The notes beneath the pieces are model-generated. The model saw only the letters and a program-made list of their open reading frames with translations. It made no database searches and was not told the DNA's origin. A stretch of 55,272 nucleotides of DNA from an uncultured Lentisphaerales bacterium (GTDB taxonomy: Bacteria > Verrucomicrobiota > Lentisphaeria > JABSQK01 > UBA12247), in NCBI GenBank assembly GCA_943788985.1, contig CALSSJ010000038.1, positions 1 through 55,272 of the forward strand, given 5' to 3'. The stretch's first letter is position 1. The number at the start of each line of letters is the position of its first letter. The position numbers were made by a program, and so were the translations under genes. This document shows, in pieces, positions 1-55,272 of the stretch.

Positions 1-2
1 AG

Positions 3-398
3 CGGTTCAATTTTGGTGGCCCCGTGATCGCGGCAGAGAGCGGCATCTACTTGGTGCCAAAGAGCAAGATGGCGGGGCGCAAGGGCGGCGGGTTGGCCGG
101 TGTTGCCGGGCAAGTGGCTCGGAGCATGGGGTCTCTCACCTATCCATTCCCGAAAATCACGTGCCAAGAGCTCCGCGAGATCATGCCGGATGCTCGGTCT
201 CTCTCGAAGTTAAAGGATGACCAGGAAGTGATTGCTGTCGAAAAAGGGCGCATCAGTGGGTTCCGAAAATAACTGATTCAAATCCGGATTACCACTGACC
301 TCGGGGAGATCGTGGTGGGCAGGGACATGTTTGGGGGATGGAGTGCCTGGAAGGGGCTGGTCGCCCTGGGAATCCCGCATCTAACAGCCCCCTCTTGA
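3..398 (+). CDS. Hypothetical protein, 5'-partial; first visible gene cassette
   Basis: Frame is open from the window edge to TAA 270-272. The same frame then continues with protein-like sequence (LIQIRITTDLGEIVVGRD...) to TGA 396-398, so the TAA may be an error or a nonsense mutation. An attC-like site follows. Confidence 0.4.
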
Positions 399-430
399 GG
401 CCATCCCGGTTGGCACTGTTGACACGATTG

Positions 431-479
431 GCACAACGAGTCAGATGCTCCCGACAAGCGCCAGATCTGAGCGTTGAAA
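431..479 (+). mobile_element. attC-like recombination site 1 (49 bp)
   Basis: R'' GCACAAC; arms TCAGAT[G]CT / AGATCTGA with one extra base; R' GTTGAAA, which matches the reverse complement of the next site's R'' (ATTCAAC) at 6/7. Confidence 0.6.
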
Positions 480-664
480 TGGAGATTTTGGGCAGAAAGA
501 TGATAGGCAGAAAAATAAAACGGTGGGTTCCCAGAGCATGATATTTGACGCTGTGCTCCGAATCCAGTTGGTTCGACTCTATCCCTGCGGGATGGTCTGC
601 CTTCCATTTTTCTGCCCAATTCTGTTCAGCGCACCCTGGAACGCAATGCCAACGAACCAGCAAG

Positions 665-726
665 ATTCAACCACGCACTGCACCGGGTTCGGCCCAAGGG
701 CCGACCCGGTGAGCGCGGCGTTATGA
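665..726 (+). mobile_element. attC-like recombination site 2 (62 bp)
   Basis: R'' ATTCAAC; arms CT[G]CACCGGGT[T]CGGCCC / GGGCCGACCCGGTGAG with two extra bases; R' GTTATGA overlaps the ATG of the next ORF. Confidence 0.8.
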
Positions 727-977
727 CCATGAGCAGTCACAACGGACAAATCGTCATCACATGGAAAACTCTGACTGATGTTAGCAGCGACGACTGGTCC
801 AAGCGTTGGGGAAGAATCCGTCCCGTCGTGAAGGAATTGGTACCAGAATGGTACAAGTATTTGTCGAACAGAGATTTCATGATGTTGCCAGGGACTGCCG
901 AGATTGCAGAGCAACTCCACGCTGAAGTGGCAAAGATCGACCCAGGCTTCAAAGTCATCTGGGAACAAGAATCATAA
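723..977 (+). CDS. Small hypothetical cassette protein (84 aa)
   Basis: The ORF fills the interval between attC2 and attC3 exactly: ATG inside R' (GTTATGA), TAA inside R'' (TCATAAC). These two heptamers are perfect reverse complements. Confidence 0.7.
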   Translation: MTMSSHNGQIVITWKTLTDVSSDDWSKRWGRIRPVVKELVPEWYKYLSNRDFMMLPGTAEIAEQLHAEVAKIDPGFKVIWEQES

Positions 978-1016
978 CTACGGCCTGCCCGCAAGGGGCG
1001 GAGGCCGGCGTTGTGA
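972..1016 (+). mobile_element. attC-like recombination site 3 (45 bp, very short)
   Basis: R'' TCATAAC; arms GGCCT[G]CC[C]GC / GCGGAGGCC; R' GTTGTGA. Confidence 0.65.
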
Positions 1017-1097
1017 GCCGGGGAGCAGGTCAGACGCTTGAAGTCGGGGCGTTTCAGGTCATGGTTGGTGAATGCACTGAGAACACTGGAGAATGAG

Positions 1098-1304
1098 ATG
1101 GTCGCACAACTGAGGGCAATAGTACAACAAAAGGGCGAATGGTGGATCGGGTGGGTAGAAGAACTCCCTGGCGCTAATGCTCAAGAACGGTCTAAGACCG
1201 AATTGCTGGAGAGCCTGCGTGAGGCTGCGAATGATATTTTGGAGCTCAATAGAGAGGACGCGCGAAGCATGGCGCAAGAGCAGTTCGAAGAGGTTGCCCT
1301 GTAG
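1098..1304 (+). CDS. hicB: HicB-family antitoxin, short form without a DNA-binding domain
   Basis: WWIGWVEELPGANAQERSKTELLESLREA is the HicB partial RNase H pattern; GGAG RBS upstream; abuts hicA. Confidence 0.85.
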   Translation: MVAQLRAIVQQKGEWWIGWVEELPGANAQERSKTELLESLREAANDILELNREDARSMAQEQFEEVAL

Positions 1305-1490
1305 GTGAAGCGTCGAGCGTTGATGCAGCACCTGCGCAAGCACGGATGCGAGTTGCTCCGTGAAGGGAGTCGGCACTCAATCTGGGTAAACCGCTCGAAT
1401 CGGCGCAAGAGTGCAGTGCCGCGGCACACCGAAATTCAGGATCTCATGGCACAGAAGATTTGTCGCGACTTGGACGTTCCGAAGCCCTGA
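1305..1490 (+). CDS. hicA: HicA-family mRNA interferase toxin
   Basis: 61 aa basic protein with LLREGSRHSIW and VPRHTEI motifs; GTG start directly after the hicB stop. Confidence 0.9.
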   Translation: MKRRALMQHLRKHGCELLREGSRHSIWVNRSNRRKSAVPRHTEIQDLMAQKICRDLDVPKP

Positions 1491-1497
1491 ATCGCAC

Positions 1498-1545
1498 CTA
1501 CAACCATCAGATGCTGCCCATAACGGGCAGATCTTAGTGTTATGC
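1498..1545 (+). mobile_element. attC-like recombination site 4 (48 bp)
   Basis: R'' CTACAAC 7 bp after the hicA stop; arms GAT[G]CTGCCC / GGGCAGATC; R' GTTATGC. Confidence 0.7.
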
Positions 1546-1564
1546 CGACAGAGAATCCAGTTTC

Positions 1565-2181
1565 ATGCCTGAACCCGATCCAGCGAGAATCATGACATTT
1601 GCAGCGCCGAAAGATCTCGGCCAGTGGCTCAAGGCGATATCACGCCACCGAAAGTGAGCTATGGGTGAAGATATTCAAGAAAAAGACTGGGATTCCGAGC
1701 GTGACCTGGGACGATGTCGTGATCGAGACACTGTGCTGGGGCTGGATTGACGGCGTTAAGAAGTCAATCGATGACCAAGCCTACCTCCAGCGGGTTACTC
1801 CCAGGAAAGCGCGAAGCAACTGGTCGAAAAGAAACACAGAGCATGTGGAGCGCTTGATCAGTGAGGGCCGGATGACGGAGTCACGGGCTCGTGCAGGTTC
1901 GGGCCGCCAAGGCGGACGGCCGCTGGGAGAGCGCTTATGCGGCAAGTGAAATGAAAGTGCCCGCGGATTTCCTCGCAGCACTCGAGAGCAAGCCGCAGGC
2001 GAAACAGTTCTTTGAAACGACTCACTAAGTCCAGTCGCTATGCCATCGCGCTACGGCTTGACAAGTGCGAAGAAGCCCGAGACCAGACTGAGGCGCTTCG
2101 CGAAATATCATGGACATGCTTGCCCGCGAAGAAAAACCGGGCGTCGGCCCCAACAGGGCGCAAAATTCGCAACAACCCTAG
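1565..2181 (+). CDS. YdeI/OmpD-associated family protein, several frameshifts
   Basis: Joined frames give MPEPDPARIMTF...ELWVKIFKK...LCWGWIDG...TPRKARSNWSKRN...GRWESAY...VPADFLAALE...AKKPETR, the YdeI + OmdA pattern. Confidence 0.8.
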
Positions 2182-2397
2182 GGCTCTTAATCAGGCACTC
2201 CGTCTGAGCGAGGATCATCCGCACGGCCCGGAAAATGGAAACGGTACCGATCGTCCTCATCCTCATCCACCTACACACCTCGTATCGGATCGGATTGGGT
2301 TGAGGAAAGAGGTTGACGGGCGTCGTACAAAGCTCAGGGAAAGTCTTGCTCAACACCGAATTCACGACGCGCAACTCGGACTTCCGCCCCGGACCAT

Positions 2398-2524
2398 AAA
2401 TGTCCAACAGCCAACAGCCGGAGGCAGGCGAAGCCAACGAATTTCCAATGTCCAAGGTATGGGAGTGCGTGCTCCGCTGTCTTCATTTGGCAATTGGACA
2501 TTCCCTGTTGGCTATTGGACATTT
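2398..2524. repeat. Heptamer-periodic inverted repeat element
   Basis: AAATGTCCAACAGCCAACAG ... CTGTTGGCTATTGGACATTT (19/20 inverted match), with inner TCCAATGTCCAA / TTGGCAATTGGACA arms. Confidence 0.75.
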
Positions 2525-2664
2525 GTCGAGATTGCCTTTGGCGAGCTCGCAAGCTCGGTTGCGCGCCCCAAACAGGTTTTCCGGAGCTTTGGTGGTAACT
2601 TGGAATCGTCCACCCCTTTCGTCGTCCCCTATCGTCCACGTGGTCCCCGCAGGAAACGGTCGCG

Positions 2665-3756
2665 TTATCGAACGACGCGCCCTGAGACGGAACCGCCCAT
2701 CAGCGCTTCGACCTCACCGCGGGTGGAGTAATTGAAATCCCCTTTGATCGAGTGCTTCAGGCACGAGGCTGCCACCGCATAGCGGACTGCTGTCTGTGGC
2801 TCCGATAGCTCGGGCGTCGTCAAGGCAAAGATCAGCCCGCCGGCAAAGGCATCGCCCCCGCCCACACGGTCTACGATGTTGCGAATCTGGTACGCACTGT
2901 AAGTCCCGTCTGCTGCCAACGGCGCGAAGCTCGGCTGATCCGTCGCCGCATCGTACAGCATCGCACCCCAGTTGTTGTGCGTCGCCGAAAGGCTCTCGCG
3001 CAGGGTGATCGCCACCTTGCTCAGATTTGGGAACTGCTGCACGACCTGCCGCGCCACGTCCGGATAACGGCTCGTGTCCAGAGAGCCAGCGTGGACATCG
3101 GTCTCCCCGGCACGAATCCCCAGCACGTCATGGCAGTCCTCTTCGTTGGCAATCACGACATCAATAAAGGGCAGGATGCCCCGCATGGTGGCTTGTGCCA
3201 ACTCGCGAGGACTCTTGGCGTCATCCCACTTCCACAGCTTCCCCCGAAAGTTCAGGTCAATCGATACGGTCACGCCCGCGGCCTGGGCCCGCTGCGCTGC
3301 AATGAGCGTGGCCTCAGCAGCGATCGGCGACAGCGCTGGTGTAATCCCGCTGAGGTGCAACCACTGCGCATCGGCAAAAATCGCATCCCAGTCGTAGCGA
3401 TCCGCTGGCGTCACGGAAATGGCCGAGTCCGCACGATCGTAGATCACGTTGCTCGGACGCTGATTCGCGCCGGTTTCGAGGAAGTAGAGCCCCAGTCGGC
3501 CTTCATCTGTGCGCAGGATGTGAGAAGCATCGATGCCCACCGCGCGGACAGAATCCATGGTTGCTTCTGCCAGTGCGTGCCTAGGCAGCGCCGTGACGTA
3601 CCGCGCCCGTCCCCCAAAATTGCAGATCGATGCCGCTACGCTGGCCTCGGCCCCGGCGTAGGTGACTTCCAACTCCCGGGTCTGGCGCAGGCGCAAATTC
3701 TGCGGCGCTGCCATCCGGGCCATGATCTCTCCAAAAGTAACGACAAACTTATCCAT
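2665..3756 (-). CDS. kdgK: 2-keto-3-deoxygluconate kinase (PfkB family)
   Basis: VTFGEIM, VIYDRADS, HLSGITPAL, DLNFRGKLW and DRVGGGDAFAGG motifs; start overlaps the eda stop. Confidence 0.9.
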   Translation of the reverse strand: MDKFVVTFGEIMARMAAPQNLRLRQTRELEVTYAGAEASVAASICNFGGRARYVTALPRHALAEATMDSVRAVGIDASHILRTDEGRLGLYFLETGANQRPSNVIYDRADSAISVTPADRYDWDAIFADAQWLHLSGITPALSPIAAEATLIAAQRAQAAGVTVSIDLNFRGKLWKWDDAKSPRELAQATMRGILPFIDVVIANEEDCHDVLGIRAGETDVHAGSLDTSRYPDVARQVVQQFPNLSKVAITLRESLSATHNNWGAMLYDAATDQPSFAPLAADGTYSAYQIRNIVDRVGGGDAFAGGLIFALTTPELSEPQTAVRYAVAASCLKHSIKGDFNYSTRGEVEALMGGSVSGRVVR

Positions 3757-4405
3757 GTGATCCACCGTTCGAGACTTGGTTTACTACTTCTGCAGCTCGC
3801 CCGGCGATCGCGGTCCAATCTCCGCGCTGCACGAGGTCCTGTTTGACGATCCACGACCCGCCCACGGCGGCCACGCTGGGCTCCTCTAGGTACGCGGCCA
3901 TGTTCTCAGAGTTCACGCCGCCCAGTGGAAAGTACTCGATTCCCAGATGCTTGTACGGCGCGCTCATGCTGCGCAGGTAAGAGATTCCTCCTGCGGCTGC
4001 GGCTGGGAAGAACTTTACGAAGCGACAGCCCAATTCGATGGCCTGCTCCAGGTCAGACGGTGTGCAGATGCCCGGTGCAAACGGCAGCCCGGCTTCCTGG
4101 GCGGCCCGTACAACCCGCGGATTCATTCCGGGCGAGACCCCGAAATCAGCACCGACAGCCTTCACCTCTCGCGCGGTATCCGGCGTCAGAATCGTGCCGA
4201 CGCCTACCAGCATCTCAGGGACCTCCTGACAGATCGCGGTCAGCCCGGCCATCGCGGCATCGGACCGCAAAGTCAGCTCGATCGCCGTGATGCCGCCCTC
4301 AAGTAGAGCGCGCGCAATCGGCACCGCGTGCTCCGCCTTCTCCACCGAAAAACCAGCCACCACGCCCAGCGTTCTCAGCTGCCGTAAAATTTCTTTTGGG
4401 AACAT
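3749..4405 (-). CDS. eda: KDPG/KHG aldolase
   Basis: IELTLRS, GVGTILT, VSPG, PGICTPSD, KFFPA, PLGGVN and VGGSW motifs. Confidence 0.92.
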   Translation of the reverse strand: MFPKEILRQLRTLGVVAGFSVEKAEHAVPIARALLEGGITAIELTLRSDAAMAGLTAICQEVPEMLVGVGTILTPDTAREVKAVGADFGVSPGMNPRVVRAAQEAGLPFAPGICTPSDLEQAIELGCRFVKFFPAAAAGGISYLRSMSAPYKHLGIEYFPLGGVNSENMAAYLEEPSVAAVGGSWIVKQDLVQRGDWTAIAGRAAEVVNQVSNGGSHG

Positions 4406-5131
4406 CACTGTCTCAGTCTCCAATCAATACAGACTTGCGTTTTACGATGAACTACTCTCCCGAACTGTAGCGGGAACAGTCTTTGCCCATGCCGCTTTGC
4501 TTCGGACCGCCGTGCGGCAGTTGCACAGAGTAGTCTGGCTCGTTAATCCAGCCACTGCCAGCCCGAATCTCACAACAAATCTATATGCCTTCATTCTGCC
4601 GGTAGTGTCTGCCTCCGGCAGGACGTGTGTCGCCCTCCGGACGGAGTCTTTCTTAGAGAGCTTGCGAATTGCTGCTCTGTCTCTCTTTGTCTGGGCGCAG
4701 GCAGTGCTGCGCCGTACGGTTTTGCCTTACCGATTGGTGAGGGCGAAGGCCCTAGCTTGGATGCCAGATCCTTGCCTCTATCCCTCCACTTCGATCAGTC
4801 GCTCAGTCAAATCCGGGGCATCCTTGGAGCGGTCTTTAAACAACGCCACTCCGCGCCGACTCTGTGGTCCGCCGCCAAATCGAATCAGGGCATCAATATA
4901 GATAACAAAGACTTCGGATTCATCGCCGAAGCGGTCGCCCACGATGATGCTCTTGGCCACTGGATACAATGCGTGATTGCCAGCAAGCGCTTCCTGGGCT
5001 GTGAACCGACCGTGACCATGTCCATCACAGGCCAGTGATGCAATAAGTGCAGAAAATGAGTGGTAAAGAAAAGGATCGTCACTCAGTTTAGTTTGGGTGG
5101 ATTTGCGTCAAAACCCAACAGATCCAAGAAG

Positions 5132-5779
5132 ATGAAGATCAACGAATCGCTTATAGCACTGGCTCTCTTTCTTGCCTACCAAGCAGCTCTGCTGCCGTGC
5201 GTAGCCCAACAAGATGATTTAGAGCACTTGCTGGCTGAGATCAAGGGCAAAGCTCCCAACTACGAGAAACTTGTGCAGCTGTACAAGCTGCGGAGCTATG
5301 CGCCAGGAATGAATGGCACTGAAGCTGTTAAAGAAGCTGTAGCTGCGGGTTTACTGTTCCTTGAGAAATCTGCTGTCTATCAGAAGAAGATCGCACCTTA
5401 ACTTGCGGAGCGCACGAAGTTTGAAAGCGAACTGATGGCCTCCTGTACTCTTTGTCGCGCGTAGCGGAAAGCAAACGATCGACTGTCATAAGTGCGATGG
5501 GGACGGGAGGTGTACGAATGGCCGGTGTCAGTCTGGGACAATTCGGGTTCCTCGAGTGGATGGGCCGTCGCAATCTCGCCGCTGTCCTATCTGTAAGGGG
5601 AATAGCCGCTGTCCGAACTGCAGGGGGAGTGAAAGGGTGGGGAAGCGCTGTGGAAGATGCCAAGGGCGAGGAGGAAAGCTCTCCTTAGATCGCGCGAATG
5701 GCCTATATCTAAGCAGAATCCAAGTGGCTCTTGATTCGCTCGCCGCGGAACACGCGAAACAAGCTCAAGCGGTGGCAGC
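5132..5779 (+). pseudogene. Secreted protein with DnaJ-type CxxCxGxG zinc-finger repeats; frameshifted and 3'-truncated
   Basis: Signal-like N-terminus; joined frames give CTLCR, CHKCDG, CPICKG, CPNCRG and CGRCQGRG; runs straight into an unrelated fragment. Confidence 0.5.
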
Positions 5780-6171
5780 TGCGAAAACCCGAGCATCGTG
5801 GCGGCCGCGGCAAACCGGCTTGGGCGCGGCCTCCGCGCCACTCATCTGCACCGATGCGCAACCCACGCACGGCGCCGCGCCTGTTGCTAGCCCAACTGCG
5901 CGACGCCGGAATTCGGCTGCGCTATCACGGTGACTTCGACTGGCCCGGCTTACAGATCGGCAATCGCGTGGTCCGTCGCTACGGCGCCGACTCCTGGCGC
6001 TTCGGCCATCCCGACTACCTCGTCCGCTGCCAGCGCCGACGGGCGGCCCCTTCGCGGCCGCGAGGTCGATGCAATCTGGGACGAGGCCCTGCGTGGCGCC
6101 ATGGCGCGGCTCGGCACCGCTCGTCGCACGAAGAGCAGGTGATGGATGACTTGCTCCAAGACCTCAGATAG
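5780..6171 (+). pseudogene. C-terminal fragment of a TIGR02679/DUF2399 toprim protein (Wadjet type II JetD-like)
   Basis: Joined frames give CENPSIVAAAANRLGAASAPLICTDAQP...LRYHGDFDWPGLQIGN...WRF...HEEQVMDDLLQDL; no N-terminal half and no partner genes. Confidence 0.75.
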
Positions 6172-6496
6172 CTCAGGCGACGGCTTCAAGCCACCGCTAC
6201 GCCGCATCCAGCTCTTACCACACTTTCTTGACCCCATGTCCCCACGCTGCAGTCGCAACTCAAGGCTCGATCAACAAGTCGAGCAGAGACGCCAACTGCC
6301 CCCGACCAGCAGTTGGCCATCACCAAGATCCTGGCCGTCGCCAAGCGTCTGACAATCTGGGCAGCCAAATAGGAAGCTGCGAACTCCGCACTCCCGCCAT
6401 CCAGGCACACCCCCAGGAGCAAACAGGCGTTCAGCAATTATCAGGTGTGTTCAATCTCGGCGAGAAGCGCTTCCCCACTCCACTGCCACGCGCTTA

Positions 6497-6900
6497 ATGT
6501 ATTTGCATGAGGAGATCCAGGCAACCGATTCCACTTGAACAGGATGCACAGCGAACATCAGCGCCACAAACAACGCCGTTCTATCTCGCCAACAGAGGGG
6601 CGCGCCGGGCCGAATCTGCGCCAGGACGATGCGCAGGAGCAAGAATAGAAAACAACTGCCAACAGCGTGCAGCAGGGTATTGACCACATGGTAGCCAAAA
6701 GGCCGCCTCTCCCCAGAGGGCGAAATCCACCGCGTAGCTGAGATCACGAATCGGCTGAAACGACTGCGCCCGTTCGGGTGTAAAGATGGCCATCAGGTTG
6801 GCGGTGGACAGCGACTGGATCGTCTCATTGTGCAGCACCAGTTTGTCGTCGTCCCAATTGGTGAAGGCGCCGTCCAGACTGTTGGCATAGATATATTGGT
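6497..6900 (-). pseudogene. N-terminal fragment of a TMTC-like (GT-C) membrane glycosyltransferase
   Basis: [36 protein letters not shown] and [15 protein letters not shown] motifs; breaks off after this. Confidence 0.7.
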
Positions 6901-7322
6901 CCACGCGAACCACAAGCGTCAAGATTGAGGATCTTCGGCGCTGGAGAGTGGCGTGAGGTCAATCCTTCCTGCGCTGCTCACAGACATCGTGGAAGTGCTT
7001 CGCGCCACCACCACCAAAATCCCAGATCCAAGATCGGCACATCGGTAGTTGCTGAACGCTTGTTCTCTTCCCATCTTCATTCATTGTCTCGTTCATTTCA
7101 CGCCACCGTCCAACGGCGGCCGATCGGGCTAGCATTGGCTCGCTCAATCCGGCACTGGTCAAGGACCGAAAGGTGACAGAAAGGCATGTCCCCATCCTGG
7201 CGCGAAGCGCTCCACCGCGAAGAGGGCCTGGCGACTTACGGATCGGCCGTGAGCAGGGCCTGCAATTCGCGGGTCAACAATGATGCGAGGTTGCGGATCA
7301 ACGATGGCGAGAGTCAGGTGTA

Positions 7323-7365
7323 TCAATCATTCAACATTCAACATTCAACATTCAATATTCGATGT
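7323..7365. repeat. Heptamer tandem repeat (TCAACAT)n
   Basis: TCAATCAT TCAACAT TCAACAT TCAACAT TCAATAT TCGATGT. Confidence 0.8.
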
Positions 7366-7384
7366 CCCCATCGCGAACCTCGAG

Positions 7385-7763
7385 CTACCGGAACCTAATG
7401 ACCGTCCCTGAGGTTGACATCGCCACCCCGTACGCAGGAATCGCGTTCCGGAGATGGACCCAGCCGATGCCCTCCGCCCAGGCATAGCCGTCAAACTCCC
7501 CGTTGGTCAGGTTGACGGTCATCTGCCCGTGACTCGGGTTGACATTGATCCAGCCAGCTGTCTCGCTCCAGGCGTAGCCGGAGAGATCGCCGGCAGCATC
7601 CATGTTGACGCCCCAGTTGGTCTGGTCGGTGTTCGTGTAGGGCCCGCTGCCGCTGCCGACGCCGAGCTTGATCCAGCCGACGCGTTCCGCCCAGGCGGTA
7701 GCCGTTCAGGTAGCTGTTGGCGCCGTCCAGCACGACGGTGGCGCCGCCGTTGGCATCGCCCAC
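7385..7763 (-). pseudogene. 3' part of a secreted protein with GYAWxExxGWI repeats, ending GTVIRFR
   Basis: Three GYAW(S/A)ExxGW repeats across one frameshift; 5' end is missing. Confidence 0.6.
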
Positions 7764-7903
7764 CTGGCGGATGGAGCTGTGAGCACCGTTGGCATTGCGA
7801 ATTTGGCGGTTATCGAGGCGAAACTTGCAGATGTCAGCGTCTCAACGCGTGCCTTGCAGAATGGCGCTGTAGTGAGTGCCAAGCTCGGCACGGGATCGGT
7901 TCA
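7757..7903 (+). pseudogene. Internal fragment with 10-residue (I/L)ADGAVxxxK-type repeats
   Basis: LADGAVSTVG IANLAVIEAK LADVSVSTRA LQNGAVVSAK LGTGSV; no credible start or end. Confidence 0.4.
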
Positions 7904-8056
7904 AGTGCTCTGGGGTGTACGAGTAGCAGAAATGAGGCTGGATGCCGCGGAGCTTTCATTTCACGCCTGTGATATATTCGGAATCGCTGCGTAGTCTAGG
8001 GAGACGTGGAGTGCGTCGAGGCGAAAACAAGTGCTGCACCTACCACAAGGAAGACC

Positions 8057-8919
8057 ATGAGCCCCTCACCGCAAGACAGCCTCAGCGTCGCACTGAATCC
8101 AACCTGTCAATACGCGACCTTTCGACCGCAGCGCCTGCCTTCGCCAGATATACCGCGTGGGGGCGCGATCTGTCGGGGCGACACTGCGTCGCAAAGAACT
8201 GGCTGGACAACACCTTTGTGATCAATCACGTCATCGTGATCTGGACCAGGTCCGGCTGCGGGCACGTGGTCATGAATGGCCACGCGCACCGCTGTCCGAA
8301 GGACTATCTGGCGATTTACCTGCCGGGCATGCGGCAAGACCTCAGGACCACGAACAGTGAATGGGACTATTGCTGGTGGAGCATTGACGGGCCTCTGGCT
8401 GCGGCGCTCGTCAGTGGCTTCGGGCTGCGTGCTGGCGTCCACCGTGCCGGCGCACCTCCGATCGAGCTGATTGATCAGCTGCTCGGACAGATTGTGCGTG
8501 CGGATCGCGCGGGGGAAATTGATGCCAGTACAACGGCACTGGCCCTGACGACCGCTGCGGCCAAAGCAGTACAAGCCAGCCCAGGCAAGCAAGGCGATGT
8601 GCTAGTGGCCAAAGCGCGATTGCTGGTACACGACAATTGGCAGCATGTCGGGTTCGGCATTGACTCGATTGCTGCGACCCTCGGCGTGGATCGCTCGACG
8701 TTGTCGCGGCACTTTCGTAAGGAAGCTGGCGTTACGCTCATTCAGTACTTGATCAGCATGCGCATTCAGAATGCGATTACGCTGCTGCGGCAGTCCGACT
8801 TGCCCATTGCCGAGATTGCCAGCCGCTGTGGGTACGGAGATTACGGATACTTCCGCCGGGTGTTTCGCCAACGAATGGGGCTTTCTCCCTCGGAGTTTCG
8901 GACTGTCGGTCCCGAGTGA
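8057..8919 (+). CDS. AraC-family transcriptional regulator (probable frameshift near the 5' end)
   Basis: C-terminal double HTH IAATLGVDRSTLSRHFRKE...IAEIASRCGYGDYGYFRRVFRQRMGLSPSEFR; the AAGGAAG-N3-ATG start at 8057 is out of frame with the main ORF. Confidence 0.88.
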
Positions 8920-9386
8920 GGGGGCGGTGAGTTTGAAAAATAGCTAGTCAGAGCACCGCCTTCACACCGGCATCCCGAACTTCTCCCTTGACATCGTTTG
9001 AACTGCCAAAGAGCATAGCCGCCCAGCCCGCCGCAGTCCACGCGCTGAGAGTATTCTCGGCATCACAAACGCGTGTGTAGTGTCGGACTCAAGGCACGCG
9101 CGAAATTGACGTTACATTTTGGCGGGAGCGACGAATGGGCCTCGCATTTATCCGACCAATTTGTGATTCACCACATGAATACCCCCGACTGCAATTCCAG
9201 TGCTACATTTTCCCAATTGATCGCTTCGTGTGCTTGCGAGGAGAGTCTGCCTGCAAATTGAAACCCTCGTGACGCCTGAAGGCCGATTCGGTGGAATTGA
9301 TCTGGTAAATCGCTCCAAGAATTCGGCCTATTTTCGAAGTGCTGCTCCGTTTTATTTCAGGATTCACCCAAAAAAATAGAAGACAA

Positions 9387-11354
9387 ATGAAACACACAAA
9401 CATCATCCTGCTTAGTGCGCTACTTTTGCCCCTGCTGTGGGCCAACGCAGAAGGGAGACCAGTATCTGCTGGGAAACCCAACATGATCCTATTTCTGGTT
9501 GATGATATGGGGCTGATGGATACATCGGTCTCGTTTGTCACCGATGCCGAGGAGACGCCGGTCAGGCATCCCCTGAACGATTTCTGCCGCACACCGAACA
9601 TGGAGAAGCTGGCAGCGGCGGGAACCCGGTTCACCAGTTTCTACGCTCATTCGGTCTGCTCGCCCGCGCGGGCGTCGATCATGACGGGGCAGAACTCTGC
9701 CCGGCACCGGACAACCACCTGGATTCGGCCGCAGGGCAACAACAGTGGCGCATTCGGTCCAGCTGACTGGTGCTGGACTGGGCTGAACAAGGATAGCGTG
9801 ACGCTGCCGCGGTTGCTGAAGAACGCCGGGTATCGCACGATTCATGTCGGCAAAGCACACTTTGGCCCGAATGAGCACCAAGGGGCAGATCCGCTGAACC
9901 TTGGGTTCGATGTGAATGTCGGCGGCTTCTCAGCAGGCCAGCCCGGCAGTTACTACGCAGAGAAGAACTACGCGCGCGAAGGTACAACCGGCCAAGTGCC
10001 GCACCTGGAGAAGTATCACGGATCCGATGTCTTTCTGACCGAAGCACTGACGCTGGAGGCCAATCGGCACATCGAAGAATCGGTGCAGGAGAGGAAGCCG
10101 TTCTTCCTCCATATGTCGCACTACGCGGTGCATGCGCCGTTCGAATCGGATCCGCGCTTTGCCGAGAACTACGCACAGTCAGGGGAGAAAAAGCACGCGG
10201 CAGCCTACGCGACATTGATTGAGGGGATGGACAAGTCGTTGGGAGATCTGGTGGAGAAGCTGAACGCACTGGGTGTGGCCGATAACACGCTGATCATGTT
10301 CTTGGGCGATAACGGCTCAGACGCACCGCTAGGCCCTGTCCATGGCTACGCGAGCTCGGCACCTTTTCGTGGCAAGAAAGGCACTCACTTTGAGGGCGGC
10401 ATGCGGGTGCCCTTTATCGCGGCCTGGGCCAAGGTAAACAAGACGAATGCGTGGCAAGACAAACTCTCGATTCCTGCAGGTACGATCCAGCCTCAGATCG
10501 GAACCATCTTGGATATCCTGCCGACACTCTGTAACCTGGCCGGCGTCACGGTGCCCGACGAGATGCCGATTGATGGCTATGACCTCACGCAGCAGCTGGC
10601 GGGCAAGCGGCACGAGACCCGGAGGGAAGACTTTCTGAATCACTTTCCGCACGAACACCGCAGCAGCTACTACACAAGCTATGTCAATGCCGGCTGGAAA
10701 CTCATCTATCACTACCCGGTGCCGGACAAGGGCAGGAGGAGGCAGAATCCGCTCCCCAAGACCTACGAGCTGTTCAACCTCAAGGATGACCCGTTCGAGA
10801 AGAATGACCTGGCGGATAGCCATCCGGAGAAGGTGCAGACGATGTTGACCGCTCTGCGGAAAGACCTTGCGGCCAAGAATGCGCTGTACCCTGCAATGGG
10901 CACGCAGGAGTTGCTGCCAGGCGAGGCGCCCGAACCGCCCGCAGCACAGGCGCCTGCAGCAAGCAGCGCAACGCTGCCTCCATTCGTGAAGGCGGTCAGG
11001 GCATCAAGCCATGAGCTGGGAAATTTGCCGGTTCATGCCGTTGACGCCGACAAGACATCTCGTTGGGCAGCACGTGACGGCTCGTTTCCGCAATTCTTGG
11101 AAATTGAACTGCAGGCGGCTCAGCAGGCAAAGGGCGTCACCGTCAGCTTCCGCAATAAGACCATGATTCGCTATACCATAGATGGTTTTGGACCGGATGG
11201 GACATGGATAACTCTCGTTGACCAGAGCGAAAACAAGGAGAAAGTCCAGACGGTAACACACAGCTTCGACGCCGAGCTTACAAAGCTCGAAGTGACCGTA
11301 CTCGAGGCCCAGACAGGCTGGGCAACGATCACGGACCTTCAGATAGGGAAGTGA
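9387..11354 (+). CDS. S1 sulfatase with C-terminal F5/8-type (discoidin/CBM32-like) domain
   Basis: Signal peptide, PNMILFLVDDMG, CSPAR formylglycine motif, GKAH, DNG and EGGMRVP; Pro/Ala linker followed by AVDADKTSRW...PQFLEIEL. Confidence 0.92.
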   Translation: MKHTNIILLSALLLPLLWANAEGRPVSAGKPNMILFLVDDMGLMDTSVSFVTDAEETPVRHPLNDFCRTPNMEKLAAAGTRFTSFYAHSVCSPARASIMTGQNSARHRTTTWIRPQGNNSGAFGPADWCWTGLNKDSVTLPRLLKNAGYRTIHVGKAHFGPNEHQGADPLNLGFDVNVGGFSAGQPGSYYAEKNYAREGTTGQVPHLEKYHGSDVFLTEALTLEANRHIEESVQERKPFFLHMSHYAVHAPFESDPRFAENYAQSGEKKHAAAYATLIEGMDKSLGDLVEKLNALGVADNTLIMFLGDNGSDAPLGPVHGYASSAPFRGKKGTHFEGGMRVPFIAAWAKVNKTNAWQDKLSIPAGTIQPQIGTILDILPTLCNLAGVTVPDEMPIDGYDLTQQLAGKRHETRREDFLNHFPHEHRSSYYTSYVNAGWKLIYHYPVPDKGRRRQNPLPKTYELFNLKDDPFEKNDLADSHPEKVQTMLTALRKDLAAKNALYPAMGTQELLPGEAPEPPAAQAPAASSATLPPFVKAVRASSHELGNLPVHAVDADKTSRWAARDGSFPQFLEIELQAAQQAKGVTVSFRNKTMIRYTIDGFGPDGTWITLVDQSENKEKVQTVTHSFDAELTKLEVTVLEAQTGWATITDLQIGK

Positions 11355-11413
11355 ATCAGGGGCGCAAGTCAGCTCTGTAAGTGCGCCACATAAGCTGACG
11401 GGTGCCCGCCGGG

Positions 11414-12085
11414 TCAGTAGTCAAGCTCGATGGCCCCTTCGACAAAGCCGAATGCGCCCACCAGTGTGCTGTAGGAGCCTGATTCTACGTGGCCATCGGC
11501 ACAGAGGACGTTGCTGAGGCCATTGTGTCGAACATGTACCTTGCTTAACGCAGGAGCCGTGATCACTCGAACCATGTAGATTTGCCTCTGCGTGACGGTG
11601 TAAACGCCGTCCACGGCAATATCCTGGCCGGATGGGTCGTCGATTGCACTCGGCCGCCATCCGGGCCATCCCCCCTGCAGGAGTTTCTGCCAGCCAGCAA
11701 TTGTCTGGTTGTCATACGCCGTCATGCTGTACACACTGGTGTTTGAATTCCAAGCCACGGGTTCCCAGGACGGGCAGACCATGACGTTCGGGCGGTCGTC
11801 GACCGGGGGCGGCAAGTATCCGTTGAGGTGCAGGTATTGGGGCCAGAATGGGCCCGTGTATGTTCCGCCGGTGGGCTGGCAGATGCGCGGGTAGTAGCCT
11901 TCTTGATCGTCGCCATACATCGCACAGGCCTGCCCAACCTGCTTCATATTCCCCAGGCAGGCGCTCTGCCGGGCTTTGCTCCTCGACAGGGTCAACGCTG
12001 GCAGTAGCAGGCTGGCGAGGATGGCGATAATCGCAATGACGACAAGCAATTCAATGAGGGTAAATTTACGGGAATACGTAGCCAT
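11414..12085 (-). CDS. Prepilin-type N-terminal cleavage/methylation protein with H-X9-DG motif (DUF1559-like)
   Basis: [25 protein letters not shown]...CLGNMKQVG...[16 protein letters not shown]. Confidence 0.9.
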
Positions 12086-12116
12086 TACAGGTGGCTCCTG
12101 AAGTCTTTTGGGAAAC

Positions 12117-12500
12117 CTACAGTCGTTTGGCAAGGCTGCCACCCTGGTAGATGGCCACGTTTACCGTAGCCGGTGCCTGCTGTTGGTTGCAGGCGCGGAT
12201 GAATGGCACTAGCGCTTCGCTGTTCAGTCTCGGCAAAGCGATGGCGGTATCGGGGGCCTTGTCTACCCAGAAGTCATCCATGACCAGCAGCGCATTTCCG
12301 GCGAGTCCTTGGCCCGGGCCGCTGCGCAGGGTCCCGGACTTGTCTGCCTCGGCGGGCGCGCTAGGCGTAATAACTGCCGCCGACCAGTATTCCTGCCAGA
12401 GCGTACCAACCGCGTCGACGTCGCTGGTCACCTACGCTCTGGACCAGCGGAGTGCGTTGGTTGTATGGCAGGCCAGGTCAATCATGGTGTTTTTCTCGGA
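12117..12500 (-). pseudogene. Degraded fragment of an unidentified protein
   Basis: Protein-like stretch (LLVMDDFWVDK...[11 protein letters not shown]) with no clear start. Confidence 0.3.
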
Positions 12501-12504
12501 ACGG

Positions 12505-12565
12505 TGTTGACCGAGTTGACGTGATTAACGGCATGTCACCGTCAATAGGGTCAATTCCGTCATAA
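12505..12565 (-). promoter_or_regulatory. 9-bp-periodic TGAC/GTCA motif, copy 1
   Basis: Minus strand TGACGGAATTGACCCTATTGAC...GTCAACTCGGTCAA; left block is 20/22 identical to the copy at 29067-29121. Confidence 0.45.
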
Positions 12566-12589
12566 CGTCGCATATCCTACTCGGGACCA

Positions 12590-13087
12590 TCAGGGCCTCC
12601 GTCGCATGTGCTTAATGCGGTGCGTTTTCGGGTAATCGTCGCCACCTTTGGCCGCCGTCATCAGGTTCTGGCAGCGGCCACGGAAGTGCGCTAGCAACTC
12701 GCGATGAGTTGCGGAGTCCGCAGGATTACAGGTCTCTTGCGGTTCATACAATTTTTCGCAGATCGGCTGCTCGCCCTCGATCGACGCGGTCTGACTCTCG
12801 GGGTTTTCCGCGACGGAGGCCAGCTTCTGTCGACCACGGTGTTCGAAGTACAAGGGCGTTGGACGCTCGGTCATCTGCTCGCGGATCATTGGCATGAGAC
12901 TGATCCCGTCATAGGGCCTGTTTGGCAGGGGGAGGTCCACGGCATCCAGCAAGGTCGGGAAGAAGTCGCTTGTGCTGCAGGACATCACCACTACCCGGGG
13001 CTGTTTGACCATCCGTGACCAGATCAGCAAACTGGGCACGCGTACGCTTCCCTCATGTACGCAGCGCTTGCCACCAACACGCCGCAC
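12590..13087 (-). pseudogene. C-terminal sulfatase remnant
   Basis: GGKRCVHEGSVRVPSLLIW, DFFPTLLD and DGISLMP motifs; catalytic N-terminus absent. Confidence 0.7.
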
Positions 13088-13594
13088 AGTTGAGCGTTGC
13101 CGCTCGCAGACTCCCCGCCGTGAGGAGCCGAATCGCGTTCGTCATCCTACGGACTGCATGTTCACCTCCTGTTGCTCGCCACCCCGCCTCGCGGCGACGC
13201 AGTCACGTTCAGGTACGGGATGAAAGCTCACATCCCGATAAGGACTGCCACCTTGCTGAATTTGATGCGCTCACAGGCACACGAGCGCGGGCGCCCCGCC
13301 CGGTGTATGCTGCGGCAATGGACTGAAAGGTCCGCGTGAGTGGCACAAAGGTAGGGTAAACCGGCCAACCCCACCCTACCCATTCGGCTCATGCCCCCCG
13401 ATAGCCGACAACTGACAACCAAAATCGCATTGCGAAATTACTGGCAGACAACAGGAAATGAACTATAGTAATTATACCAACAATCGTTTTTTTCATTAAA
13501 AAAGATGCGTCAGGCGTCTGTGGCGCCACCGGCTCCATGCAGACTGCTAGCACGCGACAACTACCCAATTGCCCTTTTCAAAAGAGATACCCAC

Positions 13595-15886
13595 ATGAAC
13601 TACTTGATGCGAACCCTCGCCCTGCTTCTAGCCACAACAACATTTGCGGTAGATTACACGTGGACCGGTGCCGTTGATGGCAGCTGGACCAATGCGGCCA
13701 ACTGGGACGGCAATGGCGTGCCAGTGGACAATCAGGCTGGCACTGGAAATGCGGAAGGACTCACCATGATCTACACAGACACGGTGAATTTCAGCGGAAC
13801 GACGATGCCAACATCGAATGCCCCCGATATTGGCGGGAATTTTAACGGAAACCGCGACACACCGACGATGCTTTTTAACAGTGGTGGCTCGATTTCCTTT
13901 GCTGTCGTTGGCAGCGGGGACGGTTTCTGGACCAACACCGGCAATCAGACCCGCAATATCCTCACGGTGGGTGATGGAATTGGCGGTGGCACCGAGGATG
14001 TTCAGGTGACGCTGACAAGCGGGAATGCGCGGCTTCATCGCCACGCCGACGGAACTCACATTTTCGAAGTCCGCTCGGATGGCACTTTGACGTTCGACTA
14101 CAATCTCGATTTTCGGTACAACGCCAACCGCCGAGGGGTTATCCGTGTGAACGGTGGAACTGTGGTCGTTAACGGCACAGTGTCAGACCTGTTCGCCAAC
14201 ACGGCGTACGTTGACTTTGCATCCGTAGCCGCTGGTGGCGCCGCCGCTGGCGGTGGCTCCTTTACCGCAGACTATGGCGGCTCATTTGCAGATATTGCAG
14301 CGGTCAATGCCGCCATTACAGCAGGGACAATCCTGATTGCTCGTACCGGTGGCTTGACTGCGACAGACAATGGTGGCTCCTTTACAGTGACCCATGCACC
14401 TCTTGAGTGGACTGGGGCAGCTGGTGACGGCGACTGGACTAACACAGTCAACTGGGTAGGTGGGGCCATTCCCGTTGATACAGTTGCGGGGACAGGCAAC
14501 AACGAAGGTCTCACCTTGCTCTACTCCGACTCCATCACGTTCAGTGGTACCAATATGCCCACCACAAACGTGCCAGATATGGGGGGCGTCTTCGCGAGCG
14601 TTGGTGATACGCCTTCGCTCGTGCTCAACAGCGGCGGGTCATTTGCATTTGATGTGGTCGGCCATGAGGACGCCTTGTGGACCAATACCACTGGTATCAC
14701 GCGGAATATCCTCACTGTGGGTGATGGCATAGGCGGGGGAACCGAGGATGTGGCTGTAAACATCCCCAACATGGGAAGCCAACTTATGCGGCATAGCAAT
14801 GGCACGCACATTTTCGAGGTCAACTCCGATGGCACCTTGACCCTCAACGACAATATCGATTTCCGGTTCAACGCGAGTCGTACCGCAATCTTCCAAATAA
14901 ACGGTGGAACTGTCACGGTCAACGGTACTATTTCGGATCTAAATGCTGGCACTGCCTACGTCGAGTTGGGTGCCGAGGGCGGAACCTTCACGGCGGACTT
15001 TGGTGGTTCCTTTGCGAACATTAGTACCGTACTTTCAGGCCTCGGCACTTTGTTTACCAGAACCTCCGGTGACCTGACCGCAGTGGACAACGGTGATGGC
15101 TCGTTCACGGTGCGGCCCTTCTATGAATGGACGGGAACAGCTGGCGATGGGAACTGGAATAACACAAGCAACTGGTTTGGCGGCTTGATCCCTGTAGACA
15201 ACGCGCCCGGTACTGGCAATAAAACTGGTCTGAGTTTGCGATATAATGACGTGATTACTTTTTCGGGGACAAATCTCCCATCGGTAAACGTCCCGGGCCT
15301 CGGCGGAGATGCAACCACAAATGAGGATACCCCCACCCTGGTGATCAACAGTGGTGGCACGATCAATTGGGCGCTCGTCGGTCGCGAGACCGAAATCTGG
15401 TCAAATACCGGCAACACCCGCACAGTCTTTACGGTTGGTGACGGCGTTGAAGGTGGTACCGAAGATGTCGTCCTAAACCTGACGCATCTTCGCGACCTCA
15501 TGCGCCATGCCAACACCCACAATAACTACGCTGTCAATTCGGATGGCACCTTAAACATTACCTCCACCTCCGGCACGCTTAGTTTCTCTTACAACAACTT
15601 AGCCAGCCGAACGAGTTCATTCACGATCAATGGTGGAACGGTCGTCGCCAACTCCCAGGTCCAGTATCTCATCAACCATGCGGCCAACTTCGTCGAGTTC
15701 ACCGACGTGGGCGGTTCCTTTACAGCAACCTATGGTGCAGACTTTGCGGACATCGCAGCCGTGACTGCCAGCTTGGGCTTGAACTTCCTGAACAACGCAG
15801 GCACCGGCGTGTTGAAAGCCGTCGACAATGGCGGATCCTTCACCGTTAGCCTCCGTGATCCAGGCACCGTCGTCTTGGTTCGCTGA
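13595..15886 (+). CDS. Secreted Gly/Thr/Asn-rich beta-strand protein made of three ~250-aa repeats
   Basis: Signal peptide; each repeat starts WTGxxxDGxWxNxxNW, contains TVGDGxxGGTEDV and ends DNG(D)GSFTV; C-terminus is PGTVVLVR. Confidence 0.85.
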   Translation: MNYLMRTLALLLATTTFAVDYTWTGAVDGSWTNAANWDGNGVPVDNQAGTGNAEGLTMIYTDTVNFSGTTMPTSNAPDIGGNFNGNRDTPTMLFNSGGSISFAVVGSGDGFWTNTGNQTRNILTVGDGIGGGTEDVQVTLTSGNARLHRHADGTHIFEVRSDGTLTFDYNLDFRYNANRRGVIRVNGGTVVVNGTVSDLFANTAYVDFASVAAGGAAAGGGSFTADYGGSFADIAAVNAAITAGTILIARTGGLTATDNGGSFTVTHAPLEWTGAAGDGDWTNTVNWVGGAIPVDTVAGTGNNEGLTLLYSDSITFSGTNMPTTNVPDMGGVFASVGDTPSLVLNSGGSFAFDVVGHEDALWTNTTGITRNILTVGDGIGGGTEDVAVNIPNMGSQLMRHSNGTHIFEVNSDGTLTLNDNIDFRFNASRTAIFQINGGTVTVNGTISDLNAGTAYVELGAEGGTFTADFGGSFANISTVLSGLGTLFTRTSGDLTAVDNGDGSFTVRPFYEWTGTAGDGNWNNTSNWFGGLIPVDNAPGTGNKTGLSLRYNDVITFSGTNLPSVNVPGLGGDATTNEDTPTLVINSGGTINWALVGRETEIWSNTGNTRTVFTVGDGVEGGTEDVVLNLTHLRDLMRHANTHNNYAVNSDGTLNITSTSGTLSFSYNNLASRTSSFTINGGTVVANSQVQYLINHAANFVEFTDVGGSFTATYGADFADIAAVTASLGLNFLNNAGTGVLKAVDNGGSFTVSLRDPGTVVLVR

Positions 15887-16163
15887 AGCGGCATCTCGAC
15901 ACTCACGACAACTGGACCTGGTGCGCTGATCGTGGACGAAAGCCATTTGCACGCGGAGGTCTGCTACTAAGAGGGCCAACTCCTGTCAGAATTCTGTTGC
16001 GGACGCCGGTCCTGTGGAGCAAACTCTTGCTCACCGATTGTCATAACGTGACCGTCTGCGCGTCAGCTAATGTTGATGTGCCGCGAATGGCGATGCGGCA
16101 ACGTGACGACACTGAATACCTTTGCCCTGCCTCGGAAGCTGTAGGATAAGGCCAGCACATCGT

Positions 16164-19100
16164 ATGAATCCTCGAACTATCCTCCTCTTGAGCGCATGCG
16201 CTCTTCTCTCAGTCTGCGCAATCGGCGCTACCCGCCCCAATATCATCCTAGTGATGACTGACGACCAAGGCTACGGGGAGGTTGGCTTTCACGGGAACAA
16301 GGTGTTGAAGACACCGAACCTCGATCGATTTGCGGCCGAGAGCACGGAACTGGCGCAGTTCTACGTCTCGCCGATGTGTACGCCGACACGCTCTTCGCTG
16401 ATGACCGGACGCTACCACTTCCGGACTGGTGCGCATGATACCTACATCGGCCGCTCAAACATGAATCCGCAGGAAACGACCATTGCCGAGGTGTTTGCCA
16501 GCGCCGGGTACCGGACAGGAATCTTCGGCAAGTGGCATCTTGGTGAGAACTATCCGATGCGGGCTCAGGATCAGGGGTTTCAGCAGGTGGTGGTGCACGG
16601 CGGCGGCGGAATCGGCCAGTTTGCCGACTATCCAAAAAATAGCTATTGGAACCCAACGCTGCTGTTCAACGATGTCTTTAAGAAGACTGAAGGCTTTTGC
16701 ACCGACATCTTTATCGAGGAATCCATCCAGTTCATGTCCGAATGCAAAGGCGCACCGTTCTTCTGTTACATCCCGCTGAACATCCCGCACTCGCCCTTCA
16801 ATGTAGACAAAGAGTACCTCGAGTTCTACGAAAAGCAGGGCGTCAACGATCCAGGACGGCGGCAGTGGACAGTCCCCATTTACGGGATGATTACGCAGTT
16901 TGATGATGCCTTTCAGCGGCTACTCGATAGCGTCGATGCGCTGGGCATCACGGATAATACGATCATCATTTTCATGACCGACAACGGCCCCAACTCCACC
17001 TATTTCACGGCTGGCCTGCGGGCCAGAAAGGGTAGCATCTACGAGAATGGCTTCCGCGTTCCGTTCGTGATTCGCTGGCCCAGGGCCATCAAGGGGGGAC
17101 GCAAACTGACGGACCCGACGATGCACATTGACCTGCTGCCGACGTTGGCCGATGCTTGTGGCGTGGACTTGCCCGAGCGCCTGAAGATCGATGGCCAAAG
17201 CATCCTGCCGCTCTTACGCGGAGAATTAAATGCGCTGCCAGAACGCCACCTGTTCATGCAGCACAACCGCGCAAACGTTCCACCCAAGTTCCAAAACGGC
17301 ATGGCACGCAAGGGGCCCTGGAAGGTGGTGATGAATGGCAAACCAGCTGCTTTCGAGCTATACAATATCGAGCTGGATCCCAGTGAAACGAAGAACGTGG
17401 CGGCTCAGCATCCAAACCGAGTGCAGGCATTGGCCAGCGCCTATGAGACATGGTTCGACGACGTAACTGCTGACCTGCAGCGCAACGAAGGCATGCCGCA
17501 CCCGACCGAGCTCAATCCGATCCAGAAACAGGATTTTCGCTTCACCTGGCAGGATTGGTGGGGCGACAAGACTGGCTGGTCTGCCAAGAATTACGGGCGC
17601 TGGCGGATGAACAATCCCGGCTTGATCGAGCGCTTCGACGTCACAGTCTTTCCCGCAAAAGCAGCACATTGGAGATTCGGGAAAGATGAAGTTCACTTGG
17701 CAGGACCAAGTGATCGAGAAGACGTTTGACAGTATCCCGGAAGAGATTCTACTTGCGAATATCGCACTGGACGAAGGAACAGAGTTTATGGCAGCTCAGT
17801 TATTTCTGGACGAGAAGAGGTGGGGCGTGAAGGAAGTACAGATCAAGGCGCATGTGCCGTCAGACCGCTATGACGGCAGCTGGGAATCATTGCAGGCCAT
17901 GCCGGTGCCAGCGTGGTTCGATGATGGCAAGATCGGGATTTTCATTCACTGGGGGCCGTATAGCGTAATCGGCTATCGCAAGGGAGGCCGCGGCTATTCC
18001 GAGCATGTGCCAAAGTTGTTCTACGCCGATCCCACGCACTATTATCCATATATGAAGGAGCGTTGGGGCGCAACGCCGCCCGAATTTGGCTATAAGGATA
18101 TTATTCCCAAGTTCAAGGCCGAGAAGTGGGATCCGGAAGCTTGGGCGGAGCTGTTCGCCGAGGTCGGCGCCACCTATGTGGTGATGACCGCGGAGCATCA
18201 CGACGGCTGGGCAAACTGGGACTCGGAACTGACGCCCTGGAATGCCGTGGACAAGGGACCGAAGCGTGACCTGGTCGGTGATCTTGGCAAGGCCTTGAAG
18301 AAGCGAGGGCTCAAGTATGCGCCGTCTTATCATCGTGAACGCCATCAGAGCTTCTTCGGGAAGAATCTCTATGTCGTCAATGCCGAGCCGCGGGACCATA
18401 TCGCCGAAGAAATCCGCCGCGTGCCGGCAGCTGCATCGCTCTATGGTCCGTTTGGGACGACCAAGGAGTTTGTCGACGACTATGTGGCCCGCTGGCAAGA
18501 GATCCAGCGTAAGTACCAGCCGGACTTCCTGTGGATTGATGATATCCCGATCTGGACCCGAGATGGGAACAAGGTGCTGGCTGGCAAGGCCAAGCCTGAA
18601 GTCCAGTACTTCTACGATCAGTGCCGGGCAATGATTACGGATTTCATGAATGACGGCGCCACCCGTGGGGCAGACGTCTACGTCAATAACAAGGGCGGGA
18701 ATCGCAACTGGCCAGACGCTGTCGGCTGCCTGGAGAAGGACAATCTCAAGCTGAAGGTAATCGGCCCAAAATGGCAGAGTTGCACGACCTTCGGCACCTC
18801 CTTTGGCTATCTGGAGAACGACAGATATAAGACGATCGAGGGCGTGATTCACGAGATGATCGAGGTGATCAGCCGCAACGGCAATTTCCTGGTCAATATT
18901 GGTCCGAAGGCAGATGGAACCATTCCAGAGCCACAGGTCGAACGTCTCCAAGCAATGGGAGCTTGGCTGAAGGTTAATGCCGCTGCAATCTACGGCAAGC
19001 CGTTACTGGACGGTGTCCGAGCAGAAGGATGAACACCTGGCCTTCACCACCAATGCCAAGAAACTCTATGCAATTAAACTGGCCAAGCCGACTGGCCCCT

Positions 19101-19935
19101 TTGTAATCACCGCCACGGCGGGGTTGGGGCAAGGCTCAGGTCAAGTCCGTGCGTCTGCTTGGCTCCAGCGCCACCGTGCGTTGGACGATTTCGTCCCAAG
19201 GGCTGAAGATTGTGCCACCGGCCGATCTGGGCGAGAGTGCCTATGCCTGGGCATTTGAAATCCTCACTGATCGGAAACAACATACCCCGAATGTGATCGT
19301 GCACGATGCGAGCAAGGCACTTCAGGGCACGAAGAAGGTGGACCTCGATGGCAATGATCCGACCGTACCGGCGCATCCAGCAACTTCAAAGCCATTCGTG
19401 CAACCAGGGGCCAAGGTCTTCATCGAAAGGGCCGCGACAGCGAACGCCTTCCAAAAGCTGCTGGTTCCTGCCCCCACCGGGCAGACGGTTACCGCCAATC
19501 AGGCGACCAGCAATGACCCGCTCCAGTCACTCACAGATGGCAAGCTCAGGAAAGGCTTCGGAGCAATATTTGGCAACGGGATCCGCGACGGCAGCTACAA
19601 GATGGATCTTGGCTCGGCGAAGCCAGTTTCGGCGATCAGCAGTTGGTCGCATAACCAGGCCGGTCGCCGCAGTGTGCAGAAACTGACGATTTATGCCAGC
19701 GCTGCCGCCACGGATCCAGGCTGGGATCTAAGCACATTCACGGCGCTTGGCACCGTGGATACGAAAGCCAACGGTAAGAGCAAGGCCGCCTTTACTGCGG
19801 CCTCTCTGCGGGCAGTTCAGGGCGAGGCCCTGGGCAACTTCCCGCTGGATCATCTGGAGTGTCTCACCAATCAACAACTCGGGTGGCGGCGAAAATACGG
19901 CCTTCCAGGAATTCGCGGTCGACATTATCAAGTGA
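16164..19935 (+). CDS. Probable sulfatase-GH29 alpha-L-fucosidase fusion with C-terminal beta-sandwich; about four frameshifts
   Basis: Sulfatase (DDQG, CTPTR, GKWHLG) to ~17680; GH29 (WESL, WFDDGKIGIFIHWG, EHHDG, NGNFLVNIGP) from ~17860; overlapping frames join near 17680, 18995, 19125 and 19840. Confidence 0.72.
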
Positions 19936-20200
19936 AGAGAAAGCGCCGAGCTGGGAGCGCAGGTGCCTTGCCAGGAGACAAAATGCCCAGCAGCAAAATG
20001 TAACGTGATTTCCGCCCGGGCCCGAAGGAGAATAACCCTGCTGCCGCCAAAACAAAAAGCTGCAGCACGAATAGGAATCCCCAGGAATCAATAGATGACA
20101 CTTTGTAAATCACTCTGGTGGGGGCTGTGTGTGTGCGTGCAAGTGCCCTTCATGTGATGGAGGTGACAACTATCGCATTGAACCCCAGAACGCTCCAACC

Positions 20201-20258
20201 TTGGTTACAGCGCTATAACCAAAGCATCGAGGAGGCGTAGATCCGTGGTTATAGCGCT
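20201..20258. promoter_or_regulatory. Palindromic operator, LacI-family-like
   Basis: TTGGTTACAGCGCTATAACCAA is a near-perfect 22-bp palindrome centred on AGCGCT; partial second copy TGGTTATAGCGCT at 20246-20258. Confidence 0.55.
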
Positions 20259-20567
20259 TGCCTCTCCGGTTATACCGGTCTACACTATAGCTTTGAAGCG
20301 ATGCGCACGTTCGCTCAAGCCGAACACCGCGTAGAGAATCGACGACTGCAGGGGGGCGAAATGACGCCAATAAAACACCAGGCACAGGCTCTCCCCACCC
20401 AGCCATTGACACCGAGCAGAGCAGCGCCTAGAGGCTTGGCGCAGGCAGCGCTGCCTCCTTCGGACAAGGGCCGATCAATCGTAGGACGCAGGCGCCCTTC
20501 GGGCATGCCTGTGGCGTTCCCCTGCGTCAAAATCGGCCCACTCCATCCTGCACGCCGCACATCTATC

Positions 20568-21141
20568 CTGAAACTAGCCGCGACGCTCTTGATCGCTGGA
20601 GCGGCGGTGGCCGGGGCACCGGAAAAACCTAATTTTCTAATCCTGCTTGCCGATGATATCAGCGCTTCGCATTTGGGGTGCTATGGCGCGCTGAATCCGG
20701 GAACCAGTCCGAATATTGACCGACTGGCGAAGAAGGGGGGGCTTCGATAACATGCTTGTGACGGCTGCTACCTGCGCCCCGGCGCGGGCAGAGTTGAATA
20801 CCGGACTGTTCCCGCAGCGCAATGGTGTGTTTCGCAATCATCTTGCTACGAATTCGGATCAGCGGAGCGCAGTGCATCACTTGTCCGATCTTGGCTACCG
20901 GGTGGGGCTATTGGTCGAGCGCATTCAATTCTATCCGGCAGTTCAACTGTTGGATTTAGAGCAGGATCCGTGGCAGATGGACAATCTGGCGGACACCCCA
21001 GAATCCCCCCCCACAGTTCAGGCAATCAAAACGGCGATAACCGACCGGATGCAGCAGCAGAGCGATGACGGAAATCTCGCAGGAAAACGACTCATGTGTT
21101 CCAACATGCCCTTTCCTCAATCAAGGCGGGGAGCCGGATGA
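20568..21141 (+). pseudogene. Sulfatase with a large internal deletion
   Basis: PNFLILLADD and CAPAR...LGYRVGL join directly (~20910) to the C-terminal QLLDLEQDPWQMDNLA. Confidence 0.75.
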
Positions 21142-21407
21142 CACAAAGAAACTACGCTGGGGGCGATTTTTATGCCGTTTTAAGCCATGCGGCGGGACGG
21201 AGCCGCAGAGCTCCCAACCGATCGACACCTCCGGTGAACGACACGGGTGATGAATGCCGGCGGCATGTACACATGGGCCATTGCTCGAATCGAGCATGGA
21301 TTTGCAGGAATTGAAAAATTGCCGAACCCAATACATAGAACCGGCGGTCTGAAATAGCGTAGAAGAATCGTCCCCCTTACTGCACTCGTGTTGAGTGTCC
21401 CACCCTA

Positions 21408-23796
21408 ATGGAACCCACTGTGTTTAAAACCGCCCTCAGCTCTCTATTGATTGGAATCATGCTCTCCCAACCCGCTTGGGCGAGAAAACCGTTGCCTGAA
21501 CCGCTCAACCCCACGGTAAAGCTCAATTTCACCAGCAAGGCCTCCGCGCCCGATGAGCCACTCACGCTTTGGTATGACGAGCCGGCTGCAAACTGGGAAA
21601 GGAATGCGCTTCCTGTTGGGAATGGCCGCATGGCTGCGATGGTCTTCGGGGGTGTGGATCGTGAACGCATCCAGTTCAACGAGGAGACTGTGTGGGAAGG
21701 CACCTACATCGACCGTCATAATCCGAAAGCCCTGGAGGCCTTACCAGAGATTCAACGTCTGCTGTTCGAAGGGCCGCAATGGGGAGGCTAAGAAGTTGGC
21801 TTCCAAGAGCATGATGGGAATTCCGAACAGGGTGAAGTCGTATCAAACCTTGGGGGATCTCGTACTGGAGTTCTCCCAACCAGATGAAGTTGCTAAGTAT
21901 CGTCGCGAACTTGACTTGACCACGGGCGTCGCCCACACGACCTACGAAATTGATGGCACGACCTTCACGCGCGATGTCTTCGTCAGTGAGCCGGATCAAG
22001 TGATCGTGGTTCGCCTGGCAGCAGATCGCCCGAGCCAAATCAATCTCACGGCTCGCTTGGCTCGCAAGGATGCGGTCATGAGCGAAGGTAAGGGCAACAT
22101 GCTTGTGATGCGGGGCAAACTCCAGGCGATCCAGTATGAGGCACAGCTTTTTCCCCGGGTTCACGGCGGTAGCGTGTCCACGAAGGACGGCAAGCTGATC
22201 GTTCGCAATGCCGATGAAGTCACACTTTTAATCACGGGCGCGACCAGCTATGTCGGTATTGAAGACTATTCTGCTGATGCCACAGAACGCTGCAAAGCCT
22301 ATTTCCAATCCACCTCGCAGAAATCCTACGATGCGATTCTGGCGGATCATCTGAAGTCTCACCAGACGTTGTTCAATCGTGTCCAACTCGATCTTGGCAG
22401 CACCGATGCCCCGCAGTCGCCTACCGACGAACGTCTCAAGGCGATGAAGCAGGGCTCGCAGGACCCGCAGCTTGAGGCGCTCTATTTTCAATTCGGTCGC
22501 TACCTGCTGATGAGCAGCTCTCGCCCTGGGTCTTTGCCGGCCAACTTGCAGGGCAAGTGGTGCCAACATTATCGAGCCCCCTGGAATAGTGACTACCACC
22601 TAAATATCAACTTTCAGATGAACTACTGGCCAGCACAGGTTGCCAACCTCGCCGAGTGCCACCTCCCGTATTTCGATTATATCGAGAGCCTGGTGCCGTA
22701 TGGCGAGAAAACAGCAAAACTGCACTATGGCGCTGATGGTTGGGTGGTGCATCACCTCTCTGATATTTACGGCAAGACTACCCCTGCGGATGGCGTGCAT
22801 GGCGTTTGGCCCATGGGGGCCGCCTGGTTGGTGCGCCAAGCTATGGAGTATTACTGGTTCACAGGCGACGAACAGTTTCTCCGCGAGCGCGCCTATCCTG
22901 TCATGAAAAGCTCAGCAGCGTTCATTCTTGATTTTCTGGTTGAAGCGCCTGAAGGCTCGCCGGTCGCAGGGCGATTGGTGACGAATCCTTCTCACTCACC
23001 GGAGAACAGTTTTATCAAAGCAGATGGCAGTGGGTCCTTGTTTACTTACGCCGCGACAATGGACTTGCAGATTATTCATGGCTTGTTCACCAGCCTGCTC
23101 GAGGCGAACCGCATCCTCGATCCGAGCGGCGAGTTCGATGCAGCATTTCGCGAAGAAATAAAAGCCGCACTCGCACAGCTCGCCCCCATGCAGATCAGCG
23201 AGAAGACAGGTCGCCTGATGGAGTGGATCGAAGACTACCGCGAGAAGCAGCCTAAGCATCGCCACGTTTCGCATCTCTATGGGGTGTACCCCGGTAAGCA
23301 AATCAATAAGAACGACACCCCCGAGTTCTATCTCGCGGCACGCAAGTCGCTCGAAGCGCGCGGTGATCGAAGCACCGGGTGGAGCATGGGCTGGAAGACC
23401 AACTTTTGGGCGCGCTTCCACGATGGCGAACGTGCCCATACACTACTGCGCACGCTGCTGACCAAGGGCACCTTGGACAATCTCTTGGATACGCACCCGC
23501 CCTTTCAAATAGATGGCAACTTTGGAGGCACTGCTGCGATCGCTGAGATGCTGGTGCAAAGTCACGCCGGTGAAATCGAATTACTCCCCGCACTGCCAAA
23601 GGCGTGGGCCACAGGCTCCGTGATGGGCCTGCGCGCGCGCGGAGGTTTTGAGGTGGATATCGCCTGGCAAAATGGACAATTAACTGAAGCGACCGTTCGC
23701 TCACTCAACGGCAATGCGCTCAAGCTTCGTTACGGGACTGTCACCAAGACCGCCTCGGTCGCGAAAGGCTCATCGATTACCTGGAATGGCCAATAG
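21408..23796 (+). CDS. GH95 alpha-L-fucosidase (one frameshift near 21775)
   Basis: [55 protein letters not shown] and PFQIDGNFG motifs. Confidence 0.93.
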
Positions 23797-23848
23797 CGAA
23801 AATCGAGCGCCGTTTCTCCACGCACAAACAGGAAAACAAGGATAGAAT

Positions 23849-25177
23849 ATGAAAAAGAAAAACAATGTCACACGACGTTCCTTCCTCAAACAATCTGTCA
23901 CTGCTGCAGGAGCCGCCTGGGCGGGGCCTATGGTGCTAAGGGCGGAAACCTTAGGGAATGCCGCGAAGGCAGCGGCCAATTCCCGTATCGGGATCGGATT
24001 CATCGGGACCGGCCTGATCGCAAAAGGACACCTGAAAAGCTTTGCCTCCATGAAAGAGGTTCAGGCGGTCGCCGCTTGTGATGTGCGTCAATCCAAGTTG
24101 GATAGCGCGCTCAAGATACTGAAGGGCAAAGGCGCCACTTCGGTCATGGCGACCCCTCACTATGAGGAGGTGCTGGACAATCCGGATGTAGATATCGTAT
24201 GCATCGCGACACCCGACCATTGGCACGCTGCGATCGCGATCGCCGCCATGAAGGCGGGCAAGGACGTGTACGTCGAGAAACCCATGACCCTCACGATCGA
24301 GGAGGGCAAGGCGGTGCTGGCTGCGGAGCAGAAATATGGGCGTATCGTGCAGGTGGGATCACAGCAACGCTCATCTGTGTATTTTCGCAAGGCCGCGGAG
24401 CTGGTGCGCAACGGGATGATCGGCGACGTCAAAGAAATTTACGCACAACTGGGCCGTATGCCACAACCGCCTCAGAACGCGCCCGTCAAGCCGGTTCCAG
24501 ACGGGCTTGATTACGACCTGTGGCTGGGGCCAGCTCCATTTCATGACTATACCGATCATCGTACTCTCTCGAAATACGGTGGAGGCTGGCGCTGTTACTG
24601 GGATTACGGCAATCGCAAGTTTGGCGACTGGGGTGCGCATCACTACGACATCATCCAATGGGCGCTCGGTCGGGACGATACGGGCCCGGTCGAGTTTATT
24701 CCGAAGGGCTATGAAGGGTCTGGGTACCACCATTATCGCTACGCCGACGGCACTACGGTTTGGCGGGATAGGAAACCTCCGAGAGGTCAGGAATCGGTGG
24801 CAGAAGAGAAGCCGAAAAAGGAGCCATCGATTCGTTTCATCGGGTCCGAAGGCGAAGTCCATGCCAGCCGGGTGATGTTCGACACCCTACCGAAAGAACT
24901 CCGGCGCCACCGCTTTACCGAGAACGACATTCAGCTCTACGAATCCAAGAATCATCGCCAGAATTTCGTAGACAGCGTTGTGTCGCGCAAACCGCCCATT
25001 TGCCCAGCATCGGTAGGTCACCGCACCGGTACGATCTGCCAGCTGGCGGGCATCGCCGAACGCTTGGGACGTCCCATCAAGTGGGATCCCAATGCAGAAC
25101 AAATTGTCGGCGATTCCGAAGCCAAGGCGATGCAGGATCGCCCGCGACGCGAGGGCTACGAACTGCCGACCGTGTGA
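23849..25177 (+). CDS. Tat-exported Gfo/Idh/MocA oxidoreductase
   Basis: TRRSFLK twin-arginine signal; [35 protein letters not shown] and DWGAHHYD. Confidence 0.93.
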
Positions 25178-25220
25178 GCCATGCGGCCTCATACAACAGC
25201 TTCGCGGCGTTACTCCCGTA

Positions 25221-25315
25221 TGTGGTTAGGGACGTAGCGCAGCGGAGTGCCGTTCCCAAAAGCGCCACGAAGAGGCGCGACTCCGCTTCGCTTCGTCACT
25301 CAACTACGAACCACA
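25221..25315. repeat. REP-like intergenic palindrome
   Basis: GACGTAGCGCAGCGGAGT (25231-25248) / ACTCCGCTTCGCTTCGTC (25280-25297), 16/18; outer arms TGTGGTT / AACCACA. Confidence 0.55.
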
Positions 25316-25533
25316 AACTCGACGTCCTCTCGGTGGCCATTTGCATCCTGAAGTGGTCGACCAGTTGCGCAGATCTTGCGACCAATGGTGGGGGGCCGTT
25401 CTGCCGTTCATGGTCAATGAAAGTTTGCCGCAGGTTGAAGAACATCAGCTGGCGGCGCGTGATGAGAGCAAGTTGTAGGGAACAGACATTCCCACATGGA
25501 GCGCGGAGAAGCTTTAAGCATAGGAGTGATTTG

Positions 25534-27021
25534 ATGAAGACACGCTGTTTTAGCTTGAAGATCTTCGCAGCCCTGGCCGTGGTTTTATCCGCGAGCCATG
25601 TGCAGGCAGAGGAGAGCTTGGGGGAAGATCCGTTTGCGCTTGAGCAACAAACTCAGCAGTCGACCGGCGAAAAGCCGTGGGCAGGGAAGACGCAGAGCGA
25701 GATTCAGGCCTGGGCCAAGAAGAATTTGCACCGGAAACTCCGCGGTAAGGAAGTCGAAGCAGAGAAGCATCCGCAGTGGGACTGGTTTCGAAAATCTGGA
25801 CTGGGGCTGTTTTTGCACTGGGGCCCGGCGAGCGTGAAACCGAACAACGGCGATGCATGGGCGATGGTCTGGTCAGCAGCCAAGGCCAAGGCAAAACGAA
25901 CAATCATGCTGCCGGAGAATATGTTTGCTGTCGCGGAAACATGGAACCCGGAGAGCTACGAGCCGGACAAATGGATGGCCGCTGCGTCAAAAGCGGGATT
26001 CGGATATGCGGTGCTGACCACACGGCATCACGACGGCTACTGCCTCTGGCCGAGTGAGCATGGAACCTGGGATACCGGCGACCACATGGATGGACGTGAC
26101 CTGGTGAAGGACTATGTCGATGCCTGCCGTGAGAACAACCTTAGAATCGGATTCTACTACTCCGGCCCCAACTGGCATTACGATTACAAGAACCGGGAGT
26201 TTATGCACCCATCGCGCACGGACTTCAGGCTGAATTACAAGCATGAGAAGATTGAGCCCAGTGCCAAGCTTACCTCTCTAATGGCAACTAGCAGCCCTGC
26301 CGAACGAGAAGAGTCAACCGGACAAGTGCGAGAACTGATGACCCGCTATGGCCCAATAGATATGATGTGGTGGGATGGCAACAGCATCATGACGCCACAG
26401 GAACTGGCGAAGCTTCAGCCGGATGTTTTCGTGGCGCGCGGCCTGATCGCCACACCAGAGGGCATGCACCACGGCGAGAGCGAAAATGTCAAAGTGACAA
26501 ATGAAGCGGGGTGGTGGTGGGAACTCTGCATTAAGTCAGAGAATAGGTTTACACCGAACTGGCACTACGGCGTCGAATGTGAGGGCAATCATTGGGACAC
26601 GAACAAACTGTTGAGCGAGCTTGTGCGCTGCCGGTCGCTGGGTGGTAATCTGCTGGTGAACATTCCGCCACGTGGCAACGGCGAAATGATGGAGTGGTTC
26701 TACGACGTCTGCGACGAAATGGCTGGCTGGATGGCGCATTCCCGGGAGGCGGTTGTGGATGTTGATCTCGACGCACCACTGCCGACGCTCGATAAAACGG
26801 AGAATTATACCACCAAGCGGGGCAGCACTTGGTATTCATTGCCGAATGGAAAGGACGTTGTTTTTATCTCGGATATCGCGAAGCCCCGGTCGGTCACGTT
26901 GCTAAGAACCGGCGAGACGCTAGACTACCAATTCCGCGACGGTTCCCTGCGCATCGTCGTCCCGGAAGCGATGCGCTCCACGCTGCCAGATATGGTTAGG
27001 ATTATAATTGGAGAATTGTAA
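25534..27021 (+). CDS. GH29 alpha-L-fucosidase
   Basis: AGGAG RBS, signal peptide, GLFLHWG, TTRHHDGYCLW, GFYYS, MWWDG (nucleophile) and GGNLLVNIPP. Confidence 0.9.
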   Translation: MKTRCFSLKIFAALAVVLSASHVQAEESLGEDPFALEQQTQQSTGEKPWAGKTQSEIQAWAKKNLHRKLRGKEVEAEKHPQWDWFRKSGLGLFLHWGPASVKPNNGDAWAMVWSAAKAKAKRTIMLPENMFAVAETWNPESYEPDKWMAAASKAGFGYAVLTTRHHDGYCLWPSEHGTWDTGDHMDGRDLVKDYVDACRENNLRIGFYYSGPNWHYDYKNREFMHPSRTDFRLNYKHEKIEPSAKLTSLMATSSPAEREESTGQVRELMTRYGPIDMMWWDGNSIMTPQELAKLQPDVFVARGLIATPEGMHHGESENVKVTNEAGWWWELCIKSENRFTPNWHYGVECEGNHWDTNKLLSELVRCRSLGGNLLVNIPPRGNGEMMEWFYDVCDEMAGWMAHSREAVVDVDLDAPLPTLDKTENYTTKRGSTWYSLPNGKDVVFISDIAKPRSVTLLRTGETLDYQFRDGSLRIVVPEAMRSTLPDMVRIIIGEL

Positions 27022-28443
27022 TGAAAATTAATCTGCTTAAACGAATAATCGCCACCTCGCTGATATGTGTCTGGGCAACGACGGTGCAGGGCCGCTCAGC
27101 CGCCCAATATCATCATTGTGTTCAACGATGATCAAGGTTACCAAGACCTGGGGTGCTTCGGTTCGCCGGACATCAAGACCCCGCACATCGACCAGATGGC
27201 ACAGGAGGGAATGAAATTTACTGATTTCATGGTGGCGTCACCGGTGTGTTCTGCGTCGCGTGCCGCACTTCTGACCGGCTGTTATCCGAACCGAGTAGGC
27301 GTTCCAGGAGTCTTTTTCCCAAATCGTGGTTCGGCCGGTTTGCCACCTGAGCAGGTGACGATTGCTGAGGTGCTGAAAAGCGTAGGCTACAAAACCAAGG
27401 CCGTCGGCAAATGGCATCTCGGCGATGAACCGGAGTATTTGCCGACAAATCAGGGCTTCGATTCCTACTATGGGATTCCTTACAGCAATGACATGTTTCC
27501 AGCGAAGAGCATGAAGTACGCAAAGGACTGTCTTTTCCTTGAGGAGATGAGCCTCGATAAGATTGATGCCGCATTTGCCAAGGATAAAGGCGGGAAGGGG
27601 CGGGTGATGAAGAACAAAGTGCCGCTGATGCGCAACGAAGAGTGCATCGAGTTCCCCACTGACCAGACCACCATCACCAAACGCTTTGCAGATGAGGGGA
27701 TTGCCTTCATGTCGGAAAGCGTGGAGGCACAGAAACCGTTCTTCCTCTATCTCGCTAATTCTATGCCGCATATCCCACTGTTTGCCTCGGAAGACTTTTT
27801 GGGCAAGAGCGAGCGCGGCCTGTATGGGGATGTGATTGAAGAGATCGATCACAATGTCGGGCGCATTCTCGCCCACGTCAGGAAACTCGGGGTCGAAAAG
27901 AACACCCTGGTGGTTGTGACATCGGACAACGGCCCCTGGCTGGTCATGAAAGAGAATGGCGGCAGCGCCCTCCCCCTGTTTGAGGGAAAAATGACGACCT
28001 TCGAGGGTGGGATGCGTGTGCCCTGCGTCATGAAGTGGCCGGGACGTATTCCTGCCGGAACGACGTGCGACGAGTTGGCGCTCTCCATGGATTTGCTGCC
28101 GACCTTCGCCCACATCACCGGCGCATCCCTACCGACGTTGCAGCCGCTGGATGGGAAGAATATTATCGATTTACTGTCAGCGAAAGAAGGCGCAGTGTCA
28201 CCGCATGAATACTTCTTCTACAGCAGAAATGCCGTTAGACACGGCAGCTGGAAATACCATTCACGGGAGATCTTCAAAGTCAAAGCCACCGCCCGGGATA
28301 CCAAAGGTCCGACGCTCTACAACCTCAAAGAAGACATCGGCGAGAGCAAGAACCTGATTGACCAATATCCGGAAATTGCGAAACGCCTGGCCAAGGTGCT
28401 GACATCACCGCCCAATCGACGGGCAACGAAGAAGAAGAAATGA
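27021..28443 (+). CDS. S1 sulfatase (frameshift at the end of the signal peptide)
   Basis: ATG overlaps the GH29 stop; DDQG, CSASR, GKWHLG, GIPYSND, SDNGPW and EGGMRVP. Confidence 0.9.
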
Positions 28444-28469
28444 AGTACAGGCATCTCGCAGGGCTGCTC

Positions 28470-28790
28470 GGAGGCAGGGATACCATGTTCCAGCCGGGAC
28501 TAATCTGCAGGGTGGCGGCGCCGTCGCGGGTGACGTGAAGGGTGCCCCTGGAGCTGCCGGTTCCGGGACCGAGGGCCGGATTCTGTGGCGTGACAGTTAT
28601 GCGAGAGGTGGAGAAACGAGCGGGACCCTGAGCGTCGCGGTCGATGGTGACTGTGGCGGTACCTGGCTCGGTTGCAGCCAGGCCGTTGCTGTCGGCGATG
28701 CTGAGGAAGACGGTGACGTCGTGGGTCTCGTCGGTATCGTTCGGGGTAATGTCGATCAGAGCTTCTGCGTAGTCCGTAGCAAAGACGACG
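28470..28790 (-). pseudogene. Internal fragment of an extracellular protein
   Basis: Minus-strand frame includes LQISPGWNMVSLP; interrupts a plus-strand gene start at 28440. Confidence 0.35.
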
Positions 28791-29066
28791 GGATTAGCGA
28801 AGGACGCCGGGCTATGGGACTGACACGTCGTGTGGCGGCGAGTTGCCTTTTAGCCCACATAGCCAGCCCATCATCTAACTTCACAACCAGTCGACCTGTG
28901 CTGCTTGAGCTGAAGCGATGGCCAACCAACGAGCCTGGCCTCGACTGCCTGCGGGCAAAGTATGCATCGCCACCGCTCTCCCCAAGGCGAGCACTGGGGT
29001 TGCTCCTGCTACCGGACCTTGCCGCGGTACGCGACCGATCGAGGCGAAGGAACGGTAAAGCGAACA

Positions 29067-29121
29067 TTATTGACGGGATTGACCGTATTGACATCGCAAC
29101 AGTTTGTCACTCCGGTCAATA
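29067..29121 (+). promoter_or_regulatory. 9-bp-periodic TGAC/GTCA motif, copy 2
   Basis: TGACGGGATTGACCGTATTGAC...GTCACTCCGGTCAA, about 125 bp upstream of the 29245 gene. Confidence 0.45.
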
Positions 29122-29244
29122 GAATCACAAATGTCCCCCTCACTGCACCAAATGTGCCTGCGTACTTGCCAGAGCCCCGTTGTACTGGTATGCCGACGCC
29201 GAGCAGTGCGGCGTGACTAAGACCATAACCACGGGACCGAGCGA

Positions 29245-32200
29245 ATGCATAGAATCTGGATCATCCTGCTGCTGGGCATCACCCTTGCCGAGACGACCCG
29301 TGCCCAAGTCGACACGGATGCGCTGCCGACCGTGGAAGCCGGCTTTGCAATCAACTTCTTTGCCAAAGAACCACACATCATCAATCCATCGGCGTTATGC
29401 TTCGATCGGCAAGGCCGGTTGTTTGTCGGGGCGGGGCCACAGTATCGCAACCCAAAACCGGACTCGCCCACAGATTACATCAAGATCTTGATTGACGATG
29501 ATGGCGATGGCGTGGCCGAGACGGTCAAGACATTTGCCGATGGCTTCAACAGTATCCAATCGCTTGCCTGGCGAGGTGAGGAGTTGTGGGTGGCAAACTC
29601 GCCAGACCTGACGGTCTTGCGCGATACAGACGGCGACGACGTGGCAGATGAATACCAACTCATCTACACGGGCCTCAATAATCTGCGCCATGGCCTCCAC
29701 GGCTTCAATTGGGGGCCCGACGGTTGGCTGTACATGGCCATCGGCAATACCTGGGTGAAACCCAATGCCCCCAAGCCGTTCCGAGACATCCAGAGACTCA
29801 AGTCGAGCGACAAGACCAAGTATCCACTGACGAAGGTCTATTCCCGGAACACCTACCCGAAGAGTTATCATTCGCTCAAAAGAAAGGAAAAGGAAGGCGG
29901 CATTTTTCGCTGCCGACCGGGCGGTCAAGACCTGGAGCTATTTGCCCGCGGGATGCGCAATCCATGGGATATGTGCATGGACGACGGCTTCAATTGGTTG
30001 GCGACCGACAACGACCCGGGGCCTCAAGGCGACCGCATTTTCATGCCGATTCGCCATGGCCACTACTCGATGCGCCACCCGTGGAAGTTTGACTGGAATG
30101 GCAAGCACCCGGCCGTCGCCCCGGTGGCAGACCTGTTCCCAACGGTGAGCGGGTCCGGGACAGGCGTGGCCTTCTACAACTCCGCGAATTTTCCCGAGGC
30201 CTATCGTGGCACCTATCTCATCGCCGACTGGACCCAGAGCTGCATCTATTGGTACCAGCCAAAATGGGAGGGAGCGCACCAAGTCCCGGCGGCCAAGAAG
30301 AAGCAGTTGGTCAGCAGCAGCGGCGGTTTCAAGGACCTCCAGTGGCAGGGCGGCGAAGGACGGGCGTTGTTCCGTCCCACCGACATCGAAATTGGCCCGG
30401 ATGGCGCCTTGTACATCGCCGGCTGGGGCTCGGTCTACGGCACCGAGTATGTCCCCAAGAGCGAGTGGACGGCAGAAGAGAATGCCAAGTACCAAGGGCG
30501 CGTCTTTCGGTTTCGCCACACTGATCCGCTGGTAGCCAGAAACACCTGGGATACGCCGAAACGTCGCAAGCCTCTGGCGGACTGGTCCTATGACGAGTTG
30601 CTCGCCGATCTTGGTGCACAGCTGCCGGTCTGGCGCGTCGATGCCCAAGATGAACTCATCCGCCGTGGAGCTCCGGTCCGTGAGCAGTTGCTGACTTCGC
30701 TCAAGAGCGACCGCATCAGCGAGATGCAGGCCACTTGGGCCATCTGGGCAGTAGGCCGAATCGAGCAGACCGCTAACAGCGATCACGCCACGCTCAAGGC
30801 GCTCGCCGCGGACGCTGCGCTCAATCAGCGGATCCAGGCCGCCAGAATTCTCGGCGCACACGAAGTGGCGTCCGCAGAGTCGCTACTCATCCGCCTCCTC
30901 GATGATGCAGAGCCGCGCGTTCGGCATGCGGCCATCGAAGCTCTTGGGGCCCTTGGCTGGAGCGAGCAGACGCGTCCGGCAATCCTTGCTGCGCTGGCGG
31001 ATGAAACGGATCGAGTCTGTGCCTACAGCGCCTGGCAGATCATGCGGCGCCAGCTTGCCGTGGCTGATCGCCGGGCGCTTTTGGATGACCCACGCCCCGG
31101 AATTCGGCGCATGGCCGCGCTCGGCTTGGCAGAAGAAGGAAATAAGGACATCATCGCCATGATCCCAGCCTATCTCGCAGGCGATAGGGTCCTCCCATCA
31201 ACCGATGCCAAGCTCTCAGCCAAAGTTAGCCTGAACGCCAAAGACCTTGCCTTTCGCGAGAAGACCACGGTCACCGTTTCCTCCACCATGCCCAGATATC
31301 AACCTGCTACGCTGCTGCGCGTAGATCTCGGCTGTGCAGACGACCCCGTTCACGAGCCCGGCTGGATCCCTTGGGAGTTATCGCGGCGCAGCCAAGTCCT
31401 GAAGGCCACCAAGACATTCGATTTCGAAGCTGCCCAGAACGCTAAAACGACGGTGACCCTAGAGACGACGACTCCTGGCCAAGCCCGCAATTACGGTCTC
31501 AGAAAAGTGACCAACGCAGCCAAGTTGCCGCTGGCGAACGTCTGGCGCGACCAGGTCTTCTTCAATAACAACACCAACGGCAGCATGACCCTGACCTTTA
31601 ACGATCTGTCGGCCGGTAACTACCGCTTTACCGGCTACGGCTTTGCCAACAATCTCACCGCCGGCAGCAAGTTCAACGATGAGGGCAATGCCCGCGTGGT
31701 GATCAATGAGCAGCAGACGGCACAGACTGCAACCTTCGTGTCTGGTCACGGCAGCAAGCTGATTCGTGAGGCAATCACGGCCGCCGAACTCCATACCCAT
31801 GCACGCACGTCCTTCGACTTCACCGTGGCGGAAGACACCAAGCCGGTTCGCATCAGCTTCCAAGACTTAGTAAGCGGCGATACCTTTGGCTTGAATGGCT
31901 TCGAGCTCGCCGCCTTCAACTTGCAGCCCTCTGTTGGCCCACCGGTTCACTACACCACGGACGGTTCGGTGCCAACCGCTCAATCTCCCCAAGTCACTGG
32001 GCCGCTGTCGATTCGCAAGACCGCTGTCGTCAAAGCTGCTGCGTTTGTGGACAACGCCCGCGTTTCGGAGATTGCCGAACTGCAACTGCGGCTCATCTCT
32101 GACTCGGAATGGAAGGATCGCCTCTTTGTCACGGATTTGAGCAATGGCGCCGAGGTGCTGGTCGATGGGGCCCAGCGCGGTGTGCGGGCCTACGCGGACA

Positions 32201-33837
32201 CCCCCAGCGAAACCATCACCGAAATCCCTGCGGATGTGGCGGGAGGTACACTGGTGCGGATGCCTAAGGCCGGTGGCCCCGTCAGCTTCTCTCTCAACTT
32301 GGCCGCCACCGTGCACATCGCGGCAAGCGCAGCGCCGGACGGCTGCGCCATCACTCCCCACAAGATCCGGACCAGCAGTGGTGCCACTCTCAGTGTATTC
32401 AAGCGCGACGTCCAGCCCGGCAAACTCTCGCTGACGCTCACTGGGCCCCATCAGATCTATGTCGCCAAGACCACCAGCGGAAAGACCACCACCGCCGCCG
32501 TTAAGGCCCTGTTGCCCGAGGCCGACCTCAAGCACGGCGAAGAGATCTTCTTCGGGCGCGGCACCTGCTTTGTGTGCCACAAGGTTCAGGACAGAGGCAT
32601 CGAGATTGGCCCTGGATTGGTCGGCATCTCCCAGCGCCGTGACACCGACTACATCATTAAGTCGATTCTCGAGCCGGATGTCTACATCGTCGAGGGCTAT
32701 CAGCAGACCAGCTTGAAGCTCAAGGACGGCCGTGAACTGTTTGGCATGATCCAGGAAGAAACGGCCCTGTCGATCAAGCTGGCGCTGCTGACCGGAGAAC
32801 TGGTCAGTGTCGAGGTGGCGCAGATTGCCAAGCGCGACGACGCCAAGAATTCCGGAATGCCCAGCAGCTTCATTCACACCCTCAGTTCGCAAGACGTCGC
32901 CGACATTACCGCTTGGATCATGCAGCTCGGCAACACCCCAAAAGCCTCGGGCGCCCCGGGCAGTCTCAGCGTCGATCACGACGAAGAAGCCAAGGCCGTC
33001 GCCATCTTGATCGACGGCCAACTCTTTACCGAGTATCGCTATGGTAATAAGGGCAAGCCCATTCTCTATCCGGTGATTGGCCCGCACGGCATTGCGATGA
33101 CTCGCCACCACCCGATGAAGAAGGGCGTGGCCGGCGAAGCCTTGGACCATCCGCATCATCAGTCCATCCACTACAATCACCCCGTCAACGGCCACGACTT
33201 CTGGCACGGCAGGCGAGGCGCCTACATTCGCAACGACGCCATCAACTCCGTGAGCGCGACCGCCGCTGAAGCCGTCATCATCAGCGACAACAGCTGGATT
33301 GCAGGCAGTGGTGAGCGCATTCTCACGGATACCACCGAGATTCGTGCCGGCATCACCGACGGCGGCCGCTACATCGACTACCAGATCACCGTAAAAGCGA
33401 CGGACGGGAACATTCGCTTCGAAGAAACCAAGGAAGGCACCATGTCCATACGCACGCATCCGGCGCTGCGCCTGAAGGGCACCGTCGCCAAAGGCCAAGC
33501 CATCAATAGCGAGGGCGTCACCGGCAAAGCCATCTGGGGCAAACAAGCCAAGTGGGTCGACTACTGGGGCCCCATTGAGGGCAAGAACGTCGGCATCGCC
33601 ATCTTCGATCACCCGGCCAACCCGCGTCACCCCACCACCTGGCATGCGCGCGACTACGGCCTCATCGCCGCCAATCCGTTCGGCAAGCGATTCTTCAAGG
33701 CCGGGCAAGGCGCCATGACCATCAAGAGCGGTGACACCGCCACATTCCGCTATCGCTTCTACTTCCACGCTGGGAGCCACGAGCAAGCCGATATCCCAGC
33801 TAAGTACCAGGCGTGGTCTGCTGCCACGGAACTCTAG
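29245..33837 (+). CDS. PVC-type heme-binding CxxCH dehydrogenase-like protein (propeller, HEAT, FN3-like, cytochrome c, PmoA/DUF6807-like domains)
   Basis: FAKEP, DDDGDGVAE, WGPDGWLY, GMRNPW, FRPTDIEIGPDGALY; HEAT repeats; YTTDGSVPT; CFVCH at 32566-32580; KPILYPVIGP...DHPHH...WHARDYGL. Confidence 0.88.
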   Translation: MHRIWIILLLGITLAETTRAQVDTDALPTVEAGFAINFFAKEPHIINPSALCFDRQGRLFVGAGPQYRNPKPDSPTDYIKILIDDDGDGVAETVKTFADGFNSIQSLAWRGEELWVANSPDLTVLRDTDGDDVADEYQLIYTGLNNLRHGLHGFNWGPDGWLYMAIGNTWVKPNAPKPFRDIQRLKSSDKTKYPLTKVYSRNTYPKSYHSLKRKEKEGGIFRCRPGGQDLELFARGMRNPWDMCMDDGFNWLATDNDPGPQGDRIFMPIRHGHYSMRHPWKFDWNGKHPAVAPVADLFPTVSGSGTGVAFYNSANFPEAYRGTYLIADWTQSCIYWYQPKWEGAHQVPAAKKKQLVSSSGGFKDLQWQGGEGRALFRPTDIEIGPDGALYIAGWGSVYGTEYVPKSEWTAEENAKYQGRVFRFRHTDPLVARNTWDTPKRRKPLADWSYDELLADLGAQLPVWRVDAQDELIRRGAPVREQLLTSLKSDRISEMQATWAIWAVGRIEQTANSDHATLKALAADAALNQRIQAARILGAHEVASAESLLIRLLDDAEPRVRHAAIEALGALGWSEQTRPAILAALADETDRVCAYSAWQIMRRQLAVADRRALLDDPRPGIRRMAALGLAEEGNKDIIAMIPAYLAGDRVLPSTDAKLSAKVSLNAKDLAFREKTTVTVSSTMPRYQPATLLRVDLGCADDPVHEPGWIPWELSRRSQVLKATKTFDFEAAQNAKTTVTLETTTPGQARNYGLRKVTNAAKLPLANVWRDQVFFNNNTNGSMTLTFNDLSAGNYRFTGYGFANNLTAGSKFNDEGNARVVINEQQTAQTATFVSGHGSKLIREAITAAELHTHARTSFDFTVAEDTKPVRISFQDLVSGDTFGLNGFELAAFNLQPSVGPPVHYTTDGSVPTAQSPQVTGPLSIRKTAVVKAAAFVDNARVSEIAELQLRLISDSEWKDRLFVTDLSNGAEVLVDGAQRGVRAYADTPSETITEIPADVAGGTLVRMPKAGGPVSFSLNLAATVHIAASAAPDGCAITPHKIRTSSGATLSVFKRDVQPGKLSLTLTGPHQIYVAKTTSGKTTTAAVKALLPEADLKHGEEIFFGRGTCFVCHKVQDRGIEIGPGLVGISQRRDTDYIIKSILEPDVYIVEGYQQTSLKLKDGRELFGMIQEETALSIKLALLTGELVSVEVAQIAKRDDAKNSGMPSSFIHTLSSQDVADITAWIMQLGNTPKASGAPGSLSVDHDEEAKAVAILIDGQLFTEYRYGNKGKPILYPVIGPHGIAMTRHHPMKKGVAGEALDHPHHQSIHYNHPVNGHDFWHGRRGAYIRNDAINSVSATAAEAVIISDNSWIAGSGERILTDTTEIRAGITDGGRYIDYQITVKATDGNIRFEETKEGTMSIRTHPALRLKGTVAKGQAINSEGVTGKAIWGKQAKWVDYWGPIEGKNVGIAIFDHPANPRHPTTWHARDYGLIAANPFGKRFFKAGQGAMTIKSGDTATFRYRFYFHAGSHEQADIPAKYQAWSAATEL

Positions 33838-33889
33838 TTTATTCCCCTATTTTAACGCCAGCCATCCCCGAAAAAAGGACCAGACTCCC

Positions 33890-34252
33890 ATGAGCACCCC
33901 AACCGATACCCCCGGTCTGTACGTACGTCACGAATCCGATGCGGCTACCGAGCGCAGTTCCTGTGGCTGGCGCTACCGCCTGATCAGTGAAGGTGACGAA
34001 CAGGTCCAGGCATGGGCGCACTCCGTCGACATCGACGACAGTAGAGCGCACTACCACAAGCTAGGCACCGAACTCTATTACGTCGTCGAAGGTGAAGGCA
34101 TCCTGATCCTCGATGGCGTCGAGCATCCGATCAAACAGGGCTCCTTCGCCCATATCCCACCGGGAGTCGTCCATAATTCCAAAGGTCGCATGAAAGTCCT
34201 CGTCGTCGGCATCCCGACCATTGATGACGACGATCTCTATTATCCAGAGTAA
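33890..34252 (+). CDS. Cupin domain protein
   Basis: HYHKLGTELYYVVEGEG and IPPGVVH cupin motifs. Confidence 0.85.
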   Translation: MSTPTDTPGLYVRHESDAATERSSCGWRYRLISEGDEQVQAWAHSVDIDDSRAHYHKLGTELYYVVEGEGILILDGVEHPIKQGSFAHIPPGVVHNSKGRMKVLVVGIPTIDDDDLYYPE

Positions 34253-34278
34253 AAACTGACCAGCATCTTGGTCCCGCT

Positions 34279-34537
34279 GCGGGAAGTAATTTGACTCTTG
34301 ACTCCCGACTCTTGACTCTTGCGCTGACTCTCTGACCGGATGACTCACTGACAGTCAAGGCGTCAAAGAGTCACCTCGTCAATCCAAGAGTCAAAAGTCA
34401 GGAGTCAAGAGTCCCACAAAGACCCCAGCGTAGTCTCGCGGCCGAGGCCGCGGGAAGCAATTTGACTCTTGACTCCCGACTCTTGACTCTTGCGCTGACT
34501 CTCTGACCAGATTACTCCCTGACGGTAAAGGCGTCAA
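34279..34537. repeat. Left array: ~1.5 copies of the 171-bp palindromic unit
   Basis: Unit landmarks at 34344 and 34515; same sequence as the right array. Confidence 0.92.
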
Positions 34538-34574
34538 TCCTATCATCTGATGCGAGGCGTGATATCGTGCCCTC

Positions 34575-35297
34575 ATGCCTACCATTTATCACAACAGCGG
34601 CGGCTACCGAAAGCTCCACTCTTTCAGCTTTGCCAGCATCGTGCACCTTGGCACGATTGACTTTTGCAAGCGCTTCATCCACTGGAAACAGGACCCGCTG
34701 GGCAAGACAGTCGGACAGATGGTGGGGGCCTCTCGCTCGGGTAAGCAGAACATCATCGAGGGTTCAGAACGCGCTAAGACATCGGCAGAAACTGAGATCA
34801 AGCTAACCGACGTCGCCAAAGCCAGCTTCGGGGAACTTCAGGGCGACTTCGAAGACTTCCTTCTCTCTCATGGTCAGATCCCTTGGAGCATTAAGGAGCC
34901 GAGACACCAAGCCATCATGGCCGTGATGCTGGATCAGTTCGTCTACACAGATGACGTGCTCCATGACTACTGGACGTTCCTGCTGGGCCAGAAGGCGAAG
35001 TTCGATCCCTGGCTAAACGACGACGACCCGGTGACGGTTGCAAACGCGATGATTCTTTTGCTCTGGCGAACAACAGGCCTCCTGACCCGCCAGCTCGCTG
35101 AATTGGAACGCGCGTTTCTTGAACGAGGTGGCATCCGCGAGAAAATGACCAGCGCCCGCCAGCAAGCCCGTGCAGTGCCAGAGGGTCCTTTATGCCCGCA
35201 GTGCGAGGCACCGATGCGCAAGCGCAACAGCTCCCGCGGTCCGTTCTGGGGCTGCGGCACCTACCCAGCCTGCAAGGGTACCAGAGCTGTTGAGTAG
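34575..35297 (+). CDS. Four helix bundle protein with suffix domain (TIGR02436 + TIGR04258 type) and topoisomerase-type C4 zinc finger
   Basis: GGYRKL, QMVGASRSGKQNIIEGS, EIKLTDVAKASFGELQGDFEDFL, FLERGGIREKM and CPQC...GPFWGCGTYPACKG. Confidence 0.88.
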   Translation: MPTIYHNSGGYRKLHSFSFASIVHLGTIDFCKRFIHWKQDPLGKTVGQMVGASRSGKQNIIEGSERAKTSAETEIKLTDVAKASFGELQGDFEDFLLSHGQIPWSIKEPRHQAIMAVMLDQFVYTDDVLHDYWTFLLGQKAKFDPWLNDDDPVTVANAMILLLWRTTGLLTRQLAELERAFLERGGIREKMTSARQQARAVPEGPLCPQCEAPMRKRNSSRGPFWGCGTYPACKGTRAVE

Positions 35298-35341
35298 GCG
35301 ACATGCCCCGACCGAGCCCGAGGTGTGAGAAGGACTCTTGC

Positions 35342-36100
35342 CTCCCTGACAGTCAAGGCGTCAAAGAGTCACCTCGTCACAATCCAAGAGTCAAAAGTCA
35401 AGCGTCAAGAGTCCCACAAAGCCCCCAGCGTAGTCTCGCGGCTCCGGCCGCGGGAAGCAATCTGACTCTTGACTCCCGACTCTTGACTCTTGCGCTGACT
35501 CTCTGACCAGATGACTCCCTGACAGTCAAGGCGTCAAAGAGTCACCTCGTCAATCCAAGAGTCAAAAGTCAAGCGTCAAGAGTCCCACAAAGCCCCCAGC
35601 GTAGTCTCGCGGCCGAGGCCGCGGGAAGCAATTTGACTCTTGACTCCCGACTCTTGACTCTTGCGCTGACTCTCTGACCAGATGACTCCCTGACAGTCAA
35701 GGCGTCAAAGAGTCACCTCGTCAATCCAAGAGTCAAAAGTCAAGCGTCAAGAGTCCCACAAAGCCCCCGGCGTAGTCTCGCGGCCCCGGCCGCGGGAAGC
35801 AATTTGACTCTTGACTCCCGACTCTTGACTCTTGCGCTGACTCTCTGACCAGATGACTGCCTGACAGTCAAGGCGTCAAAGAGTCACCTCGTCAATCCGA
35901 GGGTCAAAAGTCAAGCGTCAAGAGTCCCACAAAGCCCCCAGCGTAGTCCTCGCGGCCCCGGCCGCGGGAAGCAATTTTGACTCTTGACTCCCGACTCTTG
36001 ACTCTTGCGCTGACTCTCTGACCGGATGACTCCCTGACAGTCAAGGCGTCAACGAGTCACTGCGTCAATCCAAGAGTCAAAAGTCAGAAGTCAAGAGTCC
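35342..36100. repeat. Right array: four full plus one partial copy of the 171-173-bp palindromic unit
   Basis: Unit starts at 35342, 35515, 35686, 35857 and 36030; each full unit has (CAAGAGT)4-like / (ACTCTTG)4-like arms around a CGCGGC-N4-GCCGCG hairpin. Confidence 0.95.
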
Positions 36101-36783
36101 CGAACCACAGTTGCGAGCCACTGGCGAGCATGGCTGATGGCGAGTTCGAGGGCTTGGCCTTGGGCCAGGTGAGCGGCGATGGCTGCCGAAAGCAAGCAGC
36201 CGCTGCCGTGTATCGCTTCCACCGGCCAGGTCAGGGGCGGGAAGATTGAGCGCTCTCCGCCACGATACAGGATGTCTTCCCCTGGCCGGTCTTCACGATG
36301 ACCACCGGTGAGGAGCGTAGCACAGGAGAAGGAGGCGGCAGCCCCCAGGATCTGAGCTTCGGCCAGGTTGGGGGTGATCAGGGTTGCGGAGTCCGCAAGT
36401 GCGCGGTAGGCGTCGAGCCCCGAGGCTTCGCAGAGGGCGGGGCCGGCGCTAGCGCTCAACACCGGATCGATTACGAAGGGAATGTCGGGAAAGAGCTGCT
36501 CGCGGGCGGAAAGGACTGCTCGAACGATGGCCTCGGTGCCCAACATCCCAGTTTTGACAGCGGCCACAGGGTAGGCGTCGCAAGCGGCCTGGATTTGCTG
36601 GCTGACAAGGTCTGCCGTCAAGGCGTGTATCGTCCGGACTTCGCAAGGGGTCTGCACGGTGACGGCGGTAAGAGCGGTGGCACCGAAAACGCCGAGGCCA
36701 TGAAAGGCACGCAGGTCTGCCTGAATGCCAGCACCGCCGCAGCTGTCGCTGCCGGCGATGGTGAGTACGACAGGCTGCGTCAT
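36091..36783 (-). CDS. thiD: Hydroxymethylpyrimidine/phosphomethylpyrimidine kinase
   Basis: LTIAGSDSCGGAGIQADL, VKTGML, IDPV, ITPNLAEA and HGSGC. Confidence 0.88.
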   Translation of the reverse strand: MTQPVVLTIAGSDSCGGAGIQADLRAFHGLGVFGATALTAVTVQTPCEVRTIHALTADLVSQQIQAACDAYPVAAVKTGMLGTEAIVRAVLSAREQLFPDIPFVIDPVLSASAGPALCEASGLDAYRALADSATLITPNLAEAQILGAAASFSCATLLTGGHREDRPGEDILYRGGERSIFPPLTWPVEAIHGSGCLLSAAIAAHLAQGQALELAISHARQWLATVVRDS

Positions 36784-37532
36784 CGGACGTTCTCGGGATG
36801 GCTGTAGACGGTGGCACGGTCGTCGCGGCAAAAGCCGATGACGGTAATGCCTAGGCGGGCAGCTGTTTCAATAGCCAGCGTGGTGGGTGCGGAGACCGCA
36901 AGCAACAGGGAAACGCCAAGCCGGTAGACCTTGGTCACAATCTCGTAGGAGACGCGACCACTGACGAGTAGGGCGTCAACCCCCTGCCCTGCTCGGAGCG
37001 CCTGGCCCACGATCTTGTCGACGGCATTGTGGCGGCCGACGTCCTCGGCCAGAAAGGCGATGCGCTCGCCAATCACGGCGGCCGCGGCATGCACCCCGCC
37101 GGTGGCAGCAAACTGGGGTTGCGAACTCCGCAACGCCACGAGCAGCGATGGCACTGCGGACGTCGCAAATTGCGAACTCCGCAACGGCAAAGGCTCGCCT
37201 TCGATCGGCGTAAAGGTGCGCTGTCCGCACAGTCCGCAGGAGCTGTTGATTGCGAGCGTGCGGCGCTCGAGTAGTTCTTTGCAAATGTAGACGTCTGGAA
37301 GCTCAACATGGGCAGTGTGCCCATCCGGAAGGGTAATCTGGCCGAGGCCATCGATCATGGTGGCGACGCCCTCGGTGTGCAGCAGTCCGCGGACCAGATC
37401 TTCGTCCTCGCCGGGAGTGCGCATGGTGACGGCGAACGACTGCTGGTTCAGCAGGATTTGGAGCGGTGCTTCTCGGCCGAGTTGCTCGTCTGATTCGGAC
37501 CACACGCCGGCCTGCCAGCGTCGTGCTTTCAC
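36780..37532 (-). CDS. fdhD: FdhD/NarQ sulfur-transfer accessory protein
   Basis: TMRTPG, SSCGLCG, TGGVHAAA, EDVGRHNAVDK, SGRVSYE and SAPT. Confidence 0.9.
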   Translation of the reverse strand: MKARRWQAGVWSESDEQLGREAPLQILLNQQSFAVTMRTPGEDEDLVRGLLHTEGVATMIDGLGQITLPDGHTAHVELPDVYICKELLERRTLAINSSCGLCGQRTFTPIEGEPLPLRSSQFATSAVPSLLVALRSSQPQFAATGGVHAAAAVIGERIAFLAEDVGRHNAVDKIVGQALRAGQGVDALLVSGRVSYEIVTKVYRLGVSLLLAVSAPTTLAIETAARLGITVIGFCRDDRATVYSHPENVR

Positions 37533-38848
37533 GGCAGGAAATCGAGACGGTTGCCGACCCGCTGGATGGCGTCCCGGGTGATCTCGCTGAGGCAAATGAT
37601 ATCGTCCTGGCTGATATTCAGGGGCGGGAGCCAGTACAGAGTGTTTCCGATTGGCCTCAGGAGCGCACCGAGGCGCGTGGCTTCCTGATAGATCTGGTAG
37701 CCGATTCTCTGGTCTTGCAGCTGCTCGGGAAGGATCAGGTCGGTGGCAATGAGGCCGCCAATACCGCGAAAGGGGCCAAGGCAGCCGACTGCGTCTGAGA
37801 CGGTCTGGAGGCCGGCGCGCATGCGGGTCTGCAGGGTTGCGGACTCCGCAAATGTCTGCTCGTCACGATAGACGTTGAGGGTCTCGAGGGCGACGGCAAC
37901 GGCAAGTGCGTTGCCGCTGAAGGTGTTGGAGTGCAGGAAGTTGCGGCCGTGGTCGTAGTCGTCGTAGAAGAGCTGGTAGATGGGCTCGCGGGTAAGTACG
38001 GCGGAGAAGGCGAGCCAGCCGGCGGTGAGGCCTTTGGACAGGCAGGCGAAGTCAGGAATGATTCCGGCATGCTCGCAGGCAAGTGCGGTGCCGGTGCGGC
38101 CCATGCCGGTCATGATCTCATCCGCGATGAGGTAGACTTGGTTCTGGTCACACCAGGTACGCAGGGCACGCAGGAGGTCGGGGCTGTAAACGCGCATACC
38201 CGCCGCGCCTTGGACGACGGGTTCGAGGACGATGGCAGCGAGGGTGTCGCGGTGTGGGGCAAGCTGGGCTTCCAGCTGAGGCCACTCTGCGGCGCAGCTG
38301 TGCCAAGCCGGGTCTTCCTGACCGCTGCGAAGCGGAAGGCCGCCCAGGTACGGGACAGCAGGGCAGAGTGAGGCGAAGGGGGCTTTGAAAATTCCCTGGT
38401 CACTGAGCCCCATGCAGAGGGCGGTATCGCCGTGGTAGCCTTGGTCGAGGGCAAGCAGGCCGGTACGGCTGGCGTTTCCGCGCAGGGCCTGGGCCTGAAT
38501 GGCCATTTTTACGGCAATCTCGACGGCGGTGGCACCGTCCCCGGCGTAAAAGACATACTCGAGGCCACAAAGCTCAGTCAGCCTGGTCGACAGCTCCCGG
38601 ATGGGCGCATTGGTGGTGTTGGCAAGAATGACGTGCTCGAACTGCTCGAGCTGGGCGGTAAGCGCCGCCTTCAGGCGTGGGTGCCCGTGGCCGAGGGATT
38701 TACACCACCAGCTGGAGACCGCGTCGAGCAGTCGATGCCCATCGGCAAGCTCGATCCAAGGGCCTTCGGCGGCGACAATATCGAGCGGCTGAAAGGTCTC
38801 GTAGTCCTTCATCTGACTGCATGGATGCCAGATAGGCGACGGATTCAT
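37529..38848 (-). CDS. bioA: Adenosylmethionine-8-amino-7-oxononanoate aminotransferase
   Basis: IWHPCSQM, DAVSSWW, YHGDT, QGAAGM, IADEIMTGMGRTG and SKGLT. Confidence 0.93.
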   Translation of the reverse strand: MNPSPIWHPCSQMKDYETFQPLDIVAAEGPWIELADGHRLLDAVSSWWCKSLGHGHPRLKAALTAQLEQFEHVILANTTNAPIRELSTRLTELCGLEYVFYAGDGATAVEIAVKMAIQAQALRGNASRTGLLALDQGYHGDTALCMGLSDQGIFKAPFASLCPAVPYLGGLPLRSGQEDPAWHSCAAEWPQLEAQLAPHRDTLAAIVLEPVVQGAAGMRVYSPDLLRALRTWCDQNQVYLIADEIMTGMGRTGTALACEHAGIIPDFACLSKGLTAGWLAFSAVLTREPIYQLFYDDYDHGRNFLHSNTFSGNALAVAVALETLNVYRDEQTFAESATLQTRMRAGLQTVSDAVGCLGPFRGIGGLIATDLILPEQLQDQRIGYQIYQEATRLGALLRPIGNTLYWLPPLNISQDDIICLSEITRDAIQRVGNRLDFLP

Positions 38849-38861
38849 GGACGTGGGCTGC

Positions 38862-39962
38862 TCACTTAAGTAGCCCGATGGGGCAGAGAAAGTAGAGCTG
38901 CCCAGGCTTGATGGCAGCGTGCGCGGGAGCGATCAGCTGCTGCAATGACGGGGGGGCAGCCTTGGCACCCAACAGGGAGTCCAACAGACCGGGCATGCTA
39001 CCGTAGCGGACGACGCTGGGATCGTCAAAGCCCGCGAGTTCGGCAGCCTTGTCGATGGCATCTTCAAGATAGCCAAGCTCGTCGACGAGCTTGAGTTCAA
39101 GGGCGCGCGTGCCGGAGAAAACGCCAGCGTCGCCAATCGGCCCTTCGAGAATAGCAGCGACTTCGAGTTCACCGCGACCATCGGCGACGACCTGAGCAAA
39201 CTCAAGAAAGGCTTCGTCGATCATGCCTTGGACCATGGCCGCTTCGCGCTCTGAGCGCTCACGACTCATGTTCATAAAGTCCTTGAGCTCACCGCTTTTG
39301 TAGACTTCGGGCTTGATGTCCCAGCGCTCAAGGAGCTTGCCGTAGTTGATTCCGCCCATGATCACGCCGATACTGCCGGTGAAGGTCAGACGATTGGCAA
39401 TGATGTGGTCGGTGCCGGCAGCGAGGTAGTAGCCGCCGCTAGCACAAACACTGCGCATGCAGCTGACAGTGGGGATTCCGGCTTCACGCAGCTTGAGGAG
39501 TTCGTGGTAGACCTCGTCGGTAGCGGTCATCTCGCCGCCGGGCGTATTGAGGTCGAGAATGACGGCACCAACTTTCTGCTCGCGGGCTTCCTTGAGAAAA
39601 TCGATCAACATTTCGCTGGGGGCCGCGTAGCGCCCGCCTGCTCCATTCTGGATGATACCATGCACAGGAATAATGACGATCTTCTGCTTGCGGTCGCCGA
39701 CCTGAACGTAGCTCTGGTTGACGTCTCGCTGCGGTTTTGTGGTCGCGCGATAAATGGCGTCGGGTGCTGATTTGGCCAGCGAGCCGACGCTGATGGCAAA
39801 AACTACGGTACCGGCGCCAATGAGGCTGAGGAGGATGACGAACACGAGCAGGCACCCACCAAAGAAACCGCGCTTCTTCTTGCGAGGTGGTTGTGGGCGC
39901 ATGGTGGGCGGTTGCGGTGGCGGCAATGGCGGAGTCGGGCGGCTAATTTCTGGGTCACTCAC
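38862..39962 (-). CDS. sppA: Signal peptide peptidase A (S49, 36K type)
   Basis: N-terminal TM helix; NTPGG, ASGGYY, TGSIGVI, KSGELKD and LVDELG. Confidence 0.9.
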   Translation of the reverse strand: MSDPEISRPTPPLPPPQPPTMRPQPPRKKKRGFFGGCLLVFVILLSLIGAGTVVFAISVGSLAKSAPDAIYRATTKPQRDVNQSYVQVGDRKQKIVIIPVHGIIQNGAGGRYAAPSEMLIDFLKEAREQKVGAVILDLNTPGGEMTATDEVYHELLKLREAGIPTVSCMRSVCASGGYYLAAGTDHIIANRLTFTGSIGVIMGGINYGKLLERWDIKPEVYKSGELKDFMNMSRERSEREAAMVQGMIDEAFLEFAQVVADGRGELEVAAILEGPIGDAGVFSGTRALELKLVDELGYLEDAIDKAAELAGFDDPSVVRYGSMPGLLDSLLGAKAAPPSLQQLIAPAHAAIKPGQLYFLCPIGLLK

Positions 39963-40866
39963 GGGGAATCAATTCCTGTAGAAAGGCCAGAACCACATTG
40001 CCAACGATGGCCATGCTGTCCGGACTAATTTTATCCAAAGTATCTTCCGACGTATGCCAAAACGAATTGTTCGGGCCGTAGGAAAAATCGATGATGTCTA
40101 GGGCGGGAACGCCCCGTTCAAAGAAGGGGACGTGGTCGTCAAGGATACGGCGACCCGAGAAAAAGCCAAAATGGCTGGCGACTCCCTGGGCTTCTGCAGT
40201 TTTGAAGATCTGGGCCAGGAGCTTGGAGTCGCAGTTGCTGGGGAAGGTAATAGTGAGATCTTTGTCGCCGATCATGTCGAGCAGGATCATGGCGCGGCAG
40301 GACTCGAGCTCGCCGGATGCTTCGAGCGTGGAGGCCATGCGTTTGCTGCCGTGGAGGCCGTCGTGCTCGCCATAGCGGACACGGCACTCCTCGCCGTCGA
40401 ACCAGACAAAGCGCATGGGCGGGCCGCCCCAGTTCTCCGCGCTTGAGATGACGCGCAGCAACTCGAGCAACAGCCCACTACTGGAGGCGCTGTCGTTGGC
40501 ACCCACAAAGTTGGGGACGGAATGCAGCAGCTTGGTGTCATAATGGCTGGCAAGGATCACATAGCGATCACCATGGCCTGGAGTTTGGGCGTGAACGTTG
40601 CGGTAGGTAGTCTCGCCTTCCTGCCATTGGTCAATGCTGGCCTGAATGCCCAGCATTTTGGACGTGGATACGAGGTAGTCCACGGTTCGTGTGGCACCCG
40701 GTGAGTCGCTGTGACGCGCACCAAAGTCGATCATGGCCTGCGCGTGGGAGAAGGCGGCGGCGGGGTCTACGGCCAGCGAGACTGCAGGCGGTGGCGGCTC
40801 CGTGGCTTTGCGATCTCCGCAACTGACGAGCAGAAGGAGTAGGATGCTAAGGGCACAGGCTTTCAC
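39955..40866 (-). CDS. M28 peptidase / glutaminyl cyclase-like lipoprotein
   Basis: Lipobox LVSC; SHYDTK, GANDSASS, FDGEE, LLDMIGD, DDHVPF and WHT. Confidence 0.88.
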   Translation of the reverse strand: MKACALSILLLLLVSCGDRKATEPPPPAVSLAVDPAAAFSHAQAMIDFGARHSDSPGATRTVDYLVSTSKMLGIQASIDQWQEGETTYRNVHAQTPGHGDRYVILASHYDTKLLHSVPNFVGANDSASSSGLLLELLRVISSAENWGGPPMRFVWFDGEECRVRYGEHDGLHGSKRMASTLEASGELESCRAMILLDMIGDKDLTITFPSNCDSKLLAQIFKTAEAQGVASHFGFFSGRRILDDHVPFFERGVPALDIIDFSYGPNNSFWHTSEDTLDKISPDSMAIVGNVVLAFLQELIPRE

Positions 40867-41573
40867 AGGATGGGCTCGTCGAGATCATCGTCGTCGTCGC
40901 TACTCTTTCCGTCGCCTTCTGAGTCCAAGCGCTCGCGACACTGCTGCAGGTGCTCGACCAGCTGATCGTGGTTTTCCAGCAACAGTTTCTTGATCAGCTT
41001 GAACATTTGCTCGTATTGCTCGTTGGCTCCGACAAACTCGTCAATGATTCCGTAGGCAATATTGACTTCCTGCAGGGCGCGCTTGGCGAAGGCAATGCTC
41101 CCGGCGACGCGGTCGTAACGCCCGTCTGAGACGCTGAGGGCGAGGTAGGACAGCAACCGCCCGAGCGAGAGCAGAACTTTCATGCCCCAGAAGCGATCCT
41201 TCTCTTCGAGCACAGAGGCTAGGATGTTGCACCAGCCCAGAGCGGTCAGTCGGGCGCGCCGATAAACCGGAGATGACTCGAAATACCAGGAATCTCCAGG
41301 CGTAACTCGGTCATCCAGCAGAAACTCTTCCGCCTCTTCGAAGTCTGGGGCGTCATCTTCGAACCATTCATCAAAGAACGGCTCTTCGACTTCGAAAAGC
41401 TGCTGGTCGCCGAGGCGCGCGGAGATCAACTCCTCGGCATCGGGAAGGTCGCCGAAGCGTTCGAGCATGCGGAAGTAGCGCGAGGCAAGGTCATCACTGT
41501 ACTTGAGAGCCTGCTCCCACTCGAACTCATTCCAGCTGCTGCTGTTCTCCCAATCGGGGACATTTTGCTTCAC
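40863..41573 (-). CDS. Acidic helical hypothetical protein
   Basis: 236-aa ORF tightly coupled to cysI and the M28 gene. Confidence 0.75.
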   Translation of the reverse strand: MKQNVPDWENSSSWNEFEWEQALKYSDDLASRYFRMLERFGDLPDAEELISARLGDQQLFEVEEPFFDEWFEDDAPDFEEAEEFLLDDRVTPGDSWYFESSPVYRRARLTALGWCNILASVLEEKDRFWGMKVLLSLGRLLSYLALSVSDGRYDRVAGSIAFAKRALQEVNIAYGIIDEFVGANEQYEQMFKLIKKLLLENHDQLVEHLQQCRERLDSEGDGKSSDDDDDLDEPIL

Positions 41574-41575
41574 GG

Positions 41576-43279
41576 TCAGTCGTGAAAGTTCCGGCCTTCC
41601 AGAACCTCAGCAATAATCCCAACTCGGACGAGGAAGTCACCGAAGTGCTCGCCGTCGTTGCGCTCTTTCGCGAAGCGCTCGAACATGGGGTCCAACTCAT
41701 CAACGATCTGCTGCTCATTGAGGTTTTCTTTATACAACTTGTTCAGCCGCTCGCCTGCAAAGCCCGCACCGAGATACATGTTGTAGCGTCCGAGCGACTT
41801 GCCGGTGAAGGCAATCTCGCCAAGGTAGGGCCGGCCACAACCGTTCGGGCACCCGGTCATGCGAATGGTGATGGGTTCATCACGCAGGCCATGCTTCTCG
41901 AGAGCAGGCTCGATGGCGGTGACCAGATCGGGGAGATAGCGCTCGCTCTCGGACATTGCCAAGGCGCAGGTGTTGAGCCCGACACAGGCCATGGAGTGCA
42001 ACCGCATCTGGCTGGTGACCTGGCGCTCACTGATGCCATACTCATCCATGATGCCCTGCAGCTTCCGCTTGCCAGAGTCCAGGACATTCCCGAAGACGAT
42101 GTGCTGGTTGCCGGTGAGGCAGATGTAGCCTTTGTGAAGCTTGACCATCTCCCGCAACGCGGTGCGCATCTTGTAGTCCTCAGTATCCTGAATACGGCCG
42201 TGCTCGACAAAGACGGTGAGGTGCCATTTTTTGTCAGACTTGACCCAGCCAAAGCGGTCTTCGTTGCTCTCGAAGGTATACGGGCGGGCAGCCTCGAGCT
42301 TCCAACCAAGGCGGTTTTCAACCTCGGCGGTGAACCAATCGAGACCTTTGCGATCGATAGTGTACTTGAGGCGAGCCTGCTTGCGGTTGGTGCGGTCACC
42401 ATGATCGCGCTGCACGCAGACGACCTGCTTGGCCACTTCTGCCACCTGTGCGGGTGTGCAAAAACCAATCACGCTGCCGAGACGGGGATAGGTCTCGTTC
42501 ATGTTGTAGGTAGCCCCCATGCCGCCGCCGATCGAGACGTTGTAGCCGACGACCTTCTTCTTCTCGACAATGGCGATCAGGCCGAGGTCGTTCGCAAAGA
42601 CATCGACATCGTTCGATGGGGGAATGGCAATGGCGATCTTGAACTTACGCGGCAGATAGGTCTTGCCGTAGATAGGTTCGTGATCTGGCTCCTGCGCGCT
42701 CGTGTCCTGGATCTTCTCGCCATCCAACCACAGCTCAAAATAGGCGCTGGTGGCTGGGGTCAGCAGCTCTGAAATCTCGCGACTGACCTGCTGGACGGCG
42801 TTGAGAGCTCGGGTGCCGTGGGCCGGGTCTACGGTGGCCATGACATTGCGGTTTACGTCGCCACAAGCTGCGATGGTGTCGAGCAACGTCTCGTTGATCC
42901 CAGCAATGCTGCCTTTGAGGTCGCGCTTAATGATGCCGTGCAGCTGAAAGGCTTGCCGCGTGGTCAGCTTGATGGTGCCGTTTGCGTGGCTGTCTGCCAA
43001 GGCGTCCATGCCGAGGTACTGCTCCGGAGTGCAACGACCGCCGGGTACGCGGACACGGACCATGAAGATGTAGTGTGGCTCGAGCTTGGAGCGCTGCCGC
43101 TCTTTGCGCAGGTCACGATCATCCTGCTGATAAATGCCGTGAAACTTGGTCAGCTGGGTATCATCATCTGGCAATGCGCCAGTGATAGGATCCGCCAGGC
43201 CTTCCTTGATAGTGCCACGCAGGTAGTTGCTGGCGTCCTTAATTAGTTCAACCTCAGAGAGGTTCGCTGTCTCGCTCAT
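41576..43279 (-). CDS. cysI: Assimilatory sulfite reductase, hemoprotein subunit
   Basis: KFHGIYQQDDRD, TTRQAFQLH, ACGDVNRN, YLPRKFK, ACVGLNTC and TGCPNGC. Confidence 0.96.
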   Translation of the reverse strand: MSETANLSEVELIKDASNYLRGTIKEGLADPITGALPDDDTQLTKFHGIYQQDDRDLRKERQRSKLEPHYIFMVRVRVPGGRCTPEQYLGMDALADSHANGTIKLTTRQAFQLHGIIKRDLKGSIAGINETLLDTIAACGDVNRNVMATVDPAHGTRALNAVQQVSREISELLTPATSAYFELWLDGEKIQDTSAQEPDHEPIYGKTYLPRKFKIAIAIPPSNDVDVFANDLGLIAIVEKKKVVGYNVSIGGGMGATYNMNETYPRLGSVIGFCTPAQVAEVAKQVVCVQRDHGDRTNRKQARLKYTIDRKGLDWFTAEVENRLGWKLEAARPYTFESNEDRFGWVKSDKKWHLTVFVEHGRIQDTEDYKMRTALREMVKLHKGYICLTGNQHIVFGNVLDSGKRKLQGIMDEYGISERQVTSQMRLHSMACVGLNTCALAMSESERYLPDLVTAIEPALEKHGLRDEPITIRMTGCPNGCGRPYLGEIAFTGKSLGRYNMYLGAGFAGERLNKLYKENLNEQQIVDELDPMFERFAKERNDGEHFGDFLVRVGIIAEVLEGRNFHD

Positions 43280-43320
43280 GCTTGGTGCGCTCCGCGGATC
43301 ATATGTGAAATTGGTAAGAC

Positions 43321-45105
43321 TTAGTAGACGTCGCGCTGATAGCGCTTGTCACGCTGCAGATTTTTGACGTGTTCTTCAGCTGCGTCGACGGCCATTCCAC
43401 CGTGTTTGGCGACAATGTCGACCAGCGTATTATGGACGTCATGCGCCATGTTTCCTTCATCGCCACAGACGTAGAAGTAGGCACCTTCTTGGAGCCAAGC
43501 ATAGAGCTGGGCTGCGTGTTCCTGCATGCGATGTTGGACGTAGATCTTGTGATCCTGATCACGAGAAAAGGCGACGTCCATTTGGCTCAGCAGGCCGCTT
43601 TTGAGGAAGCGCTGCCACTCAAGCTGATAGAGGAAGTCGGTGGTAGCATGCTGGTCGCCGAAAAACAGCCAGTTATCGCCTGCAGCACCGTCGGCTTCAC
43701 GATCTTGGAGGAAGGCGCGGAAGGGGGCAATCCCGGTGCCGGGCCCGACCATGATCATTTTAGCCGAAGGATCCGCAGGGAGTCGGAAATTCTTATTGGC
43801 GTGGACATAGGTCGGGAGGCGGTCGCCAATGTCAACGCGATCGGCCAGGAAGGTCGAGCAGACGCCGAGACGCTCACGGCTGTGGCTGCAATAGCGCACG
43901 GCGCCCACAGTCAGGTGCACTTCTTCCTCGTATGCCTTCAGGCTGGAAGCCACGGAGAACAATCTCGGGGCCAATTTACGCAAGCAGCCGACCAGGTCGG
44001 CGGGCGCGAGTCCAGAGACGGGAAACTCGGTGACGATGTCGATGACTTCGCGGCCGTAGATGTAATCCATGAGTTCGCTACGCTTCTCGGCTTGCAGCAA
44101 GTCGGTGAGCGTGTCGGACTGGGCGAAAGCGTTGTACTTCTCGAGGACCTGCGGACTCAGGCTGGTAATATCATACGTGAGCTTGAGCGCGTCGCTGACG
44201 GGACTGCCGTCCGCGTCTTCCGTGCCAGACCAGCCCATGGCGCCTTGCAACGCTTCGACCACTACGTTGCTGTTCTGGGAGACAACGCCGATGCTGTCGC
44301 CAGGCGTATGACTGAGGCCGCTGTCTTCGAGCGAGAGCTCAATGTGGTACACTTCCTTATGGGAGCCGCGGCCGTTCAGCAGAATGCGCTCAGAAAGCTC
44401 CGCGGGAAATGGGTTCTTCTTATCGTACTGGGTCGAAGCTGGGATTGCACTAAGAGCAGAGACCGGGGCCGGTGCCGCAGCGGCGACCTCAGCAGCGATC
44501 TTCTCGGACAGCGTGGTTACCCACTCAGCAGCCTGGTCGTCATAGTCGACGTCGCAGTCCACACGATCGAGCAAACGCGTCCCGCCCAATGCCTCGAAGC
44601 GAGAGTCGAAATCTGCGCCAAGCTTACAGAAGAATTCATACGTGCTGTCGCCAAGGCCGAAGACAGCGAACTTCGCATCGGCCATTTTGGCAGCGCGGTC
44701 GCCCATGACGGCGTTGTAAAAGTCCTCGCCAGTATCCGGCGGCTCGCCTTCGCCGTAGGTGCTTGCGATCAGCGCAAGGTAACCAACGGACTTCAGCTTC
44801 TTGGCTGAAAACTCCGCGACATCAGACAGGACCACCGGGATGGAATGTGCCTTCAGAGCTGCAGCCAGATCATTGGCGACGCCTTCGGCATTCCCGGTCT
44901 GGGTCATGTACAGAATAGTGACGGATGGAACGGCTACAGCAGGGGCGATTGCTGCCTGTTGGGCAGAACCCACTGCGCCGCCAGCGCCGATACCGGTAAG
45001 ATAGCCGCCAAGCCAAGCGACTTGTGACGGGGCAAGCTCGGACACCAATTGTTCCAAGCGAGCAATCTGATCTGCCGATAACGGCAGTAGCGAAGAACTA
45101 CTCAT
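43321..45105 (-). CDS. cysJ: Assimilatory sulfite reductase, flavoprotein subunit
   Basis: TQTGNA, STYGEGEPP, GLGDSTY, RLFSVASS, GPGTGIAPFR and RYQRDVY. Confidence 0.96.
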   Translation of the reverse strand: MSSSSLLPLSADQIARLEQLVSELAPSQVAWLGGYLTGIGAGGAVGSAQQAAIAPAVAVPSVTILYMTQTGNAEGVANDLAAALKAHSIPVVLSDVAEFSAKKLKSVGYLALIASTYGEGEPPDTGEDFYNAVMGDRAAKMADAKFAVFGLGDSTYEFFCKLGADFDSRFEALGGTRLLDRVDCDVDYDDQAAEWVTTLSEKIAAEVAAAAPAPVSALSAIPASTQYDKKNPFPAELSERILLNGRGSHKEVYHIELSLEDSGLSHTPGDSIGVVSQNSNVVVEALQGAMGWSGTEDADGSPVSDALKLTYDITSLSPQVLEKYNAFAQSDTLTDLLQAEKRSELMDYIYGREVIDIVTEFPVSGLAPADLVGCLRKLAPRLFSVASSLKAYEEEVHLTVGAVRYCSHSRERLGVCSTFLADRVDIGDRLPTYVHANKNFRLPADPSAKMIMVGPGTGIAPFRAFLQDREADGAAGDNWLFFGDQHATTDFLYQLEWQRFLKSGLLSQMDVAFSRDQDHKIYVQHRMQEHAAQLYAWLQEGAYFYVCGDEGNMAHDVHNTLVDIVAKHGGMAVDAAEEHVKNLQRDKRYQRDVY

Positions 45106-45499
45106 ATACGTTTGCAGCGCAACGTGGCGCCGATCTCCTCTAAACATCCGACAACGATAGGTTCCCGCCGATACGGCCGGGGAAGCCCGGTACTATGGAA
45201 AGCTCTTGCTCGATTTCAATGTATCCACGGGGCTTTCCCGTGACAGACGCGACCAGAATCGCGAAAAATGCTGAGATTTCTCAATAAATGCGGGGCGCTT
45301 CAGCCCAAAACGGCTATCTGTCCCCACTCCATCAATTGCCAGCTATGCTGCTACCGACTCCACCTGACGAACAAGAAAGCCCGTCCCTCCTGAATATCGA
45401 CCGTCGGGGAAAGTCGCTTGGCATCGCTTCTTGCCGTGGCTGGGCCGCGCTTGCCGGCCTTCTCTGGGCCACGGGGTTTGGGATCGGACTAGCAGTCTG

Positions 45500-45640
45500 T
45501 GTTGGGCCCCACATTTGGGGGGTCATTCCTGAAATCTGCTGCATCATCAGCTTGACTTTGCCTGCGTCCTCGCGGCGCTGGAGATGCTTTACTGCAATAA
45601 GAAAGGCTACGACGTCGTCTTCATTTTCAACGGTTTTTCG
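45500..45640 (-). pseudogene. DUF1801-like N-terminal fragment
   Basis: KTVENEDDVVAFLIAVKHLQRREDA...MQQISGMTPQMWGP; similarity stops after this. Confidence 0.45.
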
Positions 45641-45671
45641 CGTCGCTATCAGGATCGCCGCCAGCTGGTTT

Positions 45672-46056
45672 TCACGCGGACTCCAGCATCCCAGTGATCG
45701 CGTTCGATAGCTCCTTAAGCCGGTACGGCTTGGCTAGGAAACCACGGCACCCGTCAATCAACAGCTGTTGGATTAGTTTCCGGTCCGACGAACCACTGAC
45801 TCCCAGCGTCTGTGCCTTTGGGTCGATCTCTCGGATCTGGCGTTACACCTCCGCCCCGGAAATTCCCGGCAACACCAGATCCAGCAGGATCTCATCGATC
45901 TTCTCGGCGTTCTCGCGATACGCACGCCCTGCTCGCCGGTCGCCGCCTCGTACACGTTCATCCCAGTTGCCATCAACTGTAGAGACACGACCTAGCGCAT
46001 GAGGTCATCATCCTCGATAGCAAGTAAGGTGGGAGTGTGAGCGAGTTTAAGGCCAT
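45672..46056 (-). CDS. Single-domain response regulator receiver, multiple frameshifts
   Basis: Joined frames give LAIEDDDLMR, EAATGEQG, ILLDLVLPGISG, VSG and FLAKPY. Confidence 0.65.
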
Positions 46057-46216
46057 GTCGAAACATGCAGCTCTACCAAATCACGCAGCCACACTGGAAG
46101 CACAGCTACAAAAATACAATCGCAACAAATAAATTGGTCAAGTTTCTCGAATCTGTGACATTGACCCGAGCCACCGAAGAATGCAACGGTACCCGCAGAG
46201 GCACGCAGGAAGACCA

Positions 46217-46807
46217 ATGGCCAAACTAACCGATGATGAATTCGTAGCACTGCTCGACCGCTATCGCGCTGAGTTGTTTCGCTATGTGGCGCGCAATGTC
46301 TGGAATGACAGCGTGATCGAGGACGTCTTCTCTTCCGCGGTGCTAGCGGCCTACAAGCAACTCGACAAGTTTGAGGCTGGCACCAATTTTCGTGCCTGGA
46401 TGTACCGGATCGTGACCAACAAATGCTACGTGGCAAACCGCGAATTCAAGCGGATGTCCATCGATATCGAATCCGTCGATGAGTCGCATTTCGCAGTTCA
46501 GCCTGAACTGGAGCGCCGCATGCTCGATGATCCGGAATGGTTCCTAGAAGCATGCAGCGACGAGTTACACCGCGCAATGCGCCAGCTTAGCACCAACGAG
46601 CGATCCTGCTTTCTGCTGCTAACCATTGCCAAGTGCTCCTACAAGGAAATCGCCGGAATTCTCGAGATTCCGGTCGGAACAGTCATGACACATCTCGCAC
46701 GAGGCCGCAAACGCATGCGCCGACTCCTTGCGGAGTACGCACAGGCAGGAGGAATTATCAAAAATGTGAAAAGTGGCGTGAAACCAGCATGTCAGAGGAG
46801 CGCATAA
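46217..46807 (+). CDS. ECF sigma-70 factor
   Basis: FRAWMYRIVTN (region 2) and SYKEIAGILEIPVGTVMTHLARGRKRM (region 4). Confidence 0.92.
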   Translation: MAKLTDDEFVALLDRYRAELFRYVARNVWNDSVIEDVFSSAVLAAYKQLDKFEAGTNFRAWMYRIVTNKCYVANREFKRMSIDIESVDESHFAVQPELERRMLDDPEWFLEACSDELHRAMRQLSTNERSCFLLLTIAKCSYKEIAGILEIPVGTVMTHLARGRKRMRRLLAEYAQAGGIIKNVKSGVKPACQRSA

Positions 46808-47499
46808 TGGCGACAGATAAAGACTTGCTGCGTCAAGCCTACATGGATGGCGAACTTTCCGTAGAAGAGATCATTCGCTTCGAATCGGAGCGCAGTGAGG
46901 AAGAATTCCGCGCGCTCCAAGCCGAGCAGGCCTTCGAAAGCGTCCTGATCGAAAAACTCGAAGCAGATTGCGCCTGCCCCGATGAGCTCTGGCAAGATAT
47001 TCAGAATCGAATCGCAGCCTCCCAGCGCCAGCCCCAGACACGTCGACTGGTGCTCTGGCTTGCCGCGCTCGCCGCAGTGGTCACGATTGTCGCTGGCCTG
47101 CTTCCAGGCGGGAACGCTAGATCCCTGCTGTTTCACTCTGAGCTGGCAGCGGTCAAGGACCGTATAGAGGTGCCGGGTGACTGGCAAAAGATTCGCAGCA
47201 GTTTGACCGAGCACGGGTTTCATCTCGCACTTACCGAGCCAGGCACTGACGCATACCACAAGATCGAGCTATACGGCCTGCTCTACCACGACCTTGCCGG
47301 TGAACAGGTCGCTGAAGTCTGCTTCACCTGCTGCGGTGAGCCCATCAGCGTCTATCTATCCAAGGACCAAGATGTGGATCTGACGCAGCTCGTGGACTTC
47401 CCTGCTTCGACCTTCCGGCACTCCAGTCCCATTGATAAGTATCAGGTTCTCGCCGTCGGCGGGCATTCGCCCACCGAGATTCTCAGCCTCTTTTCCTGA
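46807..47499 (+). CDS. Putative membrane anti-sigma factor
   Basis: ATG overlaps the sigma stop; AYMDGELS N-terminal motif; single TM helix; CFTCC in the extracytoplasmic part. Confidence 0.7.
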   Translation: MATDKDLLRQAYMDGELSVEEIIRFESERSEEEFRALQAEQAFESVLIEKLEADCACPDELWQDIQNRIAASQRQPQTRRLVLWLAALAAVVTIVAGLLPGGNARSLLFHSELAAVKDRIEVPGDWQKIRSSLTEHGFHLALTEPGTDAYHKIELYGLLYHDLAGEQVAEVCFTCCGEPISVYLSKDQDVDLTQLVDFPASTFRHSSPIDKYQVLAVGGHSPTEILSLFS

Positions 47500-47589
47500 G
47501 CATCGTCCGCCAGAGCACTGTACGATAGCCGGGCGAACTGCTACGTTTCCCTGTCCCCCACACACACTTCAATTCATCGGACATACCTG

Positions 47590-49837
47590 ATGACTACGCA
47601 TCGCGACTCGCGTCGCAGCACCCAGCTGCCTACCTCCATGTGCGTTGCCATCGCCATGGTGTCCGGTATCCTTATCTCTATCGCCGAAGAACCCAAGGCC
47701 CCCATGTCCACTACTGCTTCCAAGCCAGCTTTCACCAATCATCTCGCTCAAGAAACCAGCCCTTATCTCCTCCAGCACAAGAATAATCCTGTGGACTGGT
47801 ATCCGTGGGGCCCCGAGGCCCTCGGCAAGGCCCGCAGCGAGCAGAAGCCGATCTTCCTCTCGATCGGCTACGCAGCCTGCCACTGGTGCCATGTCATGGA
47901 GCACGAGTCCTTTGAAGATGAGCAGGTCGCAGCCATTCTCAACGAGCACTTCATCTCCATCAAAGTCGATCGCGAAGAGCGTCCCGATCTCGATGACATC
48001 TACATGACCACCGTACAGATGCTCACCGGCAGCGGTGGTTGGCCCATGACCGTCTTTCTCACCCCCGATGGCAAGCCCTTCTTCGGTGGCACCTATTTCC
48101 CGAAAGAAGACCGCTGGGGTAAGCCCGGTTTTCTCTCGCTGTTATCCCAGATCCAGAATGGCTGGGAGAGCCAGCGTGACCGGATCCTCCAGAGCTCCTC
48201 CGAGATCACCGTTGCGCTTCGTCGCAGCCAGGAGACACAGGCCCAAGACACCGGCATGCCTCTACCGAGCGTTCTCACAGCGGCCGCTAAATCCCTCGAC
48301 GGCGCCTACGATAAGGATGACGGCGGCTGGGGCAATGCCCCAAAATTCCCCCCCTCCCCTACCCTGCTCTTTTTGCTGCGGCATCACCGCCTTACCGGCG
48401 ACCAGTCCGCCTTGGACATGGCTACGTTCACCCTGGATCGCATGGCTTGGGGCGGGATGTATGACCAGATTGGCGGCGGCTTTCATCGCTACTCTGTCGA
48501 CGCCGAGTGGCTCGTTCCCCACTTCGAAAAGATGCTATACGACAATGCCCAACTCTGCAGCGTCTATACCGAAGCTTATCGCGCCACCAGAAACCCATTC
48601 TACAAGCGCATTGCCACAGACATCCTCGGCTACGTCGCCCGCGAACTCACCGACGAGAACGGTGGCTTCTATTCCAGCGAAGATGCCGATAGCGAGGGCG
48701 AAGAAGGAAAGTTCTACGTCTGGGACCACAGCGAACTCCACAGCCTCCTGAGTCCGCAAGACGCAGAGTTTTTCAACGCCGTTTACGCAATCAAGGCCAA
48801 GGGAAACTTTAGCTCCCACGAGCATTACCATCGTGGCAAGAACATCCCCCACCTTACCAAAGCGCCTGCCGAGTTCGCAGCCCAGTTTGAGCTGACCGAG
48901 CCCGTGTTTCTGGGAGCGCTTGGACGGGCTACGCGCCCAGCTCTTGCAAGAGCGTGACAAGCGCGTACACCCCGGTTTGGATGATAAGATTCTCTCCGCT
49001 TGGAACGGCCTGATGATCTCAGCCGCTGCCGACGCCGGAGTCGCCTTCGACGCGCCGGAGTACACCGCCATGGCCCAAAAGGCGGCAAACTTCGTGCTCA
49101 CCGAGATGCGGGAAGATGGCAATTTGCTGCGCACCCACCGCAACGGCAACTCACATATCCCGGCCTATCTCGATGACTACATCTTCATGATCGGTGGGCT
49201 GCTCGACCTCTACGAAGCAGACTTTGACATCCGCTGGCTTGGCGAAGCCGAGGCACTCGCAGACCGCCTGGTCCGTGACTATTGGGACGAAACCCACGGT
49301 GGGTTCTACTTCGCCCTAGGCGGCCCAGGAAGACCTGATCATCCGCATGAAGCCAAACTACGATGGTGCCATCCCCTCTGGGAACTCAATGGCCGCTCTC
49401 GTTCTACCCCGTCTCGGCATGCTAATTGGCCGCGAGGACCTCCAGCAGCGAGGCTACACCATCCTCAAGCAGGCAAACTCCGGGCTCGCCGCAAATCCCC
49501 GCGCCGCAATGGTCCAGATCCTCGCGGCGCAGGCTTTGCTCCAGCCAGGCCCCTGAGATTGCCATCGTCGGTGCGAACTCCGCAGAAACCAACGCACTGC
49601 TTGCCGCTGCCCGGCTCGACTACATACCGAACGCCCTGTTTGCCCGTCTCGACCCGGCTGCGGACTCCTCAGCAGCGGCGCAGAAGCAGATTCCCCTCCT
49701 AAAAGACAAAAGTGCGATCGGTGGCAAAAGCACCGCCCTTCGTCTGTCGCAACTTCGCCTGCCAGCGCCCGGTCCATACCGCCAGCGAATTGGCAGACCA
49801 ACTCAAAGCATTAACCAACCAGCGGAGCCCCAAGTGA
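47590..49837 (+). CDS. Thioredoxin domain-containing protein, YyaL/SPATA20 (DUF255) family; frameshifted
   Basis: [56 protein letters not shown] and VCRNFAC. Confidence 0.9.
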
Positions 49838-50897
49838 GTAGCGCAGAGACCATCCACAAGAACGTTCAGCAGTACTACGGCGAAACCCTCAGCACCAACG
49901 CCGATCTGCAGACCACAGCCTGTTGTGTGCCGGACGCCATCCCCAAGCAGCATAAAGAGATTCTGGCCAAGATTCACGACGACATCCTTTCCAAGTTCTA
50001 CGGCTGCGGCTCGCCGCTGCCAGCTGCTCTCGATGGCTGCACAATCCTCGATCTTGGCTGCGGCACGGGCCGCGATGTCTTTCTCGCCGCGGCTCTCGCC
50101 GGGGCCCCGAGTCACACGTCATTGGCATCGACATGACCGACGAGCAGTTGGAAGTTGCCAGACGTCATCACAAGCCGCAGTGCGCCGCACTTGGTATTCC
50201 AGCCTCGACCGTAGAGTTCCGCAAAGGCATCATCGAGGACCTAGCCGCCAGCGACATTGCCGACAACTCCGTGGACGTCGTCATCTCCAACTGCGTCATC
50301 AACCTGGCCAGCTGTAAAGAAACCGTCTTTCGTGAGATTTTCCGCGTGCTCAAGCCCGGTGGCGAGCTCTATTTCTCCGACGTCTACGCAGATCGTCGCA
50401 TCCCGCAGGCCTTGATTGACGACCCAATCCTGCATGGCGAGTGCCTCGGTGGCGCCCTCTATGACGAAGACTTTCGCCGTATTCTAAGCCGGCTGGGCTG
50501 CCCCGACTCCCGTGTCGTCTCCTCCTCGCCGATCGCGATGACCAATCCTGCCGTCGAAGCTCTTACTGGCGACATCCAATTCTTCTCACGCACCATCCGC
50601 GCCTTCAAGCTCGCCAGCCTCGAGGACCGCTGTGAAGATTTTGGCCAGGCCGCCCGCTATAAAGGTGGCATTTCCAATTCTCCGCACGGCGTTGAACTCG
50701 ATGACCACCACTATTTCTGCAAGGGTAAATTCGAACTGGTCTGTGGCAACACCGCCGCCATGCTCCAAGAGACGCGCTTCGGCCCCTACTTCGAAATTGT
50801 CGGTGATCACTCCACCCACTACGGCATTTTTGGTGGCTGCGGTGAGACCATCATCACGGAAGCCGACCTAGGCGGCGACGGCGGCGGCTGCTGCTGA
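49834..50897 (+). CDS. arsM: Arsenite methyltransferase-like SAM-dependent methyltransferase (frameshift near 50110)
   Basis: YYG...TTACC, FYGCGSP, LDLGCGTGRD, VISNCVINL, GECLGGALY, EDRCED and VCGNT; C-terminal GCC. Confidence 0.72.
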
Positions 50898-50898
50898 A

Positions 50899-51558
50899 AT
50901 GGGCCACCACCGTGTACAGGAACTGCGACGGCATGGTCCGGACGTCTACGAACTCGTGCTCGAGCGCAACGACCTCGCCTTTGAGATAGGCGATTGCCTG
51001 GCACTGCACAACGAGGCAGCTGCGCAATCACGCCCGTACTCCATTGCCTCTGGCCAAGATGAAGACAGCCTGCGCTTCGTCATCCGGCGCATGGTCGGCG
51101 GAGTCGTTAGTCCCCACCTTTGCGAACTCCGCAACGGTGACTCGGTAAAAGTAAACCCGCCGTTTGGCTGGTTTCGCCCTGGTGCCTGTGGCGAGAACGC
51201 GCCCTTCGTCTTCATCGCCACCGGCACGGGCATTGCGCCCTTTCTCTCCTATTTGCGAACTCCGCAACGCCCGGCCCCTGTGCGCTGTCTTTACGGCGTC
51301 CGCGCGCTGCATGATGTCGTCGAGCGCGACTGGCTCGCCTCCCAATGCGAACTCGGGCTGGCCATCTCCAGAGAAGACAGCCCCGGCGTCCATCGCGGAC
51401 GCGTCACCGAGCTCTTGTCCGACCTGCCAGAGACGCCCGATCTGCACGTCTACCTCTGCGGATTGGACACCATGATCGACGAAGTCTCCGACTGGTTCGA
51501 GAACCGCGGTCTCCATCATACTCAGATCCACCGCGAAGTCTTCTTCCACTCAGCCTGA
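50899..51558 (+). CDS. FNR-like FAD/NAD(P)H oxidoreductase
   Basis: RPYSIAS, GGVVSP, ATGTGIAPF, YLCG and EVF. Confidence 0.88.
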   Translation: MGHHRVQELRRHGPDVYELVLERNDLAFEIGDCLALHNEAAAQSRPYSIASGQDEDSLRFVIRRMVGGVVSPHLCELRNGDSVKVNPPFGWFRPGACGENAPFVFIATGTGIAPFLSYLRTPQRPAPVRCLYGVRALHDVVERDWLASQCELGLAISREDSPGVHRGRVTELLSDLPETPDLHVYLCGLDTMIDEVSDWFENRGLHHTQIHREVFFHSA

Positions 51559-51573
51559 TTCCGAGTTTTCCCT

Positions 51574-52482
51574 ATGTCACGCACCTCCAATGATTGGCTC
51601 CTGACCCCAAACGGCGATCCCCGCGGCTACATTCAGCCCGAGCGCTTGGATGAGCTCTGGTTTCACACCGGCACCAACTGCAATCTGCGCTGCCCATTCT
51701 GCCTCGAAGGCAGCAAGCCAGGCGACAATCGGATCGAGTTCATCACCTTCGAAGACTTCCTGCCCCTGGCCAAAGAAGCGCTTCCACTCGGGCTCAAGCG
51801 CTTCTCCTTCACCGGCGGCGAGCCCTTCGTAAACCCCGCCATGGTGCAAATCCTCGACTGGGCGCTCACCCACCGCCCGTGCCTGGTGTTGACCAACGCC
51901 ACCGAGCCGCTGATGAACCGGATGGCCGAGATTCTGGCCTTTGCCGATGCGCCCAACGCCCTCAGCTTCCGCGTCAGTCTCGACTTCTCCGATCCTGAGC
52001 GCCACGATGCTGGCCGCGGCAAGGGCAACTTTCGCAAGTCCCTGCGCACGCTTGGCCGCCTCCACGAAGCAGGCTTTTCGGTTTCAATCGCGCGGCTTCA
52101 GGAAGACGGCGAAGTCCCAGCAGACGCAGATGCCGCCTACTCGCGCCACTTTGCCGAAGCAGGCCTGCCCGAAGCCACCCGCATCATTTCCTTCCCCGAC
52201 TTTCAGCTTCCCGGTAGCATCGCCGAAGTTCCTCACATCACCGAGGGCTGCATGACCCGCTACCTCACCGCCGAACAGCGAAGCGGCTTCATGTGCAACT
52301 TCAGCAAGATGGTCGTGCGCAAGGATGGAAAGCTCGGTCTCTACGCCTGCACCCTCGTCGACGACGACCCAGACTACGATCTGGGCAGCACGCTCGCCGA
52401 GGCCCAACAAGAGCGGGTCACGCTGAAGCACCATCGCTGCTACAGCTGCTTCGCCTTTGGCGCCAGCTGCAGCGAAGGGTAG
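51574..52482 (+). CDS. Radical SAM protein with Cys-rich C-terminus
   Basis: CNLRCPFC, FTGGEPF and LTN; C-terminal HHRCYSCFAFGASC. Confidence 0.88.
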   Translation: MSRTSNDWLLTPNGDPRGYIQPERLDELWFHTGTNCNLRCPFCLEGSKPGDNRIEFITFEDFLPLAKEALPLGLKRFSFTGGEPFVNPAMVQILDWALTHRPCLVLTNATEPLMNRMAEILAFADAPNALSFRVSLDFSDPERHDAGRGKGNFRKSLRTLGRLHEAGFSVSIARLQEDGEVPADADAAYSRHFAEAGLPEATRIISFPDFQLPGSIAEVPHITEGCMTRYLTAEQRSGFMCNFSKMVVRKDGKLGLYACTLVDDDPDYDLGSTLAEAQQERVTLKHHRCYSCFAFGASCSEG

Positions 52483-52555
52483 TCGATAACCAAGGACGGC
52501 AAACGGACTTGACTACAATCTGCAAACCCCTATCTTTCTCGACATGAACAGCAAG

Positions 52556-52614
52556 AATAAACCACGCACTACACCAGATGGCCCAAGGGCCACGCGGTGT
52601 GCGCGGCGTGGGGC
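52556..52614 (+). mobile_element. Degenerate attC-like site 5
   Basis: Near copy of site 2 (AACCACGCACTRCACC...GGCCCAAGGGCC...CGGTGWGCGCGGCGT); R' reads GTGGGGC rather than GTTGGGC. Confidence 0.6.
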
Positions 52615-52629
52615 AGGAGATAAAACGCC

Positions 52630-54270
52630 GTGGCAAAGCTAATCGCAATCCTATCGCGCTGGGTAGTTCAGAAGCTCGTAATCTTAATTGCGGTTCTGGC
52701 GGTTCTTCTAGTCGGCGCATGGCTGCAAATGGAGTGGATCCGATTAAACCAAGATAAAGAGGCTATCGCCAAGAAGCAGAAGATTATGGCGGATCTCAAG
52801 GACAGTCTAACTGTTCTAGAAGCCGAGATGAATCCGAAGCTTGCGGAGTGGGATCGGCTCAGACAGAGTAAGATCGCAGGTGCAAATGCAGAATTGGCAA
52901 GGCTGGACACAGAGATTCGCAAGAAGGGTGAAGAGTGGACTAAGAAACTGAAGGAATTCAATAGTCTGGAGAAAACCGAAATGGCTGCGCTAGAGAGTTC
53001 CAATGCGGCCGAGAAGAAGCGGCGAAATCTGCAGAATAAGGTCGCCTGGTATGACGAGAAAACGTCTTGGGTTTCAAACGCGAGCAGGAAGCGGATAGGC
53101 GATCTTCGGCTTGCTGAGACCTACGCCAAGACAATGCGAGTAAAATACCTGGTTGCTGCTAAGGCTCGCTTCGCCCTCGCCAAGATTCTTAAGAGTTCCC
53201 CCGTCAAACTTCTTCAAGAATCTAGGCGTAACAAGGAGGCTGACCTTGTGGCAGCCCAAAAATTCCAATCGCCTGAGGAGCAGGCTTGGGAAGCGCAGCG
53301 CCAGCAAAAGAATAACGAGATTAGCGATATCGAGAGCTTGATCTCTTCCGCGAAGCAACGAGTTGCAAGTGACCCGAAGCAGCGATTCTTGGGTGCTGTC
53401 CGTGCGCACCTTCCCACTGCGCTATGGATTCTCGTTGGCATTATTCTCACACCCGTCGCGATCAAGGCTGCATTCTATTATGTCCTTGCTCCACTTGCGG
53501 CTCGATTCCCGCCAATTCGAGTAGTTGAGGAGGCCGATGCATCAATCCCCGAGTCTTGCGACTCGGGCCGTCTCCCTCCCATTCGACATCGCCGACGGCT
53601 TTGAAGTTTTGGTTCACCCTGATTTCCTCCAAAGTAGCAGTCAGCCAGCGGTGAAGCGAACCCAGTGGCTACTAAACCAATCCGTGCCCTTTAGCAGCAT
53701 CGCCTCCGGCATGTTCTTCTTAACAAGAATCCGACCATCTAAAGGCCATACAACCCGGGTGATTGTGTCGTCCCCAGAACGATGCATTTGGCGAGATTGG
53801 GGTGATTAGTCTTCCTGCAGGTGCCTCGATGGTCGTCCAGCCCCGCTCGCTGGCAGGGGTCCCTCAAACGATCCGATAGCCCTGTTCACATCACACGTCA
53901 TTGGCGAGCATCAAGTCTCCACGCATGGTTAACACTCCAACTCCGTTTTTTGGTATTCCATGGGCCATGTGACCTCATCCTTAAGGGTTGCCGCGGAGTT
54001 CGCGCTGAGGCCCCGGATCCTGAACGCCCTCGAATGATCAATCAGGCTTCGACAATCGGCTTCAGTGCGAACCTCGACTACCACAATACACGATGCGAGA
54101 CCTTCATTCCCTACCTTCGCGGCAAAGAGGATCTGTTTAATGACCTCTTTGAAGGAGAGCAGGGCGTATTTGTTTATGAGGAGATGCCCGCCGGCGGACG
54201 GAATACTGGACTGACTGGGCGTGGTTTGGAAGGTGTCGTTGACGCCGCGTTAAAGGTTTTCGGGATATGA
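52630..54270 (+). CDS. Hypothetical membrane / coiled-coil cassette protein, frameshifted
   Basis: AGGAG RBS; TM, Lys-rich coiled coil, TM, then a globular domain; frames 52630-53604, 53525-53809 and 53821-54270 can be joined; attC follows 15 bp after the stop. Confidence 0.65.
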
Positions 54271-54285
54271 GAAAAAATCCCAAAA

Positions 54286-54412
54286 GCCCAACAAGACGGT
54301 GCTGGACAACCGCCTACTCGCCGCGAGTTTGAATGATCACCGAAATTACAACCTTTAACCCGCAGCCGGAGCGGCGCTGCCAGTAGGCGGTGCCAGACCT
54401 ATGACGTTGACT
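54286..54412 (+). mobile_element. attC site 6 (127 bp)
   Basis: R'' GCCCAAC; arms GGT[G]CTGG[A]C[A]ACCGCCTAC / GTAGGCGGTGCCAGACC; R' GTTGACT. Confidence 0.8.
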
Positions 54413-54435
54413 GTTGGCGCTTCTCTTATTCTCTC

Positions 54436-55272
54436 CTATTTGCCCATCGTCGGGATCCGCTTGGGGCGGTATCCGGCCTCCGCCGCCTTCTTGGGCACGC
54501 TGTCGAGAAAGAACTGATCGCGCTGCTTGTGGTACCACTTGGTGTTCGCGAGCCGATTAGGCACGTTCCCTGCATTCCACGTTTCCCACTCAGTCTGTAG
54601 CTGCTTGGGCCCAGCTCCGGCTTTGCGGCAGCCTGATCGTTCGCTTCCGCCGTGTCTCTAGGCAACGCATACAAGGCTGGAGCCCCGCCCGCGTTTTCCT
54701 TGATATACTTCGTCCGCTCATGCGTGAGTATCGAGTACTTGGTCCCCTCAAGATCCCGCCAATAGATGAATTCATGCGGTGGTGCCACCTCAGAGCCGAG
54801 AACATGCGGGATCAGATTCGTCCCCCTCCATCGCCGGACTTGCCAAGGCGTCCCCACCCGCACATTCGACCGCTGTGCGCCCGATATCGAGAGCCATCAC
54901 CGGCGAGTCGTAGGTCACGCCTTGCGGAAGCTTGGCAGGCCAATAAGCGACAAACGGCACATGCACACCGCCATCATACAAGTTTCCCTTCCCCCCTCGG
55001 AATGGCGCATTCGAGGGATCCATTCCAGTTTCCCAGCTTCTGCGGTTTGGCCTGTGGTCCGCCATTATCGCTCAGGAAAAAGACCAGCGTATTCTCGCGC
55101 ACGCCCTTTCGTTCCAGCGCCTCGAGCACCAGCCCAATCCCGTGGTCCATCACATGCACCATCGCGGCATAGACTCGTCGTTTCTGATCCTTAATCTCAG
55201 AATACCGCGCGATCGCCTCCTTGGGAGCCTGCAACGGCGCATGCGGGGCATTGTATGCTAGGTACAGAAAGA
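54436..55272 (-). CDS. S1 sulfatase, 3' part (runs off the window; frameshifted)
   Basis: [32 protein letters not shown] and HEFIYWR. Confidence 0.85.

What the first reader, a model, noticed from the sequence alone, without database searches (positions are those of the whole stretch)
34279..36100. Four-helix-bundle gene embedded in a tandem array of 171-bp heptamer-built palindromes: candidate undescribed mobile or repeat-propagating element
Seen: a lone four-helix-bundle + C4 zinc-finger gene has ~1.5 copies of a 171-bp unit on its left and ~4.4 on its right, all in the same orientation and nearly identical, between unrelated genes (cupin, thiD). No transposase, recombinase or rRNA is nearby. 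Known: TIGR02436 proteins have no established function, were first found in 23S rRNA intervening sequences, and share a fold with the nucleic-acid-binding DGR accessory protein Avd. Inference: the layout parallels RAYT/REP (REPtron) loci, with the protein binding or spreading its flanking hairpins. The direct repeats could also excise the gene by recombination.
Basis: partly seen in the sequence, partly recalled or inferred. Interest (0 to 1): 0.88.

Follow-up and report, generated by a model that had tools for sequence, protein, structure and literature searches.

The report
Helix-bundle gene inside its own palindromes
A small conserved gene of unknown function sits inside a tandem array of mirror-image short-repeat hairpins, and relatives in many bacterial phyla carry matching hairpins at ever-changing chromosomal sites, which points to an undescribed mobile gene-plus-repeat element.

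Summary
In detail: a 240-aa TIGR04258 four-helix-bundle/zinc-ribbon gene lies in a 171-bp palindrome array (about 1.5 units left, 4.4 right), flanked by a 23-bp duplication. Contigs of three studies hold the gene and collapsed repeats, so it is not a single-assembly artefact. The link is family-wide: GAC...GTC phased repeats flank 96 of 133 homolog loci (control 17 of 334). Repeat period (7, 8 or 9 nt) follows protein clade, upstream and downstream flanks are often direct copies, neighbours differ almost everywhere, and gene-less sister palindromes are scattered through this genome. The fold matches S23p (Xcc0516) and DGR Avd. It is not a REPtron: no transposase domain was found. Arm mismatches show no sense-strand G-U bias (88 vs 88), arguing against a plain mRNA hairpin. 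Best reading (0.5): a mobile cassette whose ring protein binds its phased arms, probably single-stranded DNA, with host enzymes doing strand transfer; the 171-bp array is a secondary local amplification. Movement and binding are inferred, not observed. The scan found this gene-plus-palindrome design before on other DNA; my paper searches found no description.

The parts
34288..34456 (+). Left full repeat unit: 121-nt palindrome (34293-34413; outer 7-nt GAC/GTC arms, inner 8-nt arms) plus about 50-nt GC-rich spacer
34457..34537 (+). Left half unit: left arm, hairpin centre and start of right arm, broken by the gene cassette
34515..34537 (+). Left copy of 23-bp direct duplication (2 mismatches to 35342-35364); because it lies in an array the true duplication may be 23 bp plus whole units
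34519..34546 (+). Sigma-70-like promoter candidate spanning the repeat/leader junction (9 of 12 matches; 1 found vs 0.4 expected, so weak)
34538..34574 (+). Cassette leader; 22 of 33 aligned columns match the leader of the paralog at G000:C10, which starts like the spacer of another palindrome family (family B)
   Evidence: matches counted by eye from the alignment
34575..35297 (+). 240-aa four-helix-bundle protein (S23p/Avd fold, residues about 9-184) with TIGR04258 suffix (153-200) and Top1-type C4 zinc ribbon (206-237); under purifying selection
35298..35341 (+). Cassette trailer with degenerate GAC units
35342..36101 (+). Right array, 4.4 units of 171 bp (part unit 35342-35456; units at 35457, 35628, 35799; last palindrome 35979-36099); begins with the right copy of the 23-bp duplication
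36091..36783 (-). Convergent thiD; its last codons and stop codon lie inside the outer repeat arm, and it ends 15-29 residues earlier than 12 of 12 order-level homologs
33890..34252 (+). Upstream cupin gene (host neighbour, not part of the element)

Best explanation
The gene and its palindromes form a small mobile cassette of the S23p/Avd superfamily: hairpin - gene - hairpin, the two hairpins being direct copies. SHOWN (computed): the family-wide link with phased GAC...GTC arms, clade-specific period, direct-copy flanks, unrelated insertion sites, gene-less sister palindromes, purifying selection, S23p/Avd fold. INFERRED: the protein forms a ring (pentamer by analogy with Xcc0516 and Avd) and binds the 3-5 phased GAC cores of an arm when the palindrome is single-stranded, most likely DNA since both strands are equivalent and a topoisomerase-type zinc ribbon is attached; the bound hairpin becomes a recombination or template-switch site, and host enzymes carry out strand transfer. 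Insertion duplicates target sequence; recombination between the direct copies drops the gene and leaves solo palindromes. At this locus a family-A palindrome landed at the thiD 3' end, was amplified in tandem with its spacer by unequal exchange or slippage, and received a gene cassette that came from a family-B context.
For: Flank enrichment: upstream 89 of 137, downstream 49 of 137, either 96 of 133, both 40 of 133, vs 17 of 334 control windows. Period follows protein clade: 9 changes vs shuffled mean 28.2, 0 of 200; a 44-row clade with 39 period-9 rows spans 14 phylum labels, and genome G087 carries one gene with 8-nt arms and another with 7-nt arms. In 38 of 133 loci the upstream flank matches its own downstream flank best; direct beats inverted 40 to 8. 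Neighbours are heterogeneous, including atp, hsd and cmr operons, with no recurring mobility enzyme among 125 scanned. Homologs in 72 of 151 class genomes, up to 9 matches each, some broken; 0 of 29 other hflX loci carry the gene found after hflX in G154. A strict 8-periodic palindrome pattern occurs in 8 of the 10 genomes with the closest homologs and 1 of the other 141. 25 palindrome stretches of four types in this genome. Median dN/dS 0.11 (130 of 171 pairs). Fold: 2GSC Z 14.7, rmsd 1.4, 112 aligned; 2RLD Z 12.3; Avd 8UB7_B Z 11.3. Self-association model 0.58 vs best control 0.00 (mark reached by 20 of 30 solved homo-pairs and 1 of 23 single chains; four copies and own alignment, runs agree in at least 66% of contacts, pLDDT at least 79; may reflect likeness to solved rings). 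Arm mismatches G.T 88 vs C.A 88 over 59 arm pairs while terminator-like controls give 9 G.T and 0 C.A of 10. Chain length mode is 4 cores (113 of 232).
Against: No movement, excision joint or circle was seen (contigs cannot show it). No catalytic motif or partner enzyme was identified, so the motor is missing. 37 of 133 loci lack a scored GAC/GTC chain (some have phased repeats with other cores, others none), and two 88%-identical genes at different sites in one genus show no obvious arms (L259, L270). Kin share labels and near-duplicates are in the tree, so clustering is not proof of co-evolution; the tree is the quick one. The window's own flank scores as period 7 although its clade is period 8. 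The 10-genome cut-off in the co-occurrence count was set after seeing the data, and in G111 and G121 the only matches are beside the gene (6 of 10 have a match away from a listed homolog). In-register complementarity at variable positions is only slightly above shuffled register (0.66 vs 0.63), so pairing itself is weakly selected. The same palindromes bracket an unrelated ATPase gene (C41), and the atp-operon insertion is inherited vertically in a relative. Mode 4 cores is not 5.
Confidence: 0.5

Rival explanations
1. IVS-like RNA element: the arms pair in the transcript and enclose the gene, RNase III cuts it out, and the Avd-like ring binds the RNA arms, possibly recruiting a host reverse transcriptase for retro-mobility.
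For: Coxiella IVS carries an S23p ORF behind GAC-core heptamers, with the RNase III site at the first repeat (PMC4990558 passages). Avd binds an RNA stem-loop with all five protomers (bioRxiv 10.1101/2023.10.23.563531 passages). Predicted folding closes the gene in a long stem. Some homologs sit between inverted arms only (L053, L063). The genome encodes a group II intron-type RT. Long target duplications can accompany RNA-templated insertion (recalled).
Against: No sense-strand G.U excess: 88 vs 88 against a 9:0 control; the window's palindromes have 5-6 C.A and 1 G.T on the gene strand. Flanks are mostly direct copies of whole hairpins, not inverted arms. No RT among 125 neighbours. Zinc ribbon is of the topoisomerase type.
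Confidence: 0.2
2. Iteron-repressor model: the protein binds the inverted repeat arrays as double-stranded DNA to regulate its own promoter (and neighbours); the cassette travels passively with other mobile DNA, and arrays expand by slippage.
For: Arms are more frequent upstream than downstream (89 vs 49 of 137); a promoter-like site overlaps the repeat junction here; strand-symmetric mismatches and weak in-register pairing fit binding-site arrays.
Against: Does not explain direct-copy flanks including loop or host-gene sequence, gene-less palindromes at many junctions, or single-gene insertions with unrelated neighbours. Periods of 7, 8 and 9 bp would place sites on very different faces of a helix for closely related proteins (inference).
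Confidence: 0.2
3. The palindromes are REPIN/BIME-type elements spread by a RAYT-like transposase encoded elsewhere; the four-helix gene is a hitch-hiker that landed in them.
For: The genome has 10 places matching a Y1_Tnp-like ORF; tandem REPIN clusters with flanking sequence are described (PMC3116915 passages); an AAA_14/DUF4143 gene is bracketed by family-B palindromes while its 85-88% identical homolog has none.
Against: None of the 10 Y1-like places has these palindromes in its printed flanks; the nearest scored palindrome is 1.3 kb away. Repeat period tracks the four-helix clade across phyla. DUF4143 homologs are flanked in only 4 of 26 loci including this genome's, with wider windows.
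Confidence: 0.08
4. The array is an assembly expansion or chance.
For: No contig spans the array, so copy number is unverified; the last units carry single-base insertions.
Against: Units differ at 4-9 sites among the three compared; runs of three studies hold the gene unitig bounded by repeats at chromosomal depth and repeat unitigs at about 2-4 times that depth; similar arrays exist at C10, C39 and C7.
Confidence: 0.02

Closest known systems
S23p-encoding intervening sequences of 23S rRNA (Coxiella burnetii, Leptospira; PF05635/TIGR02436; structure Xcc0516, PDB 2GSC)
   Same: Same fold (Z 14.7); ORF preceded by tandem GAC-core repeats (heptamer in PMC4990558 passages); no known protein function.
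   Different: Not in rRNA; 240 aa with an internal insert, TIGR04258 suffix and zinc ribbon; whole hairpins as direct copies on both sides; periods 7-10; gene-less palindrome families and tandem arrays; no sense-strand pairing bias.
REPtrons / RAYT-REP-REPIN-BIME systems (PMC2817692 abstract; PMC3116915 and PMC3733652 passages)
   Same: One gene flanked by cognate palindromes, apparent co-variation of protein and repeat, presence correlation across genomes, dispersed gene-less copies between genes, tandem clusters that include flanking sequence.
   Different: No Y1/HUH transposase domain; repeats are phased GAC/GTC arrays of 50-130 nt rather than GTAG- or CGTC-tagged 20-40 nt stems; tens rather than hundreds of copies; gene often multi-copy.
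DGR accessory protein Avd (PDB 4DWL, 8UB7)
   Same: Four-helix-bundle fold (Z 10.5-11.3); precedent for a pentamer contacting a stem-loop with all protomers.
   Different: No RT among scanned neighbours; I did not search for TR/VR pairs beyond the repeat scan of 33500-37000; 10-13% identity; N-terminal bundle is near charge-neutral (12 K/R, 11 D/E in residues 1-100).
NCBIfam TIGR04258 'four helix bundle suffix domain-containing protein' with PF01396
   Same: This is the protein family (53 of 53 aligned members match).
   Different: The family entry gives no function and no link to flanking repeats in the description returned.

Membership tests
TIGR04258 four-helix-bundle suffix family | HMM score over cut-off | tested here: met
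   59.8 vs 40 bits
S23p/TIGR02436/PF05635 family | HMM score over cut-off | tested here: not met
   TIGR02436 17 vs 24 bits, E 0.005; 52 of 53 members match at E<=0.01; no PF05635 hit at E<=0.001
S23p/Avd superfamily | Four-helix-bundle fold of Xcc0516/Avd | tested here: met
   AlphaFold2 model pLDDT 89; top three rows 2GSC, 2RLD, 8UB7_B; 2GSC also first in Foldseek (E 0.037) and profile search (E 0.052). Z 11-12 alone is within the range of generic helical bundles
S23p/Avd superfamily | Homopentameric ring | tested here: inconclusive
   Four-copy model supports head-to-tail self-association (0.58 vs 0.00); five copies could not be run; may be from likeness to solved rings
23S rRNA intervening sequence | Located within a 23S rRNA gene | tested here: not met
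   Between cupin and thiD; no rRNA match in 33800-36600
23S rRNA intervening sequence | ORF in the loop of a stem made by flanking inverted sequences | tested here: inconclusive
   Such a stem is predicted but alternative local hairpins exist and no sense-strand bias is seen
23S rRNA intervening sequence | Excision from RNA by RNase III | not testable with these tools
   Only contigs of an RNA run were available
REPtron (RAYT-REP) | Gene encodes an IS200/IS605-type Y1 HUH transposase | tested here: not met
   No Y1_Tnp hit; model is an all-helical bundle plus zinc ribbon; no invariant His or Tyr in the alignment
REPtron (RAYT-REP) | Gene flanked by cognate palindromes that co-vary with it | tested here: met
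REPtron (RAYT-REP) | Presence of the gene correlates with its cognate repeats across genomes | tested here: met
   8 of 10 vs 1 of 141 genomes; cut-off set after the fact, kin not independent
REP superfamilies | Unpaired GTAG or CGTC tag at one end of a 20-40 bp stem, usually over 100 copies | tested here: not met
   Phased GAC/GTC arms, 25 stretches in the genome; definitions
Diversity-generating retroelement | Adjacent reverse transcriptase | tested here: not met
   Both RVT_1 matches lie on other contigs; none among 125 homolog neighbours
Insertion sequence / mobile element in general | Demonstrated excision or new insertion | not testable with these tools
   Indirect only: variable sites, duplications, relics

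The most novel reading that the evidence does not exclude
A new class of bacterial selfish element with no nuclease or transposase of its own: a ring-shaped S23p/Avd-type protein acts as a molecular ruler that reads phased GAC repeats (7, 8 or 9 nt according to clade) on extruded hairpins and drives host enzymes to copy both its gene and gene-less palindromes to new gene junctions, occasionally capturing other genes. rRNA intervening sequences would be the copies that landed in rRNA genes, Avd a domesticated member, and many unexplained 7-9-nt intergenic repeat arrays its footprints.
Probability: 0.33. Interest if true: 0.9.

Novelty: new variant of a known kind. Interest (0 to 1): 0.7.

Why it matters
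S23p/TIGR02436/TIGR04258 proteins are widespread, structurally solved and without a function. The clade-specific period gives a cognate ligand and a built-in specificity control (7 vs 8 vs 9 nt), so the long-open question of what these proteins bind becomes a direct experiment. If the protein also spreads its palindromes, it is a REPtron-like system run by a non-transposase fold, would explain a class of dispersed bacterial repeats that insert into operons and even clip gene ends (thiD here), and would give an origin for the DGR accessory protein Avd.

Tried and rejected
Empty site at cupin-thiD: no same-family genome is held; cupin homologs are at most 40% identical and none of 12 thiD loci had cupin, fdhD or the gene within about 1.5 kb, so untestable. 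Empty site at an atp operon: the only matching relative also has the insertion. Reads: five joints listed, none skipping the gene; the four 'goes back' joints involve records with other letters, and loose ends match other genomic copies (C2, C11, C39), so I do not read them as circles; parts of the gene without RNA cover prove nothing. Rfam: three sub-threshold hairpin hits only. Single-sequence PDB search: nothing relevant. Foldseek: no match at E<=0.001. Phages: no match; plasmids: one full-length match in 72,556 records; viral contigs: one locus, so carriage by phage or plasmid is not supported in these collections. Family search for Y1_Tnp in the genome found none although a divergent ORF scores over cut-off; its family is not linked to these repeats. 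A first crude periodicity score gave the same direction and was replaced. The careful tree did not finish; the quick tree is used. A 7-periodic pattern hit only 2 of 151 genomes, too few to test co-occurrence. Sequence look-up of earlier findings returned nothing. Paper searches for TIGR02436 (0 papers), four-of-five terms on four-helix bundle and palindromes (0), and searches listed no paper describing the gene-palindrome link; the library omits most subscription journals, and no supplements were read.

Full report
Observation. The array and gene are as described. Period 171, 4.4 copies, 95% matches at 35342-36101; one full and one 81-nt part copy at 34288-34537; each unit has a 121-nt imperfect palindrome with folding z-scores of -6.7 and -5.3. 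Left arms are runs of GAC cores, right arms runs of GTC cores; outer parts are 7-periodic, inner parts 8-periodic. The 804-nt insert 34538-35341 (leader, 240-aa ORF, trailer) interrupts a unit just past the hairpin centre and is bounded by a 23-bp duplication with two mismatches. Of 24 runs listed, 20 hold part of the stretch, from 10 studies; I laid 4. Three DNA runs of three studies each give an 845-889-nt gene unitig ending in the repeats at about the depth of the flanks, with repeat unitigs up to 2-4 times deeper. One run may be the source sample, and none spans the array, so unit number is unverified.

Protein. TIGR04258 is over cut-off and a Top1-type zinc ribbon ends the chain; TIGR02436 is below cut-off. 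The model from a 53-row alignment (pLDDT 89) matches Xcc0516 (Z 14.7, rmsd 1.4, 112 aligned), BT_0352 (12.3) and Avd (11.3, 10.5) ahead of or level with generic bundles (pectin methylesterase inhibitor 11.2). A four-copy model of residues 1-200 scores 0.58 against 0.00 for the best of 3 controls, with a head-to-tail interface; this mark was reached by 20 of 30 solved homo-pairs and 1 of 23 single chains, the job differs from the calibration, and it may reflect solved rings. Median dN/dS is 0.11 over 130 of 171 pairs of 19 genes; 41 pairs were saturated. No His or Tyr is invariant.

Own genome. The unit core recurs at six other scored sites plus a fragment, including a 7-copy, 203-bp array without a gene. 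A scan for phased GAC/GTC chains gave 37 stretches; 25 fall into four types (A 8, B 13, C 2, D 2) and 12 were unassigned, mostly weak. A 77% paralog sits in a family-B array, and broken paralogs lie next to other palindromes. The window's leader matches the paralog's leader at 22 of 33 columns, and that leader begins like the family-B spacer, so I infer that the cassette came from a family-B setting into a family-A array. thiD ends inside the last arm and is 15-29 residues shorter than 12 of 12 homologs of 36-49% identity, consistent with insertion at its 3' end. The 171-bp unit was not found in 150 class genomes apart from one 41-nt weak hit.

Homologs. Of 163 loci (80 genome, 80 metagenome, 1 viral, 2 own), 141 had a callable whole gene and 22 were dropped. 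Chains were found upstream in 89 of 137, downstream in 49 of 137, either side in 96 of 133 and both in 40 of 133, against 17 of 334 windows behind other long ORFs of the same loci. Many negatives show phased repeats with other cores, others none. On a quick tree of 138 rows (91 labelled), period needs 9 changes against a shuffled mean of 28.2 (0 of 200); period 8 marks the Lentisphaerota/Kiritimatiellota clade nearest the window, period 7 its basal grade, period 9 a clade covering 14 phylum labels. Kin and near-duplicates inflate this, but G087 holds a gene with 8-nt arms and another with 7-nt arms, so period is not a host trait. In 38 of 133 loci the upstream flank resembles its own downstream flank more than any other locus's, often including the loop; direct beats inverted 40 to 8. 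125 neighbouring ORFs are heterogeneous, with one XerD-like integrase, one transposase domain and several type I restriction genes, but no recurring mobility enzyme. Homologs occur in 72 of 151 class genomes; 16 regions from ten genomes of one genus share flanks in only one pair; 0 of 29 other hflX loci (27 with over 1.4 kb downstream) carry the gene. A strict 8-periodic palindrome occurs in 9 of 151 genomes: 8 of the 10 with the closest homologs and 1 of 141 others, reversed-pattern control 0; I set the cut-off after seeing the lists, and two of the eight have matches only beside the gene.

What the arms are. Across 59 arm pairs, mismatches are G.T 88, C.A 88 and other 242, with 1274 Watson-Crick; sense folds better in 28, antisense in 31. 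Terminator-like hairpins of this genome give 9 G.T, 0 C.A of 10, a small control. Variable positions agree only slightly better in register than shuffled (0.66 vs 0.63 over 54 pairs, p 0.004, rows not independent). So the conserved features are the core, the period and the inverted arrangement, not a tuned mRNA stem. Chains have 3-5 cores in 214 of 232 cases, near the subunit number of the known rings. By analogy with Avd, whose five protomers take flipped-out bases of a stem-loop, and with TRAP (recalled), a ring reading phased triplets on a single strand accommodates 7, 8 or 9 nt more easily than a duplex binder; this is inference.

Mechanism and rivals. I favour a hairpin-gene-hairpin mobile cassette whose protein binds its arms on single-stranded DNA and relies on host enzymes (0.5). 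An IVS-like RNA or retro route (0.2), a dsDNA iteron repressor carried passively (0.2), RAYT-driven repeats with a hitch-hiking gene (0.08) and artefact (0.02) remain. Against RAYT: none of 10 Y1-like places is flanked by these repeats. For some passivity: an unrelated ATPase is bracketed by family B here but its family is flanked in only 4 of 26 loci. Nothing here shows binding or movement directly.

Known systems. Closest are S23p-bearing rRNA intervening sequences, where GAC-core heptamers precede the ORF (PMC4990558, 12 passages seen), and REPtrons (PMC2817692 abstract; PMC3116915 and PMC3733652 passages). It works like a REPtron in layout and co-variation but fails membership on the transposase; it shares fold and repeat core with IVS elements but is not in rRNA. 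PMC10053308 (2 passages) supports PF05635-Avd homology. Searches listed no paper on the gene-palindrome link; supplements were not read and most subscription papers are outside the library.

Earlier scan notes. At least ten notes describe TIGR02436 genes in inverted heptamer arms (8 shown) and two describe this subfamily with phased palindromes; they are not independent support. They led me to the IVS literature; I had seen the clade-linked period. Added here: direct-copy flanks, genome-level co-occurrence, the strand-symmetry test, cassette transfer between repeat families, and thiD clipping.

Verdict. Real, family-wide, apparently undescribed in print; new variant of the S23p/IVS kind, with a one-in-three chance of being a new class of element. 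Interest 0.7.

Noticed in passing
G000:C10:125223-127495: Paralog (77% identity) embedded in a tandem array of a different, mostly 8-periodic palindrome (family B, period about 178 bp).
   Followed up: yes
G000:C39:3879-5218: Seven tandem copies of the same family-A palindrome with a 203-bp period and no gene, starting right after the hrpB stop codon.
   Followed up: partly
G000:C41:4305-6342: AAA_14/DUF4143 ATPase gene bracketed by direct copies of family-B palindromes; its closest homolog (G087) has none.
   Followed up: yes
G000:C11:16579-22682: Two 'inside-out' family-A units (right arm, spacer, left arm) about 4.7 kb apart around two hydrolase-like genes, then a broken nucleotidyltransferase-like gene pair (my reading of the translation; no Pfam hit) ending at a family-B palindrome.
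   Followed up: partly
G000:C15:83450-84080: Classical TIGR02436 gene with an internal stop, flanked by direct copies of a 107-nt palindrome (97 of 107 identical): same hairpin-gene-hairpin layout in the classical family.
   Followed up: partly
G000:C29:46645-47366 and C31:45786-46048: Frameshifted paralog with GGAC/GTCC arms, and a zinc-ribbon-only remnant next to a family-B-like palindrome.
   Followed up: partly
L328 (G043:C22:65990-69620): Three sister palindromes punctuate a type III CRISPR cmr operon at gene junctions, the last directly before a four-helix gene.
   Followed up: partly
L189, L152 and L264: Homologs flanked by direct duplications of 40-80 nt of neighbouring host sequence (upstream gene 3' end in L189 and L264) rather than by hairpins.
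   Followed up: partly
G000:C31:47258-48229 and nine other places: Divergent Y1_Tnp (RAYT-like) family, two copies 97% identical, with their own upstream repeats.
   Followed up: partly
window:7323-7360: Isolated run of 5.3 heptamers with no partner arm or four-helix gene in the ORF list.
   Followed up: no
window-wide: The spaced palindrome TTGCG-N5-CGCAA noted in earlier scan findings occurs 8 times in the window and 594 times in the genome; unrelated to this element.
   Followed up: no
G000:C7:73500-74267 and C41:4100-4580: Near-identical sequence upstream of family-B arrays on two contigs, differing mainly in homopolymer lengths: duplication or assembly overlap.
   Followed up: no
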